Assembly: GCA_018819285.1 (NCBI GenBank) | Contig: JAHJQM010000058.1 | Span: 1-63,806, forward strand | DNA: 63,806 bases | From: Candidatus Omnitrophota bacterium | GTDB lineage: Bacteria > Omnitrophota > Gorgyraeia > Gorgyraeales > Gorgyraeaceae | Reading direction: 5' to 3' | Part shown: piece after piece, positions 1-63,806 of the stretch | How positions within the stretch are numbered: the stretch's first letter is position 1 | Layout of the letters: each line of letters begins with the position of its first letter | The notes under the pieces: generated by a model | The model's database searches: none | Seen by the model: only the letters and a program-made list of their open reading frames with translations | Told to the model about the DNA's origin: nothing | Position numbers and translations under genes: made by a program

Positions 1-1272
1 TTTATTTAGCCAATCGTTTACTGTTTTATCAGTAGTTTGATATAGAATGCTTCTATTGCCTAAAGCCCTGGGGCCATATTCAAGTTTTCCTGAAAAACGA
101 GCAACAACTTTACCTATGCTAAGAAGTTGAGCTGTTATTTTTTCAATGTCTTGATGATATTCATAAGGCATATTACTAGATTTTATAGTTTTTTCTATCT
201 CATCGTTATTGTAATCAGGGCCCCAATAGACATTTTTTAATTTAAAAGGCTTCAAAGACATATTTTCTGCCAAATATTTTAATCCTACCCCTAAGCTTAT
301 ACCTTGGTCAGTCATGGCAGGGTGAATGAATATTTCTTTTACTTCCTCCAGTTCTGATATCTTTTGGTTAAGGCGGACATTTCCATATACTCCGCCTGCA
401 AAGGCAATATTTGGTATTTTCGTAATCCTGACAGCCTCTTTGATATATTCCAGCATTACTTCTTCAAACCGCTTTTGCGCACTAGCTGCTATGTCTTCTT
501 TAGAGTAATTGCGTAATTCCCTGAATAACCCTAGCGATTTGGACTTAAAAAGAAGAGGGGGTAATACAAAGTCTTTTTTATTATTATGAAGTGAAAATAA
601 ATTTTTTATTACGTTATATGCATTATCAGGATTTCCATAAGCTGCTAAACCTGTCATTTTTCCAGCCATTAAGGGATGAAATCCCAAAATCTGGGATATC
701 TCGCCATAAAATTGGCCTGGGGAGTTCAATGCAGATGAGCCATATAAGAAATTACATTTTCCGTTTTCACAGGTAAATACCGCGCTGGACAACCCATCTC
801 CGAAATTATCAGTGGTAATAGTCAGCGCTTTATTGAATCCCGATGTCATATATGCTGAGTAGGCATGCGCAGTATGATGGTCAGTAAGAAAAATGTTTTT
901 CCCTAATTTATATTTTAATAGGGCATTATTTAAACTTTCTACCATATTTCTGAAAATAGCACTTTTAAATAATGCATGATGATAATATAGCGAGATTTTT
1001 TGCCCTATGCCTAAAAATGGATGTTCAAAGGTAGGGAAACTATTGCCTAGTATCCTTGGCAGAGGGTGGTATTTATTTCCGCACAAGACAATAGTTATAT
1101 CTTTTAAAGAAAGGTTGAACTTATTAAGAATAAATTTTAAGGATTCTTCTGGAAATCCTCCTTTGTGTTTTATTCGAGTCAGGCGCTCTTCTGCAACTGA
1201 AAAAATAATATCGCTATTATGAAAGAGGGTTATGTTGGCATTACTGTCTTCGTGTATTGTAAGAATATACAT
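1..1272 (-). CDS. Carbamoyltransferase (NodU/CmcH family), C-terminus cut by window edge
   Basis: Absent from the ORF track because there is no stop in the window. My reverse-strand translation from the ATG (complement of 1270-1272) reads MYILTIHEDSNANITLFHNSDIIFSVAEERLTRIKHKGGFPEES. The last codons read ...ARFSGKLEYGPRALGNRSILYQTTDKTVNDWLNK. Both are hallmark NodU/CmcH segments. The frame is open through position 1. Confidence 0.8.
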   Translation of the reverse strand, partial: MYILTIHEDSNANITLFHNSDIIFSVAEERLTRIKHKGGFPEESLKFILNKFNLSLKDITIVLCGNKYHPLPRILGNSFPTFEHPFLGIGQKISLYYHHALFKSAIFRNMVESLNNALLKYKLGKNIFLTDHHTAHAYSAYMTSGFNKALTITTDNFGDGLSSAVFTCENGKCNFLYGSSALNSPGQFYGEISQILGFHPLMAGKMTGLAAYGNPDNAYNVIKNLFSLHNNKKDFVLPPLLFKSKSLGLFRELRNYSKEDIAASAQKRFEEVMLEYIKEAVRITKIPNIAFAGGVYGNVRLNQKISELEEVKEIFIHPAMTDQGISLGVGLKYLAENMSLKPFKLKNVYWGPDYNNDEIEKTIKSSNMPYEYHQDIEKITAQLLSIGKVVARFSGKLEYGPRALGNRSILYQTTDKTVNDWLNK

Positions 1273-1274
1273 GG

Positions 1275-1553
1275 CTATTTTTTATTATGGCAATAATTAT
1301 TATATACAACTATGGCCAGAGTTATTATGTTTACCAAGCTCGCCGTTGTAAACACCAATTTTTTATTAATTACAGTATGCAATAATATAGCAATACTAAA
1401 TGATCCTATAGGAATTAATGCAATGCTTAATCCGCATCCCAAGGCTAGCGTTACAATGAGGCTATTTTTATTAAAAGACAATCTGGATATTAGATATCCC
1501 GGAAGGAAAAGGGCGTATAGTAGACTAAAAAGTAAATAAAATATATTTAACAT
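1275..1553 (-). CDS. Small hydrophobic membrane protein (about 3 TM), function unknown
   Basis: 92-aa ORF that is almost entirely hydrophobic. Its stop lies 2 nt from the carbamoyltransferase ATG, so it is packed into the operon. Confidence 0.5.
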   Translation of the reverse strand: MLNIFYLLFSLLYALFLPGYLISRLSFNKNSLIVTLALGCGLSIALIPIGSFSIAILLHTVINKKLVFTTASLVNIITLAIVVYNNYCHNKK

Positions 1554-1565
1554 TTTCAGGATTTG

Positions 1566-3041
1566 TCAGGACTCATAAATATATTTCCAGAAATCTATAA
1601 CGCGGATATCTTTCTGAACAATTTCTTTTTTTATTTTATCCAGCGCATTAAAGATATCTATTTTTTGTTTAAAAAACTCTGGAAAGATATTAGCCTTTGT
1701 AAGCTCGTGTTTCTGCGCCAGAAGCTCTTTCGGATCTTCTTTTTTTGTTCTCAAGTCGTCGCCTATATAAGACATAGTTCCCTGCTTTAATATGCGGGGA
1801 AAACGCGTATACCATCTTTCATCAGCATCAAAACTCAGATAGAATGCAAGCCTCACCAGAATTACTAGTACTAATGATGAGACAGCTGTTTTTAATGCAA
1901 TTTTTCTAATATATTTAGCTCTTAGAAAATTTTCTATGCCATAACTTATAAATAAAATAATAGGATTAAATACAAGAAGTATAAAAGTCATTTTCAATTC
2001 ACTCCAATTTTCCATTATAGATAATAGAATATAGATAGGTGCAAGCCATAGGATAAAGAAAATAAATAACCGTTTATTTTCCTTATACATATTAGTCGCT
2101 CCCTTAAACATCATGACTATTAAGATAATACCAAAAGATCTGATAATAGTAAGAGGCAGCGTAAGAAATGTAGGAAAGGAAAAATAAGGGGTTCTTACAA
2201 TCTTATCATAGAGAGGGTAATTAAACATGCCGTTAAAATTAAATTTCCAGAATAAAAATCTATGCTCAAATACAGGCCTGAATCCTTCCAGGCCGCTAAA
2301 TTGCGTAGGGTGTGTGAATATACTGCCAAATGCAAACTTATTCCAATATAGAATTGGGACTATGGTTATTGATGCGCCGATAATAAATAGCAGAGTATCT
2401 TTTTTCTTTTTGTTGGAAAAGACATATAATCCATAAAGCATAGCAGGGAATAATAATATACCAACCTCTCTTGCGCCGCATAATACGCCATAAACCGCTC
2501 CTATTATAAACCAAGACGTTTTTTTTGAAATAATAAGATAAAGCAATATAGATATCAGCATCATGCCTGTTATATTGGAGTTTAATTTATTAAGGGATAA
2601 AAAATATGAATTGAATGTTGCTAAAATAGCGGATAAAATGCAAATAATAAATTTATCAGATATTAGCTTTGTTGTCAGAAAGATAAATAATGCGGTTAAA
2701 ACAATCGAGGCCGCAAATAATAATCGAAATCCGAAGATATTAAAAAAGATAAACCAAGGAGTAAATAAAATTGCTCCTCCAAGCCGCTGGTCTTTTGTTG
2801 CAATGCCGTAGGAGCTTTTATTTACTAAATTATCCGGTAGTTTTCCAGGCAAAGAATAGTTATATAAATCTTGCCCGTCTTTTGATGAGAAATGGACAGG
2901 TTGATTTGCCGCCAAGAGTGCCGGGACTGTTATATATGTATCCCAATATCCAGTCGCCGGCCCATCAAATCGTAAAAGGCTATATAAAAATATAAGAATT
3001 AAGACAAAAGATATGATTAAATATTTAAACCTAGAGTTCAT
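1566..3041 (-). CDS. Polytopic membrane protein, GT-C/ArnT-PMT-like glycosyltransferase candidate
   Basis: 491 aa with many predicted TM helices and a soluble C-terminal tail. The architecture and glycan-locus context suggest a GT-C fold. No catalytic motif was verified. Confidence 0.45.
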   Translation of the reverse strand: MNSRFKYLIISFVLILIFLYSLLRFDGPATGYWDTYITVPALLAANQPVHFSSKDGQDLYNYSLPGKLPDNLVNKSSYGIATKDQRLGGAILFTPWFIFFNIFGFRLLFAASIVLTALFIFLTTKLISDKFIICILSAILATFNSYFLSLNKLNSNITGMMLISILLYLIISKKTSWFIIGAVYGVLCGAREVGILLFPAMLYGLYVFSNKKKKDTLLFIIGASITIVPILYWNKFAFGSIFTHPTQFSGLEGFRPVFEHRFLFWKFNFNGMFNYPLYDKIVRTPYFSFPTFLTLPLTIIRSFGIILIVMMFKGATNMYKENKRLFIFFILWLAPIYILLSIMENWSELKMTFILLVFNPIILFISYGIENFLRAKYIRKIALKTAVSSLVLVILVRLAFYLSFDADERWYTRFPRILKQGTMSYIGDDLRTKKEDPKELLAQKHELTKANIFPEFFKQKIDIFNALDKIKKEIVQKDIRVIDFWKYIYES

Positions 3042-3289
3042 TTAGGAGCGCATTTAGTTTTTATTACTAATCCTTTTCGTTGCTTGATTTCTTTTAAAGT
3101 GGTATTGAAAAATAGATTATGAAATTTTACAAGTGTTTTATAGTGGGGATATTTTTTGATAAACGCATGACGCAAAAACATCGCAAATTTCAAATTAACA
3201 TTAAAAATATAAAATATTCCTATACCTAATAAATATCTTATCTTAGATATCGGCGCATATGCATTTCTGCCATCACAGCATCTTCCCAT
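3038..3289 (-). CDS. Small basic hypothetical protein
   Basis: 83-aa ORF. Its TGA overlaps the downstream ATG (ATGA at 3038-3041), and its start overlaps the upstream gene end by 17 nt. This is a translational-coupling geometry. Confidence 0.35.
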   Translation of the reverse strand: MGRCCDGRNAYAPISKIRYLLGIGIFYIFNVNLKFAMFLRHAFIKKYPHYKTLVKFHNLFFNTTLKEIKQRKGLVIKTKCAPK

Positions 3290-3989
3290 TATTGAGGTAC
3301 TCCTTTATATATTGTTCTGCATTTTTTTGTTTTTGTTCTATAAATTTTACAACTAACATTTCTTCATGCTCTAAAGCTTTATTGAATAAAAGATAAGGCA
3401 GATAATATATTTCTCCAGGGATGCATTTTGGCTGTATACCAAGATATCTGTCTTTAATCGGAATACCCATATTGAATCTTAATTCTTTTAATATCTTTCT
3501 CTTTTCATCTCTCGACTGTTCATAAACAGGCACAGAATAATCAATCCCATATTTTTTATAAAACATATTGATCATGGATATGCTTACTATCATTTGCTCA
3601 ACCATTTCGCTTGTATCCTGAGATGAGCCATCAGCCATAAATTTTACATTATTTTCCAGGTTGTAAACTATACTGCGCGTATGCATTGTCATTTTACATC
3701 CCATGCACCATATAAGGCCGGATTTATATTCATTGTAGTCTTCAAGAAGCGTATCTAAGACCATTTTTTTAAAAAGACCTTCTATGGAAATAGAATTATG
3801 GATAAAGCTATCTCCAAATTTATCTTTTAATTCCTCCGCCCGTTTTTTGCTTTTTTCCATATGGTAATGCCCGTGTCCATTACAATAAGTCAGTAAATGT
3901 ACTTTATGGTATCGTTTAGATAGATTGATTGCGGCTATGGTTGAGTCTACTCCTCCGGAAAACATAAGAGATATTTCCTGCTTATCCAT
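3273..3989 (-). CDS. PP-loop ATP pyrophosphatase superfamily protein (adenine nucleotide alpha hydrolase)
   Basis: N-terminal SGGVDS PP-loop motif (MFSGGVDST) and a WCMGCKMTMH Cys motif similar to ThiI/QueC-like enzymes. Confidence 0.7.
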   Translation of the reverse strand: MDKQEISLMFSGGVDSTIAAINLSKRYHKVHLLTYCNGHGHYHMEKSKKRAEELKDKFGDSFIHNSISIEGLFKKMVLDTLLEDYNEYKSGLIWCMGCKMTMHTRSIVYNLENNVKFMADGSSQDTSEMVEQMIVSISMINMFYKKYGIDYSVPVYEQSRDEKRKILKELRFNMGIPIKDRYLGIQPKCIPGEIYYLPYLLFNKALEHEEMLVVKFIEQKQKNAEQYIKEYLNNGKML

Positions 3990-4004
3990 TATTTAAAAAT
4001 TTTA

Positions 4005-4979
4005 TCATCTTGTAATATTAGTGTCAAGTAATGTCGCGTATTCTAAAGAAGTGGAGAATTTGAAGTCTTTTGTGATAGCGCGAAGTATATGGCTACATAT
4101 TTTTTGTTTGATTTTTAAAGGCAGGTTTAACCCGAACTGCCGTCTTATAGCATGGTCGCATATAGGATCTGAGAGTTCATTCGTATGAAATACCGTATTT
4201 AATGGCAGGGGAGTTATTTTAAGAAGGTTATATCCCATGTCAAACAACATAGAACCAAGGCCAAGATGATAAGCGGCAAATGTAAAACTTGCATGAAATG
4301 GCAGGCGCAGTAAAGGCATAGTTGTAATGGGCACTTCAATAATTTTCATCACACCTTTTTTCCATATGGCTTCGCTGGAAGGATGATAAGGAAACAAAGG
4401 CGCTAATCCATGCGAAAATTTTCCAAGATAATGATTTTTTTGAGGTATTTTTAAAGAAACAAATTTAAGCGTTTTAATTAATGAAGCATAATAAGTAGGA
4501 AGGAGAGATGAGTCATACACATAGCCTCTATCTTCTAATATTCCAAGGACCTCAATATCTACGTCGTTAGAAGGAGTCCTAAAACCTTTTGTGATAACGC
4601 CGAGTTCATTTTTTATTATATGCTCAGCTTCTTCTATTTCTTTTACTTTTTTATCAAATGACAGAAATGAAAAGCCTTCCGCATGATTCATGGTATGATT
4701 CGCTATTTCGTGCCCTCTATTGACAATATCCTTAAGCAGCTTTCTTCTAACAGGGAAGAGGAGGTCTTTCCCCACAACAAAGAAAGTGGCTTTTATTTGA
4801 TAAGAATCAAATAAATCAAGGAATCTTGGTATAGAAGATTCAAACATAGGATCTACTATGTTGTTATAATGATGCCCAAAATGCTGGAATATGACCCATA
4901 AACCATCAGTATCGATCTGAATAGTGCCTAATTTTATCATCCTGTCTATAAAGATATCTTTTTTTGCATAGTTAGTCAA
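4005..4979 (-). CDS. Polysaccharide deacetylase (NodB homology domain, CE4-like)
   Basis: TFFVVGKDL and HEIANHTMNH motifs typical of the NodB domain. The track start is TTG. An alternative ATG lies at 4940. Confidence 0.75.
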   Translation of the reverse strand: MTNYAKKDIFIDRMIKLGTIQIDTDGLWVIFQHFGHHYNNIVDPMFESSIPRFLDLFDSYQIKATFFVVGKDLLFPVRRKLLKDIVNRGHEIANHTMNHAEGFSFLSFDKKVKEIEEAEHIIKNELGVITKGFRTPSNDVDIEVLGILEDRGYVYDSSLLPTYYASLIKTLKFVSLKIPQKNHYLGKFSHGLAPLFPYHPSSEAIWKKGVMKIIEVPITTMPLLRLPFHASFTFAAYHLGLGSMLFDMGYNLLKITPLPLNTVFHTNELSDPICDHAIRRQFGLNLPLKIKQKICSHILRAITKDFKFSTSLEYATLLDTNITR

Positions 4980-5019
4980 CTTAAATGTATTGATTATTCA
5001 TTAGAGAGATGATATTATT

Positions 5020-7137
5020 TTGTATGTGAAAGCGTATAAGGTTTTTTTATTTGTTTTTTTATTTGTTCTACTAAAGAATTACGCCTGTGCTGAAGAACCA
5101 GCCAATTCCATTGAAGATCAATTTAGAATAGCTATATTTAAAGAGCAGGATTTCCCTTCCAGCGGAACACCTGATTTACTTACGCCAGAATGGCTGTACG
5201 ATAACCTTTCAAAGAATTTTTCTGTAGCCTATTTAAATGCCTCTCAACTCAGCGATAGAAAATATTTAAATACAGAAAACTTTGATTTATTTATTTTACC
5301 TTACGGAGAGTCTTTTCCGTATAAGGTATTTCAGCAAATAAAAGAATATCTTTTTGAAGGAGGTGGCTTATTAAATATTGCTGGAAGGCCTTTTTGGGCG
5401 CCTATAGACAAGATTGACGGTAAATGGAAAAAAATGAATGTTGATGACCCCTATAAAGAATTTCTATCCCCTTTGGGGATTAAATATTATGAATCTTTAG
5501 ATAATGAAGATATTGGCTTAAGCGTTACCACAAGCCTTGGTTTTACCCCTATAAAGCCTACGCATGGAAATATTTTTCCATACAGGATCCCTGCTCGTGA
5601 TTTCTTTTTTTTGGAGAACACAGTTGATGTAAAAAATAAAAATTCATCAATTTTTGTAAAAAGCTGGAGAAATCCTTATATTAAAGATTCATTAAATATA
5701 CCCCATAAATGGTGTCTTGTGGGTTCAAGAGGAGAAGGGCATTTTTTAAATCCAAAAAATTCAATTGCCCTAGAAAATTTATCAAAAATTATAGAGTATC
5801 TGGCCTGTCCTATTATTATCTATGAATTAGAAACAGATTTAGCTGCTTATTATCAAAGAGAAGAAGTTAAAGTTTCGTTAAAGGTAATGAATAATGGGAA
5901 ATTTAAAGAAAAAGCCGTAGTAGATTTTGAGTTTTTAGACCAGGATGGCAAGATTGTTTATGACTCAAGCAGTTCTATGGAATTAAATTCAGGACAGAGA
6001 ATGGTATTAAATGAAAAATGGCGCCCTAAAAAATTTCATGGCAGTTTTTATAAGATTAGAGCTATCCTGAAGAAAGACGATATAATTTTAGATAAAGAAG
6101 AAAATGGTTTTGTTGTGATAGATAAAGATATTTTGAAAAAAGGGCCAAATATTAAAACAAAAGGAAACAAAATTATTATTAATGGAAAAGAAGAATTTAT
6201 ATTAGGAACAAATTACTATGAAAGTAAAATCGGAGAGTTAATGTGGGTTAGGCCAAATATATTAAAAATAAGAGAAGATTTTAAAGCAATGCGGGGTTTA
6301 GGCATTAATTTTGTACGCATTCATTATCATCATTCTAAGTGGTTCAGGGATTATTTTTCTCAGGTTGTTAAAGAAAAAATAGATCCATATTTTCAAGTTA
6401 CAGATACAACGGCTTTGCCTTCAGAAAGATCTTTAAGAATATTAGACGCTATCATTCAGCTGGCTCAGGAACAGGGTTTAATTTTTTGCATGGATATTTT
6501 TTCATTAGTTCCAGAAGAAATGGGTAATCCCATTGGTTGGCTTGGCCTTAAGGAAAGGATTGTGGATGAAAATAAAATTACTATCCATAAGAAGTTTATT
6601 TATTTGCTTGCCAGGCGGTATAAAGATGTGCCGGGAATTACATGGGATTTATGGAATGAGCCGCGTTTAGATAAAAATGATTTAGATATATTAAAGAATT
6701 GGGCCAAGGAAATTAAAGAAGCGTTTAGGGAACACGGGGATAATCATCTTATTACAATAGGAGATGATTTAAGCCTGCATTTTCTTGATATTCTGGATTA
6801 TGCTTGTGTGCACACATATGAACCTGCAGAGTTTGCACATATAAGAGGCCTAGATAAACCATTTATATTCCAAGAAGTCTGGGATGAGGCTGGTTGCAGT
6901 TTGAATGAGGAGATAAGACAAAAAGATGAATTAACAAAGGATTTAAACGCTTTCTTAAAAACACAGGCAGCAGGTTTTGTGCCTTGGCAGTGGACAAGGC
7001 AGGCTCGACTTTGGAACAATACCAGCGATTCTGAAAAATGGGACGATGAACTTGGGCTTTGTGTTCATGATAATGGAACCTTAAAATTAGGGGGAAAAGG
7101 TTATTATTATTTAATCAACAGCATTAAAGAGAGATAG
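5020..7137 (+). CDS. Secreted glycoside hydrolase, clan GH-A (GH5-like TIM barrel) with uncharacterised N-terminal domain
   Basis: N-terminal signal-like segment (FLFVFLFVLLKNYACAEE). INFVRIHYHH and WDLWNEP motifs (NEP acid/base motif of clan GH-A). Start is TTG 5020 or in-frame GTG 5026. Confidence 0.6.
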   Translation: MYVKAYKVFLFVFLFVLLKNYACAEEPANSIEDQFRIAIFKEQDFPSSGTPDLLTPEWLYDNLSKNFSVAYLNASQLSDRKYLNTENFDLFILPYGESFPYKVFQQIKEYLFEGGGLLNIAGRPFWAPIDKIDGKWKKMNVDDPYKEFLSPLGIKYYESLDNEDIGLSVTTSLGFTPIKPTHGNIFPYRIPARDFFFLENTVDVKNKNSSIFVKSWRNPYIKDSLNIPHKWCLVGSRGEGHFLNPKNSIALENLSKIIEYLACPIIIYELETDLAAYYQREEVKVSLKVMNNGKFKEKAVVDFEFLDQDGKIVYDSSSSMELNSGQRMVLNEKWRPKKFHGSFYKIRAILKKDDIILDKEENGFVVIDKDILKKGPNIKTKGNKIIINGKEEFILGTNYYESKIGELMWVRPNILKIREDFKAMRGLGINFVRIHYHHSKWFRDYFSQVVKEKIDPYFQVTDTTALPSERSLRILDAIIQLAQEQGLIFCMDIFSLVPEEMGNPIGWLGLKERIVDENKITIHKKFIYLLARRYKDVPGITWDLWNEPRLDKNDLDILKNWAKEIKEAFREHGDNHLITIGDDLSLHFLDILDYACVHTYEPAEFAHIRGLDKPFIFQEVWDEAGCSLNEEIRQKDELTKDLNAFLKTQAAGFVPWQWTRQARLWNNTSDSEKWDDELGLCVHDNGTLKLGGKGYYYLINSIKER

Positions 7138-7189
7138 AAAAGTTTAAAATCTTTTAGGTTACCAATTAATGTGAACCAATTATAAATAA

Positions 7190-8290
7190 ATGAAAGTAAT
7201 CTTTATTACACGAGAGGGGTATAATTTATCTGGTGCGAGGGTTAGATGCTATAATTTTGCAAAGGCATTGAAAGGATACGGCGTAGACACGGAAGTTTTT
7301 TCTTTTGCAGATAATTTGGGAGCTAAATACGGCGAAAAAGAGTTTGAAATGTCTTGTTTAGATAAGATTAGGTATAATATAAAAGCTATTAAAGCATTGT
7401 TGAAAAAAGAAAAAGACGCTATATTTTTTATGCAAAGGTTAAATTATCATACCTTAGGCCCATTCGTTGTTTCTTTAATCAATAGGAATAAATTTATATT
7501 TGACTGCGATGATTGGAATATCAGAGAGAACCCAGCGTATTATTTTAGATTCTTCCCAAGCTCCAAGATGGAGTTTTTGACACGAAAGATAGCAAGTTAT
7601 GCGGATGCGTGTATTGCGTCAAGCCTATTTTTAAAAAATTATTTAGAAAAGTTTAATGACAAGGTATACGGTATTCCTACAGGCGTAGATACTGAGTTTT
7701 TTAGGCCTAAAAATAATCATAGAGATAATTCAAAAATAATTTTCTCATGGATTGGTACAATGTATCATAAGGAAATGCGCGAGAACATAAAGTTTATATT
7801 GGATTGTTTTTTGGTATTAGCAGATAAGTATGATGATATTTTTTTGAATATTGTAGGAGAAGGAAAATATTTTATAGAACTCAGTACTTATATAACTAAT
7901 TCTAAGCATAGGGATAGGATAAGAATAGATAATTGGATTCCGCCGGATAAAATTCCTGATTATCTTTCAAATATTAATATAGGCCTTTTGCCTTTAATTC
8001 AAGATACAAAATTTAACAAGGCAAAGAGCCCTACCAAGCTCTTTGAATATATGGCTATGGCAAAACCAACTGTATCAAGCAATATTGGAGAAGCAGCGCA
8101 TGTCATTCGCGCTGGTAATAATGGTTTTTTAGCGGGCTCAAAAGAAGAATTTATGGAAAAGATGGAAATATTAATCAATGACCCTGTTTTATGCAGATAT
8201 ATAGGGAATAACGCCAGAAGCGCTATACAGGAAAAATACTCTCTTAGCGCTTTAGGAAAAAGGTTATACGATATACTAGGAAAGATTTGA
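7190..8290 (+). CDS. Glycosyltransferase family 4 (GT-B fold)
   Basis: C-terminal PTKLFEYMAMAKPTVSSNIGE matches the GT4 EX7E-region pattern. 366 aa is a typical size. Confidence 0.8.
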   Translation: MKVIFITREGYNLSGARVRCYNFAKALKGYGVDTEVFSFADNLGAKYGEKEFEMSCLDKIRYNIKAIKALLKKEKDAIFFMQRLNYHTLGPFVVSLINRNKFIFDCDDWNIRENPAYYFRFFPSSKMEFLTRKIASYADACIASSLFLKNYLEKFNDKVYGIPTGVDTEFFRPKNNHRDNSKIIFSWIGTMYHKEMRENIKFILDCFLVLADKYDDIFLNIVGEGKYFIELSTYITNSKHRDRIRIDNWIPPDKIPDYLSNINIGLLPLIQDTKFNKAKSPTKLFEYMAMAKPTVSSNIGEAAHVIRAGNNGFLAGSKEEFMEKMEILINDPVLCRYIGNNARSAIQEKYSLSALGKRLYDILGKI

Positions 8291-8291
8291 T

Positions 8292-10346
8292 ATGTTTTTA
8301 GGATATATAGATCCGGGAAGCGGATTTACAATTTTTAGTTTTGGAGGCTGGTTGATTGTAATTTTATTTAGTTTTTTTGGGATATTTTTAGTATTCTTAA
8401 AAAGGACGAAAAAGTTTTTTAAAAACAATAAAAAAATAGTTATATTTTCTATTTTATTTATAATGAGTTTAATTTTGATAATAGGAGCGGCCATGAATGA
8501 AAAATCCGATTTTGACAAAAAAATAATTATTTTAGGGTTTGATGGCTTAAGTCCTAAAATAATTGAGCCAATGATGACAGAAGGAGAGCTTCCTAATTTT
8601 AGCAAATTAAAAGACATCGGATCTTATAGGCGTCTTTCAACAACAAATCCTTCCCAGTCTCCTGTAGCATGGGCAGGCTTTGCAACAGGCAAGAATCCCG
8701 GTAAAAATGGTGTTTTTGATTTTATAGTAAGAGATCCAAGGACTTACAGCCTCAGGCTTTCTCTTTCAAGCATGGAAAAAGGAAGGCCTCAACAGGTAAT
8801 AAAAAGCAAATGTTTCTGGCATTATACATCCGATGAGAAAATTCCAACTACAATAATAGGATGCCCCCTGACTTTTCCTCCTGATAAAATATATGGCAGG
8901 ATGCTTTCTGGAATGGGGGTCCCGGATATTTTAGGAACAGAGGGCACTTTTACTTTCTATACATCAGGATCTTTAAGTAATGATAAAGATATAGGTGGAA
9001 AGGTATTTAAAGTTAATAAATCTCCAATAATGATTATGAATCTAATTGGCCCCAGGGTTTCTATTTTAGGAGGCAAGGCTGATAATCTAAAAGTACCACT
9101 TAAAGTTACCTTACAGGAAGATAAAAATAGTATTTTTATAGAATTTCAAAATAATAAATTTGAACTTAAAAAAGATAAATGGAGCGATTGGAAAGAGATA
9201 ACTTTTAAATCAGGCCTATTTAAAAAAATAAAAGGGATCTTTAAATTTTATCTTGTAGGAATTCAACCAGAATTTAAGCTTTACATAAGCCCGATTAATT
9301 TTGACCCAAGAAAACCGTTTTTTCCAATATCTTACCCATCGTCGTATAGCAAAGAATTGGCAGATAACCTGGGGCTTTATTATACCCAAGGCATGCCCAT
9401 AGACACATGGTCGATTAACGAGAAAAGGCTTAATGAAAAAGTTCTATTAGAGCAAACTAATGTAGTTATGGAAGAGAGAAAGAGAGTATTGGATTTTGAA
9501 TTAAAGCGTTTCAATAAGGGAGTACTTTTTTGTTATTTCGGCTTAACTGATACCACGCAGCATATGTTTTGGCGATACATAGATTCGTCTCACCCGCTCT
9601 ATGAAGAAAATGCATCTCAAGAATACAAAGAAACTATAAAAATATGGTATAAAAAAATGGATAGTGTATTAGGCGATGTCATGAAGAGGTTGAACAAAGA
9701 AGACACGCTTATTGTTTTGTCTGACCATGGTTTTGATACTTTTAGAAGAGTCGTGCATATCAATGCATGGCTAAGACAAAATGGTTATTTAGAGCTAAAA
9801 AATCCACATGCTGAATCTGGATCGGATTTATTAGAAGATATTAATTGGTCAAGGACCAAGGCCTATGCTATTGGTTTCGGCGGTATCTATATTAATCAAC
9901 AGGACAGGGAACGGGATGGCATAGTTAAGCCTGGCCAAGAAACAGAGATGCTTAAAAAAGAAATAGCCATAAAATTAAAAGAATGGCAAGATGGAAAATA
10001 TAATCAGCCTATTATTAATAATGTCTATAAAAAAGAAGATATTTTTTTAGGTAAGTATACCAAAGATGCTCCGGATCTTTATGTTGGATTTAATGTAGGT
10101 TATCGAGCTTCATGGCAGACTGCTTTAGGAGGCGTTCCTAAAGATATGATTGAAGATAATCTTAAAAAATGGTCCGGAGACCATCTTTTTGACCCGATAC
10201 TTATACCAGGTGTACTATTTTTAAATAGAAAGATAGAAAAAGAACAACCTTCTATTTATGATATAACCCCTACTATTTTAAAGATAATAGATTATGATAG
10301 GGATAAAGTGCAAAAATGCGATTTTGACGGAAAGTCGTTATTATAG
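8292..10346 (+). CDS. Alkaline phosphatase superfamily protein (type I phosphodiesterase/nucleotide pyrophosphatase-like), membrane anchored
   Basis: Two N-terminal TM helices, then GFDGLSP, NPSQSPVAWAGFATG and VLSDHGF metal-site-type motifs of the AlkP/NPP family. Confidence 0.7.
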   Translation: MFLGYIDPGSGFTIFSFGGWLIVILFSFFGIFLVFLKRTKKFFKNNKKIVIFSILFIMSLILIIGAAMNEKSDFDKKIIILGFDGLSPKIIEPMMTEGELPNFSKLKDIGSYRRLSTTNPSQSPVAWAGFATGKNPGKNGVFDFIVRDPRTYSLRLSLSSMEKGRPQQVIKSKCFWHYTSDEKIPTTIIGCPLTFPPDKIYGRMLSGMGVPDILGTEGTFTFYTSGSLSNDKDIGGKVFKVNKSPIMIMNLIGPRVSILGGKADNLKVPLKVTLQEDKNSIFIEFQNNKFELKKDKWSDWKEITFKSGLFKKIKGIFKFYLVGIQPEFKLYISPINFDPRKPFFPISYPSSYSKELADNLGLYYTQGMPIDTWSINEKRLNEKVLLEQTNVVMEERKRVLDFELKRFNKGVLFCYFGLTDTTQHMFWRYIDSSHPLYEENASQEYKETIKIWYKKMDSVLGDVMKRLNKEDTLIVLSDHGFDTFRRVVHINAWLRQNGYLELKNPHAESGSDLLEDINWSRTKAYAIGFGGIYINQQDRERDGIVKPGQETEMLKKEIAIKLKEWQDGKYNQPIINNVYKKEDIFLGKYTKDAPDLYVGFNVGYRASWQTALGGVPKDMIEDNLKKWSGDHLFDPILIPGVLFLNRKIEKEQPSIYDITPTILKIIDYDRDKVQKCDFDGKSLL

Positions 10347-10360
10347 ATAAACCAGCAGTT

Positions 10361-11590
10361 TCAGATTATTACTCCAATTCCTATCAAATCATGATCGCGC
10401 CCTACTGCAAACCTCCCCAGTTCTTCTATAAAAGCAAATTTTTCTATTACAATAGGTTTTTTTGTTTTTAACGCCGCTAACCCGACTTCATTTAACCTTA
10501 ACTCTTTTGCGTTTTCTTCAATTATGTTCAAGGTAGAAGAGTCAATTCTTTTTTCAATGCGCTCTACTATGCAATCAACTTCTTGAGTAGAGCAGCGCAA
10601 GTTAATTGTTTTATTTATTTTTAAAGGTTCTTTGCATAGCCAAAGTATATTTCCTCTAAAGGACACGCTGAGTTTCGGAGAATTTTCTTTTTGTGCAAGT
10701 ATATAGCCTCTTTTTACAGGCAAGGTTTCATTTAAACTTATGCCTATATTTTCTCCAGAACAAGCTTTTATTTTATTATATTTTCCAAAAACATTTAAAG
10801 ATTTTATTGTTACGGTAACGTTAGAAGGTAGAAGAAGAACCTGCTGATTTTTTTTAAGGATGCCGGAAAGCATTTTCCCAGCTATAATCTTTTTATTATT
10901 TATTTTATATATATCCTGCACAGCGAATCTTAAAGATTTTTTTATGCTTTTTGTATTTGATTTAAGTAAACCAAAGGCTTCTAAAAGGCTTGGCCCTTTA
11001 TACCAGGCTATTTTATAACATTTTTTGGAAATATTAACATCTTGTTTGGCTGAAACAGGTATTATGAAAACAGGCTCTATATTAAGATTTTCTAAAAAAG
11101 TTAATAAATCAGATTTCAAGGCATTGAATCTTTCTTTTTTGTAATCTACAAGATCCATTTTATTAAAAATAACTATGACACTATTTATTCCAACCATATT
11201 TAAAACATATAAATGGCGCTTAGTCTGTTCCATAATACCTTCATTAATATCTATTACAAGAAGAGCGATATCTGCCTGTGTAGCGCCTGTAATCATATTT
11301 TTCAACAATTCTACATGCCCAGGAGTATCTATTAGTACAAAGTTATTATTTTTAATTTTTAGGAATATTTGTGTAGTATCTATGGTCTTAGCTTGCTCTC
11401 TTTCTTCTTTTAGCTGGTCAACTATAAAGGCTAATTCAGCTTCCTTGCCAAGTTCTTTAGATAGTTTTTTAATTTCTGTAATTTTTTCTTTAGGCAAGGA
11501 ATCTGTATCTATTAATAATCTTCCAATCAATGTTGATTTTCCATGATCAACATGGCCAACCATTGCTATTTTAATAGTTTCTTTTTGCAT
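10361..11590 (-). CDS. cysN: Sulfate adenylyltransferase subunit 1 (GTPase), no fused APS kinase domain
   Basis: [15 protein letters not shown] (G1), DTPGH (G3) and NKMDL (G4). 409 aa, so only the GTPase/EF-Tu-like part is present. It sits directly downstream of cysD. Confidence 0.85.
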
Positions 11591-11599
11591 TTTGAATAG

Positions 11600-12400
11600 C
11601 TACATGTACCCTAAGCTTCTTAATTTTTGCATTGTATAAGAATTTTCTTTATCTTGAGCCCTGCCGTTTCGTTCAGCTATTTTTGTTGTCTCTAGCTCTC
11701 TGATTATTTTTGTGGTAGTGTTAGCATTTGAATCAATAGGGACGCAACATGTTTGACAACCTATGCTTCTGTATCTCTTGCAATTCTTGGCAAAATAAAG
11801 ACCCACCATAGGAATTTTCTCTTTTTTAATATATTTCCAGATATCTAATTCTGTCCAATGTAGCATAGGATGAATCCTAATATGTTCTTCATCTTCAATA
11901 GTTGATTTATAAAAGCCCCAAGGTTCTAATGGCTGATCCTGATAATTCCAGGTAAAATCAATAGTTCTGGGAGAAAAATATCGTTCTTTTGCCCTTATGC
12001 CGTGCTCATCTCTCCTGATAGCCAATAATAAGGCTTTGAAGCCATATTCTCTTAAAGTTGTTTTTAACGCTTCTGTTTTTAAAGCGTTGCAGCATTCTAA
12101 TTTGCTTTTTTTAGGATTAATTTTTTCTTTTAATGCGGATTTATTTTTGCTAACAATAAGATCCAGGCCCCATTTTTTAGAATAGATATCTCTAAATTCG
12201 TATATTTCTTTAAATTTAAAAGTTGTGTCAATATGAATGATAGGAAATGGAATTTTGCCAAAAAATGCTTTACGGCTAATCCATAAAAGCGTAGAGGAAT
12301 CTTTGCCGATAGACCAAAGCAGGGTGATATTTCTAAAACTAGCATATGCCTCTCGTAATATATATATTGTTTTATTTTCAAGTTCATCTAAGTAGTTCAT
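11600..12400 (-). CDS. cysD: Sulfate adenylyltransferase subunit 2
   Basis: MNYLDELENKTIYILREAYA...LLWSIGKDSSTLLW (PAPS-reductase-like PP motif). I moved the start from the track's 12553 to the ATG at 12400, because the 51-aa extension has no CysD counterpart. Confidence 0.85.
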   Translation of the reverse strand: MNYLDELENKTIYILREAYASFRNITLLWSIGKDSSTLLWISRKAFFGKIPFPIIHIDTTFKFKEIYEFRDIYSKKWGLDLIVSKNKSALKEKINPKKSKLECCNALKTEALKTTLREYGFKALLLAIRRDEHGIRAKERYFSPRTIDFTWNYQDQPLEPWGFYKSTIEDEEHIRIHPMLHWTELDIWKYIKKEKIPMVGLYFAKNCKRYRSIGCQTCCVPIDSNANTTTKIIRELETTKIAERNGRAQDKENSYTMQKLRSLGYM

Positions 12401-12594
12401 GGTACGTGACTTGTTTCCCTTAAACTGTGTTAAAGTATGCGATAGAATCATAGTAACAGAATAGGGTATATGATGGCAAGAAAAAGATACAAGGTCGAAG
12501 CTAAAATACTTGCGAAGCGCCAGAGGAAAGAATATAATACATTTAAACCGCACAGTTTATTAGGAGGTAGTTTTTTAGAAAGAGGCACAGCAAT

Positions 12595-13392
12595 ATGGAT
12601 GCTATAAATATATTTGAATTATCCAAAGAGTTTATTTCTATAAAGAGCATTTATCAGCTTGTTTTACAGCCTTTCCAAAAGCCAAAACCATCTTTGGCAA
12701 TCAATAATATCAGCTTACAGGTTAAACAAGGCGAGATATTTGCTTTAATCGGACAGAATGGCGCAGGTAAAACTACGCTGATAAAGATATTGTCATGCCT
12801 TATTTTGCCTACTAAAGGAAAGATAGATGTGATGGGTTGTAATATATTAAAAGACGGAGAAAAAATCAAAGCTTCTATTGGTTTAGTAGGCAGTGATGAG
12901 CGTAGTTTTTACTGGAGGTTAACATTAAGGCAGAACCTTTATTTTTTTGCCGCGCTTTATAATCTTTCCGGAGAAAAGGCGAAAAGAAAAATAAAGGAAT
13001 TAAGCTGTCTTTTAGAAATTAATAATTATTTAGACAAACGGTTTCAGGAATGTTCCAGCGGCATAAAACAGCGGCTTTCGATTGCCAGGAGCCTTTTGAG
13101 CGATCCCGGGATTTTATTTATGGATGAGCCGTTTAAAAGCTTAGATCTTCCAAGTGTTAAAAATTTAAAGAATTTTATTAAGAAAATATTAGTAGAAGAA
13201 CAGCATAAAACAATCTTTTTTATTTCCCATAATTTTAATGAAGTAGAAGATTTTGCTGATCGTATTGCGATTATGCATAAAGGTGAAATTCGCGCATGCG
13301 GGACATTAAACGATTTGCGCAATAATATTAGTCTACCTTTAGTTAGTTTAGAAGATATATATAATCTAGTTGTAAATACAAAAGGCAGTTAA
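12595..13392 (+). CDS. ABC transporter ATP-binding protein (ABC-2 exporter type)
   Basis: Walker A GQNGAGKTT, signature SSGIKQRLSIA and Walker B ILFMDEPF. Confidence 0.9.
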   Translation: MDAINIFELSKEFISIKSIYQLVLQPFQKPKPSLAINNISLQVKQGEIFALIGQNGAGKTTLIKILSCLILPTKGKIDVMGCNILKDGEKIKASIGLVGSDERSFYWRLTLRQNLYFFAALYNLSGEKAKRKIKELSCLLEINNYLDKRFQECSSGIKQRLSIARSLLSDPGILFMDEPFKSLDLPSVKNLKNFIKKILVEEQHKTIFFISHNFNEVEDFADRIAIMHKGEIRACGTLNDLRNNISLPLVSLEDIYNLVVNTKGS

Positions 13393-13393
13393 G

Positions 13394-14206
13394 ATGAACG
13401 CATTGCGAAAGATGCTTGCTTTTATAAAAAAAGATTTTTATATTCACATAAGTTATAGGATTGCTTTTTTATTTGAGTGGATAAGCATATTGACTAAAGT
13501 AACGACTTTTTATTTTATTTCAAAGTTAGTTGGCCAAGGAATGCTGCCTTATCTTAATGAATATCAAACAGGATATTTTTCTTTTGTTCTTGTAGGCATA
13601 GCTTTTTCAGGATATTTTAATACAGCCTTACAGAGTTTTTCTTCCAATATAAGAGAAGAACAGCTTCTTGGAACATTAGAGGCAATGCTGGCTACTCCTA
13701 CCAAGATTCCGCTTATTATCATAGGTATTTCCATTTGGGATTTTTTGTTTACAACTATAACTAGCATTATCTGCCTATTATTTGGAGCAATGTTCTTTAG
13801 GGCAGATTTAAGTCAGATGAATTTGTTGGCAAGCTTATTAATTTTAGCCATGACTATTATTTCTTTTAGCAGTATTGGGATAATATCTGCTGCATTTATA
13901 ATGGTGGTGAAAAAAGGTAATCCTATAAATTGGATGATCAGCACGTTCTCAGGGCTGTTTGGAGGAGTTTTTTTTCCAATAGAAATGTTTCCAAAAAAAC
14001 TGCAGTTTATATCTTATCTATTGCCAATTACTCATTCTCTAAAAGGGTTAAGGCATGCTATTTTGCAAGGTTATAGTTTTAAAATGCTTATGCCTGATAT
14101 AATGGCGCTCTTATTTTTCTGCATAATTTTATTTCCATTAAGCATATGGATATTTAAAAAAGCTGTGAATAAGGCAAAACTAACAGGCAGCCTTGCGCAT
14201 TATTAA
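13394..14206 (+). CDS. ABC-2 type transporter permease
   Basis: 270 aa with about 6 TM helices. It starts 1 nt after the ATPase stop. Typical Wzm/TagG-like partner. Confidence 0.8.
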   Translation: MNALRKMLAFIKKDFYIHISYRIAFLFEWISILTKVTTFYFISKLVGQGMLPYLNEYQTGYFSFVLVGIAFSGYFNTALQSFSSNIREEQLLGTLEAMLATPTKIPLIIIGISIWDFLFTTITSIICLLFGAMFFRADLSQMNLLASLLILAMTIISFSSIGIISAAFIMVVKKGNPINWMISTFSGLFGGVFFPIEMFPKKLQFISYLLPITHSLKGLRHAILQGYSFKMLMPDIMALLFFCIILFPLSIWIFKKAVNKAKLTGSLAHY

Positions 14207-14257
14207 ATATTTTAAATTTTTCCGCGGTTATCTGGCTCATTATTGTAAAGTTAAAAA

Positions 14258-14287
14258 TTGACAGTATTGTCTAATAACGATTAAAAT
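14258..14287 (+). promoter_or_regulatory. Sigma70-type promoter candidate; geometry predicts a leaderless nitroreductase mRNA
   Basis: TTGACA at 14258-14263, an 18-nt spacer, then TAAAAT at 14282-14287. The ATG at 14294 lies 6 nt after the -10 and has no SD. Confidence 0.4.
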
Positions 14288-14293
14288 ATTGAT

Positions 14294-14866
14294 ATGGGTA
14301 GCATGATAGATATTATAAAATCGCGTAGGAGCATTAGAAAATACCTGGATAAACCCATATCAGAAGAAATTGTAGATAGGCTTATTGAAGCGGCTAAATG
14401 GGCGCCGAGCGGCATGAATGAACAGCCCTGGGGGTTTATTGTTGTGCAGGATAAATTGCTCATAAAAGAACTTTCCGACCGCTCTATCCCCTATATCAGT
14501 AAAGCGATAGAAGAAAACCCGAAGTTTATCCGCTATAAAAAACGCATGGCTGTAAAAGATTTCAGCATATTTTATCACGCCCCGTGTGTTATAATAATCC
14601 TTGGAAGGCGAGACGCTTTTTCATATCAAAATGACTGCGCAATGGCAGCTGAAAATTTAATGCTTACAGCCTGGTCAATGGGTATAGGAAGCTGCTGGGT
14701 AGGCATGATGAGTTTTTTGGATAAAGACGAATGGTTCAGGAAAAAATTTGAAGTACCTGATAATTACGCTATTGTAGCGCCTATCGCCCTTGGTTATTTT
14801 AAAAATAAAAACATACCTGTTATTGAAAGAAGGATCCCCGAAGTCCTTAAAATCTTTAGAGGTTAG
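14294..14866 (+). CDS. Nitroreductase family protein
   Basis: IIKSRRSIRKY N-terminal motif and APSGMNEQPW, typical of the NfsB/NOX-like nitroreductase fold. Confidence 0.85.
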   Translation: MGSMIDIIKSRRSIRKYLDKPISEEIVDRLIEAAKWAPSGMNEQPWGFIVVQDKLLIKELSDRSIPYISKAIEENPKFIRYKKRMAVKDFSIFYHAPCVIIILGRRDAFSYQNDCAMAAENLMLTAWSMGIGSCWVGMMSFLDKDEWFRKKFEVPDNYAIVAPIALGYFKNKNIPVIERRIPEVLKIFRG

Positions 14867-15262
14867 ATGGAACATACAGAGATAAAATATATAGATGGTA
14901 AAAGGTTTAGCGCCGAGAATAGAACGCATATTATTATAATAGACCAGCCAAAAGAAGGAGGCGGCGAAGACAAGGGCCCTACCCCGCCTGAGATATTTGT
15001 AGATGCGCTTGGCTCTTGTATAGGCGTATATGTTTTAGGGTTTTGTAAGAATACAGGGCTTAATCCTAATGGCATGAAAATAACTTTAGACTGGGAGAAG
15101 GCGATTGATAAGCCGGTCAGGATTCAGAAGATAAGCGCAAAAATAGAATTACCAAATGCTAATCCGGGGCCGCGAAAAGCAGCGCTTTTAAAAGTTGCGG
15201 AATCTTGCTTGATTCACGAAACAATAAAGCGCCAGCCCGAGATAAGCATAGAGTTAGCATAG
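14867..15262 (+). CDS. OsmC/Ohr family protein
   Basis: GPTPPEIFVDALGSCIGV and AESCLIHETI, the two conserved Cys regions of the OsmC family. The ATG directly abuts the upstream stop. Confidence 0.8.
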   Translation: MEHTEIKYIDGKRFSAENRTHIIIIDQPKEGGGEDKGPTPPEIFVDALGSCIGVYVLGFCKNTGLNPNGMKITLDWEKAIDKPVRIQKISAKIELPNANPGPRKAALLKVAESCLIHETIKRQPEISIELA

Positions 15263-15301
15263 CTAAGTTGACAAACTAACAATGTTAGAGTGTCAACTTA
15301 G
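15263..15301. repeat. Intercistronic palindromic element, copy 1 (imperfect)
   Basis: CTAAGTTGACAAACTAACAATGTTAGAGTGTCAACTTAG begins right after the OsmC TAG. The trpB2 RBS and ATG follow within 19 nt. Confidence 0.9.
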
Positions 15302-15319
15302 TTGAGAAGGGAAGAGTAA

Positions 15320-16675
15320 ATGGATAATTTTAAAATAACGCTTGATGAGAGAAGCATTCCCAGGGCATGGTATAATATTCAAGCGGATTTGCCAAATCCT
15401 TTGCCTCCTCCTATAAATCCAGGGACTCATAAGCCGTTATCGCCAGACGAGCTAGCACCTATATTTCCAAAAGAACTTATAAAGCAGGAGATGTCGCAGG
15501 ACAGGTGGATAGAGATCCCTGACGAGATTATTAGGGTTCTGAGACTATGGAGACCTACGCCTTTACGCAGGGCGTATAATCTCGAGAAAGAACTTAAAAC
15601 GCCTGCCAGGATCTATTATAAAGACGAAAGCGTTAATGGCCCGGGAAGCCATAAGCCAAATACAGCAATTGCTCAGGCGTATTTTAATAAAAAAGAAGGC
15701 GTGAAACGTATAGCTACGGAAACAGGTGCAGGCCAATGGGGAAGCGCCCTTTCATTTGCGTGTAAAATCCTAGGGTTGAAATGCACTGTTTACATGGTAA
15801 GATGCAGCTATGAACAAAAGCCGTTCAGAAAATCTCTTATGCATGTATGGGGCGCAGAGGTTTTTCCGTCCCCTACAAATAGGACAAAATCAGGCAGGGC
15901 AATTTTAAAGAAGATGCCGCATACTCCAGGTAGCCTTGGCATTGCGATATCAGAAGCAGTGGAGGATGCAGCTACGCATAGCGATACGAAATATTCTCTA
16001 GGGAGCGTTCTTAATCATGTAATGCTTCACCAGACAGTTATAGGGCTTGAAGCAAAGGAACAGTTAAAATTGGCAGGGGAGATTCCAGATATCATGATAG
16101 GATGTGTCGGAGGAGGTAGTAATTTTGCAGGCCTTACATTCCCATTTATGAAAGATAAGATAGACGGCCAGGATATCAGGTTTATAGCTTGCGAACCAGC
16201 AGCGTGCCCTACTCTTACAAAAGGGCCTTACAGATATGACTTTGGCGATACTGCTCAGATGACACCTTTATTGAAAATGTATACATTGGGCCATGATTTT
16301 GTACCTGAGGGGATACACGCAGGCGGTCTGAGATACCATGGAATGGCGCCTTTAGTATCAATGTTATTTAAAGAAAAACTGATTGAAGCAAAGGCATATC
16401 ACCAGACAGGTGTTTTTAAAGCAGCTCTTTTGTTCGCAGGCGCTGAGGGGATTTTACCTGCTCCTGAAACAAGCCACGCTATTAAGGCAGTAATAGATGA
16501 GGCATTGATATGCAAGAAGGAAAATAAAGAAAAATGCATAGTCTTTAACTTCTCAGGTCACGGGAATTTTGACCTGGCTGCTTATGATGCCTATATGGGC
16601 GGCAAGCTTAAGGATTACGAACATCCCGATAAAGCCATTAAGAAAGCTATAAAATGTCTTCCAAAGATTGAATAG
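15320..16675 (+). CDS. trpB: TrpB2-type tryptophan synthase beta-like PLP enzyme (stand-alone)
   Basis: 451 aa, the long TrpB2 size class. [11 protein letters not shown]-lysine motif and GGGSNFAG. No trpA nearby. Confidence 0.85.
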
Positions 16676-16697
16676 GAATATCCCATAATGTATAACT

Positions 16698-17312
16698 ATG
16701 ACTTCAAATAGATATGACGCTATATTTTGCGATCTTGGCAATGTCCTTATAAATTTTGACCACAGGATTGCGGTTAAAAAAATCCTGCGCTTGACTCCGA
16801 AAAATGAGCAAGATATCTACCAGCTTTTCTTTGATTCAAGCCTTACAAAAGATTATGAAGAAGGGAAGATTTCATCAATGGAATTTTTCAAAAAAGTGAA
16901 GGATTCACTGGAACTGGAGATTGATTATAACAAGTTTCTGCCTATATGGAATGATATATTTTTTGAGGCGCCACTCAATAAAAAGATGCAAAATTTTCTA
17001 AAGATAGTCAAAGGAAAATACAAGCTTGTAATGATATCGAATATAAATGAAACGCATTATGAATTTCTTAAAAAGAAGATGTCTATATTTGGGGAGTTTA
17101 ATAAGCTTATACTTTCCTATGAAATAGGTTTTAGGAAGCCGGCGCGGGAGATTTACAACGCAGCGCTTGAATCAGTGAATACAGCGCCTTCAAAAGCCTT
17201 TTACGTGGATGACAGAGCTGATTTAATTGAAGCAGCTCTGGGTTTTGGGATAAAAGGCATAACCTTTGACGGCAAAGAGACTTTTAAAAAAATAGCAACA
17301 GAACTCCTATGA
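16698..17312 (+). CDS. HAD-IA family hydrolase (YihX-like DLGNV motif I)
   Basis: IFCDLGNVLINFD motif I, MISNINE motif II region and YVDDRADLIEAA motif III/IV. Confidence 0.75.
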   Translation: MTSNRYDAIFCDLGNVLINFDHRIAVKKILRLTPKNEQDIYQLFFDSSLTKDYEEGKISSMEFFKKVKDSLELEIDYNKFLPIWNDIFFEAPLNKKMQNFLKIVKGKYKLVMISNINETHYEFLKKKMSIFGEFNKLILSYEIGFRKPAREIYNAALESVNTAPSKAFYVDDRADLIEAALGFGIKGITFDGKETFKKIATELL

Positions 17313-17797
17313 AATATTTGATTATTGATGGTTATAATGCAATAAATAAAATCAAAGAATTTGACGCTAAAAAAGATATTAGCTTGGAGGCCTCGCGCTT
17401 GTCATTTATTAAAGCGTTGACGGATTTCAGACAAAGGAATCGCAAATTTAACAAGATAGTGGTTATTTTTGACGGTAAGGGCGATAGCCTTGGGTTGTCT
17501 GGAGAGACGTACGGAGATATAGAGGTTTTATTCTCAAACAAAGATAAAGACGCTGATAGGGTAATAGTTGATATACTTAAAATATCCTCGAAGGATAATA
17601 TAACAGTCTCTTCAGACGACAACTTTATAAAAAATCACACCAGGGCGTTTAGCTGCAATATAATAAGCATAAAAGAATTGGAGGATTTAATTGTCTTGAA
17701 GAAAAAATCGAAAGGCGTTAAAATAAAAGAAGATATTCAAGCAAAAGAGATGGATAAAATAACAGAAGAACTTAAAAGGCATTGGGGAGTTGAATGA
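17309..17797 (+). CDS. NYN/PIN-like domain protein (YacP/Rae1-like ribonuclease candidate)
   Basis: The LIIDGYNAINK N-terminus and FDGKGD...DADRVIVD pattern are typical of the YacP NYN family. ATGA overlap with the upstream gene. Confidence 0.65.
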   Translation: MKYLIIDGYNAINKIKEFDAKKDISLEASRLSFIKALTDFRQRNRKFNKIVVIFDGKGDSLGLSGETYGDIEVLFSNKDKDADRVIVDILKISSKDNITVSSDDNFIKNHTRAFSCNIISIKELEDLIVLKKKSKGVKIKEDIQAKEMDKITEELKRHWGVE

Positions 17798-17798
17798 C

Positions 17799-18563
17799 AT
17801 GGAAGAAAGAAATGAATTGAAGCCTGTTCATATAGAGGCATTTGATTTGGATGATGCGTGGTTCAGGTGCCTTTCAAAGATTTTAGAATGTGGTCACATA
17901 TATACAATCACAAGAGGCAGTTATCAAGGCCAGAAAAGGCTTGAATTTGATTTTGTTACTATCAGGATAAAAAATCCCAGCCATCAGATAATACCTATAA
18001 TACCGGAAGGTTCAAGTATCCCCGCTCCTACAAGCCTGGAATATATAAACGGTTATCTTTCTTATTTATTGACAGGCCAGAAAACAAATACAGAGGACTA
18101 TACCTATGGCGAAAGAATGGTGGATGCAAAGGTTAGGCTGAAGGAAACAGTCGAAGGCAAGGAAATGGTGCGAGAGATGCCTTTAGAGGTTAACCAGGTT
18201 GAAGAAGTTATAAAGATGTATAAAACTCAGGGCCATGGCACTAATCAGGCAACAATAGAAATAGGCATGCCTTCTGATATAAAGCTGAATGATCCGCCAT
18301 GTCTAAGGCTTATAGATACTAGGATTCGTTATGGGAAGCTACATTTTTTTCCGTATTTCAGGTCATGGGATTTATGGGGAGGCTTTCCTTCAAATTTAGG
18401 CGGTCTGGAGCTTGTAAAGCAATATATGGCAGAGGAAATCGGAGTCGGAAACGGTGAGATTATAGCTAGCAGCAAGGGGCTTCATCTTTACGAGTACTCT
18501 TGGGATTTTGCAAAACAGAGAACAGGCAATTTAAGACCTGGTCTTGAACACGATAAATCGTGA
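17799..18563 (+). CDS. thyA: Thymidylate synthase superfamily protein (divergent, archaeal-like ThyA)
   Basis: PPCLRLIDTRIRYGKLHFFPYFRSWDLWGGFPSNLGGLELV aligns by eye to the ThyA PPCH...GKL...RS.D...G.P.N block with the catalytic Cys. I prefer the ATG at 17799, preceded by GGGGAG, over the track's TTG at 17790. Confidence 0.65.
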   Translation: MEERNELKPVHIEAFDLDDAWFRCLSKILECGHIYTITRGSYQGQKRLEFDFVTIRIKNPSHQIIPIIPEGSSIPAPTSLEYINGYLSYLLTGQKTNTEDYTYGERMVDAKVRLKETVEGKEMVREMPLEVNQVEEVIKMYKTQGHGTNQATIEIGMPSDIKLNDPPCLRLIDTRIRYGKLHFFPYFRSWDLWGGFPSNLGGLELVKQYMAEEIGVGNGEIIASSKGLHLYEYSWDFAKQRTGNLRPGLEHDKS

Positions 18564-18586
18564 CCAAAACCTGGTCTTGATATATT

Positions 18587-19303
18587 ATGCACCCTATAAT
18601 AGCTAAAATAGGACCTTTTACAATTTATAGCTATGGCATGATGGTCGCCATAGCTTTTTTATTAGGGGTATTTATCGCTAAACATGAGGCCATAAGAAAA
18701 GATATAAAGCCGGACCTTATGTATGACTTTAGTTTCTATCTTATTGTCGGCTCGATAATAGGCGCAAGGATTTATTATATCTTCTTTTTCGATCTCAAAG
18801 GGTTCTTAAACGACCCTGTATCTATATTTAAGGTGTGGCAGGGCGGGCTTTCAATACATGGCGGCATATTAGGTGGAGTAATAACAGGCCTTATATTTTC
18901 AAAGATTAGAAAAATATCTTTTTGGAAACTAGCTGATCTTATATCTCCTTCTATAATCCTGGGCCAGGCAGTAGGCCGGATAGGCTGTTTTTTAAACGGC
19001 TGTTGTTTCGGCATGCCGATGGAACCATTTTGTGGCATGAAAAATCATCCTACCCAGATTTATGAGCTTGTTTTAGATTTTATTGGGTTTTTGCTATTAT
19101 GGAATTTAAGGAAAAAGGTAAATTTTATTGGAGGATTATTTTTATTATATCTTATGATGTATAGCGTCATAAGGGTTATTGTTTCCAAGTTCAGGGCAGA
19201 CAATCTCTATCTATGGAATACAAACTTAACATTGGCGGATTTTACCAGCGTAACAATTTTCATAATAGCGTTGGTCTTATTTGTCAGAAAAAGACATGTT
19301 TAA
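18587..19303 (+). CDS. lgt: Prolipoprotein diacylglyceryl transferase
   Basis: GGLSIHGGILGG and GRIGCFLNGCCFG signature motifs. Polytopic membrane protein. Confidence 0.9.
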   Translation: MHPIIAKIGPFTIYSYGMMVAIAFLLGVFIAKHEAIRKDIKPDLMYDFSFYLIVGSIIGARIYYIFFFDLKGFLNDPVSIFKVWQGGLSIHGGILGGVITGLIFSKIRKISFWKLADLISPSIILGQAVGRIGCFLNGCCFGMPMEPFCGMKNHPTQIYELVLDFIGFLLLWNLRKKVNFIGGLFLLYLMMYSVIRVIVSKFRADNLYLWNTNLTLADFTSVTIFIIALVLFVRKRHV

Positions 19304-19478
19304 AAAGATAATTTTCAATATAGTAATAGTAATAATTTTAACGATGGTAGGCATTGCTATTATAAAAGCCAATAAACCAAAACATAACGCACTAAAAGCC
19401 AACCTGCATAATATAGAAACACCAAACTCAAATTTAAATCCAAAAGAGGCAAAATATTACAGGGTTATAGGAGAATGA
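19296..19478 (+). CDS. Small single-TM protein with C-terminal KEAKYYR motif (peptide 1 of pair)
   Basis: MFKKIIFNIVIVIILTMVGIAIIKANKPKHNALKANLHNIETPNSNLNPKEAKYYRVIGE. The ATG overlaps the lgt end, and the stop overlaps the amrS ATG (ATGA). The track starts it at TTG 19281. Confidence 0.55.
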   Translation: MFKKIIFNIVIVIILTMVGIAIIKANKPKHNALKANLHNIETPNSNLNPKEAKYYRVIGE

Positions 19479-20449
19479 AAAAGGTCAAATGTTTATTATG
19501 CCCCAGGGGCTGTGAATTAAAAGAGTTCGAGAGGGGCAATTGCAGATCCAGAATGAATATAGGCGGAAAGCTTCAGGCGCTTGCCTATGGGAAACCATGC
19601 GCAGTGCACGTGGATCCGATAGAGAAAAAACCTTTTTATCATTTTCTGCCAGGGACGTTATCTTTTTCATTGGCAACTGCTGGTTGCAATTTGCATTGTT
19701 TATATTGCCAGAACTGGGAGATATCGCAGTCTAACCCGGAAGATACTGTAAATGTGGACATGTCTCCAGAACAGGTTGTCCATGGAGCGATAGACAGTAA
19801 ATGCAGAACCATTGCCTGCACTTACTCAGAGCCTGTTATATTTTTTGAATATGCAGCTGATATAGCTAACATTGCGCATGAAAATAATATCCTGAATGTC
19901 TGGGTAACAGCGGGGTATATCAACCAGAAACCTTTAGAAGAGGCATGCAGTTTTCTAGATGCTATTAAGGTGGATTTTAAAGGCATAACAGAAGATTTTT
20001 ATCAGAATGTTACAAGGGCGAGTATCGGGCCTGTAATGAATGCGATAAAACTCATAAAGGAAAAAGGCGTGTGGCTGGAAATAGTGAATTTAATAGTGCC
20101 CACATACAATGATACTAAAGATGATTTTTCAAAACTCTGCGATTGGATAGTGGAAAACGTTGGACCTGATGTGCCAGTACATTTTTCAAAATTCTGGCCT
20201 ATATACCAGTTAAAAAATCTTCCACCTACGCCTGAAGAATCTCTGATTTTAGCTAGGAATATTGCCATATCTAAAGGCATAAACTATGCTTATATAGGAA
20301 ATATTCCAGAGCATGTCGGCAATAATACTTATTGTCCGGTTTGCAAGAAGCTGATTGTCGAAAGGCTTGGCTATACAGTTACGCAAAATAATATAACAGG
20401 CGGCAAATGTAAATTCTGCAGCAACAAAATCCCGGGTCGCTGGGACTAA
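19475..20449 (+). CDS. amrS: AmmeMemoRadiSam system radical SAM enzyme
   Basis: CNLHCLYCQNWEIS (CX3CX2C) and the N-terminal VKCLLCPRGCELKEFERGNCRSR motif typical of AmrS. Memo/AMMECR1 genes lie downstream. Confidence 0.85.
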   Translation: MKKVKCLLCPRGCELKEFERGNCRSRMNIGGKLQALAYGKPCAVHVDPIEKKPFYHFLPGTLSFSLATAGCNLHCLYCQNWEISQSNPEDTVNVDMSPEQVVHGAIDSKCRTIACTYSEPVIFFEYAADIANIAHENNILNVWVTAGYINQKPLEEACSFLDAIKVDFKGITEDFYQNVTRASIGPVMNAIKLIKEKGVWLEIVNLIVPTYNDTKDDFSKLCDWIVENVGPDVPVHFSKFWPIYQLKNLPPTPEESLILARNIAISKGINYAYIGNIPEHVGNNTYCPVCKKLIVERLGYTVTQNNITGGKCKFCSNKIPGRWD

Positions 20450-20488
20450 CTAAGTTGACACTCTGACATTGTCAGAGTGTCAACTTAG
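20450..20488. repeat. Intercistronic palindromic element, copy 2 (perfect)
   Basis: CTAAGTTGACACTCTGACATTGTCAGAGTGTCAACTTAG starts the base after the amrS TAA. Its 3' end runs into the AGAGGGGG RBS. Confidence 0.9.
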
Positions 20489-20498
20489 AGGGGGCATT

Positions 20499-20645
20499 GT
20501 GGATAAGAATATGACACGCAAGGAGTTTTTAAAGATGGCGGGGTTTGCGGTATTTGCAATTTTTATTCTGCCCGGCGTAAAGAAATTGAATTTATTTAGA
20601 AAATCTCATAAAGAAGCAAAATATTATAAAAAACTGGCAGGGTAA
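20499..20645 (+). CDS. Small single-TM protein with Tat-like TRKEFLK N-region and C-terminal KEAKYYK motif (peptide 2 of pair)
   Basis: Below the ORF-track cutoff, so I translated it by hand: (GTG)MDKNMTRKEFLKMAGFAVFAIFILPGVKKLNLFRKSHKEAKYYKKLAG*. An AGAGGGGG SD lies upstream of the GTG at 20499. An in-frame ATG lies at 20511. Confidence 0.5.
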   Translation: MDKNMTRKEFLKMAGFAVFAIFILPGVKKLNLFRKSHKEAKYYKKLAG

Positions 20646-20656
20646 AATAAGATACA

Positions 20657-22150
20657 ATGGGCAAGGTTATGGGTATAAAAAATATATTTATTTTAATGCT
20701 TTTTATGTTTCTACTTTCTTGCAATAAATCTTATTCTGAGGATATAAGAAAGCCAGCTGTAGCTGGAGCGTTTTATCCAGGAAATAAGGAAGAACTTACT
20801 AGAAAAGTGGATAATTTTTTAGCGAACGCTGAAAAATCTGATATAAAAGGCAAAATTCTTGCTCTTATTGCACCGCACGCAGGCTATGATTATTCTGGCC
20901 AAATTGCCGCCTATAGTTTTAAACAACTGGAGGGCACAAATTTTAAAAAGATAATCATAATCTCTCCAAGCCATTATGTTGGATTTGACGGCATGTCTAT
21001 TTACAATAAAGGCTCATTTGAAACACCGCTTGGCCTTGTAAAGATAGATGAGGAACTCGCCAATAAAATAATGCAGAAAAATAAACGGTTTATTTTTTAT
21101 CCAGAAGCTCATAAGAAAGAACATGCTATTGAAGTGGAACTGCCATTTTTGCAAAGGATATATAAGGATAAGGATTTCAAGATAGTCCCTATTACCATGG
21201 GAAATCCTGAATCTGAGGATATAATGATATTGAGCGATGCGCTTTATGATGCAATGGATAAGGATACGCTTTTAATTGTAAGCGTGGACCTGTCTCATTA
21301 TTATCCTTACGATAAAGCAGTTAAATTAGATACAAATTCTACCAGTGCTATTGAACAATTAGATGCGCAAAAGATGACAGAAGATATCAATAGCCATAAT
21401 TCAGAAATAGACGCACCAATAGCTGTTTTAGGGATGATCACGCTTGCCAATAGGTATAATGCAAAAGCAAAAATTATAAGATATGCAAATTCAGGCGATG
21501 TGACAGGGGATAAATCAAGGGTAGTGGGTTATTCAAGCATTGTTGTATATATTCCTAGTGATTTACAGGAAAAGGGGGATATGATAATGAAGGATGAATA
21601 TTTAAGCAAAGAAGAAAAGGCAAAGCTATTGGAGATCGCAAAGTTCTCAATAATAGAAGCCGTGACTGGAAAAAGGCAGTTTTTGCCAAATGTAACAGAG
21701 GAAAGATTAAAAGAAAACTGCGGGGCTTTTGTGACTATAAAAGAAAATAACCAGCTTCGCGGATGCATTGGTTATATACAGGCTGTAAAGCCGCTTTATG
21801 AAACAGTAAAAGATGTCGCTAAGTCAGCTGCAGTGAATGATTACAGGTTTAGTCCTGTGGGCCAGGATGAACTAGATAAGTTAGAATTAGAAATATCTGT
21901 CCTTACGCCTCTTAAGAAGATAAAGGATATAAGCGAGATCGAAGTCGGGAGACACGGCCTTGTGATAAAACAGGGATTTAATTCAGGGCTTTTACTGCCA
22001 CAGGTAGCTACAGAGTACAATTGGGATAGGGATACCTTTTTACAGCAGACTTGTAGAAAAGCAGGCCTTAGCCATGACGCATGGAAGGATAAAGCTACAG
22101 AAATATATATATTCAGTGCAGAGGTTTTTGGGGAAGAGAAAAAGCAGTAA
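20657..22150 (+). CDS. Fusion of AmmeMemoRadiSam protein B (Memo-like) and protein A (AMMECR1 domain) with lipoprotein-type signal peptide
   Basis: The N-terminal MGKVMGIKNIFILMLFMFLLSCNKS has a lipobox-like LLSC. IRKPAVAGAFYPG and APHAGYDYSG are Memo motifs. The C-terminal half has GAFVTIKENNQLRGCIGY, the AMMECR1 motif. Confidence 0.85.
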   Translation: MGKVMGIKNIFILMLFMFLLSCNKSYSEDIRKPAVAGAFYPGNKEELTRKVDNFLANAEKSDIKGKILALIAPHAGYDYSGQIAAYSFKQLEGTNFKKIIIISPSHYVGFDGMSIYNKGSFETPLGLVKIDEELANKIMQKNKRFIFYPEAHKKEHAIEVELPFLQRIYKDKDFKIVPITMGNPESEDIMILSDALYDAMDKDTLLIVSVDLSHYYPYDKAVKLDTNSTSAIEQLDAQKMTEDINSHNSEIDAPIAVLGMITLANRYNAKAKIIRYANSGDVTGDKSRVVGYSSIVVYIPSDLQEKGDMIMKDEYLSKEEKAKLLEIAKFSIIEAVTGKRQFLPNVTEERLKENCGAFVTIKENNQLRGCIGYIQAVKPLYETVKDVAKSAAVNDYRFSPVGQDELDKLELEISVLTPLKKIKDISEIEVGRHGLVIKQGFNSGLLLPQVATEYNWDRDTFLQQTCRKAGLSHDAWKDKATEIYIFSAEVFGEEKKQ

Positions 22151-22154
22151 AAAC

Positions 22155-22186
22155 AGAAAAGGCCCTGAAATCAGGGCTTTTTCTGT
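22155..22186. terminator. Bidirectional rho-independent terminator between convergent genes
   Basis: AGAAAAGGCCCTGAAATCAGGGCTTTTTCT: a GC stem (GCCCTGA/TCAGGGC) flanked by an A-run and a T-run. Confidence 0.75.
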
Positions 22187-22254
22187 AGGCTATAAACCTA
22201 GAAGCTTACGCTATTCCACGCCTCCTTGTTTAATGCTTCTATACAAATAATATA

Positions 22255-24528
22255 TCACATCTTTTGAATAAAACAAGGCCTGGAATTAGAAAGTAATATA
22301 AAAATAAAGATATTTATAACGCTTAAAAATACGCATGTCTGAAGAATTCCTATTATAGGTATAAGTATTATGCCTATAACTAACCCACCTATACATGAAC
22401 CAAATAAATCAATGCCGTATAAAAGGCCTGTTGTCTTTCCAATATCTTTGGAGTCTTTAAGCCAGATTTTATTTGCAAGCGGAAACTGAAACCCTCCTAT
22501 AAAACCGCTAATAACAGGCATTATTACAAAGACTATCTGAAGCATATTTCCTATGCCAGGCTTTATCTGGTTTATTTTTACTATAGCCACAAGACTTATT
22601 GCAAGTATCAATGGATAAATAGATAGCCAGGCTTGGGTTTTTATATAAAGCTTTCTATCGTCTTCTATTCTTTCTATAATGCGTGTAATCAAAAAACTTC
22701 CGAGCGTCAATCCTATCATAAATGAAGTAAGAATAAATCCTATCTGATAATACATATAGCCGTATATAAACTGGAACGCAAGTATAATGATAATCTGGAA
22801 ACATATTTGGCTCATGCCGGTTCCAGCCATAGATATTAAAACCGGAAATTTTAAAGAAGCCATGGTTAATTTTTGCGCTAATAGGGTTATTAACAAAAGG
22901 GCGAATGCTATCAATATGAAAATGCCTAGATTAATATTATCAATATACGGAAGGAGGTTTCTTGTAGCATCAAAAAAACTTATCCAAAGAATCGCGTGGT
23001 AAAGATAACCGATGGGCTTAAAATCAGTATTTATTTTCGTATTTTTAAATTTTTGAATAGCGCTTTCCACATATTTGATTCTCAATGGGTCTAATTTAAA
23101 AGGCAGATAATATTCCCTGACAAATTTAGTTTTGATATTTCTTTCCTTAAGCCTTTTTATCAGCGTATTTGCATCCTCTGTAAGTATTCCAGGCGTTTGC
23201 GATGCAATAAATGTAATCGTATCACCTGGGAGAAGCCTTATATCATTAAATTCTCTTTTAAGAGTGTTATAGATGCAGCTTAAATATACGGCATTTTCAG
23301 GGCTTATATAATTCTCAGAAGAGAGGAGGCCAAAAGAAAATATTCCGGTTGGTTCCAATATTTGTTTTACCTCTTTGAAAAATTCCAGGGAATAAAATCT
23401 ATTAAGGTTTGCATTGTAAGGGTCAGGAAGATTTAATATTATCACATCATATTTATACGGCGTAGCAGGGTTTTTTATTGCACTAGCTTCTTTTACAAAA
23501 AGCCTGCCATCCATGTGTATTATATTTACCCTGTTATCTTTTAAGGGAGGGAGGTATCTTTGAGAAAGACTTATTATTAAAGGGTCCAATTCTACATAAT
23601 CAATCCTATCGACTTTATATTTTAAAATCTGATCAATGGAGCCTCCTACACCCCCTCCTATTAAGAGGATTTTTTTAGGCCCTGGGTGCTCTAACATTGC
23701 GTAATGAACTGATTCCTCGCTGGTTGACGTGTCGCCTCCTGTAAACATCAGCGTGCCGTTTTCGTAGAAGCTGTACTGATTTCCTAATTTTGTCACAGTA
23801 ATATTCCCGTATATAGAATCTGCATTTTCTATGAGCTTGAGAGGCTTTACCTGAAGAGACCTTGTAAACCCATCTATATGTTTTGGCCAATTGAACATGA
23901 TTGTAGTTGAAAATATTACGAGGTATATCAGCTGTACTATATTTCTAGAGAATAAGATAGATGTGATTAAATTCAGATTTCCCAGGATAAGGGCATTTTG
24001 AAAACTCGTATATGTTTTTATAAGTAAAAATGCGTATATGAGACCGCCGATAGAAGCTCCCAGACCTTCTAATAAATAAATCCTTCCCACCTGTTTATGC
24101 GCCAGGTGGTTGTCTTTTGCGGCAATCTTTGATATCAATATAAAAATGAGGCCTAATAATGCGCAGACAAGGGATAAAGATACAAAGGATGAACCCAGCA
24201 TTTGAGTTAGTCCAATGATTTTTCCTGCCGGGATTTTTAATATGGATTTGATGAGCCGGATGAAAAATATATTTAGAGGAATAAGTATGGATAAAGCAAG
24301 CTGTAAATACGATAAGAGTTTTTCCTTAAAGGGGATGAAATCTACAAGCCTGCCCAGAACAAGGCTTCCGAAAGCTACCCAGAAAAGCCATGAGGCGAGT
24401 ATGATGCCTAAAGACAGCTCATTGCCATAGAATACTACGATAAGCTCTCTTATAATAATTATCTGGCCTATCATTGAGGTAAGGCCGAGTATAAAAGCGC
24501 TGATGTTTAATTTTAAATTTATCTTCAT
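22255..24528 (-). CDS. Membrane-embedded spermidine synthase-like (aminopropyltransferase fold) protein
   Basis: 757 aa. An N-terminal multi-TM block, a central SpeE-like domain (ILLIGGGVGGSIDQILKY, YVELDP, DVIILNLPDP) and a C-terminal multi-TM block. Confidence 0.75.
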   Translation of the reverse strand: MKINLKLNISAFILGLTSMIGQIIIIRELIVVFYGNELSLGIILASWLFWVAFGSLVLGRLVDFIPFKEKLLSYLQLALSILIPLNIFFIRLIKSILKIPAGKIIGLTQMLGSSFVSLSLVCALLGLIFILISKIAAKDNHLAHKQVGRIYLLEGLGASIGGLIYAFLLIKTYTSFQNALILGNLNLITSILFSRNIVQLIYLVIFSTTIMFNWPKHIDGFTRSLQVKPLKLIENADSIYGNITVTKLGNQYSFYENGTLMFTGGDTSTSEESVHYAMLEHPGPKKILLIGGGVGGSIDQILKYKVDRIDYVELDPLIISLSQRYLPPLKDNRVNIIHMDGRLFVKEASAIKNPATPYKYDVIILNLPDPYNANLNRFYSLEFFKEVKQILEPTGIFSFGLLSSENYISPENAVYLSCIYNTLKREFNDIRLLPGDTITFIASQTPGILTEDANTLIKRLKERNIKTKFVREYYLPFKLDPLRIKYVESAIQKFKNTKINTDFKPIGYLYHAILWISFFDATRNLLPYIDNINLGIFILIAFALLLITLLAQKLTMASLKFPVLISMAGTGMSQICFQIIIILAFQFIYGYMYYQIGFILTSFMIGLTLGSFLITRIIERIEDDRKLYIKTQAWLSIYPLILAISLVAIVKINQIKPGIGNMLQIVFVIMPVISGFIGGFQFPLANKIWLKDSKDIGKTTGLLYGIDLFGSCIGGLVIGIILIPIIGILQTCVFLSVINIFIFILLSNSRPCFIQKM

Positions 24529-24647
24529 CGTTTATAATTTTAGCATATATAATAGATTATGCAAGGACCTTACAATTCAGGAGAAGCAATTTTTTTATTG
24601 GCATTAAGCCGTAACTAATATATAATAAGCAACATAAGAGGTGATAT

Positions 24648-26477
24648 GTGTGCGGGATAGTTGGTTATATCGGGAATAAAGACGCTTTGCCTATTTTAAT
24701 CGAAGGCCTAAGGAGATTAGAGTATAGAGGTTATGACTCTGTAGGCATAGCGATTATACCGAAAGATAAAATTGTCATAAAGAAATGCAAAGGCAAAATA
24801 AAAGATCTTGAGAGTTTTCTTAAGGGTAAAGAAATATCTGAAAGCCATATAGGCATTTCGCATAATAGATGGGCAACGCACGGCGCCCCTACAAATATTA
24901 ACGCTCATCCCCATCAGGATTGCTCAGGAGATATAGCAGTAGTCCATAATGGTATTATAGAAAATTTCAGCGAACTCAAAAAACAACTCATAGAAGAAGG
25001 CCACAAATTTAAATCCCAAACAGATACAGAAGTCATAAGCCATCTTGTAGAAAAATATTATAAAGGCGATTTAAAAGATGCTGTATTAAGCTCGCTCAAA
25101 AATTTAAAAGGCTCTTTTGCATTAGGCGTAATTTCCAGAAATGAGCCTGACAGGATTATTGCCGCAAGAAAGGAAAGCCCTCTGATAATAGGCATAGGCG
25201 AAGGAGAAAATTTTATTGCCTCAGATGTGCCTGCTATATTAAAGCATACAAAAAATGTAATTTATCTCGAAGATGGAGAAATAGTAGTCCTAACCAAAAA
25301 TAAGGTAGAGATTTTTGATTCAGAAGGGTTACTCAGGCATAAAAATGTAGATGTCATAAAATGGAGCCTTGATTCGGCTCAGAAAACTGGTTTCGCTCAT
25401 TTCATGCTGAAAGAAATCCACGAGCAGCCAAAGGTTTTAAAACAGATTATCTCTTCCAGGATAAGAGCCGATTCCGAATTTAATCTGGAAGGCATAAACA
25501 TATCAGACAGCGCTATAAGAAATGTCTCCAATATTATTATAATTGCGTGCGGCACTGCGTATCACGCAGGGCTTGTCGGTAAATATATACTTGAGAAATT
25601 CACAAAGATACCTGTCTCGATAGATCTATCGTCTGAATTCAGGTACAGGGACCCCATTGTAAATAAAGATACGCTAACGATTGCAATAAGCCAGTCAGGC
25701 GAAACAGCAGATACCCTGGCTGCTGTAAAGGAAGCAAAGCAAAAAGGGTCTATTATTTTGTCAATATGCAATGTTGTCGGCTCAAGCTTAACCAGGGCAT
25801 CGGATGGGGTGCTTTATACTTATGCAGGCCCGGAAATAGGAGTCGCGTCTACTAAGGCGTATACAGCGCAACTTGCTATTCTTTATGTGTTAGCGTTTTA
25901 TATTGCAGATAAAAGGGATTTATTGAAAAGCGATTTAAAGAAAACCTTATTGGATGGATTTAAAAATATATCTGGAATTATAGACAATATTCTAGATAAA
26001 AAAAATCGTATACAAAGAATTGCAGCCAAACACCTGAATTTCGGTTCATTTTTATACCTTGGACGAAATCTGAATTTTCCAACAGCTCTTGAGGGCGCCT
26101 TAAAGCTCAAAGAAATTTCCTATATACCTGCAGAAGGCTATGCTGCAGGAGAGATGAAACATGGGCCTATTGCTCTTATAGATGAGTATAGAGCTGTAGT
26201 TTGTATTGTGCCCGAGTCTTTTGTATATGAAAAAATGATCTCGAATATCGAAGAGATATGCGCGAGAAAAGGAAAGGTAATCGCAGTAGCCACGGAAGGC
26301 GATAAGTTCATAGAAAGCTTTACAAAAGAGATAATATATATTCCTAAGATAGACGAGATTTTCTCGCCCATAGTTACAGTAGTGCCATTACAGCTTCTAG
26401 CGTACTACATCGCAGTAAAGCGCGGATGCGACGTTGACCAGCCCAGAAACCTTGCAAAAAGCGTTACAGTAGAGTAA
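24648..26477 (+). CDS. glmS: Glutamine--fructose-6-phosphate aminotransferase
   Basis: (GTG)MCGIVGYIG N-terminal nucleophile Cys, two SIS domains and the C-terminal ...AKSVTVE. 609 aa. Confidence 0.95.
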   Translation: MCGIVGYIGNKDALPILIEGLRRLEYRGYDSVGIAIIPKDKIVIKKCKGKIKDLESFLKGKEISESHIGISHNRWATHGAPTNINAHPHQDCSGDIAVVHNGIIENFSELKKQLIEEGHKFKSQTDTEVISHLVEKYYKGDLKDAVLSSLKNLKGSFALGVISRNEPDRIIAARKESPLIIGIGEGENFIASDVPAILKHTKNVIYLEDGEIVVLTKNKVEIFDSEGLLRHKNVDVIKWSLDSAQKTGFAHFMLKEIHEQPKVLKQIISSRIRADSEFNLEGINISDSAIRNVSNIIIIACGTAYHAGLVGKYILEKFTKIPVSIDLSSEFRYRDPIVNKDTLTIAISQSGETADTLAAVKEAKQKGSIILSICNVVGSSLTRASDGVLYTYAGPEIGVASTKAYTAQLAILYVLAFYIADKRDLLKSDLKKTLLDGFKNISGIIDNILDKKNRIQRIAAKHLNFGSFLYLGRNLNFPTALEGALKLKEISYIPAEGYAAGEMKHGPIALIDEYRAVVCIVPESFVYEKMISNIEEICARKGKVIAVATEGDKFIESFTKEIIYIPKIDEIFSPIVTVVPLQLLAYYIAVKRGCDVDQPRNLAKSVTVE

Positions 26478-26485
26478 ACGATCAG

Positions 26486-26560
26486 ATTTGTAAAATTAAC
26501 TATTATCGATTCGTTGGGCTAACTTTACAAATAGTGCCAGGCACGAATTGTAAAGTTAGG
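26486..26560 (+). repeat. Three copies of TTGTAAA(A/G)TTA(A/G) able to form two mutually exclusive hairpins
   Basis: Copy a is ATTTGTAAAATTAAC (26486-26500). Copy b is GCTAACTTTACAAAT (26518-26532, inverted). Copy c is AATTGTAAAGTTAGG (26546-26560). Copy b can pair with a or with c. Confidence 0.5.
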
Positions 26561-26591
26561 GCAGGTTAAATCTTTTTTATTATTAAAGATA

Positions 26592-26600
26592 TGCTATAAT
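26592..26600 (+). promoter_or_regulatory. Extended -10 promoter (TGcTATAAT); geometry predicts a leaderless rsmI mRNA
   Basis: TGCTATAAT at 26592-26600. The ATG at 26607 lies 6 nt after the -10 and has no SD. Confidence 0.4.
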
Positions 26601-26606
26601 GCGCAT

Positions 26607-27281
26607 ATGACAGGAAAACTTTTTATAGTTTCAACTCCTATAGGAAATCTTAAGGACATAACATTTCGGGCAATAGAGACGCTTAAGTCAGTTGCTCTTA
26701 TTGCGTGCGAGGATACCAGGCATACGAAAAAACTCCTTTCGCATTACGGGATAAATGCGCCTACCACAAGTTATTTTGAGTACAATAAGATTCAAAAAGG
26801 CGAATATTTATTAAAGCTGCTTCAAGAAGGCAAGGATATTGCGCTTGTTTCAGATAGCGGCACTCCTGGCATAAGTGATCCGGGTTTTAATATTGTAAGG
26901 CTTGCAATTGAAAATAATGTTCCATTAACTGTTATACCAGGGCCAAGCGCTATTATAGCAGGCCTTGTTTTATCAGGCATGCCTACAGATAGTTTTGTGT
27001 TCGAGGGCTTCCTTGCCCAAAAACCCGGCAAGAGGCGCAAGGAACTGGAGATTTTAAGCCAGGAAAAAAGAACTATTGTGCTTTATGAATCCCCTCACAG
27101 GCTTTTAAAGACTTTAAAAGATGTGCTGGATATAATGGGGGATAGGGATATAGCTATAAGCCGCGAAGTTACAAAGGTATTTGAAGAGACTATCCGTGCC
27201 AAGGTTTCAGAGGTAATAAAGCATTTTATTTTAAACCAGCCGCGCGGAGAATTTATTCTTGTTATAAAAGGAGAAAAATGA
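26607..27281 (+). CDS. rsmI: 16S rRNA (cytidine1402-2'-O)-methyltransferase
   Basis: LFIVSTPIGNLKDITFRAIETLK...IACEDTRHTKKLL and SDSGTPGISDPG motifs of the RsmI tetrapyrrole-methylase fold. Confidence 0.9.
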   Translation: MTGKLFIVSTPIGNLKDITFRAIETLKSVALIACEDTRHTKKLLSHYGINAPTTSYFEYNKIQKGEYLLKLLQEGKDIALVSDSGTPGISDPGFNIVRLAIENNVPLTVIPGPSAIIAGLVLSGMPTDSFVFEGFLAQKPGKRRKELEILSQEKRTIVLYESPHRLLKTLKDVLDIMGDRDIAISREVTKVFEETIRAKVSEVIKHFILNQPRGEFILVIKGEK

Positions 27282-28423
27282 TTGTCGTAAAAAGAGTTTT
27301 TCTATTTTCTATCGCTCTTTTTTTAATAATGCCTTTATCTGTTTACGGAAAAGATAAGAATGCGTCTGCAAAAGGCGTATGGGTTACATGTTTTTCTGCA
27401 GAGAAAGTGCTTTATTCTAAAAGATCAGCATTTGAGCTGATAAAATTCTGCAAAAAATCTAAAATAACAGAGATATATCTCCAGCTATACCGCAGTGGAA
27501 AATCTTATTATGACACCAGCATAAATGGCAGAGCAAGTTATGATAATATGTTGAAAGCGTCAGGGGTAGACACAATAGATGTAATTTTAAAAGAAGCCAA
27601 AAGATGCAATGTAAAAGTTTTTGCATGGGTGAATGTCCTTAGTATAGGGAAGACTAGAAAAGTAAATATAGTGGAGAAGTTCGGAGACTCTATTCTAACC
27701 AAAGATCAATATCTGAGGTCTCCAATGAGAACAGAGGATGTAAATGAATCTGATAAATATTATCTCAGAGATGAACAGCTTTTTCTTGAGCCGGGCGATC
27801 TCAAGGTAGGCGAATATACGGTATTGATAATAGATGAAATCATAGCCAGATATCCGGATTTATCCGGAGTACATCTGGATTATGTGCGCTATCCGTATCC
27901 CGTGCCTTTTCTTCCGCGTTCAAGTTTCAATAGATTTGGCCTGACATATGGTTATGGGGAGGAAAACTTAAAAAGATTTAAAGAAAAAAAAGGATTAGAC
28001 CCTTTGTCGATGGAAAATAATAACGAGAACTCTCTTATCTGGGATGACTGGAAAAGAGATCAGGTTACAAATCTCGTGGAAAGGCTGGCAAAACACATAA
28101 AAGATAAATCTCCCCGGATGCTTATTTCCTGCGCAGTGATTCCGTCTTGCGACACTGCTTTTTCTGCTGCATTTCAAGACTGGCCTGGATGGCTGGAGAA
28201 AGGGATAGTTGATTACGTTGTGCTTATGAATTATACAAAAAATAATCAACTGGCAAAAGAGGTTACAAGATCAGCTTTAGCCCACCGCGGAAAAGGCAAG
28301 GTTTATATAGGACTAGGAAACTTTTTGATGAAAAATGACCCCGAGGTCCTTTCTGAGCAAGAGAGGATTATAGAATCCTTGAATCCGGATGGGATAGTAT
28401 ATTTTTCCTACGATTTTCTTTAA
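27278..28423 (+). CDS. Glycoside hydrolase-like family 10 (GHL10/DUF187) secreted protein
   Basis: A signal-like N-terminus, then KGVWVTCFS...ITEIYLQLYRSGKSYYDTS and HLDYVRYPYP motifs typical of GHL10 proteins. Confidence 0.65.
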   Translation: MIVVKRVFLFSIALFLIMPLSVYGKDKNASAKGVWVTCFSAEKVLYSKRSAFELIKFCKKSKITEIYLQLYRSGKSYYDTSINGRASYDNMLKASGVDTIDVILKEAKRCNVKVFAWVNVLSIGKTRKVNIVEKFGDSILTKDQYLRSPMRTEDVNESDKYYLRDEQLFLEPGDLKVGEYTVLIIDEIIARYPDLSGVHLDYVRYPYPVPFLPRSSFNRFGLTYGYGEENLKRFKEKKGLDPLSMENNNENSLIWDDWKRDQVTNLVERLAKHIKDKSPRMLISCAVIPSCDTAFSAAFQDWPGWLEKGIVDYVVLMNYTKNNQLAKEVTRSALAHRGKGKVYIGLGNFLMKNDPEVLSEQERIIESLNPDGIVYFSYDFL

Positions 28424-28426
28424 TAC

Positions 28427-28454
28427 TTGACATAATAAAAATAAGTGGTATAAT
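28427..28454 (+). promoter_or_regulatory. Near-consensus sigma70 promoter of the pyr operon
   Basis: TTGACA at 28427-28432, a 16-nt spacer, then TGgTATAAT (the -10 at 28449-28454 with an extended TG). Confidence 0.7.
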
Positions 28455-28470
28455 TTGAAATTAATAAATA

Positions 28471-28598
28471 CCTTTAAATCAGCACAGAGAGGCTGAAAAG
28501 GGAGTAAAAGTGAATAGACAAGAGAGAATTTTGATTAATATATTTGAACCAATACAACCTCGTAGGAGGCCTAAAGGCCACTTGCGAGGTTTTTATTT
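28471..28598 (+). promoter_or_regulatory. PyrR-binding leader / transcription attenuator
   Basis: The hairpin CCTTTAAATCAGCACAGAGAGGCTGAAAAGG (28471-28501) carries the conserved CAGAGAGGCU-type PyrR binding loop. An intrinsic terminator follows: AACCTCGTAGGAGGCCTAAAGGCCACTTGCGAGGTT plus TTTTATTT (28557-28598), just before the pyrR RBS. Confidence 0.7.
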
Positions 28599-28607
28599 GA
28601 GGTGGAT

Positions 28608-29177
28608 ATGTCGCTAAAACAGGTTTTTACAAAGGAAGAGATAGAGCGCTCAATTACAAGAATAAGTCACGAGATTATAGAAAATAATAAAGGCGTTAAA
28701 GAGCTTGTTGTGGTGGGGATAAGGACAAGGGGGTATGTACTAGCAGAGCGCATCGCAAAAGGCATAAACAATCTTTATGGGACCAGATTAGACGTAGGAG
28801 CGCTGGATATAACCTTCTACAGGGATGATTTAAGCGCTATATCAGAACAGCCTGTGATTCATAATACTGAAATAGATTTTGACATAGAGAATAAAAATAT
28901 AGTGCTTGTGGATGATGTTTTATATACAGGCCGCACTATCAGGTGCGCGTTAGATGCTTTGATAGATTTTGGCAGGCCAAGGACAATACAGCTGGCAGTA
29001 TTAATTGACAGAGGCCATCGGGAACTTCCCATAAGGGCTGATTATGTGGGGAAGAATATTCCTACGTCACAGAAAGAACTTGTGCAGGTAAAATTCCAGG
29101 AAATAGATAATGAAGACAGCGTTACTATAGAGGAAACGCAGGATGACAAAGAAGAAAACAGCAAAATGGGTTCATAA
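28608..29177 (+). CDS. pyrR: Bifunctional pyr operon regulator / uracil phosphoribosyltransferase
   Basis: [20 protein letters not shown] is the PRPP-binding motif. Size and position as first gene fit pyrR. I prefer the ATG at 28608, after GAGGTGG, over the track's GTG at 28602. Confidence 0.9.
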
Positions 29178-30102
29178 AGATCTTCTGGGGCTGGAGTATC
29201 TTTCAAGAGAAGATATAGAGCTTCTTTTGGACACAGCCGAATCTTTCAGGGAAATCCTTGGTAGAAAGATCAAGAAGGTTCCTGCGCTGCGCGGCAAAAC
29301 AGTGGTAAATTTATTTTACGAACCGTCTACAAGAACCAGAGTGTCTTTTGAAGTGGCTGCCAAAAGGCTCTCAGCTGATGTTATAAATATTGCAGTAGAG
29401 TCTTCAAGTGTGAGAAAAGGCGAGACCTTGAATGATACCGGCAAAAACATAGAGGCTTTAAAAGCAGATATTATTGTGGTGAGGCATAATTGTTCAGGCG
29501 CAGCCACTATGCTGGCCCGCAATGTGAATGTAAGCGTAATAAACGCGGGAGACGGCTGGCATGAGCACCCTACGCAGGCGCTTTTAGATATGTTCACATT
29601 GAGGAAAAAAACTGGCAAGTTGGAGGGTTTGAATGTAAGTATAGCGGGAGACATTGCTCATTCCAGGGTAGCTCGATCGAATATATGGGGTTTGACTAAA
29701 TTTGGGGCAAAGGTAACTGTTTGCGCGCCAAAGATTCTGATTCCTCCGGGGATAGAGAGGATGGGGGTTAAAGTTACGGATAATATAGATGAAGCGCTCA
29801 GAGAAGCTGATGCTATAAATATATTAAGGATGCAGTTTGAGCGGGATGATATGAAGGCATTCCCGAGCCAGCTGGAATATTTTAAAAGTTTCGGAATTAC
29901 AGAAGAGAGATTGAAAAAAGCCAAAAAAGATATCATTGTCATGCACCCAGGCCCTATAAATAGAGGGGTTGAAATATCAAGCGAGGTTGCTGACGGAGGA
30001 AACTCTGTGATATTGGAACAGGTTACAAATGGGATTGCTGTCAGGATGGCGGTATTATTCTGGGTTTCTCAAGTTAAGGATAAGGGCACATCAATTCCTT
30101 AG
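29143..30102 (+). CDS. pyrB: Aspartate carbamoyltransferase catalytic subunit
   Basis: [17 protein letters not shown] and HPGPINRG motifs. Confidence 0.95.
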
Positions 30103-30153
30103 CCAATTTACACCCGCTAAAGTTATGTGACGGGTATAAATTCAAAGGTGACT

Positions 30154-31434
30154 ATGCATCTGAAATTACTTATTAAGAATGGCCATGTAATCGACCCTGC
30201 TAATAAGATAGATGGGGTGATGGATATTCTCGTAGAAGGCGAGAAAATATCCAAAATAGGCTTTGGTTTGGATGTCAAGGCTGAAACAGTTATTGATGCT
30301 GCAGGAAAAATTGTGGTGCCTGGAATTGTAGACATGCATGTTCATTTGAGAGAACCTGGCAGAGAGGATAAAGAAACTATTTTTAGCGGCACAAAGGCTG
30401 CGGCTAAAGGCGGGGTTACAAGCGTTCTCGTCATGCCAAATACATTACCAAGTCTTGATTCTGTAGGGGTTATCAAAACGTTGAATGATATTATTAAAAA
30501 GACGGCAAATGTAGGAGTATTTATATGCGGGGCAATTACAATCGGAAGAGCTGGTAAAGAATTGGCGGATATTAGCGCATTAAAAAAAGAAGGGATAATT
30601 GCAATTTCAGATGATGGCGGATCAGTTGACAGCGATGAGTTAATGCTAAAAGCATTTAAAGAGGCAAAAAGAGAAAAGGTTCTTGTAATATGCCATTCAG
30701 AGGATAAATCGCTTTCAGGTAAGGGCTTGGTTAACCGCGGTTTTACATCAACAAGGCTGGGCTTAAGAGGAATTTCAAAAGAATCTGAATATAAAAGGGT
30801 GGCGAGAGATATAAAGCTTGCAGAAGAAATTGGCGCAAGTGTACACATTGCTCATGTGAGCACAGGTGAGTCGGTGGAAATAATAAGAAAAGGAAAGTTA
30901 AAGGGCGTGAAGGTAACCAGTGAAACCGCCCCGCATTATTTTACTTTAAATGAAGAGGATCTTTTGGACTATAATACAAGTATGAAAGTTAACCCACCCT
31001 TAAGGACAAAAGATGATGTTCTGGCAATAAGGGAAGGGTTAAAAGACGGGACAATAGATGTCATTGCCTCTGATCACGCCCCTCATACTGAAAATGAAAA
31101 AGAGATAGAATTTGAACATGCAGAATTTGGAAGCATAGGCTTAGAAACAGAGCTTGCAGTAAGCGTTACTGAACTGATAGGCAAGGGGTTATTAACATGG
31201 AGTGAGCTCGTAAAAAAGATCTCTCTTAATCCTGCGAGAATTCTTGATATAAATAAAGGGACACTTGGTTCTGGCAAAGACGCTGACATAACTATCGTGT
31301 CGCCTGACAAGGAGTGGGTTGTTAATAAAGTTGGTTTTGTGTCCAAATCAAAAAATTCAGCTTTTATCGGAAAGAAATTAAAAGGCGTAGTCGAATATGC
31401 TATCTATAAAGGAAAGGTTATATATAAGGCATGA
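30154..31434 (+). CDS. pyrC: Dihydroorotase
   Basis: VDMHVHLREPG, DHAPH and allantoinase-like class I features. I moved the start to the ATG at 30154, preceded by AAAGGTG. The track starts at GTG 30127. Confidence 0.9.
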   Translation: MHLKLLIKNGHVIDPANKIDGVMDILVEGEKISKIGFGLDVKAETVIDAAGKIVVPGIVDMHVHLREPGREDKETIFSGTKAAAKGGVTSVLVMPNTLPSLDSVGVIKTLNDIIKKTANVGVFICGAITIGRAGKELADISALKKEGIIAISDDGGSVDSDELMLKAFKEAKREKVLVICHSEDKSLSGKGLVNRGFTSTRLGLRGISKESEYKRVARDIKLAEEIGASVHIAHVSTGESVEIIRKGKLKGVKVTSETAPHYFTLNEEDLLDYNTSMKVNPPLRTKDDVLAIREGLKDGTIDVIASDHAPHTENEKEIEFEHAEFGSIGLETELAVSVTELIGKGLLTWSELVKKISLNPARILDINKGTLGSGKDADITIVSPDKEWVVNKVGFVSKSKNSAFIGKKLKGVVEYAIYKGKVIYKA

Positions 31435-32663
31435 AATTCGTAGCTGATTTTCACATACATTCTAAATATAGCCGCGCCACAAGCCCTGACATGAATATAA
31501 AAACACTTTCGGAATACGCAAAACTCAAAGGTATATCTTTATTGGGCACAGGAGATTTTACTCACTATCTATGGCTGGAAGAATTAAAAAACACCCTTAA
31601 GGATTCAGGTAATGGTTTATTTGAATATAACGGCGTGAATTTTATGCTCACAGGAGAGATATCCAGTATATATTCTAAAAATGGCAAGGTCAGGAAGATC
31701 CATAGTGTTATTTTTGTGCCGAGTTTCGATATTGCCGATAAAGTAAACTCCGCTCTTTCAGGTTATGGGAATATTGCGTACGACGGAAGACCTATTATAG
31801 GCATAGACGCCAAAGACCTGGCAGAACTTTTATTCGGGATCAGTAAGGATATATTCCTAGTGCCAGGTCATATCTGGACGCCGTGGTTTTCGCTTTTCGG
31901 TTCCAAATCAGGTTTTGATTCAATAGAAGAATGTTTTGGAGAATACACTAAAGATATATATGCTCTGGAAACAGGGCTTTCTTCAGATCCGGGTATGAAT
32001 TGGCAATGGAGCAAGCTGGACAGGTTTAATCTTATATCGAATTCTGATTCTCACAGTCCGCAGAAGATAGGCAGAGAGGCAAATGTATTTGATATTGAAA
32101 TGAGCTATAAAGCGGTTATGGATACATTGAAGAAAAAAGACAAAAAGAAATTTCTTTATACAATTGAATTTTTCCCTGAAGAAGGGAAGTATCATTACGA
32201 TGGTCACAGGGCCTGCAATGTAAGATTTAGCCCGGAAGAAACCAGAAGAAATAAAAATATATGCCCTGCGTGCGGAAAATCTCTTACAATAGGCGTTATG
32301 AATAGGGTTAGTGAGCTTGCAGACAGATCTGTTGGTTTTGTCCCTGAGAATAGCATCCCTTTTAAAAGAATGATACCGCTTGCAGAAATAATTGCCGACA
32401 CATTAGGAGTTGGAGTTGCTTCTAAAGCGGTTAATACGAAATATCGCGCAATAATCCCGCGGCTTGGGACAGAACTTGAAGTTCTTACAGAGGTTAATGA
32501 GGATAAACTTTTAAGGGAGTTACCAATAAAAATTGCAAAGGCAATTATAAATGTGAGAAACGGAAACGTGAATATATTGCCAGGTTTTGATGGAGAGTAT
32601 GGCATAATAGAGATATTAAAAGAGAAAGATAATATAGGCGAAAAACAGTTAAATTTATTTTAA
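31431..32663 (+). CDS. endoQ: Endonuclease Q (PHP-domain, deaminated-base endonuclease) homologue
   Basis: DFHIHSKYSRATS, GTGDFTH, ISNSDSHSPQKIGREANVF, GKYHYDGHRAC, CPACGKSLTIGV, IPLAEIIADTLGVG and PGFDGEYGII match, block by block, the Pyrococcus EndoQ sequence as I remember it. Confidence 0.8.
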   Translation: MKFVADFHIHSKYSRATSPDMNIKTLSEYAKLKGISLLGTGDFTHYLWLEELKNTLKDSGNGLFEYNGVNFMLTGEISSIYSKNGKVRKIHSVIFVPSFDIADKVNSALSGYGNIAYDGRPIIGIDAKDLAELLFGISKDIFLVPGHIWTPWFSLFGSKSGFDSIEECFGEYTKDIYALETGLSSDPGMNWQWSKLDRFNLISNSDSHSPQKIGREANVFDIEMSYKAVMDTLKKKDKKKFLYTIEFFPEEGKYHYDGHRACNVRFSPEETRRNKNICPACGKSLTIGVMNRVSELADRSVGFVPENSIPFKRMIPLAEIIADTLGVGVASKAVNTKYRAIIPRLGTELEVLTEVNEDKLLRELPIKIAKAIINVRNGNVNILPGFDGEYGIIEILKEKDNIGEKQLNLF

Positions 32664-32668
32664 TAATA

Positions 32669-32704
32669 AACTTCGTAAGTTGTCTAAAGGCAGCTTACGA
32701 AGTT
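32669..32704 (+). other. Intercistronic hairpin after endoQ (10-bp stem, no U-tract)
   Basis: The stem arms ACTTCGTAAG and CTTACGAAGT of AACTTCGTAAGTTGTCTAAAGGCAGCTTACGAAGTT are complementary. It shares GTAAGTTG with the palindromic element family. Confidence 0.5.
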
Positions 32705-32715
32705 GGATAGATTAG

Positions 32716-33495
32716 ATGAAAGATACAAGAGTTAAAGTCCTATCAAACAAAAAAATCAGCCATGTTTATTATAAGATGGCTCTTGATGCGCCTTATATTG
32801 CAAGGACAGCAAAACCCGGGCAGTTTGTGCAAATCAGGTGCAATGATTCTTTTGAACCACTTTTGAGAAGGCCGTTCAGTGTACATAGAGTGAATGGAAA
32901 TATAGAAATTTTATATGAAACTGTAGGTAGTGGAACGGAGATTCTTTCGAATAAAAAAGAAGGAGATAAAATAAATATTTTGGGACCCTTAGGCAATGGT
33001 TTTACATTGCCGCGAACTACAAATGGCGAGCCTAGAGCGATTATAATCGCAGGCGGCATAGGAGCTGCGCCATTAGTATATCTTGCAGAAGAATTAACGA
33101 AAAAGAAGATAAAGACGATTGTATTAATAGGAGCGAAAACAAAAAATCTGATTTTATGCGAGAAAGATTTCAAAAAGGCTACGCCTGAGGTTTATGTTTC
33201 CACTGATGACGGCACTTATGGCTCGCAGGGTTTTGTGTCAAAGTTATTTCATAAGATTTTAAAAACTACAGAAAGTAAGTTTGAAACTATTGTATATGTT
33301 TGCGGGCCGCATGGAATGCTTAAATGTATTGCGGATATATGCCAGGAGCGAAAATTTAAATGCCAAGTGTCATTAGAAGAAAAGATGGCCTGCGGCATTG
33401 GCGTATGCCTGGGTTGCGCTGTCAAAACAAAATCAGGCACTAAACTTGCCTGTGAAGACGGCCCAGTCTTTAACGCCAGCGAACTTATCTGGTAA
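32716..33495 (+). CDS. pyrK: Dihydroorotate dehydrogenase (class 1B) electron transfer subunit
   Basis: RRPFS FAD motif, GGIGAAPL NAD-type motif and the C-terminal MACGIGVCLGCAV 2Fe-2S Cys cluster. Confidence 0.9.
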   Translation: MKDTRVKVLSNKKISHVYYKMALDAPYIARTAKPGQFVQIRCNDSFEPLLRRPFSVHRVNGNIEILYETVGSGTEILSNKKEGDKINILGPLGNGFTLPRTTNGEPRAIIIAGGIGAAPLVYLAEELTKKKIKTIVLIGAKTKNLILCEKDFKKATPEVYVSTDDGTYGSQGFVSKLFHKILKTTESKFETIVYVCGPHGMLKCIADICQERKFKCQVSLEEKMACGIGVCLGCAVKTKSGTKLACEDGPVFNASELIW

Positions 33496-33496
33496 A

Positions 33497-33533
33497 TAAG
33501 TTGACACTCTGACATTGTCAGAGTGTCAACTTA
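33497..33533. repeat. Intercistronic palindromic element, copy 3 (perfect)
   Basis: TAAGTTGACACTCTGACATTGTCAGAGTGTCAACTTA starts 2 nt after the pyrK TAA. Confidence 0.9.
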
Positions 33534-33573
33534 CAGGCTAGTCTAACCTGGTTAGATTCAAAGAAGGATAAAA

Positions 33574-34488
33574 ATGGCAAAATTGGAAGTTAAAATAGGC
33601 AAGATAAAGCTTAAGAATCCCGTAATGGCGGCGTCCGGGACATTTGGATATGCTAAAGAATTTGAAAAATTAGTTAACTTGAAACATATAGGAGCGATTA
33701 TTACAAAGACAATTACTTTAAATCCGAGACAGGGCAATCCAATGCCCAGGATATGCGAGACTTCAGCTGGAATATTAAATGCAATAGGACTTCAGAACGA
33801 AGGTATAGATAATTTTTTAAAAGAAAAAATACCGTATCTTTCTAAGATAGGCACACCTATTATCGTTAGCATATCAGGGAACAATATAGATGAGTTTTTT
33901 ATTCTTGCGAGAAGGTTGGATAAAATAAAAAGTATAAGCGGGATAGAATTAAATATATCGTGCCCAAATATTAACTGCGAAGGTTTGGTAGCGCAGGATA
34001 CAAAAGAAACGCATGAAGTTGTAAAAGCTGTGAGAAAAATAACAGATAAAACTATTATTACAAAACTTTCTCCAAATGTGACGGATATAGTTAAAATTGC
34101 TAGAGCAGCTGAGAATGCCGGCTCTGATGCAGTGAGCCTTGTGAATACGTTTTTTGGAATGGCCATAGACATAAATACGAGAAAGCCAAAACTCGGCAAT
34201 ATTACAGGCGGTTTGAGCGGACCTTGTATAAAACCAATAGCCTTAAGAATGGTTTATGAAGTTTCGAAGAATATCGATATCCCTGTGATAGGCATAGGCG
34301 GCATAATGAACGCTAATGACGCTATTGAATTTATGATGGCAGGAGCTGCTGCTATTCAAGTAGGCACTGCTAATTTTATAGAGCCAGGTGTCTGCGATAA
34401 AATAGTAAAGGGCATTGAAGAGTATCTGAAAAAGCATAAAATAGAAAAAATAGAAGATATTGCTGGTAATTTGGATGGCAACAATTAA
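33574..34488 (+). CDS. pyrD: Dihydroorotate dehydrogenase (class 1B) catalytic subunit
   Basis: NPVMAASGTFGY, ELNISCPN and GIGGI motifs. It follows pyrK. Confidence 0.95.
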   Translation: MAKLEVKIGKIKLKNPVMAASGTFGYAKEFEKLVNLKHIGAIITKTITLNPRQGNPMPRICETSAGILNAIGLQNEGIDNFLKEKIPYLSKIGTPIIVSISGNNIDEFFILARRLDKIKSISGIELNISCPNINCEGLVAQDTKETHEVVKAVRKITDKTIITKLSPNVTDIVKIARAAENAGSDAVSLVNTFFGMAIDINTRKPKLGNITGGLSGPCIKPIALRMVYEVSKNIDIPVIGIGGIMNANDAIEFMMAGAAAIQVGTANFIEPGVCDKIVKGIEEYLKKHKIEKIEDIAGNLDGNN

Positions 34489-34489
34489 T

Positions 34490-34528
34490 CTAAGTTGACA
34501 CTCTAACAATGTCAGAATGTCAACTTAG
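34490..34528. repeat. Intercistronic palindromic element, copy 4 (imperfect)
   Basis: CTAAGTTGACACTCTAACAATGTCAGAATGTCAACTTAG starts 2 nt after the pyrD TAA. Confidence 0.9.
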
Positions 34529-34544
34529 CTGGACTAGGAGCGGG

Positions 34545-35249
34545 ATGAAGAATACAATTATAGTAGCGCTGGATGTGAATACGCTGAAGGAAGAAGAGAG
34601 GCTTCTGAATACTCTGAGCAGCGAAGTGCAGATTTTTAAGATAGGCATGGAGTTATTTTACTCTTGCGGCGTAAAGGCAATTGAACTTGTCAAAAAATAT
34701 GACAAAGATATTTTTCTGGACCTGAAATTCCACGATATTCCAAACACAGTTTACGCAGCCAGTAAAATAGCTGTTAGGTTTGGCGTATTTATGTTCAATG
34801 TGCACGCATCAGGCGGGATAGATATGATGAGAAAAGCTGTGGAAGGAGCAGAAGAAGAGAGTGAAAAACTAGGTGTAGCAAGGTCTAAGATTCTCGGAGT
34901 GACAGTGCTTACTAGCATGGACAAAGAGGCTTTAAAGAAAATGGGCATAGATAAGTCTGCTCAAGACCAGGTCTTGAGCTTAGCAATTTTGGCTAAAGAG
35001 GCTGGTTTAGATGGCGTGGTGGCATCGCCTGAAGAAATAACTGCGATAAGGAAAAATACAGGAAAGGATTTTTTAATAGTTACTCCTGGGGTAAGGCCTA
35101 AAGGATCTGAAACAGGGGACCAGAAAAGAGTAGCTACGCCTAAGGAAGCCTTTCAAAGAGGTGCTGATTATATTGTAATAGGAAGGCCTGTTACAAAGGC
35201 AAAGGATCCTGTTAAAGCGTTTAAAACAATTGCGTCAAGCTTTGCGTAA
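34545..35249 (+). CDS. pyrF: Orotidine 5'-phosphate decarboxylase
   Basis: IIVALDV, FLDLKFHDIPNT and the C-terminal IVIGRPV motifs. I moved the start to the ATG at 34545, after AGGAGCGGG. The track's 34509 start lies inside the palindrome. Confidence 0.9.
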   Translation: MKNTIIVALDVNTLKEEERLLNTLSSEVQIFKIGMELFYSCGVKAIELVKKYDKDIFLDLKFHDIPNTVYAASKIAVRFGVFMFNVHASGGIDMMRKAVEGAEEESEKLGVARSKILGVTVLTSMDKEALKKMGIDKSAQDQVLSLAILAKEAGLDGVVASPEEITAIRKNTGKDFLIVTPGVRPKGSETGDQKRVATPKEAFQRGADYIVIGRPVTKAKDPVKAFKTIASSFA

Positions 35250-35284
35250 GTTGACAAACTAACAATGTTAGTTTGTCAACTTAG
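35247..35284. repeat. Intercistronic palindromic element, copy 5 (perfect, compensatory variant)
   Basis: TAAGTTGACAAACTAACAATGTTAGTTTGTCAACTTAG. The pyrF TAA stop is its first three bases, and AGAGGAAGGGG (the pyrE RBS) follows. Confidence 0.9.
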
Positions 35285-35295
35285 AGGAAGGGGCG

Positions 35296-35862
35296 ATGAA
35301 AGAAAAAGAGATCTTGAAGCTGTTTGAGGATACGGGCGCGCTTTTAAACGGGCATTTCAGGCTTTCTAGCGGCCTTCATAGCGGGAATTATTTTCAGTGC
35401 GCGTTATTACTACAAAACCCGGATATAGCGGAAAAGATATGCAAACAACTGGCAGGGTATTTTAAAGATGATAAGCCTACGTGCGTGGTGGCGCCTGCTT
35501 TAGGCGGTGTGATAGTTTCTTACGAAACCGCAAGGGCTCTTGGGATAAGGTCTTTGTTCACAGAGCGGGTGGAAGGCAAGATGACATTAAGACGGGGGTT
35601 TGAGATAAAAAAAGAAGACAGGGTTCTCGTGGTAGAAGACGTTATAACCACAGGGCTTTCTACAGTCGAGGTTTTAGAGGCAATAAAGCCAACCGGCGCC
35701 AAAATAATAGGCGTAGGCTGCGTGGTAAATAGAAGTGGAAAAATCCTGGATTTGGGTGTAAAATTAAAAAGTCTAGCAAGGCTTGATTTTCCAGCCTATA
35801 AGCCTGAGGATTGTCCTTTATGCAAAGAGGGCAGAGATATAATAAAACCAGGGAGCCGCTAA
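35296..35862 (+). CDS. pyrE: Orotate phosphoribosyltransferase
   Basis: VLVVEDVITTGLST PRPP motif. 188 aa. Confidence 0.9.
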   Translation: MKEKEILKLFEDTGALLNGHFRLSSGLHSGNYFQCALLLQNPDIAEKICKQLAGYFKDDKPTCVVAPALGGVIVSYETARALGIRSLFTERVEGKMTLRRGFEIKKEDRVLVVEDVITTGLSTVEVLEAIKPTGAKIIGVGCVVNRSGKILDLGVKLKSLARLDFPAYKPEDCPLCKEGRDIIKPGSR

Positions 35863-35865
35863 ATC

Positions 35866-36183
35866 ATGAAAGACGCGATTGAAAAGATTCTCAAAGAAGA
35901 AGAGAGGGCCGGTAAAATACTTCAGGATGCGAAAGAAGAAGCGGAGCGCATCGTAAGAGACGCTAAAAAAGAGAAAGAAGATATAATAGACAAAGCAGCC
36001 GTAGAAGTAGAAGATCTCAGCCATAAAGAAAAACAAGAATTAGAAAAAAGATTTATGTCGGAAAAAGAAAATATCCTTAAAGAAGTCAGAAAAGAAACCC
36101 TTGCCATTAAAGAGAGAAAAGACAAGGACATCTCTGAGGTTTCCAAAAATGTTTTCTCTCGGATAATAACAATTAAAGATTAA
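35866..36183 (+). CDS. V/A-type ATPase peripheral stalk subunit (G/H-like), operon 1
   Basis: 105 aa. A K/E-rich predicted coiled coil placed first in the ATPase operon, as for AhaH/AtpG. The call rests on position and composition only. Confidence 0.5.
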   Translation: MKDAIEKILKEEERAGKILQDAKEEAERIVRDAKKEKEDIIDKAAVEVEDLSHKEKQELEKRFMSEKENILKEVRKETLAIKERKDKDISEVSKNVFSRIITIKD

Positions 36184-36185
36184 AT

Positions 36186-37232
36186 ATGCGAGAGCTTGCC
36201 ACATATTCTTTTATCAACGCTAAGATAAGGGCCATGATCTCATTTCTGATAAGCCAGGATTTGTTTTCCAGGATGCTTGAGGCGGAAGATGTTTATGAGG
36301 CCATGGAGCTATTAAAAGAATCTCCATATTATAAAAACGCGATAGAAAGCATTCCTAAAGAAATTAGTGACTTCAGGATTATTGAAAAGCGGTTCATAAA
36401 AAATGACTTAGGTATATACAGAAAAATATATAAATCCGCTCCTGGAAAAACAGAAAAAGAGCTCATGAGTCTTTTTATAGAAAAATATGAGCTTGAACAG
36501 TTAAAGACAGCATTAAGAATATGGAATAAAAAAACACCGATTGACGCAGATGATTTTATTTTAGGAGAGAAGATAAGTTTTGACATAGATTACAAGAAAA
36601 TTATATATGCTCCCAATATAGAAGAAATAATACTTCTTCTGGAAGATACACCTTACAGAAAACCTGTTTTACGCAGCCGCGACAGATTTAAAGAAAAAGG
36701 GTCTACTTTTTATCTGGAAGCCAGTCTGGATATTGATTATTGTCAAAGGATGCTTTCCTGCGCGGAATCGCTTTCTCCCGTAGACCAGGAGATAGCCAAA
36801 AGGGTCATAGGCATAGAGATAGATACCGAGAACATAAATTGGCTTATAAGAATGAGAAAATATTATAACCTGGCAGCTGGCGATATCATGGAGTGGATGA
36901 TTCCGGGTGGAACGAGAATTAATAAAGAAAACGTTACGAGCTTTTATACGACTGATGGGCTTACAAAGATCGTGGATAGCGTCGCGCTCGGTCCTTACGC
37001 CAAAATTAGAGAGCTTATGGAAGAAAACATGTCCCTTATAGAAAATTTCCTTCATGAGGTCTTGTTAAAAGAAGTCAAGAGAGCCCTTTCCGGATATCCT
37101 TTTACAATAGGCACGATCCTTGGGTATGTGATATTAAAAAGAAATGAGACGAAAAATATTATTTCTCTTTTATATGCCAAAGATTTTGGCTGGAAAAAGG
37201 ACGAGACAAACAATCTATTAAATATATGCTGA
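36186..37232 (+). CDS. atpC: V/A-type ATPase subunit C (eukaryotic d equivalent), operon 1
   Basis: 348 aa. The YSFINAKIRAM N-terminus and size fit prokaryotic V-type subunit C. Operon context supports it. Confidence 0.75.
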   Translation: MRELATYSFINAKIRAMISFLISQDLFSRMLEAEDVYEAMELLKESPYYKNAIESIPKEISDFRIIEKRFIKNDLGIYRKIYKSAPGKTEKELMSLFIEKYELEQLKTALRIWNKKTPIDADDFILGEKISFDIDYKKIIYAPNIEEIILLLEDTPYRKPVLRSRDRFKEKGSTFYLEASLDIDYCQRMLSCAESLSPVDQEIAKRVIGIEIDTENINWLIRMRKYYNLAAGDIMEWMIPGGTRINKENVTSFYTTDGLTKIVDSVALGPYAKIRELMEENMSLIENFLHEVLLKEVKRALSGYPFTIGTILGYVILKRNETKNIISLLYAKDFGWKKDETNNLLNIC

Positions 37233-39127
37233 CCGCATCAAGCATGGAATTAATGAGCATGGTTGTTTTAAAGGAAAAGATAGAGGATATAACCTATCGT
37301 CTTTTAAAACTTGGGATATTTCACCCGGTTGATATACGCCACATAGAAGATGAGCTGAGAGAGCTATCTCCTTATGAGATAGACAAGGAATATGTCGAGT
37401 GGGATGAGCTGGATGCTAGATTAAGGGATAATTTAAGAAAACTCAGCATTTCTCCTCTCCCCGCCAAAGATATAAAGGTTTTTTCTTACGATGATATCAA
37501 AAAAATACTTACCGGAATCGAGAATGACGCAGCGCGTTTTTTTGTCCAGAAAGAGGAGTTGGATTTAGAGCTAGAGAATAAAAGCTCCATCTTTTCGCAG
37601 TTGAAATCCTATCCGCTCTTTTCTTTAAAAAGAGAATCAGTGTACAGCTTTTTAGAGGTAACGCTGGGGAAGGTGGTCGAGAAGAATATTTCAGTTTTAG
37701 AAAGAAGCCTGAAGGATATCCCGTATATATTTTATCCTTTTAAAAAAGAAGGCGATAAGATCGTAGCTTTATTTATAGGCCTGAGGCGCGACAGAGTTTT
37801 TATAGACAGGGTTTTAAAGGACATATCCTGGGAAAAGATGGAATTTCCAAAGCACACGGAAGATATTTCCAGGGATGTGGAAGGGAAGCTGTCCGGCGAG
37901 ATAGTCGTCATAAAAAAGAAACTTCAGGATACGCAAGATCAGATAAAAAAAATAGGGGAAAACCGCCGGGATGATTTGTCTGGCATGCAATCCCTGGTAA
38001 GGCTTAAAAAATCTCTTTTAGAGGCGAAAAAATATTCGTGCATAACGGATAAAACTGTTCTTCTTTCAGGCTGGGTTCCAAAAGAGGAAAAGGAAAACGT
38101 CATAAGAGAGATAAAAAAGATAGACAAAAGATGTTACATTGAATCAAAGGACGCGGAAGAAGTGAACATATCAAAAGAAGAGATACCGGTAAAATTTAAG
38201 CATAACGCGTTTTTCAAGCCGTTTGAATTATTAATAGATTCTTACGGCATACCGCGGTATGGAACAATTGATCCTACGATATTCGTTGCGATAAGTTTTC
38301 TTGTTATGTTTGGCGCCATGTTCGGGGATATAGGGCACGGGCTTATCCTGGCCTTAGGGAGCCTGTTTTTGAAAATAAGTAAAAATGAAAAGGTCGGACA
38401 GGCATCCGCGCTTTTACTTTACTGCGGGATAAGCTCAATTATATTCGGTGCGCTCTATGGAAGTTTTTTCGGGATAGCATTTCGTTCTTTATGGATAAAA
38501 CCTATAGAAAACATTATGGATATTTTCAAAGTGAGCGTCATGTTCGGCATAGGTTTTATAAGCCTTGGGATTCTGATAAATATAATAAATGCCATGAGGG
38601 ACAAAGATTACCTGAAAGCGATTTTTGACAAGTCAGGCCTTATAGGCGGAATTATTTACTGGGCAGCTATAGGGCTTTTTACTAAAATAACCATGTCTAA
38701 AACCCATGGCATAAATGTTTATTTTGCTATTATATCGGCCGGGATTATTCTGCTTTTCCTGAAGCCTTTTATAGAGGCTATTTTAAAAAAAAGGAAGCAC
38801 AATATTTTAGTAGCGCTAATGGAGAGTACTATAGATATTCTGGAAGTAGGCATGAGTTATCTGGCGAATACAGTATCTTTTATACGTATAGCCGCATTTG
38901 CGCTGGCGCACGCAGGGTTGTTCATCGCTATATTCGAACTCTCGCGAATCGTAAATGATGCGGGTGGAGAGATTTTATCTTTTTTAGTTGTTATTTTAGG
39001 AAATATGCTTATAATTTTTCTAGAAGGGCTTGTGGTAACCATACAATCCCTCAGGTTGAACTATTATGAGTTTTTCTCAAAGTTTTTCATGGCAGGCAAC
39101 CAGACTTATAAACCGATCAAGATGTAA
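37226..39127 (+). CDS. atpI: V/A-type ATPase subunit I (a-subunit, stator/proton channel), operon 1
   Basis: 633 aa. A soluble coiled N-terminal half plus a multi-TM C-terminal half with the SFIRIAAFALAH...LRLNYYEFFSKF motif (essential Arg region). Confidence 0.85.
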   Translation: MLTASSMELMSMVVLKEKIEDITYRLLKLGIFHPVDIRHIEDELRELSPYEIDKEYVEWDELDARLRDNLRKLSISPLPAKDIKVFSYDDIKKILTGIENDAARFFVQKEELDLELENKSSIFSQLKSYPLFSLKRESVYSFLEVTLGKVVEKNISVLERSLKDIPYIFYPFKKEGDKIVALFIGLRRDRVFIDRVLKDISWEKMEFPKHTEDISRDVEGKLSGEIVVIKKKLQDTQDQIKKIGENRRDDLSGMQSLVRLKKSLLEAKKYSCITDKTVLLSGWVPKEEKENVIREIKKIDKRCYIESKDAEEVNISKEEIPVKFKHNAFFKPFELLIDSYGIPRYGTIDPTIFVAISFLVMFGAMFGDIGHGLILALGSLFLKISKNEKVGQASALLLYCGISSIIFGALYGSFFGIAFRSLWIKPIENIMDIFKVSVMFGIGFISLGILINIINAMRDKDYLKAIFDKSGLIGGIIYWAAIGLFTKITMSKTHGINVYFAIISAGIILLFLKPFIEAILKKRKHNILVALMESTIDILEVGMSYLANTVSFIRIAAFALAHAGLFIAIFELSRIVNDAGGEILSFLVVILGNMLIIFLEGLVVTIQSLRLNYYEFFSKFFMAGNQTYKPIKM

Positions 39128-39143
39128 GAAAGAGGAGGTGGGC

Positions 39144-39473
39144 ATGGAACGTATTATAAAATGGTCTTGGCGCGTTGTAAAGCTTTGTATATTTTTTCTA
39201 TTTATCTCTTTTTGCGGTTCTGCTTGGGCGCAGGCGCAGCAGACTGCAGCTGATCCAACAATAGTCGGATGGGCATTTTTAGCAGCATCGCTTGCAACAG
39301 GCCTTAGCGCGATAGCAGCAGGTATTGCAGTGGCGCACGTAGGAGCAGCTGCAGTAGGCGCGATAAGCGAGAAACCAGAAATGGCTGGAAAAGCCCTGAT
39401 ATATGTAGGGCTTGCGGAAGGTATTGCGATATATGGCTTGATTATAGCTATAATGATCCTGGGTAAAATATAA
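39144..39473 (+). CDS. atpK: V/A-type ATPase proteolipid subunit K (single hairpin) with signal-peptide-like N-extension, operon 1
   Basis: I moved the start to the ATG at 39144, after GAGGAGGTG. The N-terminal hydrophobic segment ends AWA/QAQQ. A 2-TM hairpin follows, with the carboxylate in GLAEGIAIYG. Confidence 0.8.
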   Translation: MERIIKWSWRVVKLCIFFLFISFCGSAWAQAQQTAADPTIVGWAFLAASLATGLSAIAAGIAVAHVGAAAVGAISEKPEMAGKALIYVGLAEGIAIYGLIIAIMILGKI

Positions 39474-39775
39474 TGACGTTTTTCTGCATAGCTGATAAGG
39501 AATCAGGCCTTGGTTTCAGGCTGGCTGGCATAGAGACAAGAGAGGTTATCAGCCGCTCCAATGCCCTGGAGGCTTTAAAGGTGGCCTTGGCAACAGAAGA
39601 AACAGGGGTAATTCTGGTGACTGAAAAGGCAGCGTCATTTTTAAGGCAGGAGCTGGATAATCTTATGTACAAGAATCAGAAGCCTCTCATACTCGAGCTT
39701 CCCTCGAGGGGAGGATCCGCTAAAAGGAGAAGCGTTGGTGATTATCTGAAGGATATAATAGGAGTGAGCGTCTGA
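39473..39775 (+). CDS. atpF: V/A-type ATPase subunit F, operon 1
   Basis: 100 aa. The IADKESGLGFRLAGIE motif is typical of V-type F. TAATG overlap with K. Confidence 0.8.
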   Translation: MTFFCIADKESGLGFRLAGIETREVISRSNALEALKVALATEETGVILVTEKAASFLRQELDNLMYKNQKPLILELPSRGGSAKRRSVGDYLKDIIGVSV

Positions 39776-40392
39776 TGGACAAGTCTCTTTATTCAATGGC
39801 AAAGATAGAAGATGCGGGAGAAATCTGCAGAAAGATAATAGAAGACGCTACCGCTCAGGCTAGCTCTATACTTACAAGCGCAGAAAAAGAAAAATCCAAA
39901 ATCCTGGAAGAAGCAAACCATGAGTCGGAAAATAAAAAGAAAGAAGCGCTTAAGAAAAATGATATCGAGATAGAGAAGATGAAACAGAAAATATTCTCTA
40001 CCTTGAATCTTGAAAAGAAAAAACTTTTTCTGGAAGAAAAGAGCAGATTTATAGAAGCAGTTCTTGAAAAGGCAAGAGAGATAGCTACGGAATTCAGACA
40101 AAACCCAGACTATAAAACATTTCTGGAAAAAGCCATATCAGAAGGCGTTGATGTTATAGGAGAGAAAGGGGTTGATGTCCTGTATTCTGGGCTGGATGAG
40201 AAAATAATAAGAGGAGATTTTATAAAAAATGTAAATGGCATTGCGCTTGAATTTAAAAAATGCGATTTTAAAGATATAGGCGTAATCGTGCAATCAAAGG
40301 ATTCCAGGCTTATTTACGATAATACGTTTTCTGCCAGGTTTAAAAGGCTGCATGACGATATATATATGGATTTATTGAAGGGAGCGTTCTAG
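39775..40392 (+). CDS. atpE: V/A-type ATPase subunit E, operon 1
   Basis: 205 aa. An N-terminal K/E coiled coil and a C-terminal globular part. Operon position supports it. Confidence 0.7.
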   Translation: MDKSLYSMAKIEDAGEICRKIIEDATAQASSILTSAEKEKSKILEEANHESENKKKEALKKNDIEIEKMKQKIFSTLNLEKKKLFLEEKSRFIEAVLEKAREIATEFRQNPDYKTFLEKAISEGVDVIGEKGVDVLYSGLDEKIIRGDFIKNVNGIALEFKKCDFKDIGVIVQSKDSRLIYDNTFSARFKRLHDDIYMDLLKGAF

Positions 40393-40395
40393 AAG

Positions 40396-42159
40396 ATGTT
40401 AAAGGCTGCGGGCAAGGTATATAGGGTAATAGGGCCTGTTGTTGAAGCGGAGGAGGTGTCTTTTTTAAGGATGTTGGACATGGTGGAGGTAGGCCATGAG
40501 CATCTTGTAGGAGAGGTTGTAAGATTAAAAGACGATAAAGCGTATATCCAGGTTTATGAAGATACCACTTCTCTTAAAGCAGGAGACCCTATTTATACGC
40601 AGGGATTTCCTTTATATGTTGAATTAGGGCCCGGGCTATTGGGAAATATCTACGACGGGATACAGCGGCCGCTAGAGATATTAAAAGAAAAAGAGGGTTT
40701 TTATATAAATAGAGGCGTTCACGTCACTGCCCTGGACAGGAAAAAGAAATGGAATTTTAAGCCTTTGAAAAAAGAAGGGGATTATTTAAAACAGGGAGAG
40801 GTAATAGGAGAAGTCCAGGAAACTTTTCTGGTAAAACACAGGATCATGGCGCCTCCCCATGTCCACGGCAAAATTAAATGGATAACCGGTGAAGGCGAGT
40901 ATTCCTTGGAAGAAAAAATCGCGATATTGGCAGAGAAAGATTCTGAGACAGAAATTTTCATGTATCAGAAATGGCCTGTCAGAAAACCAAGGCCTTATAA
41001 AGAGAGGATCTCTATAAGCGAACCTCTCATTACAGGCCAGAGGGTAATAGACACATTGTTTCCTGTAGGTAAAGGCGGGTGCGTTGTTATCCCCGGAGGA
41101 TTTGGCACAGGCAAAACAGTTGTCCAGCACCAGATAGCCAAGTGGAGCAATGCAGATATAGTGATATACGTGGGCTGCGGCGAAAGAGGAAATGAAATGA
41201 CAGACATTCTTCTTAATTTCCCTAAACTTATAGATCCTAGAACCAAAAGGCCTATAATGGAAAGGACGATATTTATCGCAAATACATCCAATATGCCTGT
41301 TGCGGCAAGAGAAGCCAGCATCTATACAGGCATCACGCTTGCCGAGTATTACAGGGATATGGGATATAATGTAGCGCTTATGGCGGATTCTACTTCAAGA
41401 TGGGCAGAGGCTCTTAGAGAGCTTTCAGGCAGGCTGGAAGAAATGCCTATGGAAGAAGGATTTCCAGCGTATCTTCCGTCTAGGCTAGCGGAATTTTATG
41501 AAAGGGCAGGACGCATTAAAACTTTGAATAACGACAATGGCTCCATTACGGTCATTGCTTCTGTTTCTCCTCCCGGAGGAGATTTCTCAGAACCTGTTAC
41601 GTCACATACAAAAAGATTTATACGCTGTTTCTGGGCGCTTGATAGAGATCTGGCGAATGCAAGACATTACCCGTCCATCAGCTGGATAGACAGTTATTCC
41701 GAATATATCGATGACGTGAAAGACTGGTGGCATAAAAATGTTGATAAAGAATGGCTTTCCGACAGATACGCCATAATGGAACTTTTACAGAAAGAGCAAA
41801 GGCTTCTCCAAGTCGTAAAACTTGTAGGGCCTGATGTATTGCCGCACAGGCAGAGGCTGATACTTGAAACGTGCACCATGTTCAAGAACACATTTTTACA
41901 GCAGAGCGCTTTTGATGATATCGACGCGTATTCCTCGAGCCGCAAACAGTTTCTGATGCTGAAATCCATCATTAAGTTTTACGAGAAAAGCGATGAGCTT
42001 ATTAAAAAAGGCATAAACATAGCTGAGATAAAAGAACAACAGATTTATCAGGATCTCATAAGGATGAGGTTTAAGTATTCAGAGTCAAAAGAAGACATGG
42101 ATAAATTAGCTATGCTTCCTTCTGAAGTAGAAAGCTCTCTTGAAGGATTGGAGTTTTAA
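40396..42159 (+). CDS. atpA: V/A-type ATPase catalytic subunit A, operon 1
   Basis: Walker [24 protein letters not shown] and the insert characteristic of A subunits. 587 aa. Confidence 0.95.
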
Positions 42160-42160
42160 T

Positions 42161-43543
42161 ATGAGGGAATATAATTTAAGGGAATATGTTGGATTGGAAG
42201 AAATAACAGGACCTATTTTCATCATACGTAATATTCACAACGTAGGATATAACGAGATAGTGGAAATAGTAGATGATGAAGGAAAGTCCAGACTCGGGAT
42301 TACGCTTGAAGTCGGCAAAGGTTTCGCGGTTGTGGAAGTCCTGGGAGGCACAAGCGGCCTGGCTATGAAAAATTGTAAGGTGAATTTTAAAGAAAAACCT
42401 CTTTTAATGGGAGTATCTGAAGAGGTTCTGGGCAGAGTTTTTGACGGTCTGGGCAATCCTCTGGATGGCATGCCAAGGCCTGTGTACGATGAAATGGTAA
42501 ATGTGAACGGGCTGGCGATAAACCCTGTTTCAAGAAATTATCCTGAGAATATTATAGAAACAGGTATTTCTTCGATAGACGTTATGAATACGCTTGTAAG
42601 AGGTCAGAAACTTCCGATATTTTCAGGTAGCGGCCTGCCGCACGACCTTTTGGGCACACAGATCGCGCGCCAGTCACAGGTCAAGGGAGAAAATTTCTGC
42701 GTCATCTTCGTGGCCATGGGCGTTAAATATGATACGGCAAGATTTTTCCAAAAGAGTTTCGAAGAATCAGGGGTCCTTGAAAGGGTAGCGATATTTTTGA
42801 GCCTGGCTGATAGCCCGTCAACAGAAAGGCTTTTAACTCCCAGATTAGCGTTGACCTGCGCGGAATACCTGGCGTTTAAGAAAAACATGCATGTCCTTGT
42901 AATCATGACGGACATGTCGAATTATTGCGAGGCATTAAGGGAGGTTTCCACGATAAGAGGTGAGATACCAGCGAGAAAAGGTTATCCGGGATATCTTTAT
43001 AGCGACTTGGCAAGCATATACGAGAGAGCAGGCATGATAAAAGGAATCAAAGGTTCTATAACGCAGATTCCTATTTTGACAATGCCTAACGATGACATCA
43101 CACATCCCATACCTGACCTTACGGGTTACATTACTGAAGGCCAGATTGTTCTCGAGAGAGAGATGCACAATAGAGGGATATATCCTCCTATCGCAGGGCT
43201 TCCGTCTCTATCAAGGCTCATGAAAGACAATATAGGAAAGGGCCTCACTAGAGACGATCACTCGTCTTTGTCTTCGCAGTTATTCGCATGTTATGCTCAC
43301 GTAAAAGATGTCAGGGCGCTTGCGTCAATCATCGGAGAAGAAGAGCTCTCCAGCCTGGATAAACTTTACCTGAAATTCGGTGAAGATTTTGAGAAAAAAT
43401 TCTTGAGTCAAGGGCCCATGGAGCGCAGGACCCTGGAAGACGGGTTGGATTTGGGGTGGGATGTAATTTCAATTCTTCCAGCAGAAGAACTTGTAAGAAT
43501 ACGCGAAGAAGATCTGAAGCAACGCTACAAGAAAAAACAGTAA
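42161..43543 (+). CDS. atpB: V/A-type ATPase subunit B, operon 1
   Basis: [14 protein letters not shown] and [14 protein letters not shown] motifs. I moved the start to the ATG at 42161, just after the subunit A stop. Confidence 0.95.
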
Positions 43544-43577
43544 TCGATTCCACCTCTGAGGCGGAAAGGTCTATGAT

Positions 43578-44195
43578 ATGAGGATTAACATTGCTGCCAC
43601 AAAAACAAATCTTTTAAAGTCCAAAAAACTGTTATCTCTTACGCAGGAAGGGCATGCGCTCCTGGATGAGAAAAGAAAGATTCTTGTAAATGAATTAAAC
43701 TCTGTTGTTCATATCGTGGACAGGCTTCAGCGTAAAGTAGACATTGCCATGCAAGAGGCATATGGTCTTGTAGATAAGACAGTAGTTATAATGGGCAGAA
43801 AAAGACTGGAAGAGCTCAGTTTTTCAATAGATATAAAGACGCGCCTTGCTATTTCCGAAAGAAAAGTTATGGGTGTAAGCTTGCCTATAATAAATATGAA
43901 TGTAAGAGAAAACCCTCCGTACTACAGCACGTATGAAGTAAGTTTTTATGTGGATGAGGTTATAGTCAAGTTCAAGGAAGTCCTGAAGTTGATAACCCAA
44001 CTTGCGGAAAAAAAGATCGCTCTTATAAGGATTGCCAAAGAGGTTCAGAAAACAATAAGAAAGGTAAATGCCCTTGAAAAGATATACCTGCCTTTTTATG
44101 AGACAAGCGTAAAGTATATAAACGACAGACTTGACGAAGATTCAAGAGAAGCGTTTTCAATGCTGAAGCTTATAAAGGAAAGGATAAAAGGATGA
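43578..44195 (+). CDS. atpD: V/A-type ATPase central stalk subunit D, operon 1
   Basis: INIAATKTNLLKSKKLLSLTQEGHALLDEKRKIL is the typical subunit D N-terminus. Confidence 0.9.
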   Translation: MRINIAATKTNLLKSKKLLSLTQEGHALLDEKRKILVNELNSVVHIVDRLQRKVDIAMQEAYGLVDKTVVIMGRKRLEELSFSIDIKTRLAISERKVMGVSLPIINMNVRENPPYYSTYEVSFYVDEVIVKFKEVLKLITQLAEKKIALIRIAKEVQKTIRKVNALEKIYLPFYETSVKYINDRLDEDSREAFSMLKLIKERIKG

Positions 44196-44668
44196 AAAAC
44201 ATAGTTGTGGCGCTTGCCGGGGGGTCATCTTCTATTGTTACAGCTAGATACGCGATTTATCTTGCAAAACTTTTACAGGCAAAGCTTATAGCCATTTATG
44301 TTATAGACGAAAAAGCCATACAGGAGTTATTAAAAAGCAGGATATTCGTAGAGATTGAAGCAAGGGAATACGAGATAGACATGGAACAGCAGTCCAAGTT
44401 CTTTATGCAAAGAGTTAAAGCCCTTGCGGAAAATAAAAAAGTAGAATTCGAATTTTTGATTTTAAGAGGAGAGGTTCATACCGAAGTAGCTAACAAGGCA
44501 AAAGAATTAGGGGCCGAGTTACTTGTTATGGGAGATCTTAAAGAAGTCTTATCCTGGAAAGAGGCCTCCTATAACGAAGGCGAAAGAATATTCAGAGAAT
44601 CTCCATATCCTGTGGTAGTAGTAAAAAATCCTCAGGAAGTAGAGAGGCTGTATAAAGAGTTGCAATAG
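44192..44668 (+). CDS. Universal stress protein (UspA family)
   Basis: IVVALAGGSSS..., LLVMGDLK and YPVVVVK motifs. ATGA overlap with atpD. Confidence 0.8.
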   Translation: MKNIVVALAGGSSSIVTARYAIYLAKLLQAKLIAIYVIDEKAIQELLKSRIFVEIEAREYEIDMEQQSKFFMQRVKALAENKKVEFEFLILRGEVHTEVANKAKELGAELLVMGDLKEVLSWKEASYNEGERIFRESPYPVVVVKNPQEVERLYKELQ

Positions 44669-44689
44669 GTTTTTAGCCCGCCGTGTAAT

Positions 44690-44729
44690 CGCGGAACCAC
44701 GCAGAAATGTTACGCGGAACTACGCGGAA
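44690..44729 (+). repeat. Triple CGCGGAA direct repeat between the two ATPase operons
   Basis: CGCGGAA at 44690-44696, 44713-44719 and 44723-44729. The last two are ACGCGGAA units 10 bp apart. The motif is GC-rich in an AT-rich spacer. Confidence 0.6.
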
Positions 44730-44761
44730 ATAAAAATAAAATAATATATACGAGGTGAGAG

Positions 44762-45364
44762 ATGCCAGAAAATCTAAAAGGACTTCTTGAAAAAATAAAT
44801 CAGGAAGGTATACGATCGGCAGAAGAAAAGGCCGGGTTGATAGAGGACAAGGCTAAAAAAGACGCTGAAAAAATCCTGGGAGATACCAGGAAACTTGCCG
44901 ATGAAATAATTCAAAAGGCTAAGACTGAGGCTGAAAAAATTAAGGTAAGCGCTAACCTTAGCGTGAAACAGGCCTCAAGAGATCTTTTGCTCGGTCTGAA
45001 AGAAGATATAAGAAAGACGCTGAATAAGATCATGGCTGGCGAGATAACAAAAGACCTGTCTAGCGAAGAGACAGCGGGCATATTGGCGGATTTAATAGAT
45101 AAATACGCGGATAAAAACGGCAAGACAGAAGATATGAAAATATTGGTAAATAAAGTTGACCTGGAAAAAATAAAAAATACCTTTATTTCTAAATTAAAAA
45201 ACAAGATCAGTGCCGGAGTGGAATTTAAGCCGTCGCAGAATATAAACGCTGGTTTTTCTATAAGCTTTGATAAAGGTAAATCATATTTTGATTTTAGCGA
45301 CGAAGGATTACTGGAAACATTGTGCGTTTATCTTAACCCTGAGCTGGCAAAGATAATAAAATGA
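44762..45364 (+). CDS. atpE: V-type ATPase subunit E, operon 2
   Basis: 200 aa. An N-terminal charged coiled coil (AEEKAGLIEDKAKKDAEKIL). First gene of the compact operon. Confidence 0.7.
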   Translation: MPENLKGLLEKINQEGIRSAEEKAGLIEDKAKKDAEKILGDTRKLADEIIQKAKTEAEKIKVSANLSVKQASRDLLLGLKEDIRKTLNKIMAGEITKDLSSEETAGILADLIDKYADKNGKTEDMKILVNKVDLEKIKNTFISKLKNKISAGVEFKPSQNINAGFSISFDKGKSYFDFSDEGLLETLCVYLNPELAKIIK

Positions 45365-45897
45365 AAAATTCTTATTATTATCTGATCGCAAGTTTACCGA
45401 TGCTTTATTTTGGGATGAAGCCGCCGTTTTCTTATCATGATTTTCTTGAGGCGTGCAAGCCTGAATTAAATAAGGACGATATAGATATTCTTGCCGGGCT
45501 GTCTATGGAGCCTTTGGATTTACAAGAGTCAGGTTCCCGGAATGCTTTATTAAAAAAATGGGAAAGGTTTAATGAAAGCCTCACAAACGAACTTGTAAGG
45601 ACAAGGGCTGTTAAAAAAGGCAAAGACCCGAATAAATATTTACGCGGAGATAATGGGGTTGATCCTTTTATCGCGCCTTTGACGCACTGGGCAGTTAATC
45701 AAGATTCTCCCATGGAAGCGGAATCATACCTGGACAGAGCAAAATGGGAAAAGATAGAAGAGATTAAAGAGGGCCATTATTTTGACATGGAATATCTTGC
45801 GGCATATGGACTTCAGCTTAAGATATTGGAGCGCTGGCACAGGATTAATTCACTAGACGGCTCAAAGGTTCTGGAAGGATTGACGGAAAAAATATGA
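45361..45897 (+). CDS. DUF2764-like protein (subunit C-equivalent of compact Bacteroidota/Chlamydia-type V-ATPase operons)
   Basis: The YYYLIASLPMLYFGMKPPFSYHDFLE N-terminus fits the DUF2764 pattern as I recall it. It lies between E and A, as in E-DUF2764-A-B-D-I-K operons. Confidence 0.6.
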   Translation: MKNSYYYLIASLPMLYFGMKPPFSYHDFLEACKPELNKDDIDILAGLSMEPLDLQESGSRNALLKKWERFNESLTNELVRTRAVKKGKDPNKYLRGDNGVDPFIAPLTHWAVNQDSPMEAESYLDRAKWEKIEEIKEGHYFDMEYLAAYGLQLKILERWHRINSLDGSKVLEGLTEKI

Positions 45898-47627
45898 GTA
45901 CGGAAAGATTCGGAATACTAACCGGCATAAACGGCAACATGGCAAAAGTTGAATTTAAAGACTATGTCATGCAGAATGAGGTGGCGTTTATATTGCATAA
46001 TGAAGAGCGGCTTAAATCAGAGGTAATACGCGTCACAGGCAATATTGCGGAGCTCCAGATTTACGAAGATACAAAAGGCCTGAGGCTTGGAGAAAAAGTA
46101 GAATTTACTGGGGAGCTTCTGTCGGTGGAGCTAGGGCCAGGGCTATTAGGCCAGATATTCGATGGCCTTCAAAATCCTTTGCCGCAATTGGCAGAAAAGT
46201 CAGGATTTTTCTTAAAAAGAGGTTTATATCTGGAAGCCCTGGATGATAAATTGGAATGGGAATTTACGCCTGTTGTCAAAGTCGGGCAGAGCGTAAAACC
46301 GGGCGAGAAAATAGGTTTTACAAAAGAAGGTATTTTTGAACACTGGATAATGGCGCCCTTTGGTTTAAAAAACGCAGCTACAGTGGTAATAATAGCAAAT
46401 AAAGGTAAATATAATATAAAATATGCAGTGGCGGAATTAAAAGATGAGCGAGGAAATACCTGTCCTGTCACTATGTCTCAAACCTGGCCTGTGAAAGTGC
46501 CTATTACGTGTTTTGCTGAAAAGTTAAAACCTGTAAAGCCATTGACAACAAAAATAAGGATTATAGATACACTGATGCCTGTGGCGCTTGGAGGAACCTA
46601 CTGCGTGCCAGGGCCTTTTGGTTCAGGGAAAACTGTCCTGCAGCAGCTTATTAGTAAGCATGCGGAAATAGATATTGTGATTATAGCAGCATGCGGAGAA
46701 AGGGCAGGAGAAGTTGTCGAGACGCTGAGAGAATTTCCGCATCTTGTAGATCCCAGAACAAAGAAAAGCCTGATAGAGCGCACAGTTATCATTTGTAACA
46801 CGAGTTCCATGCCTGTGAGCGCAAGAGAATCAAGCGTTTATACAGCCGTTACAATTGCTGAGTATTATCGTCAGATGGGTTTGAATGTGCTTTTATTAGC
46901 TGATTCTACTTCCAGATGGGCGCAGGCAATGCGCGAGATGTCAGGAAGGCTGGAAGAGATTCCAGGAGAAGAGGCATTTCCGGCGTATCTTGAAAACAGA
47001 ATCGCGTCATTTTATGAAAGGGCAGGGTTAGTGAGGTTACACGATGGAAGTTTCGGGTCTGTGACAATAGGCGGCACAGTGAGTCCTGCAGGAGGAAATT
47101 TTGAAGAGCCTGTTACGCAGGCCACGTTAAAAGTGGTAGGGGCGTTTCACGGGCTTTCGCGGGAAAGGTCTGATGCCAGAAGATATCCTGCCATAGATCC
47201 CCTTGAAAGCTGGAGTAAATACGCCAGTTTTATAGACGCAAAAGAAGTGAATCTGGCCCAGGCTGTTTTAAAGAGAAGCTATGAAGTAAAACAGATGATG
47301 AAGGTTGTGGGAGAAGAGGGCGCGTCTTTACAGGATTTTATAGTTTATCTTAAGGGTGAGTTTATAGACGACGTGTATCTCCAGCAGAATGCATTTGACG
47401 AGGTGGATGCCGCTACTATCGAGGAAAGACAAAAATACGTTTTTCATATATTGCATGAAATTATAGGCTCAGAGTTTAATTTTGAAAATAAAGGTGCTGT
47501 CAGGAAATTTTTCCAGGGGTTAAGGCAGGTATTTATCGAATGGAATTCATCTGAATGGCATACTGAAAATTTCAAAAAACAAGAAAACCAGATAAAAGAA
47601 AAATGCAAAAAATATATAATCGCATAA
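45894..47627 (+). CDS. atpA: V-type ATPase catalytic subunit A, operon 2
   Basis: Walker [11 protein letters not shown] and [13 protein letters not shown]. 577 aa. Confidence 0.95.
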
Positions 47628-48898
47628 TCCAGATAGCAGGAAATGTTATTACTGTTGAGGCAAAGGACGTGGGTTACGGCGACCTGGCTGAGATATCTTC
47701 AAAAGCAGGAAAATCCCTGGCGCAGGTAATAAGGATAGACGGGGAAAAGGTTTATCTTCAGGTCTTTAGTGGAAGCCGGGGCATCTCAACAGGCGACAAG
47801 GTAAGATTTTTAAACCATCCTATGAGAGTTTCATTTACTGAAAATCTTTTGGGTCGCCTGTTTAATGGCGCAGGCCTTCCAAGGGATAATGGCCCAACCC
47901 TGGAAGAAAACATGATAGAGATCGGCGGACCTTCTGTAAATCCGGCTAAAAGGATTATCCCTAGAAAAATGATACGCACCGGAATCCCGATGATAGATAT
48001 ATTCAATTCTTTAGTAGAATCGCAGAAGCTTCCGATATTTTCAGTGCCAGGAGAGCCTTATAATGAGTTATTGGCACGTATTGCAATGCAGGCAGAGGTC
48101 GACCTGATAATCCTCGGCGGCATGGGCCTTAAATACGACGATTATCTTTTCTTTAGAGACACGCTTGAGAAAAACGGGTCATTATCCAGGGCCATATTTT
48201 TTGTTCATACCGCGCAGGATCCGACTGTAGAGTGCCTTTTGGTGCCTGATTTGAGCCTTGCAGTGGCAGAGCAGTTTGCTTTACAAGGCAAAAGAGTGCT
48301 GGTGCTATTAACAGACATGACGAATTTCTGCGATGCGTTAAAAGAAATTTCTATTACCATGGAACAGATCCCTTCCAATAGAGGATATCCCGGAGATTTA
48401 TACAGTCAGCTAGCAAGTCGCTATGAAAAGGCAGTTGATTTTGATACAGCAGGATCCATAACAATACTGGCTGTTACAACAATGCCTGGGGACGATGTGA
48501 CGCATCCCGTGCCTGACAACACAGGCTATATCACAGAAGGCCAGTTTTATCTCAGGAACAAATTCATAGAGCCCTTCGGATCACTCAGCCGCTTAAAACA
48601 GCTTGTGAACGGAAAAACCAGGAAAGATCACAGGACTATCATGGACAGGATGATCCAATTATTCAGCGATTACAGGGAGACCCTTGAAAAACAGGCAATG
48701 GGTTTTCATATGAGCGAATGGGACAAAAAACTCCTTAAATACGGTAAGGCGTTCGAAGAAAAGATGATGAATCTTTCTGTGGATATAGCTCTTGAAAAGG
48801 CCCTTGACCTTGGATGGCAGATCCTGGCGGAAAATTTCGAACCGACAGAAATAAGTATAAAGACTGAACTCATAAGCGAATTCTGGCCGAAAAAATAA
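47603..48898 (+). CDS. atpB: V-type ATPase subunit B, operon 2
   Basis: [15 protein letters not shown] and [14 protein letters not shown]. 431 aa. Confidence 0.9.
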
Positions 48899-49515
48899 TG
48901 TCCAAAATAAAATTCACAAAAGGAGAACTTAAAAAGCAACGTGATGCATTAAAAAAATTTGAGCGTTATCTGCCTATATTGCAGTTAAAGAAACAGCAGA
49001 TGCAGCTTGAGATACAGCGTACTCATCAAAGGTTAAATCAGAAAATAGAAGAGCTGGATAATTTAGAAAACAAGATAAGCAAATGGGCAGGTCTTCTGGC
49101 CGAGCCGGGCGATTATGTGGCAGGCTGGATAAAGCCGAAAAATATTATTACATCCGGTTTTAATATCGCGGGCGTGGATATCCCGGTATTTGAAAGAGTT
49201 GATTTTGAAGAAGCAGAATATGATTTATTTCTGACGCCTTTATGGGTGGATACAGCGATTATAGCGTTAAGAAAATTCATAGCGCTTCTGGAGGAGAAAA
49301 AGGTATTGAATAAACAGCTGGAAATATTGGCTAAGGAGCTTAGGATAACAAACCAGAGAGTGAACCTCTTCGAAAAAATAAAGATTCCGGAGTGCGTTGA
49401 AAACATAAGGCGCATAAGGATTTATCTAGGCGACCAGCAGGCAAGCACAGTGGGCAGATCCAAGATAGCTAAGAAAAAGATCGAAAAGATGAGCTTGGAG
49501 GCAATTCTGGCATGA
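48898..49515 (+). CDS. atpD: V-type ATPase subunit D, operon 2
   Basis: 205 aa. A coiled-coil central stalk with FTKGELKKQRDALKKFERYLPILQLKKQQ. Confidence 0.85.
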   Translation: MSKIKFTKGELKKQRDALKKFERYLPILQLKKQQMQLEIQRTHQRLNQKIEELDNLENKISKWAGLLAEPGDYVAGWIKPKNIITSGFNIAGVDIPVFERVDFEEAEYDLFLTPLWVDTAIIALRKFIALLEEKKVLNKQLEILAKELRITNQRVNLFEKIKIPECVENIRRIRIYLGDQQASTVGRSKIAKKKIEKMSLEAILA

Positions 49516-51251
49516 TAGTTAAAATGAAAAAGATAATCCTTGTGATGCAATCAAAAGATTTGAGCGTTACGCTCGAACATTTAAGGAATCTCGGGCTTTT
49601 GCACGTAGAGCATGAGAACCTGCCGCTAGGCGAAAATATAGCAAAGATGAAAGAAGACAGGCTTCGCGCAATAGAAGCTATGGAGATTCTTCCTGATATA
49701 GAAAATCAGAAATCTTTGAATGGATGCGAGGGGGATATCGTAGCTAGAATCTTGGATTTGATGGATGAAAATGAAACTCTGATAGAAAAACTTTACATGG
49801 TAAAGCGCGAGATAAATACATGGGAAGAGTGGGGTGATTTTGATCCCAGGATCATTGAACGCATGAAGGATAATAAGGTATGGGTAAAGCTATGTAAGAT
49901 TGCGCCTCAGAAAAAAAAGAATATCCCTGAGGGCGTTATCTTGGAAGAGCTGTTCAGAAAAAAGAATATTATTTATTGCGCTGCGATTTCAGAAAAAGAA
50001 ATTACCCTGCCTTTTGAAACTCTTACATTGCCTGAAATGAGCCTCAAGCAGATGATCGCTGAAGAGAAAAGATATGAGTTAAGGATAAAGGAAATAGAAA
50101 AAATGTTTTTGGAGATGGCTGTATATAAAAATGCACTGGGACAATATGAAAAATATTTAGATTCAGCGATAGAATTCAATGAAATAACAGAAGGGGCTGG
50201 CAGGTTTGAAAAACTTTCCTATATAAAAGGCTATTGCCCTATAGATAAGGCCGGTGTTATTGAGAAGGCTGCCTCGCTGGAAAAGTGGGCAATATTGGTA
50301 AGAGATCCGGATGAAAACGAAATGCCTCCGACATTAATAAGAAATCCAAAATGGGTCAGAATAATAGAGCCTATGTTCAATATTATAAATACCATACCTG
50401 GTTACAGGGAGATTGACATAAGCCCGCATTTTCTGATATTTTTTTCAATATTTTTCGGAATGCTCATAGGCGACGCAGGCTACGGCCTGGTATATTTTAT
50501 AGCGGGTCTTGCGATGCAAAGAAGATTTAAACAGTTAAAGGATAAGTCTGTATTCTTTTTAACCTATGTCTTGAGCAGCTGCGCTATTATCTGGGGCGTT
50601 ATGACAGGCGTATTTTTCGGGCCGCATGTATGGCTGAAACCCATGGCGCCATATTTTGCGGATAATACAAACGTGCAGGCGTTTTGTTTCCTGATAGGGG
50701 CTATACAGTTGAGCATAGCGCATATCTGGAAAATTTTAAGGAAAATACCTTCCTTAAAAGCGCTAAGCGATGTAGGCTGGATATGTATTTTATGGTCGGT
50801 GTATTTTCTGGCAAAGACACTGATATTAAGTATTGAATTTCCGAGTTTTGGAAAATGGATTTTTATAGCCGGCTCAGCGTTTGTTATTTTATTTACAAAG
50901 CCAGTAAAAAATATTTTTGTCGGCATCGGGACTGGTTTGGGGGATTTTTTATTGAAAGTTGTAAATAGCTTTGCGGATATAGTGTCTTATATAAGGTTAT
51001 TTGCAGTAGGACTTGCGGGAGTGGCAATAGCAGATGCGTTTAACCAAATAGCAGGTAGCATAGGAGTAAGCAGTATTTTAAACATTTTATTGAGCGCGTT
51101 TGTGCTTTTCGCAGGACATACGCTGAATCTTGCAATGGGGATACTGGCGATATTGGTTCACGGGGTAAGGCTGAATGTCCTTGAATTTTCAGGTCATCTG
51201 GATATGGAATGGTCAGGCGTTAAATACTCGCCTTTTAAAAACATCAAATAA
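49512..51251 (+). CDS. atpI: V-type ATPase subunit I, operon 2
   Basis: 579 aa. A soluble N-terminal half plus a multi-TM C-terminal half with SYIRLFAVGLAG...GVRLNVLEFSGH. Confidence 0.85.
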   Translation: MIVKMKKIILVMQSKDLSVTLEHLRNLGLLHVEHENLPLGENIAKMKEDRLRAIEAMEILPDIENQKSLNGCEGDIVARILDLMDENETLIEKLYMVKREINTWEEWGDFDPRIIERMKDNKVWVKLCKIAPQKKKNIPEGVILEELFRKKNIIYCAAISEKEITLPFETLTLPEMSLKQMIAEEKRYELRIKEIEKMFLEMAVYKNALGQYEKYLDSAIEFNEITEGAGRFEKLSYIKGYCPIDKAGVIEKAASLEKWAILVRDPDENEMPPTLIRNPKWVRIIEPMFNIINTIPGYREIDISPHFLIFFSIFFGMLIGDAGYGLVYFIAGLAMQRRFKQLKDKSVFFLTYVLSSCAIIWGVMTGVFFGPHVWLKPMAPYFADNTNVQAFCFLIGAIQLSIAHIWKILRKIPSLKALSDVGWICILWSVYFLAKTLILSIEFPSFGKWIFIAGSAFVILFTKPVKNIFVGIGTGLGDFLLKVVNSFADIVSYIRLFAVGLAGVAIADAFNQIAGSIGVSSILNILLSAFVLFAGHTLNLAMGILAILVHGVRLNVLEFSGHLDMEWSGVKYSPFKNIK

Positions 51252-51266
51252 AACAAAGGAGATGTT

Positions 51267-51731
51267 ATGGAGCCAAATACATTAGTTCAGTTTAAGGATA
51301 TCGGGATAGCAGGCGCAGCGCTTGCTTTTTCAGCAGTTGGTTCTGCAGTAGGCACAGGCGTGGCAGGCATGGCAGCGATTGGAGCGTGGAAAAAATGTTT
51401 TGCCCAGAATAAGCCGGCGCCATTTATATTTCTGGCGTTTGTGGGAGCCCCGCTTACGCAGACTATATACGGAATGATAGTGATGAATGCCTTGATAGAG
51501 GCGAGTAAAAAAGTGCAAAATCTGGGAATATTAAGCGCTTTGGGTATGCTGGCAGGCGTTGCAATAGGTTTTTCAGCGTGGTATCAGGGAAAGGCAGCTG
51601 CCTCAGCAAGCGATGCAATGGGCGAGACAGGTAAAGGCTTCGGAAACTATCTGATGGTTCTAGGTATAATAGAGACAGTTGCAATATTTACAATGGTATT
51701 TACTTTAATGGCTATAGGGAAGGTACAATAA
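51267..51731 (+). CDS. atpK: V-type ATPase proteolipid subunit K, duplicated 4-TM NtpK-like, operon 2
   Basis: 154 aa with four TM helices. PLTQTIYG, WYQGK and IIETVAIF align by eye with the Na+-ligand positions T64/Q65, Q110 and E139 of Enterococcus hirae NtpK. Confidence 0.85.
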   Translation: MEPNTLVQFKDIGIAGAALAFSAVGSAVGTGVAGMAAIGAWKKCFAQNKPAPFIFLAFVGAPLTQTIYGMIVMNALIEASKKVQNLGILSALGMLAGVAIGFSAWYQGKAAASASDAMGETGKGFGNYLMVLGIIETVAIFTMVFTLMAIGKVQ

Positions 51732-51747
51732 ACCCTTTAATTAGTGC

Positions 51748-51776
51748 TTGCCAAGCATAATGCGGTATAGTATATT
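51748..51776 (+). promoter_or_regulatory. Candidate promoter for the tRNA pair
   Basis: TTGCCA at 51748-51753, a 17-nt spacer, then TATATT at 51771-51776. The tRNA-Val 5' end lies 15 nt downstream. Confidence 0.4.
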
Positions 51777-51791
51777 ATTAGGCACTTTAAA

Positions 51792-51869
51792 GGGCGGTTA
51801 GCTCAGTTGGCAGAGCGCTTCGTTTACACCGAAGAGGTTTCACAGGTTCGAGCCCTGTACCGCCCACCA
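51792..51869 (+). tRNA. tRNA-Val (anticodon TAC), CCA encoded
   Basis: Folded by hand. Acceptor GGGCGGT/ACCGCCC, D arm GCTC-AGTTGGCA-GAGC, anticodon arm CTTCG-TTTACAC-CGAAG and T arm ACAGG-TTCGAGC-CCTGT. The variable region is slightly long (AGGTTTC, 7 nt). Confidence 0.85.
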
Positions 51870-51879
51870 TTAAATATTT

Positions 51880-51956
51880 GGGGACGTAGTTCAGTTGGAT
51901 AGAACAATTGATTGTCGATCAATAGGTCGCGGGTTCGAGCCCCGTCGTCCCCGCCA
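51880..51956 (+). tRNA. tRNA-Asp (anticodon GTC), CCA encoded
   Basis: Acceptor GGGGACG/CGTCCCC, D arm GTTC-AGTTGGATA-GAAC, anticodon arm ATTGA-TTGTCGA-TCAAT, variable AGGTC and T arm GCGGG-TTCGAGC-CCCGT. Confidence 0.9.
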
Positions 51957-51987
51957 TATAATTAGGTAGTTTAGAAACTACCGACTG

Positions 51988-52037
51988 AAACCCTACTTAT
52001 CGTCGAGAAATCGATGATGGGTAGGGTTTTTGTTTTT
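51988..52037 (+). terminator. Rho-independent terminator after the tRNA pair
   Basis: AAACCCTAC...GTAGGGTTT is a long imperfect hairpin followed by TTTTGTTTTT. Confidence 0.7.
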
Positions 52038-52045
52038 ATGGAAAC

Positions 52046-52105
52046 CTTGAAAATCTTGGAAATTGTAACACGTTTTGTCACGTTCTGTCACGCTGTAAAC
52101 TGTCA
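52046..52105 (+). repeat. Iteron-like short direct repeats at the island edge
   Basis: Adjacent 9-mers CTTGAAAAT and CTTGGAAAT (52046-52063). Then TGTAAC, TGTCACG, TGTCACG, TGTAAA and TGTCAT units starting at 52064, 52076, 52086, 52094 and 52101. Confidence 0.5.
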
Positions 52106-52139
52106 TTGCGAGACCGCCAAAGGCGGCCGAAGCAATCTC
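52102..52139 (+). repeat. GTCATTGCGAG...GAAGCAATCTC hairpin repeat, copy A (with inserted inner hairpin)
   Basis: GTCATTGCGAGACCGCCAAAGGCGGCCGAAGCAATCTC. The core arms are shared with copies B and C. The inner CCGCC-AAA-GGCGG hairpin replaces the short loop. Confidence 0.8.
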
Positions 52140-52197
52140 TAATATTCTTCAAGCGAGGCACCGAAGGTGCCGAGTCGAGAAGATAAATAAGGAACAC

Positions 52198-52653
52198 GTG
52201 AAAGGCTACCAATACCTAGAAAACGACTTCTTCGATCTCTGTAAAACCAGAGAAATAGGCCGTATCCCTATGCTCTTATATATCTACCTCCGCGGCCTCT
52301 ATTGCAGGTTCCAAAAGCCAATTTTCTTCTGCTTTGATAAGCAAATCAAGGATCATCTATGTATATCCCAAAGCACCTTATCCAGAGCAAGAGACTATTT
52401 ACAAAAACGAGGCGTTATTACCTATAAAAGCGGAAAAGGCACCCACCCTACTGAATATACCATGCTCGGCACAGTTCTCTTACCTGTCGTCAAAAAGACG
52501 ACACCGTATCGTCACACCCAAGCACAGAGGTATCGTCAAAATAACGACACCATATATACAAGTAAAGAAATATTAAAGAAGAAAGTAGGGATTATATTTC
52601 AAGGGATGAGTGATAAAGATAGAGATTTTTTGAAAACGAAAGGAATTTTGTAA
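52198..52653 (+). CDS. Winged-helix DNA-binding protein (phage/plasmid replication-organiser-like), hypothetical
   Basis: 151 aa with a GTG start. The segment LCISQSTLSRARDYLQKRGVITYKSGKG looks like a wHTH. Iteron-like repeats lie upstream. No family was verified. Confidence 0.4.
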   Translation: MKGYQYLENDFFDLCKTREIGRIPMLLYIYLRGLYCRFQKPIFFCFDKQIKDHLCISQSTLSRARDYLQKRGVITYKSGKGTHPTEYTMLGTVLLPVVKKTTPYRHTQAQRYRQNNDTIYTSKEILKKKVGIIFQGMSDKDRDFLKTKGIL

Positions 52654-52657
52654 CGCC

Positions 52658-52685
52658 GTCATTGCGAGCGAAGCGAAGCAATCTC
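52658..52685 (+). repeat. GTCATTGCGAG...GAAGCAATCTC hairpin repeat, copy B
   Basis: GTCATTGCGAGCGAAGCGAAGCAATCTC lies 5 nt after the stop of the 52198 ORF. Confidence 0.85.
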
Positions 52686-52692
52686 ATAAATT

Positions 52693-52926
52693 ATGGACTT
52701 TAGATTAAGAACCCTATTATATCCAAAAACATACTTCTGGATAGATGTTCTGTTTATCAGAGAGACACAAAAGGCTATCTTGATCGAGTTTGATGATAAA
52801 AAAGCATGGTTTCCTAAAGTGTGGGTTAGAAGAATAAAGCGGAATAAGAACATTTTTCGTCATTGCGAGCGAAACGAAGCAATCTCTATTAAAATATCTC
52901 AATTCCATTGGGAGAAAGAGTTTTGA
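52693..52926 (+). CDS. Small hypothetical protein (phage-like ...KAILIEFDDKKAWFPKVWV motif)
   Basis: 77-aa ORF. Its C-terminal RHCERNEAIS stretch is encoded by repeat copy C, so the true C-terminus is uncertain. Confidence 0.35.
   Translation: MDFRLRTLLYPKTYFWIDVLFIRETQKAILIEFDDKKAWFPKVWVRRIKRNKNIFRHCERNEAISIKISQFHWEKEF
52859..52886 (+). repeat. GTCATTGCGAG...GAAGCAATCTC hairpin repeat, copy C
   Basis: GTCATTGCGAGCGAAACGAAGCAATCTC has one substitution relative to copy B. Confidence 0.85.
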
Positions 52927-53000
52927 GTTTGTGATTCCTGTTTTTTTGCCTGTATAATATCTACACGGGCAACCATAGCCAATCATTCCACACACAACCT

Positions 53001-53213
53001 TTGAAGCTTTGGTTTAGAGCATCGCGCTATCCAGATAAGACTTTAGGACAGAGGATTCGCAAGCATAGATTAGAGAAAGGATTTAAACAAATAGATCTTG
53101 CGAAACGTTTAAAAGTAGACGAGGCGACTATTATTAATTGGGAGAAGGATAGAACAATACCAACTAATAGATATAGGGATAGGTTAAAGAAGTTTTTAGA
53201 TGTTCATCTGTAA
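53001..53213 (+). CDS. XRE-family helix-turn-helix transcriptional regulator
   Basis: LGQRIRKHRLEKGFKQIDLAKRLKVDEATIINWEKDRTIP is a classic Cro/CI-type HTH. It has a TTG start and no in-frame ATG, so the start is uncertain. A TATAAT lies at 52953-52958 upstream. Confidence 0.7.
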   Translation: MKLWFRASRYPDKTLGQRIRKHRLEKGFKQIDLAKRLKVDEATIINWEKDRTIPTNRYRDRLKKFLDVHL

Positions 53214-53305
53214 CTTACCCTACCATTTAATCTACATTATTTAGTATTTAAGAGAGAATATTATTATCATAGGAATCAAATCGATAAAATAAAGGGAGGT
53301 TTTTA

Positions 53306-53890
53306 ATGGCTAAGAGGGTTTTACCGAAAAAGAGTAATTCTGCTTTCAATGAGAACTTACCAATGGCAGATAAACAGGCTTTAGAAACAGAACAAACATC
53401 TCTTGAGAAGGCTTTGTCGCAGGATGCAAGTTTTGCTAAGGAAGTATTGAAAACGTTCTATCCGCAGGCAATTCCAATGTGCATTGAGGGGTTAGGAGCA
53501 GGGCCAGAAGCTACTGATAAAGGAAGGGATCTTTATGCCATTATAAAGATTGTAAGAGACGCATTAATGGAAGAAGATACACAGACAGATATAATAAATA
53601 AGATTTTAGCAGATATTATATCTGGAGCATATCAAGATAGAGTAATTGCTTATAGTAATAGTTGTGCTACAAATAATTCAGAAACAACACGGGCTATACA
53701 GCAAATGAGGCAATCAGCAGATAATCACTTATTATCTGTTATTCAGGCATTTAAGAATTTCAAACGCCCACCAGTGAATGTAATAGTAAAGCAAACCGAG
53801 CAAGTCAACATCGCAGATAAGCAGATTAATGTGACTAAGAAAGAAGATTCTCCAAGTGATTTAGACAGGAAAAATGAAGATATTAGTTGA
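53306..53890 (+). CDS. Hypothetical protein (no recognisable motif)
   Basis: 194-aa ORF preceded by AAGGGAGG. Its end overlaps the next ORF by 17 nt. Confidence 0.5.
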   Translation: MAKRVLPKKSNSAFNENLPMADKQALETEQTSLEKALSQDASFAKEVLKTFYPQAIPMCIEGLGAGPEATDKGRDLYAIIKIVRDALMEEDTQTDIINKILADIISGAYQDRVIAYSNSCATNNSETTRAIQQMRQSADNHLLSVIQAFKNFKRPPVNVIVKQTEQVNIADKQINVTKKEDSPSDLDRKNEDIS

Positions 53891-54281
53891 AGAGGTTGAT
53901 AGTATTCTTGCTCGTGAGGCAGGGAAAGCATTGCCAGAGAAATGCGAAACTGGAAAGGTTGAATTTGTGATTTCGGATTTATGGACACAAGAGGTTTGTA
54001 TTGTCTCTACACTTGGCAGATATGGCGGTTTTCTCCGATGGTTCATTTGTCCTGGCTGTAATCAAAGAGTAGGTAAGCTATATCTCCCAATAGGGAATCA
54101 TGCCTTTCTTTGCAGACATTGTTATAAGCTAGGTTACAGAGCTCAGTTTATAAGGGATTGTAGAAAGACAAGCAATAATAAGGAAAAAACAAAACGACAG
54201 AATAGACTTGAAATTTTAAAGCAATTGCAAGAGATGCTAAAGGGAAGAAAGCGAAAAACAAATAGAAAGGAGATGATATGA
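53874..54281 (+). CDS. Zinc-ribbon protein with basic C-terminal tail, hypothetical
   Basis: CPGCNQRVGKLYLPIGNHAFLCRHC (CxxC...CxxC), then a K/R-rich tail. ATGA overlap with the recombinase gene. Confidence 0.5.
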   Translation: MKILVEEVDSILAREAGKALPEKCETGKVEFVISDLWTQEVCIVSTLGRYGGFLRWFICPGCNQRVGKLYLPIGNHAFLCRHCYKLGYRAQFIRDCRKTSNNKEKTKRQNRLEILKQLQEMLKGRKRKTNRKEMI

Positions 54282-54835
54282 AAAAGGTAGCTTTGTATAT
54301 CAGAGTTTCTATGGCAGATCAGAACATAGAAACGCAAAAGATGGCTTTGGAGGATTATTGCAAGAGAATGGACTATGAGATAACAGATACCTATCAGGAC
54401 AATGGTTTTAGCGGTAAGAACGATAACAGGCCTGATTTTGAGCGTCTGCTGGCTGACGTAAGGGCAAATAAGATTGATTGCGTGCTTGTCTATAAGCTGG
54501 ATAGGATAGGGCGTTCTTTAAAGCATTTGCTTAATCTCTTTGAGGAATTTAAGAATCTTGGAGTAGAGTTCATATCTTTGACTCAGAATATCAATACTAA
54601 TACTCCGGAGGGTAAGATGTTCTGGCAGATGTTAGGGGTCTTTGCGGAGTATGAGCGAGAAATGATAGTAGCAAGGACTAAATCTGGGCTTGATAGGGCT
54701 AGAAAACAAGGTAAGACACTTGGTAGACCAAAAGGTAGCAAGGACAAGAAGATAAGAAATCTGTCAGGGTATTGGAGAAGATGGAGCGAGAAAAAGAGAG
54801 CCAAGGGTTTGCCTAGAGTCAGATCTTTACCTTGA
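54278..54835 (+). CDS. Small serine recombinase (resolvase/invertase catalytic domain) lacking a recognisable C-terminal HTH
   Basis: ALYIRVSMADQ (catalytic Ser), VYKLDRIGRS and FAEYEREMIVARTKSGL...GRPKG. The 27 residues after GRPKGSKDKK do not look like the usual HTH. Confidence 0.85.
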   Translation: MKKVALYIRVSMADQNIETQKMALEDYCKRMDYEITDTYQDNGFSGKNDNRPDFERLLADVRANKIDCVLVYKLDRIGRSLKHLLNLFEEFKNLGVEFISLTQNINTNTPEGKMFWQMLGVFAEYEREMIVARTKSGLDRARKQGKTLGRPKGSKDKKIRNLSGYWRRWSEKKRAKGLPRVRSLP

Positions 54836-54918
54836 TTGAAAATGGTTTGTATCTTTCAGCAAAAGAGGTATAATTAAACTTATAGAGTGTCTTCAAGTAG
54901 GATGGTTACAATAACTCG

Positions 54919-55617
54919 ATGAAACCAGAAGAAACAAAATCGTTAGCTAAGCAGTCTGCGACAGACAACATTCTAAATGCTGTAAAAGCTGCTATTTCTG
55001 CTATTCCATACGGCGGTGGAGTCGTTGCTTCATTAATAAGTGACTATATTCCTAAATCACGAGAAAAAAGGACGCTAGAATTTTTAAAAAAAGTAGCTGA
55101 AGATCTAGAATCCTTAAAAGGCATAGTCAACGAAAAGTATATACAATCTGAAGAATTTGAATATCTATTTCAAAAGGCATGGCGAGTAGCGGTTGAGCAC
55201 TATCAAAATGAAAAAGTGGAAGGATTTAGAGCTATATTAATCAACTCTGCTATTGGGAAGGAAGCAACGGCAGATGACAAAGACTTGTTTATTAATATAC
55301 TTAACGACCTTACAGGATATCACTTTCAAATGCTCAAGGTTTTCCAAGACCCAGTGGGATGGAATGCAAAAAATAGCAATAAAGTAAAAGGGGCTTCTAT
55401 GATGGCCTCTCTTAGTCAAATATTTAGAGAATGTTTTCCAGACTGGGGCGAAGAGAGGATAATCATAATTCTCGACGATTTATTTAACAAAAAATTGTGC
55501 ACTATATCTTCCGAACGTCTAAAAGTCATGATAAGTGGGGGCGGAATTGAGAAGTTTAATAATGCTCTTACACCTTTTGGAAGACGATTCATAGATTATG
55601 TTACATTTACTAAATAG
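54919..55617 (+). CDS. Uncharacterised soluble protein, candidate Abi-like sensor/partner (gene 1 of pair)
   Basis: 232 aa with no TM. The segment FRAILINSAIGKEATADDKDLFINILNDLTGYHFQMLKVF resembles Abi-alpha/DUF4393-type proteins from memory only. A TATAAT at 54869-54874 lies upstream. Confidence 0.4.
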   Translation: MKPEETKSLAKQSATDNILNAVKAAISAIPYGGGVVASLISDYIPKSREKRTLEFLKKVAEDLESLKGIVNEKYIQSEEFEYLFQKAWRVAVEHYQNEKVEGFRAILINSAIGKEATADDKDLFINILNDLTGYHFQMLKVFQDPVGWNAKNSNKVKGASMMASLSQIFRECFPDWGEERIIIILDDLFNKKLCTISSERLKVMISGGGIEKFNNALTPFGRRFIDYVTFTK

Positions 55618-55625
55618 GATACACA

Positions 55626-56336
55626 ATGTTTAATCAGGCACTTTATGCATTTATGGGAGCATTTTTTGCGTTTTTATTTGTGCGAATAGGAGAAATGCTA
55701 ACCAAGCTTTATGAGCGAGAAGTAAAAAATTATAATGCTTTAATTAGGCTTGAGTATTCTTGTAATGAAAATGTTGATAGTATCTCTAATAATATTTGGA
55801 TTATAGAAGATTTTGTTTCTATTATGGATGCTGGGTTAAATAGTAATCAACCAGTGATATATGCCAATAAGATGCATCTCATTAAATTTGATGATAACAT
55901 TTTATTAAATTTAAGCAGCATAGACTTTATAAACAAAATCTTCGATTTCAAGATAACATTAAGTAGAGTTAATAACGACATAGATACTCTCAACTCTATG
56001 GGAGAGAATTTTAAGGGTAATTTAATGCAAGGGAATATAAATTATGATACATATAAGATAAATATGCGTAATCTTATAGCCAAGTCGCTGGAACTCAAGA
56101 AATTCTTAAAAAGTCTAGAATCAAAAACTGTTGGAATAGTTGCCTGTGCTGAAGTTTTATCGAAGAAACAGAAGCCCCTTTTTACAAGAATTATGCACTT
56201 TATGTGTTGTAAAAGAGCATTTTCCAAAAAATTTGATGAAGAAGTTAAAGCACAGATTATTCAAATTGAGAAAGATAGAGCTCAGATATCAACAAAAAGC
56301 CAAGAAGAAATTAATGAGATTAAGCGAGGAGGTTAG
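55626..56336 (+). CDS. Uncharacterised N-terminally membrane-anchored protein (gene 2 of pair)
   Basis: 236 aa. One N-terminal TM helix (ALYAFMGAFFAFLFVRIG), then a Asn/Ile-rich soluble region and a charged C-terminal helix. It starts 8 nt after gene 1. Confidence 0.4.
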   Translation: MFNQALYAFMGAFFAFLFVRIGEMLTKLYEREVKNYNALIRLEYSCNENVDSISNNIWIIEDFVSIMDAGLNSNQPVIYANKMHLIKFDDNILLNLSSIDFINKIFDFKITLSRVNNDIDTLNSMGENFKGNLMQGNINYDTYKINMRNLIAKSLELKKFLKSLESKTVGIVACAEVLSKKQKPLFTRIMHFMCCKRAFSKKFDEEVKAQIIQIEKDRAQISTKSQEEINEIKRGG

Positions 56337-56518
56337 CCATTTAACATGTAGGGCGTTGTAAAACTCATCCCATACGAGAAGCAATTTCATAGTAAACAAT
56401 CCTCCCCCTATTATTTTTGTATATCCCAAGCATAAAAATACTATAATAAACAATCGTTCGATTATTTAATGGCTAAACAGCAGAAAAAGAGTAGGTAGCA
56501 AGCAATTCAAACTTGAAG

Positions 56519-56547
56519 TTGACAATGTATTACCACAATACTAAGAT
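56519..56547 (+). promoter_or_regulatory. Candidate promoter of the helicase gene
   Basis: TTGACA at 56519-56524, a 17-nt spacer, then TAAGAT at 56542-56547. An AGGTGG RBS and the ATG at 56597 follow. Confidence 0.45.
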
Positions 56548-56596
56548 GATTAGTATGATCGGTGCGTAAATATGGTAATTAAATAGGTGGAAAAAT

Positions 56597-58513
56597 ATGG
56601 CTTGGGATACTGGTTTAAGTGGAAAAACATTAGATATTGCTAGATACAACGGGCCTTCTCTGTGTATTTTTGCAGGACCGGGAACGGGGAAGACCTTTTC
56701 GCTAATGAGAAGGATTGCAAGATTACTAGAAGAGGGTGCTGACCCGGGGGAAATTTTATTGGTAACTTTTACACGGTTAGCCGCAAGAGACCTTATTAAA
56801 AAGGTAAATGAGCTAGGGATAGTTGGTGCTGAAAGAATAAATGCCACAACCTTGCACTCCCTGGCTTTCTCTATCCTTATTAGGACTAACGTTATGAGTG
56901 CGACTCAGAGAATTCCAAGATCAATATTGAAACACGAACAACTTCCTTTAATACATGACTTAAAGAAACAAGGGTTGGGGACTATTACAACACTGAGAAA
57001 GGATGTTAGAGCGTTTGAAAGTGCTTGGGCAAGATTGCAAGATGATGAGCCAGGATGGCCAACGAATGGACACGATAGAGCAGTAAATAATCATCTTCTG
57101 TCTTGGCTCAAGTTTCACAAAGCCATACTTATTGGAGAATTAGTGCCGCTTACCTTGAGATATTTGCGCAACAATCCTGTGAATGAATATTTGTCGAAAT
57201 TTGAACATGTAATTGTTGATGAATATCAAGACTTAAACAAGGCAGAGCAGGAATTGGTGAAAATTTTAGGAAGAAGTAGCAATATTACAATTGCAGGCGA
57301 TGATGATCAATCAATCTATAGTTTCAAATTTGCTCATCCAGAAGGTGTCATTGAATTTAGTTCAGATGTGCCAAATACTCACACTGAGATATTAGAAACT
57401 TGCCGTAGATGCCCAAAGAAAGTGATAATACTCGCCTCGAATCTGATACATAATAATTCTATAAGACATGAGAAAGCACTTTTGCCGCTTGATTCAAATC
57501 CAGATGGAGAAGTTATGATTTTGCAATGGCGAGGAATCAGAAAGGAAGCAAACGGAATTGCTCGTTTAGTAAAATACTATACAGAGGATGTGGGTATTCC
57601 GCTTGGACAAGTTCTTATTCTTGTTCAAAGGAAAGAATTGGCGAAGTATATAGAAGAAGAACTAGCTAGCTTACATATGTCTTATTCAAGTTATTATTCG
57701 GATAGTTCATTAGAGGATCCCGCACTAAGAAGTAAATATGCTTTGCTATGTTTACTCGCTGATTCAAATGATTTAGTAGCATTGCGTAATTGGCTAGCCG
57801 TAGATTCTTCAACTTTGAATGTGACCGAGTATTCCAAGTTAATGGCATATTGCCAACGTGAAGGGCGGTCTCCAAAAGAAGCTTTGGAAGGACTGGTTAA
57901 CCAGACTATTACAATCGCAGGCACTGAAAAAATAAAGAATAGCTACAATTTGTTAAATACGGAGATCGCTAGATTATCTGGACTTAGCGCAGAAGATGTA
58001 GTGAATGATTTGTTCCCGGAGGGCGAGGAGATTTTAAGTAGTCTTCGGAAACTAGCGTTATCAATAATTGCCTCCGGCATCACAACTGAGGAGCTTGCAA
58101 AGTCAGTAAGAGAACAGCTAATTCAGCCAGAGATAGAAGAGGAGCGGCTTGATATTAGTATAATGAGTCTCCATAAGGCTAAAGGATTAGAAGCAGAATT
58201 AGTTATCATAGCAAATTGTGTTGAGGGGTTATTGCCTTACATAGATAATTATGTGGGTTCTGTAGAGCAACAAAAACAACTTGAAGAGAGTCGTAGATTG
58301 TTTTATGTAGGGATGACCAGAACAAAACGCTATCTTATCTTATCAAATTGTACCTATATGAAAAAAGGAGACGCAATGGCCATGCGTGTTGGATATAGCG
58401 GTAGCGGCAGTAATGTTGCTCTTCAAACCAGTAGATTTATTTCAGAGGACTTGGGTCCTGAAAAGCCAGATGTAGAGCTTGGAGAAGATAAGCTTGCCGA
58501 GCTAGAGATTTAA
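56597..58513 (+). CDS. UvrD/PcrA/Rep-like superfamily 1 DNA helicase (short, stand-alone)
   Basis: Walker A AGPGTGKTF, motif II VDEYQDLN, motif III GDDDQSIYSF, and the C-terminal SLHKAKGLEAELVII and YVGMTRTKRYLIL. Confidence 0.9.
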   Translation: MAWDTGLSGKTLDIARYNGPSLCIFAGPGTGKTFSLMRRIARLLEEGADPGEILLVTFTRLAARDLIKKVNELGIVGAERINATTLHSLAFSILIRTNVMSATQRIPRSILKHEQLPLIHDLKKQGLGTITTLRKDVRAFESAWARLQDDEPGWPTNGHDRAVNNHLLSWLKFHKAILIGELVPLTLRYLRNNPVNEYLSKFEHVIVDEYQDLNKAEQELVKILGRSSNITIAGDDDQSIYSFKFAHPEGVIEFSSDVPNTHTEILETCRRCPKKVIILASNLIHNNSIRHEKALLPLDSNPDGEVMILQWRGIRKEANGIARLVKYYTEDVGIPLGQVLILVQRKELAKYIEEELASLHMSYSSYYSDSSLEDPALRSKYALLCLLADSNDLVALRNWLAVDSSTLNVTEYSKLMAYCQREGRSPKEALEGLVNQTITIAGTEKIKNSYNLLNTEIARLSGLSAEDVVNDLFPEGEEILSSLRKLALSIIASGITTEELAKSVREQLIQPEIEEERLDISIMSLHKAKGLEAELVIIANCVEGLLPYIDNYVGSVEQQKQLEESRRLFYVGMTRTKRYLILSNCTYMKKGDAMAMRVGYSGSGSNVALQTSRFISEDLGPEKPDVELGEDKLAELEI

Positions 58514-58596
58514 GTAAGCAGTGACCAACGGTGCTCAATGTTCGCCTAAGGTAGTATCTCAGCCTGTCCTATATTCTCCTTGACCTACTCCAAATA

Positions 58597-58614
58597 GTGT
58601 TATAAAGTGTTATA
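58597..58614 (+). promoter_or_regulatory. Tandem GTGTTATA operator-like repeat upstream of the HTH/hsdM genes
   Basis: GTGTTATA at 58597-58604 and 58607-58614. It ends 2 nt before the HTH gene ATG. A TTGACC lies at 58580-58585. Confidence 0.45.
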
Positions 58615-58616
58615 TT

Positions 58617-58799
58617 ATGACCCTCATACGAAACCTCGAAAAATATCGCCTTGAGCATAAAATTACCCAGGAACAACTCGCAAAAGAATTAGGTGTTGCA
58701 TTTGCTACTGTTAATCGCTGGCTGAATGGTAAGTATAAACCGAGAAAAATTCAGCAGTATCATATTGAAAAACTATTAAAAAGGGGGAACAGTGTTTGA
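58617..58799 (+). CDS. Small XRE-type HTH protein (controller-like) preceding hsdM
   Basis: [31 protein letters not shown] is a canonical HTH. 60 aa. Its end overlaps the hsdM GTG start by 8 nt. Confidence 0.7.
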
Positions 58800-60243
58800 G
58801 CAAACTTTTAAAAATATAGACGATATTCTTCACAAGGATGCCGGGTGCAGTAGCGAACTGGACTATGTGGAGCAGACCTCATGGATTCTTTTCCTGAAAT
58901 ATCTGGACGATCTTGAAAAGGATAAAAAAACTGCAGCAAAGCTGGCAAGCAAGACCTACTCAAACATCATTAGTTCGGAGTTTCAATGGGAAGTCTGGGC
59001 ATTTCCTAAAGACAAAGACGGTAAGCTTGATCATCATAAAGCGCTCACCGGAGATGATCTGAAGGATTTTGTTGACCATAAATTGTTTTCTTACTTGAAG
59101 AAGTTTAAGGTCGGTGCCGAAAGCGCCGACACTATCGAATACAAGATTGGTGAGATCTTTAGCGAGCTTAAAAACAGAATCCAGAGTGGCTATAATATGC
59201 GCGAAGTCATCAATTTAATAGATGATCTTCGTTTTCGTTCCCATGCTGAAAAACATGAGATGTCGCATCTGTATGAAGATAAGATTAAGAACATGGGTAA
59301 CGCGGGTAGAAACGGTGGAGAATATTACACGCCCCGGCCGCTTATTAAAACCATCGTTAAGGTTGTTGCGCCAGAAGTTGGAAGTAAGATTTATGATGGT
59401 GCGGTGGGTTCGGCAGGATTTTTGTGCGAAGCCTTTGAATATCTCAAAACCAGCAAGAACCTGACCACCAAAGACGCTGATACCTTACAGAAGAAAACTT
59501 TATATGGCAAAGAGAAAAAACCACTCGCCTACATTATCGGCACAATGAATATGATTTTGCACGGCGTAGAAGCTCCTAATATTGTGCATACAAACACGCT
59601 TGCCGAGAGCCTAGCTGATATTCAAGAAAAAGACCGATATGATATCGTTCTTGCTAATCCGCCTTTCGGCGGTAAGGAGCGCAAGGAAGTGCAGCAGAAC
59701 TTCCCCATAAAAAGTAGCGAAACAGCCTTTTTGTTTCTACAGCATTTCATTAAGATTCTAAAAGCTGGTGGTAGAGCTGGCGTGGTAATCAAGAATACTT
59801 TTCTTTCTAATACTGATAATGCTTCAGTTAGTTTGCGTAAACTGTTGCTGGAGAGTTGTAATTTACATACGATGCTTAATCTTCCTCGCGGTGTGTTTTC
59901 TGCAGGAGGGCAAACAGTAGTTCTTTTCTTTGAAAAGGGCATTCCAACAAGAAAGATTTGGTATTACAAGCTTGATCCTAAAAGAAACTTAGGTAAAACT
60001 AATTCGCTTAGTGAGAAAGATTTAGAAGAGTTTATGACGCTTCAAAAGACTAAAGCCAATTCTGACAATTCATGGGCAATTGATGTTTCCGACATTGATA
60101 AAGAAACATTTGATCTATCGGTGAATAATCCGCATAAGAAAGAAACAGTAGCCTTGCGTGAGCCAAAAAAGATTTTGGATGAGATGAAAGAGATGGATGA
60201 AGAAGCTGCGGAAATAATGAAGAGAATTCGAGGGTTGGTATGA
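58792..60243 (+). CDS. hsdM: Type I restriction-modification system methyltransferase subunit
   Basis: The HsdM N-terminal domain pattern ([12 protein letters not shown]), the SAM motif [11 protein letters not shown] and the catalytic [11 protein letters not shown] start after AAGGGGG. Confidence 0.9.
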
Positions 60244-61385
60244 AGCGCGGGTGGGAAGTAAAAAAAATATCCGAAATTGGTAATATATATAATGGCAATA
60301 GCATTAATGAAGAGGTTAAGAAAGATAAATATACTGGCATCAAAGATGGGCTACCTTACATAGCTACGAAAGATGTGAGTTATGAAAGTATTATCAATTA
60401 TGAAAATGGAGTTAAAATACCTTTTGAAGAAATAAGTTTATTCAAAATAGCTCCAAAAAATACTGTGTTAATATGTGCTGAGGGTGGGAGTGCTGGTAGA
60501 AAAATTGGTTTTACAAATCAAGATATTTGTTTTGGCAATAAATTATTTGCAACAACCACAAACAAAAATGCCGAAAGTCGTTTCGTATACTATTATTATT
60601 TTAGTTCAATCTTTCAGAAATATTTTTCAACTGAATTAGCAGGTCTTATTGGTGGTGTTTCGATGAATAAATTCAAGGATATCGAAATCCCCTTACCATC
60701 GCTCACTGAACAACAACGCATCGTAGCTGTTCTGGATAAGGTTTTTGTCACTTTGGCTAAGGCAAAGGAAAGCGTCGAAAAGAACCTGCAAAATAATCGT
60801 GAACTTTTTAATTCGTATCTGCAAAGTGTCTTTGTAGATTCTGGGATAGGCTGGGAAAAGAAGAAGCTGGGGGAGGTTGTAAAATTAGAATACGGAAAGC
60901 CTTTACCCGATGATAAAAGAATTCCAAATGGCAAATATCCGGTTTATGGTGCTAACGGGGAAAAAGATAGAACCGATGAATTTTATTATGATAAGCCAAG
61001 TATTATTGTGGGCCGAAAAGGTTCTGCTGGCGAGGTCAATCTTACTGAAAAAAGATTCTGGCCTTTAGATGTAACTTATTTTGTGACATTCGATGACAAG
61101 AAATACACCTTGGAGTTTCTCCATAATTTGCTATTAACACTTAATCTGCGAAAGCTTGCAAAGGGCGTAAAGCCGGGCATTAACCGCAATGAGGTTTATG
61201 AAATTAGAGTAAATATTCCGCCTATTCCCGAACAAAAACGCATTGTTGTAAAATTCGTTGCCCTTTCTGGTGAAACAAAGAAACTTGAAGCTATATACCA
61301 AAAGAAATTGATTGATCTTGAGGAATTGAAGAAGTCAATATTACAAAAAGCCTTTGCAGGTGAACTTACGGGAGCATGTTCATGA
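60240..61385 (+). CDS. hsdS: Type I restriction-modification system specificity subunit
   Basis: Two target-recognition halves, each followed by the conserved helix (PSLTEQQRIVAVLDKVF and PPIPEQKRIVVKFVAL). ATGA overlap with hsdM. Confidence 0.9.
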   Translation: MKRGWEVKKISEIGNIYNGNSINEEVKKDKYTGIKDGLPYIATKDVSYESIINYENGVKIPFEEISLFKIAPKNTVLICAEGGSAGRKIGFTNQDICFGNKLFATTTNKNAESRFVYYYYFSSIFQKYFSTELAGLIGGVSMNKFKDIEIPLPSLTEQQRIVAVLDKVFVTLAKAKESVEKNLQNNRELFNSYLQSVFVDSGIGWEKKKLGEVVKLEYGKPLPDDKRIPNGKYPVYGANGEKDRTDEFYYDKPSIIVGRKGSAGEVNLTEKRFWPLDVTYFVTFDDKKYTLEFLHNLLLTLNLRKLAKGVKPGINRNEVYEIRVNIPPIPEQKRIVVKFVALSGETKKLEAIYQKKLIDLEELKKSILQKAFAGELTGACS

Positions 61386-63766
61386 ACGAAGCCGAAACCA
61401 GAGCAGAATATATTGATCCTAAGCTAAAAGTCAGCGGTTGGGGCGTCTTAGATGGCACAAAAGTCCTGCGTGAATATAAAATTACTTTAGGGAAAATCCA
61501 AACTGGCGGAGGTCGCGCCAAACCTTTGAGCGCTGATTATGTGCTTGTTTATAAGGGCCGTAAACTTGCTGTTGTTGAGGCCAAGAGCGATGAGCAAGAG
61601 GTTGGCGAAGGTGTTGCCCAAGCTAAGAACTATGCTGAAATTATGCATCTTGATACTACCTATGCCAGTAATGGTAAAGAGATTTACCAAATCTGCATGA
61701 AAACCGGCAAGGAAGGGTTGCTTACCGATTTCCCATCACCTATTGATCTCTGGAATAAAACCTTTGCAATTCAAAATCAATGGCAAGATAAATTCAATCA
61801 GGTTCCATTTGAAGATGTTGGTGGCACAAAAGATGTTCGCTACTATCAAGAGATAGCCGTCAATAATACAATGAAAGCCATCGCTGATAACAAACAGCGT
61901 ATTTTGCTTACTATGGCAACAGGCACAGGCAAGACATTTATTGCCTTTCAAATAGCGTGGAAACTTTATCAAACTCGCTGGAACTTAAAGCGCGATGGAA
62001 GCCGCAGGCCACGTATCTTGTTTCTTACCGATAGAAATATCCTGGCTGATCAAGCATTCAACGCCTTTTCGGCATTTCCTGAAGACGCATTAGTGAGGAT
62101 AAGCCCCAAAGAGATCAGCAAAAAAGGTGGCGTTCCAACTAATGGCAGTATTTTCTTTACTATTTTTCAGACCTTTATGAGTGGTAAGGATAAAGATGGT
62201 AACTCTGCGCCTTATTTTGGTAGCTATCCGGCTGATTATTTTGACTTTATCATTATCGATGAATGTCATCGCGGCGGCGCAAACGATGAAGGTAATTGGC
62301 GCGGTATTATGGAATACTTTTCGCCTGCTGTTCAACTTGGCTTAACAGCTACACCCCGGCGCGAAGAGAACAGGGATACGTATGAATATTTTGGCGATCC
62401 GGTATACATCTATTCGCTTAAAGAGGGTATTAACGACGGATTTCTGACACCATTCAAAGTAAAACGGATCAAGACCACGATAGACGATTATGTCTATGTT
62501 TCGGATGACCAAATTATTGAAGGTGAGATAGAGCAAGGCAAAATCTATACAGAACCCGATTTTAATAGAATTATAGAGATCAAGGAGCGCGAAGCTAAGC
62601 GAGTGAAGATATTCCTTTCCGAAATTAATCAGAATGAAAAGTCTATTGTCTTTTGTGCAACACAGGATCATGCGATGGCGGTGCGGGATTTAGTCAACCA
62701 ATATAAACAAAGCAAAGAACCTAATTACTGCGTGCGCGTTACCGCTAATGATGGCGCATTGGGCGATCAATATCTACGCCAATTTCAGGATAACGAAAAG
62801 ACAACCCCAACAATTCTTACAACTTCGCAAAAGCTATCTACGGGTGTAGATGCTCGGAATATTCGCAATATTATACTCATGCGTCCGGTCAATTCAATGA
62901 TTGAGTTTAAGCAGATCATAGGTCGTGGCACACGGTTATTTGATGGGAAAGAGTATTTCACTATTTATGACTTTGTGGACGCGTATCATCATTTTGCTGA
63001 TCCAGAATGGGATGGCGAGCCTGTAGCCGAAGTTTGTGCTAAATGCGGTCAAGAGCCCTGTGTATGCGTAAAAAAACCGCCTCGGCTCTGTCCTGTATGT
63101 GGTAAAAGACCGTGTGAATGCATAAAAGAGCCACCTCCTATTTGTCCCAAGTGTGGGAAAAGTCCCTGTGAATGTCCTGCAAAAGTAAAAATAAAACTTC
63201 GAGATGGTAAAGAACGTGAAATTCAGCACATGATCTCGACCTCGTTTTGGAGTGCAGATGGTAAGCCGATTTCAGCAGAAGAGTTTGTGCAAGGAATGTT
63301 CGGCACTTTGCCGGAATTATTCAAAAGCGAAGCCGAGCTACGCAAGATCTGGTCTAATCCCATTACGCGCAAGGCATTGCTTGTAAAACTCTTCGATGCT
63401 GGATATGGTGCAGATGTTTTAGTTAGCTTACAGAAATTGATTAACGCTGAGAAAAGCGACCTATTTGATGTGCTCGAATATGTTTCCTTTGCCGTGAAGC
63501 CAATTACCAGGGAAATGCGAGTAGCTCAGGCGCAGTCGAGAATTTTTGAGGGATTAAATAATAAACAAAAAGAATTTTTGGAGTTTGTTCTCTCTAAATA
63601 CATTGAAACCGGTGTTGAGGAGCTTGATCAGGAGAAGCTCCCGGATCTTCTGACCCTGAAATATCAGGCAATACGTGATGCTGAAGAAATGCTGGGAGGT
63701 GTTGATAATATCCGCGCTACTTTTATTGATTTTCAAAAATATTTGTATGAGAAAGTAGTGGCATAA
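61376..63766 (+). CDS. hsdR: Type I restriction enzyme endonuclease/translocase subunit with C-terminal triple Cys-knuckle insert
   Basis: The N-terminal NEAETRAEYIDPKL nuclease-domain start. Helicase motifs MATGTGKTF, IIDECHRGG, GLTATPRR and QIIGRGTR. An EcoEI-R-type C-terminal region. Confidence 0.9.
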   Translation: MFMNEAETRAEYIDPKLKVSGWGVLDGTKVLREYKITLGKIQTGGGRAKPLSADYVLVYKGRKLAVVEAKSDEQEVGEGVAQAKNYAEIMHLDTTYASNGKEIYQICMKTGKEGLLTDFPSPIDLWNKTFAIQNQWQDKFNQVPFEDVGGTKDVRYYQEIAVNNTMKAIADNKQRILLTMATGTGKTFIAFQIAWKLYQTRWNLKRDGSRRPRILFLTDRNILADQAFNAFSAFPEDALVRISPKEISKKGGVPTNGSIFFTIFQTFMSGKDKDGNSAPYFGSYPADYFDFIIIDECHRGGANDEGNWRGIMEYFSPAVQLGLTATPRREENRDTYEYFGDPVYIYSLKEGINDGFLTPFKVKRIKTTIDDYVYVSDDQIIEGEIEQGKIYTEPDFNRIIEIKEREAKRVKIFLSEINQNEKSIVFCATQDHAMAVRDLVNQYKQSKEPNYCVRVTANDGALGDQYLRQFQDNEKTTPTILTTSQKLSTGVDARNIRNIILMRPVNSMIEFKQIIGRGTRLFDGKEYFTIYDFVDAYHHFADPEWDGEPVAEVCAKCGQEPCVCVKKPPRLCPVCGKRPCECIKEPPPICPKCGKSPCECPAKVKIKLRDGKEREIQHMISTSFWSADGKPISAEEFVQGMFGTLPELFKSEAELRKIWSNPITRKALLVKLFDAGYGADVLVSLQKLINAEKSDLFDVLEYVSFAVKPITREMRVAQAQSRIFEGLNNKQKEFLEFVLSKYIETGVEELDQEKLPDLLTLKYQAIRDAEEMLGGVDNIRATFIDFQKYLYEKVVA

Positions 63767-63768
63767 AT

Positions 63769-63806
63769 ATGGGGACAAGAGGTGAAGTAAAAGAAATTAT
63801 GGAAAA
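63769..63806 (+). CDS. Start of a further ORF (MGTRGEVKEIME...), cut by the window end
   Basis: The ATG lies 2 nt after the hsdR TAA. Only 12 codons are visible, so no call is possible. Confidence 0.2.
   Translation, partial: MGTRGEVKEIME

What the first reader, a model, noticed from the sequence alone, without database searches (positions are those of the whole stretch)
19296..20645. Two paralogous single-TM peptides with a shared C-terminal KEAKYY[RK] motif bracket the AmmeMemoRadiSam radical SAM gene
- Peptide 1 (19296-19478) ends ...NLNPKEAKYYRVIGE.
- Peptide 2 (20499-20645) is below the ORF-track cutoff, so I translated it by hand. It ends ...RKSHKEAKYYKKLAG.
- The motif is encoded by nearly the same 17-nt string. 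It reads AAAGAGGCAAAATATTA at 19443-19459 and AAAGAAGCAAAATATTA at 20610-20626.
- Both peptides have one N-terminal hydrophobic helix followed by a very basic tail.
- Peptide 1 is translationally coupled to lgt upstream and to amrS downstream through an ATGA overlap.
- Peptide 2 lies between amrS and the amrB-amrA fusion. It carries TRKEFLK, which resembles the twin-arginine S/T-R-R-x-F-L-K motif with RK in place of RR.
- To my knowledge the substrate of the widespread AmrA/AmrB/AmrS system is not established.
- A duplicated small peptide with a conserved Tyr-Tyr tail inside the operon is a plausible substrate or partner. Its basic tail would be predicted cytoplasmic by the positive-inside rule and so accessible to the radical SAM enzyme.
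Basis: partly seen in the sequence, partly recalled or inferred. Interest (0 to 1): 0.72.

Follow-up and report, generated by a model that had tools for sequence, protein, structure and literature searches.

The report
Detached targeting heads of AmrS enzyme
The two small peptides are real, conserved genes, but their shared KEAKYY tail is the radical SAM enzyme's own missing N-terminal segment, split off onto a membrane anchor and a Tat-type export signal, so they are probably targeting partners of the enzyme and not its substrates.

Summary
Both small ORFs exist at the stated coordinates and share KEAKYY. Both are conserved under purifying selection in dozens of Omnitrophota assemblies, always flanking amrS.

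The substrate reading does not hold. The motif is positions 1-10 of the curated AmrS model, TIGR04337. The window's AmrS ORF matches that model only from position 11. Adding either peptide tail in silico restores a match from position 1. Archaeal AmrS begins MKEA[LS]YYKKLK..V.C.LCP. In 39 of 40 Chloroflexota loci and in eight other bacterial loci (Desulfobacteraceae, Planctomycetota, Phycisphaerales, Caldisericota, Armatimonadia, one unclassified), the same segment is fused to the enzyme behind a twin-arginine signal.

- **Peptide 1** plus AmrS is therefore a split full-length enzyme, colinear to the residue.
- **Peptide 2** is a second copy of the N-terminal module that carries the Tat-type signal. 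It ends at the same junction.
- It belongs to a family of about 150 clusters of mini Tat proteins. Every genomic context I examined puts them beside this radical SAM gene.

Most likely the tails dock onto AmrS in trans and give it a membrane anchor or a Tat signal. This is inferred, not shown.

Related observations suggest the system may act outside the cytoplasm. AmrB-AmrA is a predicted lipoprotein. Relatives carry a NapH-like gene with an extracytosolic flavin domain. In one genome, peptide 1's tail is fused to that flavin domain.

The parts
18587..19303 (+). lgt (prolipoprotein diacylglyceryl transferase). It is the upstream neighbour and its stop overlaps the peptide 1 start by 8 nt.
   Evidence: TIGR00544 176 bits and PF01790 232 bits. 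Adjacency to peptide 1 holds only in this clade. In L089 a NapH-like gene sits between lgt and peptide 1.
19296..19478 (+). Peptide 1 (60 aa). It has an N-terminal single transmembrane anchor, a variable linker and the tail ..NPKEAKYYRVIGE. It is read as the detached N-terminal module of AmrS.
   Evidence: 34 homologue clusters. It lies upstream of amrS in every split locus whose contig covers that position except L042; its stop overlaps the amrS start or lies up to 4 nt before it. pN/pS is 0.35. Tail plus AmrS matches TIGR04337 from profile position 1.
19443..19460 (+). Codons for KEAKYY in peptide 1. From the Ala onward they correspond to the start of the TIGR04337 profile.
19475..20449 (+). 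amrS, the AmmeMemoRadiSam radical SAM enzyme. This ORF is core only. It starts at MKKVKCLLCP and lacks the family's N-terminal segment.
   Evidence: TIGR04337 375.5 bits, residues 3-324 on profile 11-334 of 349. CNLHCLYC radical SAM motif.
20450..20488 (.). A 39-nt perfect palindrome (arms 20450-20468 and 20470-20488) directly after the amrS stop. It abuts the peptide 2 Shine-Dalgarno sequence GAGGGGG (20488-20494).
   Evidence: Sequence. Predicted RNA hairpin of -29.7 kcal/mol. Unrelated strong hairpins sit at the same position in other genomes. Function not established.
20499..20645 (+). Peptide 2 (48 aa from GTG). It has a Tat-type signal (RK variant), a hydrophobic region, a basic linker and the tail ..HKEAKYYKKLAG. 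It is read as a second copy of the AmrS N-terminal module that ends at the same junction.
   Evidence: 152 clusters at E<=1e-3 among 1.84 billion representatives. It lies downstream of the radical SAM gene in every context examined. Tail plus AmrS matches TIGR04337 from profile position 1 at 383.0 bits.
20514..20534 (+). TRKEFLK, the twin-arginine-like motif of peptide 2.
   Evidence: R and F are invariant across the family. RR occurs in 99 of 132 representatives and RK in 19. TIGR01409 hits 40 of 112 members and PF10518 hits 42 of 112. The window copy itself gives no TIGR01409 hit.
20610..20627 (+). Codons for KEAKYY in peptide 2.
20657..22150 (+). amrB-amrA fusion (Memo plus AMMECR1 domains). 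It carries an N-terminal lipoprotein signal, MGKVMGIKNIFILMLFMFLLSC (20657-20722).
   Evidence: TIGR04336 275 bits and TIGR04335 191 bits. A lipobox Cys is present in the N-termini of 14 of 15 Omnitrophota-type orthologues and 23 of 23 Chloroflexota AmrB.
22255..24528 (-). Convergent 757-aa polytopic membrane protein with a spermine-synthase-like domain. It is a conserved neighbour of peptide 2.
   Evidence: PF01564 88.5 bits. The same neighbour is present in most loci where the flank is available. In L091 it is fused to an FMN_bind domain and a peptide 1-like tail.

Best explanation
Peptides 1 and 2 are detached N-terminal modules of the radical SAM enzyme AmrS. They arose by gene fission, and the module exists in two copies.

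In most lineages AmrS is one polypeptide. Its first ten or so residues read (K)EA-x-[YF]Y-x-K-L-x-G, followed by the Cys-rich core (K-x-V-x-C-x-L-C-P). In many bacteria a twin-arginine signal precedes this segment.

In Omnitrophota, and in TA06- and Elusimicrobia-type relatives, the amrS ORF starts at the core. The conserved segment is encoded separately in two places:
- **Peptide 1**, directly upstream and colinear, carries it behind a plain membrane anchor.
- **Peptide 2**, downstream, carries it behind a Tat-type signal and ends at exactly the same junction.

Proposed mechanism: each tail docks non-covalently onto the AmrS core in place of the missing N-terminal segment. The soluble Fe-S enzyme thereby gains a membrane tether from peptide 1. 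It also gains, in trans, a Tat signal from peptide 2, for hitchhiker-type export or for a Tat-inserted anchor.

What is shown:
- The motif is homologous to the AmrS N-terminus.
- This AmrS ORF is truncated.
- The split is colinear with full-length AmrS and both peptides end at the same junction.
- Full-length homologues carry Tat signals.
- Both peptides are under purifying selection.
- The linkage is strict.

What is inferred: the physical docking, the targeting role, and which side of the membrane the complex ends on.
For: **The motif is the enzyme's own N-terminus.**
1. The window AmrS matches TIGR04337 only from profile position 11 (375.5 bits). The chimera KSHKEAKYYKKLAG plus AmrS matches positions 1-334 starting at the Ala of EAKYY (383.0 bits). 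NLNPKEAKYYRVIGE plus AmrS does the same (382.0 bits).
2. Unsplit homologues carry the motif in cis.
   - Archaeal: MKEASYYKKLKNKIVQCQLCP, MEQKEALYYEKLREKIVRCKLCP.
   - Desulfobacteraceae: MKTTRRELLK...YPEAKYYKKLSGKRVQCTLCP, where profile position 1 is the Ala of EAKYY.
   - Armatimonadia..GLSSQEALYYKQLSGGSVKCLLCP.
3. Compare the window: peptide 2 ends ..EAKYYKKLAG*, peptide 1 ends ..EAKYYRVIGE*, and AmrS starts MKKVKCLLCP.

**Split and fused forms are mutually exclusive.**
4. All 18 Omnitrophota-labelled loci and 3 loci with other labels have core-only AmrS. 39 of 40 Chloroflexota loci and 8 other bacterial loci have Tat-fused AmrS. All 7 archaeal loci are unsplit and have no signal.
5. A peptide 2 profile finds free small ORFs only in split loci. 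In Chloroflexota it instead hits the N-termini of the AmrS ORFs (E from 5e-6 to 1e-3). It also hits peptide 1 of L088 at 4e-5.
6. Five of ten fused N-termini pass the TIGR01409 cut-off, scoring 16.8-27.4 against 16.7.

**Linkage and selection.**
7. Peptide 1 - rSAM - peptide 2 is kept even where amrB/amrA are absent from the locus and in TA06 and Elusimicrobia contigs.
8. Both peptides show purifying selection and synonymous variation inside the motif.
9. In Elusimicrobia L091 a peptide 1-like tail (..IKKLIREGYLPDKESMFYRKPEK*) is fused to the C-terminus of an FMN_bind domain protein. The stop of that gene overlaps the rSAM start.
Against: - No physical evidence exists for a complex.
- Peptide 2 lies downstream of amrS, which a simple fission does not explain. 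A duplication must be assumed.
- If both tails bind the same site, they compete. Why two modules are kept is unexplained.
- In the window's clade the motif is RK, not RR, and the tail is very basic. That fits a cytoplasmic tail better than export.
- No tatA or tatC gene is present in the 64-kb window, which is uninformative.
- The peptide 1 orientation predicted from flanking charges differs between lineages.
- L036 has peptide 1 but no peptide 2 at the locus. L065 has only a peptide 1-like ORF.
Confidence: 0.72

Rival explanations
1. The peptides are ribosomally made substrates of AmrS. The Tyr-Tyr tail would be modified by the radical SAM enzyme, and then by Memo/AMMECR1, as with PqqA or MftA.
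For: - Linkage to a radical SAM gene is tight, and the aromatic pair near the C-terminus is conserved.
- A Tat signal on a roughly 50-aa peptide would suit modification in the cytoplasm before export.
- Kaur et al. 2020 (PMC7159879) link Memo-AMMECR1-type radical SAM domains to peptide-processing systems by computation.
- MEMO1 binds a phosphotyrosine peptide in its active-site pocket (PMC7694686).
Against: - The motif is homologous to the enzyme's own N-terminal segment and is missing from the enzyme exactly where the peptides exist.
- Full-length AmrS loci have no such peptides.
- AmrS shows no SPASM or recognition domain, only PF04055 and PF13353. Omnitrophota AmrS has the same length as the core of homologues that lack peptides.
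- The aromatic pair in peptide 1 drifts to YW, HW and even HL.
- Peptide 1 is translationally coupled to amrS, which is the pattern of a subunit.
Confidence: 0.08
2. Peptide 1 and amrS are translated as one protein through a programmed frameshift at the ATGA overlap. Under this reading there is no real split.
For: The two ORFs are colinear with full-length AmrS and overlap by 4 nt. The amrS frame stays open for some codons upstream.
Against: - The stop codon and a separate start are kept in all split loci.
- The relative frame differs between lineages: +2 in the window, +1 in L015 and L017.
- The overlap varies from a 4-nt gap to 8 nt.
- No slippery heptamer precedes the stop in the peptide 1 frame.
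- Peptide 2 cannot be explained this way.
Confidence: 0.04
3. The small ORFs are decaying leftovers of a gene rearrangement and have no function.
For: They are short, unannotated or labelled 'hypothetical', and match no Pfam or NCBIfam family apart from the generic Tat signal.
Against: - They are conserved across AmrS divergence down to about 53% identity and in at least three candidate phyla.
- pN/pS is 0.26-0.35.
- A, Y and the terminal G are invariant or nearly so (Y at 90% or more).
- The family has 152 clusters at 50% identity.
Confidence: 0.03
4. The shared 17-nt string is a non-coding regulatory repeat.
For: 16 of 17 nt are identical within 1.2 kb, against 0.04 matches expected by chance.
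Against: Orthologues keep the amino acids while changing the codons synonymously. The near-identity follows from identical residues and AT-rich codon use.
Confidence: 0.01

Closest known systems
Full-length AmmeMemoRadiSam radical SAM enzymes (TIGR04337), including the Tat-signal forms found here in Chloroflexota, Desulfobacteraceae, Planctomycetota, Caldisericota and Armatimonadia
   Same: They share the same N-terminal segment (EA-x-[YF]Y-x-K-L-x-G), the same junction to the Cys-rich core, and the same core. The window core is 36-58% identical to that of the unsplit forms.
   Different: Here the enzyme is split. The segment sits on two separate mini-proteins, and the core ORF starts at profile position 11.
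Hitchhiker Tat export, where a signal-less partner is carried by a signal-bearing subunit. Examples from my own knowledge: [NiFe] hydrogenase small and large subunits, and DmsA/DmsB in E. coli.
   Same: A protein bearing a Tat signal is encoded next to a signal-less Fe-S enzyme. Homologues of that enzyme carry the signal in cis.
   Different: The carrier here is only about 48 aa: a signal plus a docking segment of roughly ten residues. It is not a folded subunit. Export is inferred, not shown. The window copy has RK in place of RR.
TIGR02811, 'formate dehydrogenase region TAT target' (FdhX-type mini Tat proteins)
   Same: Proteins of 70 aa or fewer with a Tat signal, a short conserved tail containing [YF]Y, and a redox enzyme next door. 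18 of 112 family members give weak hits, the best at E = 1.4e-6.
   Different: The members and fused N-termini I examined individually score 13-19 bits against a cut-off of 48.45, mostly over the signal. The window peptide gives no hit. There is no formate dehydrogenase nearby. The tail motif I recall for TIGR02811 (Y-[HRK]-x-[TS]-x-H-[IV]-x-x-[YF]-Y) is not kept in this family.
Peptide precursors of radical SAM-made cofactors (PqqA, MftA; from my own knowledge)
   Same: A small ORF beside a radical SAM gene with a conserved Tyr near the C-terminus.
   Different: Those peptides are not homologous to part of their enzyme. Their enzymes carry SPASM or recognition domains. They have no membrane anchor or Tat signal.
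NapH-like flavinylated extracytosolic electron-transfer systems (Méheust et al. 2021, PMC8238504)
   Same: Relatives of this operon begin with a protein that has an N-terminal FMN_bind domain, PF12801 membrane Fe-S motifs and a C-terminal ferredoxin.
   Different: That paper does not mention radical SAM, Memo or spermine synthase partners. The window itself lacks the NapH-like gene.

Membership tests
TIGR04337 AmmeMemoRadiSam radical SAM enzyme (amrS ORF) | Whole-protein HMM score above the curated cut-off of 220 bits | tested here: met
   375.5 bits.
TIGR04337 AmmeMemoRadiSam radical SAM enzyme (amrS ORF) | Full-length match that includes the N-terminal segment, profile positions 1-10 | tested here: not met
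   The ORF matches profile positions 11-334 only. Positions 1-10 are matched once either peptide tail is prepended.
TIGR04337 AmmeMemoRadiSam radical SAM enzyme (amrS ORF) | Neighbourhood containing AmrB (Memo, TIGR04336) and AmrA (AMMECR1, TIGR04335) | tested here: met
   A fused amrB-amrA lies at 20657-22150. It is absent from the locus in the deeper split clade.
Twin-arginine (Tat) signal peptide (TIGR01409 / PF10518), peptide 2 | S/T-R-R-x-F-L-K motif and an HMM score above cut-off | tested here: inconclusive
   The window copy has T-R-K-E-F-L-K and gives no TIGR01409 hit. 99 of 132 family representatives have RR. 40 of 112 hit TIGR01409 at E <= 0.1. RR orthologues score 17.4-17.9 against a cut-off of 16.7.
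Twin-arginine (Tat) signal peptide (TIGR01409 / PF10518), peptide 2 | Tat machinery present and export dependent on Tat | not testable with these tools
   No tatA or tatC homologue is present in the 64-kb window, and the rest of the genome was not available.
TIGR02811 formate dehydrogenase region TAT target | HMM score above the cut-off of 48.45 bits | tested here: not met
   The window peptide gives no hit at E <= 10. Ten family members examined individually score 13-16 bits and a fused AmrS N-terminus scores 19. The best E among the 112 members is 1.4e-6.
TIGR02811 formate dehydrogenase region TAT target | Located next to formate dehydrogenase genes | tested here: not met
   Neighbours are lgt, amrS, amrB-amrA and a spermine-synthase-like gene.
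Radical SAM-modified precursor peptide (RiPP or cofactor precursor) | Partner enzyme carries a SPASM or peptide-recognition domain | tested here: not met
   Only PF04055 and PF13353 are found on AmrS.
Radical SAM-modified precursor peptide (RiPP or cofactor precursor) | Covalent modification of the peptide that depends on the enzyme | not testable with these tools
   This needs mass spectrometry after co-expression.
Hitchhiker Tat cargo/carrier pair | A signal-bearing protein and a signal-less partner are encoded together, and homologues of the partner carry the signal in cis | tested here: met
   Tat-fused AmrS in 47 loci; peptide 2 beside core-only AmrS.
Hitchhiker Tat cargo/carrier pair | Stable complex formed before export, followed by co-translocation | not testable with these tools
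The family has no solved structure.
Bacterial lipoprotein (AmrB-AmrA) | Signal peptide ending in a lipobox with an invariant Cys | tested here: met
   ..FMFLLSC in the window. A lipobox Cys (e.g. LSC, CSC, AAC or AGC) is present in 14 of 15 Omnitrophota-type and 23 of 23 Chloroflexota AmrB N-termini. No dedicated predictor was run.

The most novel reading that the evidence does not exclude
In these lineages the whole AmmeMemoRadiSam system may work outside the cytoplasmic membrane. It would consist of:
- a radical SAM enzyme exported by Tat, with the signal in cis in Chloroflexota and several other bacterial lineages and supplied in trans by peptide 2 in Omnitrophota;
- a tether next to the lipoproteins AmrB(-AmrA);
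- reduction by a NapH-like protein through its extracytosolic flavin domain;
- the conserved membrane protein with a SAM-binding (spermine-synthase-like) domain as a possible source of the cofactor.

This would be extracytoplasmic radical SAM chemistry, and it would place the unknown substrate of Memo/AMMECR1 in the cell envelope.
Probability: 0.35. Interest if true: 0.9.

Novelty: new variant of a known kind. Interest (0 to 1): 0.66.

Why it matters
- **A candidate substrate is removed.** The function of the AmrS/AmrB/AmrA (radical SAM / Memo / AMMECR1) trio is not established in the literature I could search. This result takes away a tempting candidate substrate.
- **It gives a clue to location.** The enzyme's conserved N-terminus is wired to Tat signals, lipoboxes and membrane anchors in at least eight bacterial lineages. 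The Memo partner is a predicted lipoprotein. The problem becomes testable by localisation, by Tat dependence and by looking for envelope substrates.
- **The split is unusual.** A Tat signal plus a docking segment of about ten residues, encoded as its own gene, would be a minimal trans-acting export tag.
- **It defines a family.** About 150 clusters of 'hypothetical' mini-proteins now have a context.
- **It flags an annotation problem.** In these genomes the AmrS ORF is incomplete on its own.

Tried and rejected
- **Pfam and NCBIfam scans of both peptides.** Nothing matched beyond the generic Tat signal, apart from weak NF038009 and DsrO hits over the signal.
- **Profile-profile comparison of the two peptide families.** Only 10 columns aligned, at 68% probability. 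That alone could not decide whether they are homologous.
- **Searching for YY-tailed small ORFs next to amrS in other phyla.** None were found as free ORFs. This first looked like lineage restriction, until the motif turned up inside the AmrS ORFs.
- **Literature searches.** AmmeMemoRadiSam, AMMECR1 plus radical SAM, and exported or periplasmic radical SAM gave no functional study. Burroughs et al. 2019 could not be opened. My recollection that it links Memo to nucleotide-base and isoprenoid modification is from memory only.
- **PDB search.** It returned only the pyruvate formate-lyase activase core and no AmrS structure.
- **A 324-aa ORF at 4005-4979 (-).** It looked like a possible second amrS but is unrelated.
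- **tatA/tatC and NapH-like genes in the window.** None found, which is uninformative for a 64-kb piece.
- **Resemblance to the ErbB2 peptide bound by MEMO1.** I recall the sequence around the tyrosine as ..NLYYW.. . I considered it as a lead for Memo binding the tails. I kept it only as a remark because the homology to the AmrS N-terminus explains the motif.


Full report
**1. The observation**

- Peptide 1 (19296-19478, 60 aa) reads MFKKIIFNIVIVIILTMVGIAIIKANKPKHNALKANLHNIETPNSNLNPKEAKYYRVIGE.
- Its start overlaps the lgt stop by 8 nt. Its stop overlaps the amrS start in an ATGA.
- Peptide 2 (20499-20645, 48 aa from GTG) reads VDKNMTRKEFLKMAGFAVFAIFILPGVKKLNLFRKSHKEAKYYKKLAG.
- It follows a Shine-Dalgarno sequence, GAGGGGG.
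- The 17-mer AAAGARGCAAAATATTA occurs only at these two places in the window. Shuffles give 0.04 matches on average.
- NCBIfam and Pfam confirm the neighbours: lgt, amrS (TIGR04337, 375.5 bits) and a fused amrB-amrA (TIGR04336 plus TIGR04335).

**2. The peptides are real genes**

- Searches of 5.8 billion proteins found 34 homologue clusters for peptide 1 and 12 for peptide 2. All are short and all named ones come from Omnitrophota. E-A-[KR]-Y-Y is invariant.
- The order lgt - peptide 1 - amrS - peptide 2 - amrB/A - (convergent) spermine-synthase-like gene recurs on independent contigs.
- Across orthologues the motif codons change synonymously while the residues stay.
- Differences concentrate at third codon positions.
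- pN/pS is 0.35 for peptide 1, 0.26 for peptide 2 and 0.14 for amrS in the same genomes.
- This rules out a nucleotide-level repeat and decaying ORFs.

**3. A wider look at the neighbourhood**

I fetched 80 amrS loci from one genome per species.
- Omnitrophota with AmrS only 53-56% identical to the window's still have a TM-anchored peptide ending next to the amrS start. Its tail reads ..GL.LHPAKYW...
- In most of them a Tat-type peptide follows amrS, for example MDRRHFLK...KEALYYRSPDSLAG. No amrB or amrA lies within 4 kb.
- Upstream sits a protein with FMN_bind, PF12801 and ferredoxin domains (NapH-like). Downstream, convergent, sits the same spermine-synthase-like membrane protein.
- L089 carries everything in one operon.

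A profile of peptide 2 finds 129 clusters in the word-indexed search. It finds 152 clusters at E <= 1e-3 among 1.84 billion representatives, nearly all 44-85 aa and matched end to end.
- 99 of 132 have RR and 19 have RK.
- The tail is E-A-x-[YFH]-Y ... L-[AP]-G, with a C-terminal Gly in all 112 aligned members.
- Members occur in contigs labelled Elusimicrobia and candidate division TA06.
- In all three additional contexts the peptide lies downstream of the same radical SAM gene, directly after it in two and after an intervening CutA1 gene in the third.
- No curated family covers the tail.

**4. The key result**

The peptide 2 profile gave weak hits inside the AmrS ORFs of Chloroflexota. I then extended every AmrS ORF upstream.
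- 39 of 40 Chloroflexota loci have AmrS with an N-terminal extension. So do Desulfobacteraceae, Planctomycetota, Phycisphaerales, Caldisericota, Armatimonadia and one unclassified bacterium.
- The extension consists of a twin-arginine signal, a linker and then the same motif. Examples are MKTTRRELLK...YPEAKYYKKLSGKRVQCTLCP and ...GLSSQEALYYKQLSGGSVKCLLCP.
- Archaeal AmrS has no signal and begins MKEASYYKKLKNKIVQCQLCP.
- Five of ten fused N-termini pass the TIGR01409 cut-off.

A direct test followed.
- The window AmrS alone aligns to TIGR04337 profile positions 11-334.
- With the peptide 2 tail prepended, the alignment starts at profile position 1, on the Ala of EAKYY. The score rises from 375.5 to 383.0 bits.
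- The peptide 1 tail behaves the same way (382.0 bits).
- In the Desulfobacteraceae protein, profile position 1 is again the Ala of EAKYY.

KEAKYY is therefore the conserved N-terminal segment of the AmrS family. It is missing from this amrS ORF and is encoded on the two peptides. Peptide 1 plus AmrS is colinear with full-length AmrS: EAKYY-RVIGE* / MKKVKC against EAKYY-KKLSG-KRVQC. Peptide 2 ends at the same junction (..YYKKLAG*).

**5. Distribution**

- All 18 Omnitrophota-labelled loci, and three loci with other labels, have core-only AmrS.
- A peptide 1-type ORF ends at, or within a few nucleotides of, the amrS start wherever the contig reaches that position, except in L042.
- Free peptide 2 ORFs are found only in split loci.
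- A rough neighbour-joining tree places most split forms in one clade beside the Tat-fused Chloroflexota. Two split forms (L065, L091) branch elsewhere. The tree has no support values.
- The relative reading frame and the overlap between peptide 1 and amrS vary among lineages. This argues against a programmed frameshift.

**6. How it most likely works**

- The tails dock onto the AmrS core in trans, in place of the missing N-terminal segment.
- Peptide 1 would then act as a membrane tether.
- Peptide 2 would supply a Tat signal in trans.
- The homology, the truncation, the shared junction, the Tat signals on full-length relatives, the purifying selection and the strict linkage are shown. The docking and the targeting are inferred.

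The side of the membrane is open. Several points favour an extracytoplasmic location:
- RR signals in most family members.
- Tat signals on full-length AmrS, often followed by a Cys in a lipobox-like position.
- AmrB-AmrA has a lipoprotein signal here and in all but one Omnitrophota-type orthologue examined, and AmrB has one in Chloroflexota.
- The N-terminal FMN_bind domain of NapH-like proteins is extracytosolic according to Méheust et al. 2021 (PMC8238504). The expected signal-anchor and flavinylation-type motif are present.
- In L091 a peptide 1-like tail is fused directly after an FMN_bind domain with no intervening TM helix.

Other points favour a tether on the cytoplasmic face in the window's own clade:
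- RR has become RK.
- The peptide 2 tail is very basic.
- A radical SAM enzyme needs SAM and a low-potential reductant.

**7. Comparison with what is known**

- The closest relatives are full-length TIGR04337 enzymes.
- The nearest mechanistic analogy is hitchhiker Tat export. This rests on my own knowledge of the hydrogenase and DmsAB cases.
Neither its cut-off nor its formate dehydrogenase context is met.
- The analogy to RiPP or cofactor precursors fails on two counts. The enzyme has no SPASM or recognition domain. More importantly, the 'core' motif belongs to the enzyme itself.
- I found no paper on the function of the prokaryotic system, nor on exported radical SAM enzymes. Balaji and Aravind 2007 (PMC2034487) proposed an RNA base modification from gene context alone.

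**8. Verdict**

- The substrate interpretation is not supported.
- 'Partner' and 'Tat-like' are supported.
- The feature is a gene fission that separates the targeting head of a radical SAM enzyme from its body, with the head present in two versions.
- It is a new variant of known kinds: split genes and trans-acting Tat targeting.
- Its main value is the pointer it gives to where the AmmeMemoRadiSam system may act.

Noticed in passing
window 20657-20722; L001-L016, L088, L089; Chloroflexota loci such as L018, L024, L035, L054: The AmrB-AmrA fusion begins with a lipoprotein-type signal (..FMFLLSC). A lipobox Cys is present in 14 of 15 Omnitrophota-type orthologues examined. AmrB next to Tat-fused AmrS in Chloroflexota also has a lipobox, followed by Pro/Thr-rich linkers. 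The Memo partner therefore looks extracytoplasmic.
   Followed up: partly
window 20450-20488: A 39-nt perfect palindrome sits directly after the amrS stop and touches the peptide 2 ribosome-binding site (predicted hairpin -29.7 kcal/mol). Other genomes have unrelated but equally strong hairpins at the same position, up to -128 kcal/mol. Several genomes have no spacer at all.
   Followed up: partly
window 22255-24528 (-); L091 2070-5042: A 757-aa polytopic membrane protein with a spermine-synthase-like domain lies convergent to peptide 2 in most loci where the flank is available. In an Elusimicrobia contig it is fused to an FMN_bind domain and a peptide 1-like tail, which links it functionally to the module.
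   Followed up: partly
L089 3577-4743; L019 2621-3811; L028, L042, L087, L092: Relatives carry a NapH-like gene (extracytosolic FMN_bind, PF12801 membrane Fe-S motifs, usually a C-terminal ferredoxin) immediately upstream of peptide 1. The window has no such gene anywhere in its 64 kb.
   Followed up: partly
Chloroflexota loci, e.g. L052 3764-4966, L038, L018: Tat-fused AmrS proteins have an insert of about 30 aa between the EAxYY segment and the core. The insert contains C-x-x-C-H and Y-C-H motifs. It resembles a haem c site but could equally be a metal-cluster ligand set.
   Followed up: no
window 20499 versus 20511: The gene call held in the protein collection for peptide 2 starts at ATG 20511 (44 aa). 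Orthologues with Ile at that position, and the position of the ribosome-binding site, support GTG 20499 (48 aa). The TTG at 20469 listed by the ORF tool lies inside the palindrome.
   Followed up: yes
window 17790-18563: The gene upstream of lgt matches the archaeal-type thymidylate synthase model TIGR03283 at 104 bits, below its cut-off of 174.55. The block HAD hydrolase - NYN/YacP - this gene - lgt is syntenic across the close Omnitrophota contigs.
   Followed up: no
L036 1355-1580; L065 3720-4969: There are two exceptions to the two-peptide rule. L036 (Omnitrophota) has peptide 1 but neither peptide 2 nor the spermine-synthase-like gene at the locus. L065 (unclassified bacterium) has only a peptide 1-like ORF, whose tail reads ..EPARHLKI with no aromatic pair.
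   Followed up: partly

What the first reader, a model, noticed from the sequence alone, without database searches (positions are those of the whole stretch)
54919..56336. Uncharacterised two-gene cassette (soluble protein + N-terminally anchored membrane protein) in a defence-island context
- Two ORFs of 232 and 236 aa are separated by 8 nt and have their own TATAAT (54869-54874).
- They lie between a recombinase and a UvrD-like helicase plus type I R-M.
- Gene 1 has no TM helices. Its central region (FRAILINSAIGKEATADDKDLFINILNDLTGYHFQMLKVF) reminds me of Abi-alpha/DUF4393-type abortive-infection proteins, but this rests on memory alone.
- Gene 2 has a single N-terminal TM helix and an Asn/Ile-rich, coiled C-terminal part with no motif I recognise.
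- A sensor plus membrane effector is a common layout for abortive-infection systems, and defence genes cluster next to R-M systems.
- This is the best candidate in the window for an undescribed anti-phage module.
Basis: inference. Interest (0 to 1): 0.65.

Follow-up and report, generated by a model that had tools for sequence, protein, structure and literature searches.

The report
Abi-alpha-like gene plus membrane protein
Two tightly linked genes in a mobile defence island are a previously unrecognised distant relative of the Abi-alpha phage-defence protein and an unknown membrane-anchored protein; they probably act together against phages, but they are found together in no other genome sampled.

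Summary
Two intact ORFs of 232 and 236 aa lie 8 nt apart, and a Shine-Dalgarno sequence for gene 2 overlaps the stop codon of gene 1. They sit in a low-GC island next to tRNA genes, between a small serine recombinase and a GajB-like helicase plus type I R-M.

- **Gene 1.** It is a divergent relative of Abi_alpha (PF14337/DUF4393). Pfam, PADLOC and NCBIfam miss it. A profile of true Abi_alpha proteins scores it 12 bits, and 37 of 176 relatives reach 10 bits or more; reversed or shuffled controls reach at most 4.4.
- **Gene 2.** It has one N-terminal TM helix, which is its most conserved part, and a helical domain predicted to be cytoplasmic. It has no known relatives.
- **The pair.** It is not co-conserved. 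Similarity to every related locus ends at the border of one gene, and gene 2 relatives occur without gene 1 relatives.
- **Partners of the gene 1 family.** About half of these genes are followed closely by differing effector-type genes: TM proteins, TIR, RES, and GIY-YIG or HNH nucleases.

Best reading (about 45%): a co-transcribed module of sensor/regulator plus membrane effector of abortive-infection type. Main rival (about 35%): two independent single-gene cargo genes.

The parts
51792..51956 (+). tRNA-Val and tRNA-Asp; left boundary of the island that carries the pair
   Evidence: ARAGORN. GC falls from about 0.42-0.44 to 0.33-0.40 after this point.
54278..54835 (+). Small serine recombinase (resolvase) directly upstream of gene 1
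   Evidence: PF00239, E 6.8e-50. It is 48% identical to a resolvase on the contig that carries the gene 1 relative P0019.
54869..54874 (+). TATAAT hexamer, a possible -10 element for the pair
   Evidence: Present, but it has no good -35 and was not called by the scan. TATAAT is not enriched in the window. Weak.
54919..55617 (+). Gene 1: 232-aa all-alpha protein, a divergent member of the Abi_alpha (DUF4393) superfamily
   Evidence: ORF. 28 close clusters. 3,956 representatives at E<=1e-3. AF2 mean pLDDT 78.9, with residues 1-41 at low confidence. dN/dS 0.10.
55204..55512 (+). Abi_alpha-like core of gene 1 (residues about 96-198)
   Evidence: The Abi_alpha HMM (A4) aligns residues 96-169 at 12.0 bits, and relatives align over 97-198 at up to 21.8 bits; controls reach at most 4.4. 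Relatives hit PF14337 in the same register.
55616..55619 (+). AGGA Shine-Dalgarno for gene 2, overlapping the stop codon of gene 1
   Evidence: Read from the sequence. It lies 6 nt before the ATG at 55626.
55626..56336 (+). Gene 2: 236-aa protein with one N-terminal TM helix and a predicted cytoplasmic helical domain
   Evidence: ORF. 15 clusters. AF2 mean pLDDT 86.8, helices 2-72, 99-134, 140-181 and 201-235. No family or fold match.
55641..55694 (+). Conserved TM helix of gene 2 (residues about 6-23)
   Evidence: Eight of the 11 invariant columns of the family alignment lie here: A8 F9 G11 A12 F13 F14 A15 F18. Kyte-Doolittle maximum 1.63.
56597..58513 (+). UvrD-like helicase downstream (context; probably a separate unit)
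   Evidence: PF00580/PF13361. PADLOC GajB, E 1.2e-50. A 260-nt gap holds a TTGACA-17-TAAGAT promoter-like site at 56519-56547.
58617..63766 (+). HTH gene plus type I R-M genes hsdM, hsdS, hsdR (context)
   Evidence: Pfam N6_Mtase, Methylase_S, ResIII/EcoEI_R_C.

Best explanation
Gene 1 and gene 2 are cargo of a horizontally acquired island next to tRNA genes, and they are most likely transcribed and translated as one unit.

Gene 1 is a divergent member of the Abi_alpha (DUF4393) superfamily. The founding member of that superfamily, Abi-alpha of E. faecalis, aborts phage infection by premature lysis through an unknown mechanism.

I infer that gene 1 is the cytoplasmic sensor or regulator. Gene 2 would be the executing part: a membrane-anchored protein whose strictly conserved small-xxx-small TM helix oligomerises and damages the membrane once gene 1 is triggered by infection. 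The infected cell then dies or lyses before phage progeny mature.

Gene 2 is one of many interchangeable partners. Genes of the gene 1 family are followed by unrelated TM proteins, TIR or NDT-like proteins, a RES protein, or nucleases.

**Shown:** gene structure, coupling signals, remote homology, island context, variable partners.
**Inferred:** sensing, activation, membrane damage, and the anti-phage role itself.
For: **Coupling**
- The spacer is 8 nt, and the Shine-Dalgarno sequence of gene 2 overlaps the stop of gene 1.
- No terminator-like site lies between the genes.

**Abi_alpha homology**
- 15 of 83 sampled relatives hit PF14337; no other family had more than one hit. The best score is 26.2 bits against a cut-off of 29, in a consistent register.
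- An HMM of true Abi_alpha proteins scores 37 of 176 family members at 10 bits or more, and gene 1 at 12.0 bits. Reversed and shuffled controls reach at most 4.4 bits.
- The reciprocal test agrees: 23 of 120 Abi_alpha proteins reach 10 bits or more, against a control maximum of 4.5.
- Abi-alpha is an experimentally shown Abi gene (PMC6356687).

**Partners downstream of gene 1 relatives**
- Enzymatic: TIR_2 at gap 4; CAP12/Pycsar TIR, RES and GIY-YIG; HNH and a weak NDT-like hit.
- TM proteins: gap 0 (L012), gap 4 (L001, L004, L007), gap 8 (L058), gap 13 after an intervening small gene (L039).
- A gene 1-like gene plus an 82-aa TM gene moves as a two-gene unit between three unrelated flanks.

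**Gene 2 and context**
- The TM helix is the most conserved part of gene 2.
- The setting is an island with R-M and a GajB-like helicase. Both genes are absent from four same-genus genomes, and the pair has the lowest GC in the region.
Against: - The pair occurs nowhere else. The closest gene 1 relative (84% identity) has no gene 2 behind it.
- Gene 2 relatives at 61%, 59% and 48% identity sit beside other genes: DUF6602, HEPN_RiboL-PSP, a large serine recombinase.
- Homology ends at single-gene borders.
- About half of the gene 1 family loci have no closely linked downstream gene. One relative looks like a single integron-type cassette.
- Canonical Abi-alpha works as a single gene.
- Gene 1 does not reach the Pfam threshold, and profile-profile hhalign is only marginally better than unrelated controls.
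- There is no physical or expression evidence.
- Both structure models match nothing informative.
Confidence: 0.45

Rival explanations
1. These are two independent single-gene cargo units that happen to be adjacent. Gene 1 would be a self-sufficient Abi-alpha-type defence gene. Gene 2 would be an unrelated stand-alone membrane protein, for example one acting in superinfection exclusion or abortive infection. Each is shuffled separately among islands and recombinase-borne elements.
For: - Homology to related loci ends at the borders of gene 1 or of gene 2.
- Gene 2 relatives occur without any gene 1-like neighbour in 5 contexts. One sits alone between an excisionase-like HTH gene and a large serine recombinase.
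- Gene 1 relatives stand alone in a Pseudomonas phage and as a cassette in a Vibrio plasmid array.
- About half of the loci have gaps over 100 nt to the next gene.
- Abi-alpha alone confers the phenotype (PMC6356687).
- Earlier follow-ups in this scan reached this verdict for other Abi-alpha neighbour pairs. That is a lead only.
Against: - The 8-nt spacer, with the Shine-Dalgarno sequence overlapping the stop and no terminator-like site between the genes, argues for co-expression.
- At least 7 distinct architectures have gaps of 8 nt or less to unrelated effector-type genes.
- The two-gene unit that moves together in Bacteroidota argues against pure coincidence.
- RES and TIR-only proteins normally need a partner. 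This rests on established knowledge of RES-Xre and Thoeris systems.
Confidence: 0.35
2. This is a toxin-antitoxin-like addiction or stabilisation module of the island. Gene 2 would be a membrane toxin. Gene 1 would be its antitoxin or transcriptional repressor, acting through a C-terminal winged-helix-like region. The main role would be keeping the island, not defence.
For: - Gene 1 relatives occupy the upstream 'antitoxin' position before a RES-domain protein and before small TM peptides.
- The C-terminus of gene 1 gives weak hits to CARF-associated HTH (E 0.11) and to Csa3.
- The pair lies directly beside the island's recombinase.
Against: - The HTH hits are far below threshold.
- Neither protein matches a known TA family.
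- Many gene 1 relatives have no partner at all.
- TA and Abi roles are not mutually exclusive, so this reading overlaps with the best explanation.
Confidence: 0.1
3. The genes have a non-defence function. They would be regulatory or membrane-associated housekeeping genes of the mobile element, acting in transfer, replication control or envelope stress, with the Abi_alpha similarity reflecting only a shared helical scaffold.
For: - Some gene 1 relatives lie among ordinary metabolic or housekeeping genes.
- No fold or motif reveals a biochemical activity.
Against: - Distribution is patchy: 5 of 401 genomes of the phylum for gene 1 and 2 of 401 for gene 2.
- The genes associate with R-M, KAP NTPase, caspase, PIN, Fic, Gabija-like and HEPN genes.
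- The partner genes are of effector type.
- The only characterised member of the superfamily is an Abi protein.
Confidence: 0.07

Closest known systems
Abi-alpha (AbiAlpha; EF2833 of Enterococcus faecalis V583 prophage 6; Pfam PF14337 Abi_alpha, formerly DUF4393)
   Same: - Gene 1 has a similar size (232 aa against 272 aa in EF2833 and about 240-260 aa in the true Abi_alpha proteins sampled here) and an all-alpha prediction.
- It aligns collinearly over most of its length, with a shared core: '...F/W-x-x-x-L-x-x-S...(acidic loop)...L-F-I/x-N-x-L-x-x-L-T...'.
- It lies on mobile or defence DNA.
   Different: - Gene 1 is below the Pfam gathering score: no hit for gene 1 itself, and 26.2 bits at best for relatives against a cut-off of 29.
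- PADLOC misses it.
- It belongs to a large separate branch of at least 1,422 representatives at E<=1e-10.
- Abi-alpha acts as a single gene. Gene 1 is translationally linked to a membrane protein, and its relatives are linked to varied effector genes.
- No phenotype has been tested.
RexA/RexB of phage lambda (cytoplasmic sensor plus membrane ion-channel effector). This comparison rests on my own knowledge.
   Same: The proposed working logic is the same: a soluble protein controls a membrane protein, and the loss of membrane potential aborts infection. Both are two adjacent co-transcribed genes on a mobile element.
   Different: No sequence or fold similarity was detected. RexB has four TM helices, whereas gene 2 has one TM helix plus a large cytoplasmic helical domain. 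The trigger and the stoichiometry are unknown here.
Transmembrane effectors of signalling defence systems (CBASS Cap14/Cap15, Pycsar TM effectors, Thoeris-type TM effectors). This comparison rests on my own knowledge.
   Same: The effector repertoire is interchangeable (TM, TIR, nuclease) behind a conserved upstream component, as seen for the gene 1 family. One partner carries the CAP12/Pycsar TIR domain PF10137.
   Different: No cyclase, signal-making TIR or nucleotide-sensing domain lies near the pair. Gene 1 has no nucleotidyltransferase features.
Gabija (GajA OLD-family nuclease plus GajB UvrD-like helicase)
   Same: The gene directly downstream (56597-58513) matches the PADLOC GajB models at E 1.2e-50.
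   Different: There is no GajA. Neither gene 1 nor gene 2 has ATPase, TOPRIM or OLD features. The helicase lies behind a 260-nt gap with its own promoter-like site. It is only 30% identical, over 90 aa, to the helicase of the Gabija-like pair (OLD-type ATPase plus UvrD helicase) found near a gene 2 relative.

Membership tests
Abi_alpha (PF14337 / DUF4393; AbiAlpha) | Match to the Pfam model at or above its gathering score (29 bits) | tested here: not met
   Gene 1 has no PF14337 hit at E<=1. The best relative scores 26.2 bits, and the others 16.5-17 bits. There is no hit in the whole genome either.
Abi_alpha (PF14337 / DUF4393; AbiAlpha) | Demonstrable homology to true family members, shown by profile searches with controls | tested here: met
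   - 15 of 83 relatives hit PF14337 at E<0.01; no other family had more than one hit.
- The A4 HMM scores gene 1 at 12.0 bits and 37 of 176 relatives at 10 bits or more. Reversed and shuffled sequences reach at most 4.4 bits.
- The reciprocal A1 HMM scores 23 of 120 Abi_alpha proteins at 10 bits or more, against a control maximum of 4.5.
- hhalign alone is weak: E 0.005 against 0.02-0.03 for unrelated controls.
Abi_alpha (PF14337 / DUF4393; AbiAlpha) | Single gene sufficient for abortive infection with premature lysis | not testable with these tools
   This is known for EF2833 only (PMC6356687). It needs expression and phage assays.
Abi_alpha (PF14337 / DUF4393; AbiAlpha) | Location on prophages, plasmids or defence islands, with patchy distribution | tested here: met
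   - The island is next to tRNA genes and carries a recombinase, R-M and a GajB-like helicase.
- The family is present in 5 of 401 genomes of the phylum and in none of 4 same-genus genomes.
- Relatives lie on plasmids and on a phage.
Gabija | GajA (OLD-family ATPase-TOPRIM nuclease) adjacent to GajB | tested here: not met
   Only the helicase matches GajB. Gene 1 and gene 2 have no hits in PADLOC, Pfam or NCBIfam.
Signalling systems with TM effectors (CBASS, Pycsar, Thoeris) | A nucleotide-signal generator (CD-NTase, pyrimidine cyclase or ThsB-type TIR) in the operon | tested here: not met
   No such domain is present in 52198-63766. PADLOC gives no hits for gene 1 or gene 2.
Phage holins or known superinfection-exclusion membrane proteins | Sequence match of gene 2 to a phage protein family, or occurrence in phage genomes | tested here: not met
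   The best PHROG E-value is 0.098. There is no tblastn match in 50,697 phage records or in the plasmid collection, and none in IMG/VR.
Conserved two-gene system (gene 1 plus gene 2) | Co-occurrence of the two families as neighbours in other genomes | tested here: not met
   - None of about 30 gene 1 family loci has a gene 2 relative.
- None of 5 independent gene 2 contexts has a gene 1-like neighbour.
- In 401 genomes, only the window's own genome has both families.

The most novel reading that the evidence does not exclude
The gene 1 family would be a large, unannotated branch of the Abi_alpha superfamily, with at least 1,400 clusters at 50% identity. It would be the conserved sensor or regulator subunit of a modular class of abortive-infection systems. 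This subunit would be plugged in front of interchangeable killing modules: single-pass and multi-pass membrane proteins, TIR/NDT-like NADases, RES toxins, and GIY-YIG or HNH nucleases. Gene 2 would define a new membrane effector family that kills through its invariant TM helix. If so, the long-unknown mechanism of Abi-alpha would be that of a trigger or adaptor, not of an effector.
Probability: 0.3. Interest if true: 0.7.

Novelty: new variant of a known kind. Interest (0 to 1): 0.47.

Why it matters
- **A branch that tools miss.** Abi-alpha is a validated abortive-infection gene whose mechanism is still unknown (PMC6356687; bioRxiv 10.1101/2025.10.23.684294). Gene 1 shows that a large branch of the same superfamily escapes Pfam and PADLOC, so defence inventories of uncultured lineages undercount it.
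- **A mechanistic lead.** Members of this branch repeatedly sit, often translationally coupled, in front of unrelated effector-type genes. This gives a testable idea: Abi_alpha-like proteins may be sensors or adaptors that control a separate killing module.
- **A new effector candidate.** Gene 2, with a TM helix more conserved than the rest of the protein, is a candidate for a new membrane effector family.
- **If the rival is right.** If the genes are independent cargo, the finding is an ordinary addition to the known picture of mix-and-match defence islands.

Tried and rejected
- **Direct family assignment.** Pfam, PADLOC, NCBIfam and PHROGs gave nothing significant for either protein. The exception is phrog_26838 (unknown function) for gene 1, at E 2.7e-15.
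- **Structure.**
  - The AF2 models are of good quality (mean pLDDT 78.9 and 86.8).
  - Foldseek against PDB and BFVD returned only generic helical bundles, with no E<=0.001.
  - Profile searches of PDB sequences found nothing. PDB 3H35, which the Abi-alpha paper mentions, did not appear.
- **hhalign as proof of homology.** Rejected as sufficient on its own. E 0.005 is only about 5-fold better than unrelated controls. I replaced it with HMM searches against reversed and shuffled controls.
- **Pairwise phmmer.** One Abi_alpha protein searched against the gene 1 family gave nothing significant.
- **Three-gene system with the helicase.** Rejected. There is a 260-nt gap with its own promoter-like site. 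The helicase of the Gabija-like pair near a gene 2 relative is only 30% identical to it over 90 aa.
- **Abi_alpha-like neighbours of gene 2 relatives.** Rejected, since all HMM scores were 6 bits or less.
- **Shared ancestry among partner proteins.** All-against-all BLASTP of 16 partners found no pair at E<=0.01.
- **Gene 2 in other collections.** No relatives were found in phages, plasmids or IMG/VR.
- **Neighbourhood scan of 111 neighbours of gene 1 relatives.** The content is mixed. It includes methylases, resolvases, KAP NTPases, Fic and a caspase, but also RNA polymerase, ribosomal protein S12 and metabolic enzymes. Defence enrichment is therefore suggestive, not demonstrated.
Full report
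**1. The observation**

Two ORFs lie on the + strand at 54919-55617 (232 aa) and 55626-56336 (236 aa).
- The spacer is 8 nt.
- An AGGA at 55616-55619 overlaps the TAG stop of gene 1 and lies 6 nt before the ATG of gene 2.
- The scan found no terminator-like site anywhere in 54700-56700. It did call four + strand promoter-like hexamer pairs inside gene 1 and one inside gene 2, at 9-10 of 12 matches, with 14 sites in the region against 7.5 expected.

The TATAAT at 54869-54874 is there but is weak evidence.
- It has no usable -35 hexamer and was not called by the scan.
- TATAAT occurs 121 times in the window against 108 +/- 10 expected by chance.

Both genes are real.
- Gene 1 against its closest relative (83% nucleotide identity over 690 nt) gives dN/dS 0.10.
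- Both genes have full-length homologues.

- Gene 1 has no TM-grade segment. The highest Kyte-Doolittle mean is 1.45, at residues 22-40.
- Gene 2 has one N-terminal hydrophobic helix and is rich in Ile and Asn.

**2. The setting**

The pair lies in an island that begins after tRNA-Val and tRNA-Asp (51792-51956). The island carries:
- small HTH genes;
- a small serine recombinase directly upstream of gene 1 (PF00239, E 7e-50);
- a UvrD-like helicase that matches the PADLOC GajB models (E 1.2e-50) but has no GajA;
- an HTH gene plus type I R-M.

GC is 0.33 over the pair, against about 0.42-0.44 in the ATPase genes before the tRNAs.

In a sample of 401 genomes of the phylum, the gene 1 family is in 5 genomes and the gene 2 family in 2. 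Neither is in the four other genomes of the same genus, and only this genome has both. The pair is therefore accessory, horizontally acquired DNA in a defence-type neighbourhood.

**3. What gene 1 is**

Direct scans of Pfam, PADLOC and NCBIfam give nothing. PHROGs gives phrog_26838, of unknown function, at E 2.7e-15.

The word-index search found only 28 clusters. A profile search of 1.84 billion representatives found far more: 3,956 at E<=1e-3 and 1,422 at E<=1e-10. The family is large but unannotated.

Several results link it to Abi_alpha.
- Of 83 sampled members, 15 hit Pfam PF14337 (Abi_alpha, formerly DUF4393) at E<0.01. No other family was hit more than once.
- The detailed hits are below the gathering score (best 26.2 bits against 29). 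They share one register, which places the Pfam domain at about residues 55-198 of gene 1.
- I built an alignment of true PF14337 proteins. Profile-profile hhalign gave a collinear alignment of 202 columns at E 0.005.
- Unrelated control pairs gave E 0.02-0.03 over 21-56 columns, so I do not rely on hhalign.
- The controlled HMM test is clear. The Abi_alpha HMM scores 37 of 176 gene 1 family proteins at 10 bits or more (top 21.8). Gene 1 itself scores 12.0 bits over residues 96-169. Reversed or shuffled versions reach at most 4.4 bits.
- The reverse test agrees. The gene 1 HMM scores 23 of 120 Abi_alpha proteins at 10 bits or more, against a control maximum of 4.5.

Gene 1 is thus a divergent member of the Abi_alpha superfamily that fails the curated family threshold.

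Abi-alpha (EF2833, 272 aa, E. faecalis V583 prophage 6) is a single gene that aborts infection with premature lysis (PMC6356687). Its mechanism was still unknown in late 2025.

The AF2 model of gene 1 is all-alpha (mean pLDDT 78.9). The conserved, Gly-rich, moderately hydrophobic N-terminus (residues 1-41) is unresolved. It matches no solved or viral predicted structure.

**4. What gene 2 is**

Only 15 clusters were found. There is no hit in any family library, and no relative in phage records, plasmids or IMG/VR.

The AF2 model (mean pLDDT 86.8) shows a TM helix that continues into a long helix (2-72). Helices 99-134, 140-181 and 201-235 follow. Only generic helical bundles resemble it.

Basic residues follow the TM helix. 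More distant relatives carry one extra N-terminal TM helix, which fits a cytoplasmic location for the helical domain. That topology is an inference.

Eight of the 11 invariant alignment columns lie in the TM helix: A8 F9 G11 A12 F13 F14 A15 F18. A mere anchor would not be conserved like this. The small-xxx-small pattern suggests helix-helix packing in the membrane, which is also an inference.

**5. Are they a pair?**

Not by conservation.
- The 84%-identical relative of gene 1 has no gene 2 behind it.
- Gene 2 relatives at 61%, 59% and 48% identity sit in other places:
  - after an R-M-type helicase and before DUF6602 and a Gabija-like pair (OLD-type ATPase plus UvrD helicase);
  - after a C5 methylase and an HhH-GPD gene and before a HEPN_RiboL-PSP protein;
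  - alone between an excisionase-like HTH gene and a large serine recombinase.
- None of their neighbours resembles gene 1 or Abi_alpha.
- Translated comparison of the window with nine related loci shows similarity only to gene 1 or only to gene 2. The sole exception is the catalytic domains of serine recombinases, which recur next to both families.

So each gene is its own shuffling unit.

**6. The pattern around the gene 1 family**

The gene downstream of gene 1 relatives is repeatedly of effector type and often tightly coupled.

| Downstream partner | Gap (nt) |
|---|---|
| TIR_2 protein | 4 |
| CAP12/Pycsar-type TIR | 168 |
| RES-domain protein | 23 |
| GIY-YIG protein | 177 |
| HNH protein | 209 |
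| 130-aa protein, then a weak NDT-like 322-aa protein | 4, then 16 |
| 6-TM protein | 0 |
| 127-aa protein, then a multi-TM 390-aa protein | 30, then 13 |
| 199-aa protein with one N-terminal TM helix (XRE HTH gene in front) | 8 |
| 59-aa TM peptide | 43 |
| 82-aa two-TM protein | 4 |

The partners are unrelated to one another.

The 82-aa case is informative. In three Bacteroidota contexts, similarity covers exactly the two genes and nothing in the flanks. That pair therefore moves as a unit.

Roughly half of about 30 loci, however, have no close downstream gene. Examples are a solitary copy in a Pseudomonas phage and a cassette-like copy in a Vibrio plasmid array. The wider neighbourhoods mix R-M, KAP NTPase, caspase, PIN and Fic genes with ordinary housekeeping genes.

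**7. Interpretation**

The best-supported reading (about 45%) is this. Gene 1 and gene 2 are co-expressed and form a two-part module of abortive-infection type. The Abi_alpha-like protein senses or regulates, and the membrane protein executes. Gene 2 would be one of many exchangeable partners.

The main rival (about 35%) is that they are two independent single-gene cargo units placed side by side. This is consistent with:
- the single-gene borders of homology;
- the solitary occurrences of both families;
- the single-gene sufficiency of Abi-alpha.

Earlier follow-ups in this scan reached that verdict for other Abi-alpha neighbour pairs. I treated this as a lead, not as evidence.

A toxin-antitoxin-like stabilisation role (about 10%) and a non-defence role (about 7%) remain possible.

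No step of the mechanism has been shown. The shown steps are gene structure, coupling signals, homology, context and partner variability.

**8. Novelty and limits**

- Gene 1 is a new, divergent member of a known superfamily.
- The coupling of this branch to separate, swappable effector genes is not described in the papers I could search.
- Gene 2 is a family without annotation.

I therefore rate the finding as a new variant of a known kind, of moderate interest.

Limits:
- Structure jobs were capped, so no complex could be modelled.
- The partner census rests on about 30 loci, not on the whole family.

Noticed in passing
window 56597-58513: A 638-aa UvrD-like helicase matches the PADLOC GajB models (E 1.2e-50) but has no GajA/OLD partner nearby. 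It has its own promoter-like site (TTGACA-17-TAAGAT at 56519-56547). It may be an orphan or differently partnered GajB-like defence helicase.
   Followed up: partly
window 52139-52185: A segment of about 45 nt just inside the island matches dozens of places in every genome of the same genus searched, at 80-95% identity. It behaves like a dispersed REP- or MITE-like repeat.
   Followed up: no
L001 8947-9057 versus L004 7757-7928: A short sequence lies just downstream of the two-gene unit (gene 1-like plus 82-aa TM gene) in one genome and just upstream of the same unit in another. It may mark the boundary repeat of a small mobile cassette.
   Followed up: no
L039 1187-1771, L014 1993-2394, L040 1269-2901, and window 54278-54835: Serine recombinases recur next to relatives of both gene 1 and gene 2. 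They are 48%, 42% and 39% identical to the window's resolvase in the catalytic domain. Both families may travel as cargo of serine-recombinase elements.
   Followed up: partly
L049 (Vibrio europaeus plasmid pVEu) 3971-4600: A gene 1 relative sits in an array of short genes interspersed with DUF3265 micro-ORFs. To my knowledge this is the usual look of a Vibrio integron cassette array, so the relative would be a single-gene cassette.
   Followed up: no
L030 5134-9769 and L031 6657-7331: Gene 2 relatives are followed by a DUF6602 protein plus a Gabija-like OLD/UvrD pair in one contig, and by a HEPN_RiboL-PSP protein in another. The gene 2 family may itself pair with variable enzymatic partners.
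   Followed up: no
L038 1022-1756: A HARE-HTH plus PD-(D/E)XK nuclease protein (244 aa) has a stop that overlaps the start of a gene 1 relative of 75% identity. This gives a four-gene string: nuclease, gene 1-like, a 130-aa protein, and an NDT-like protein.
   Followed up: no
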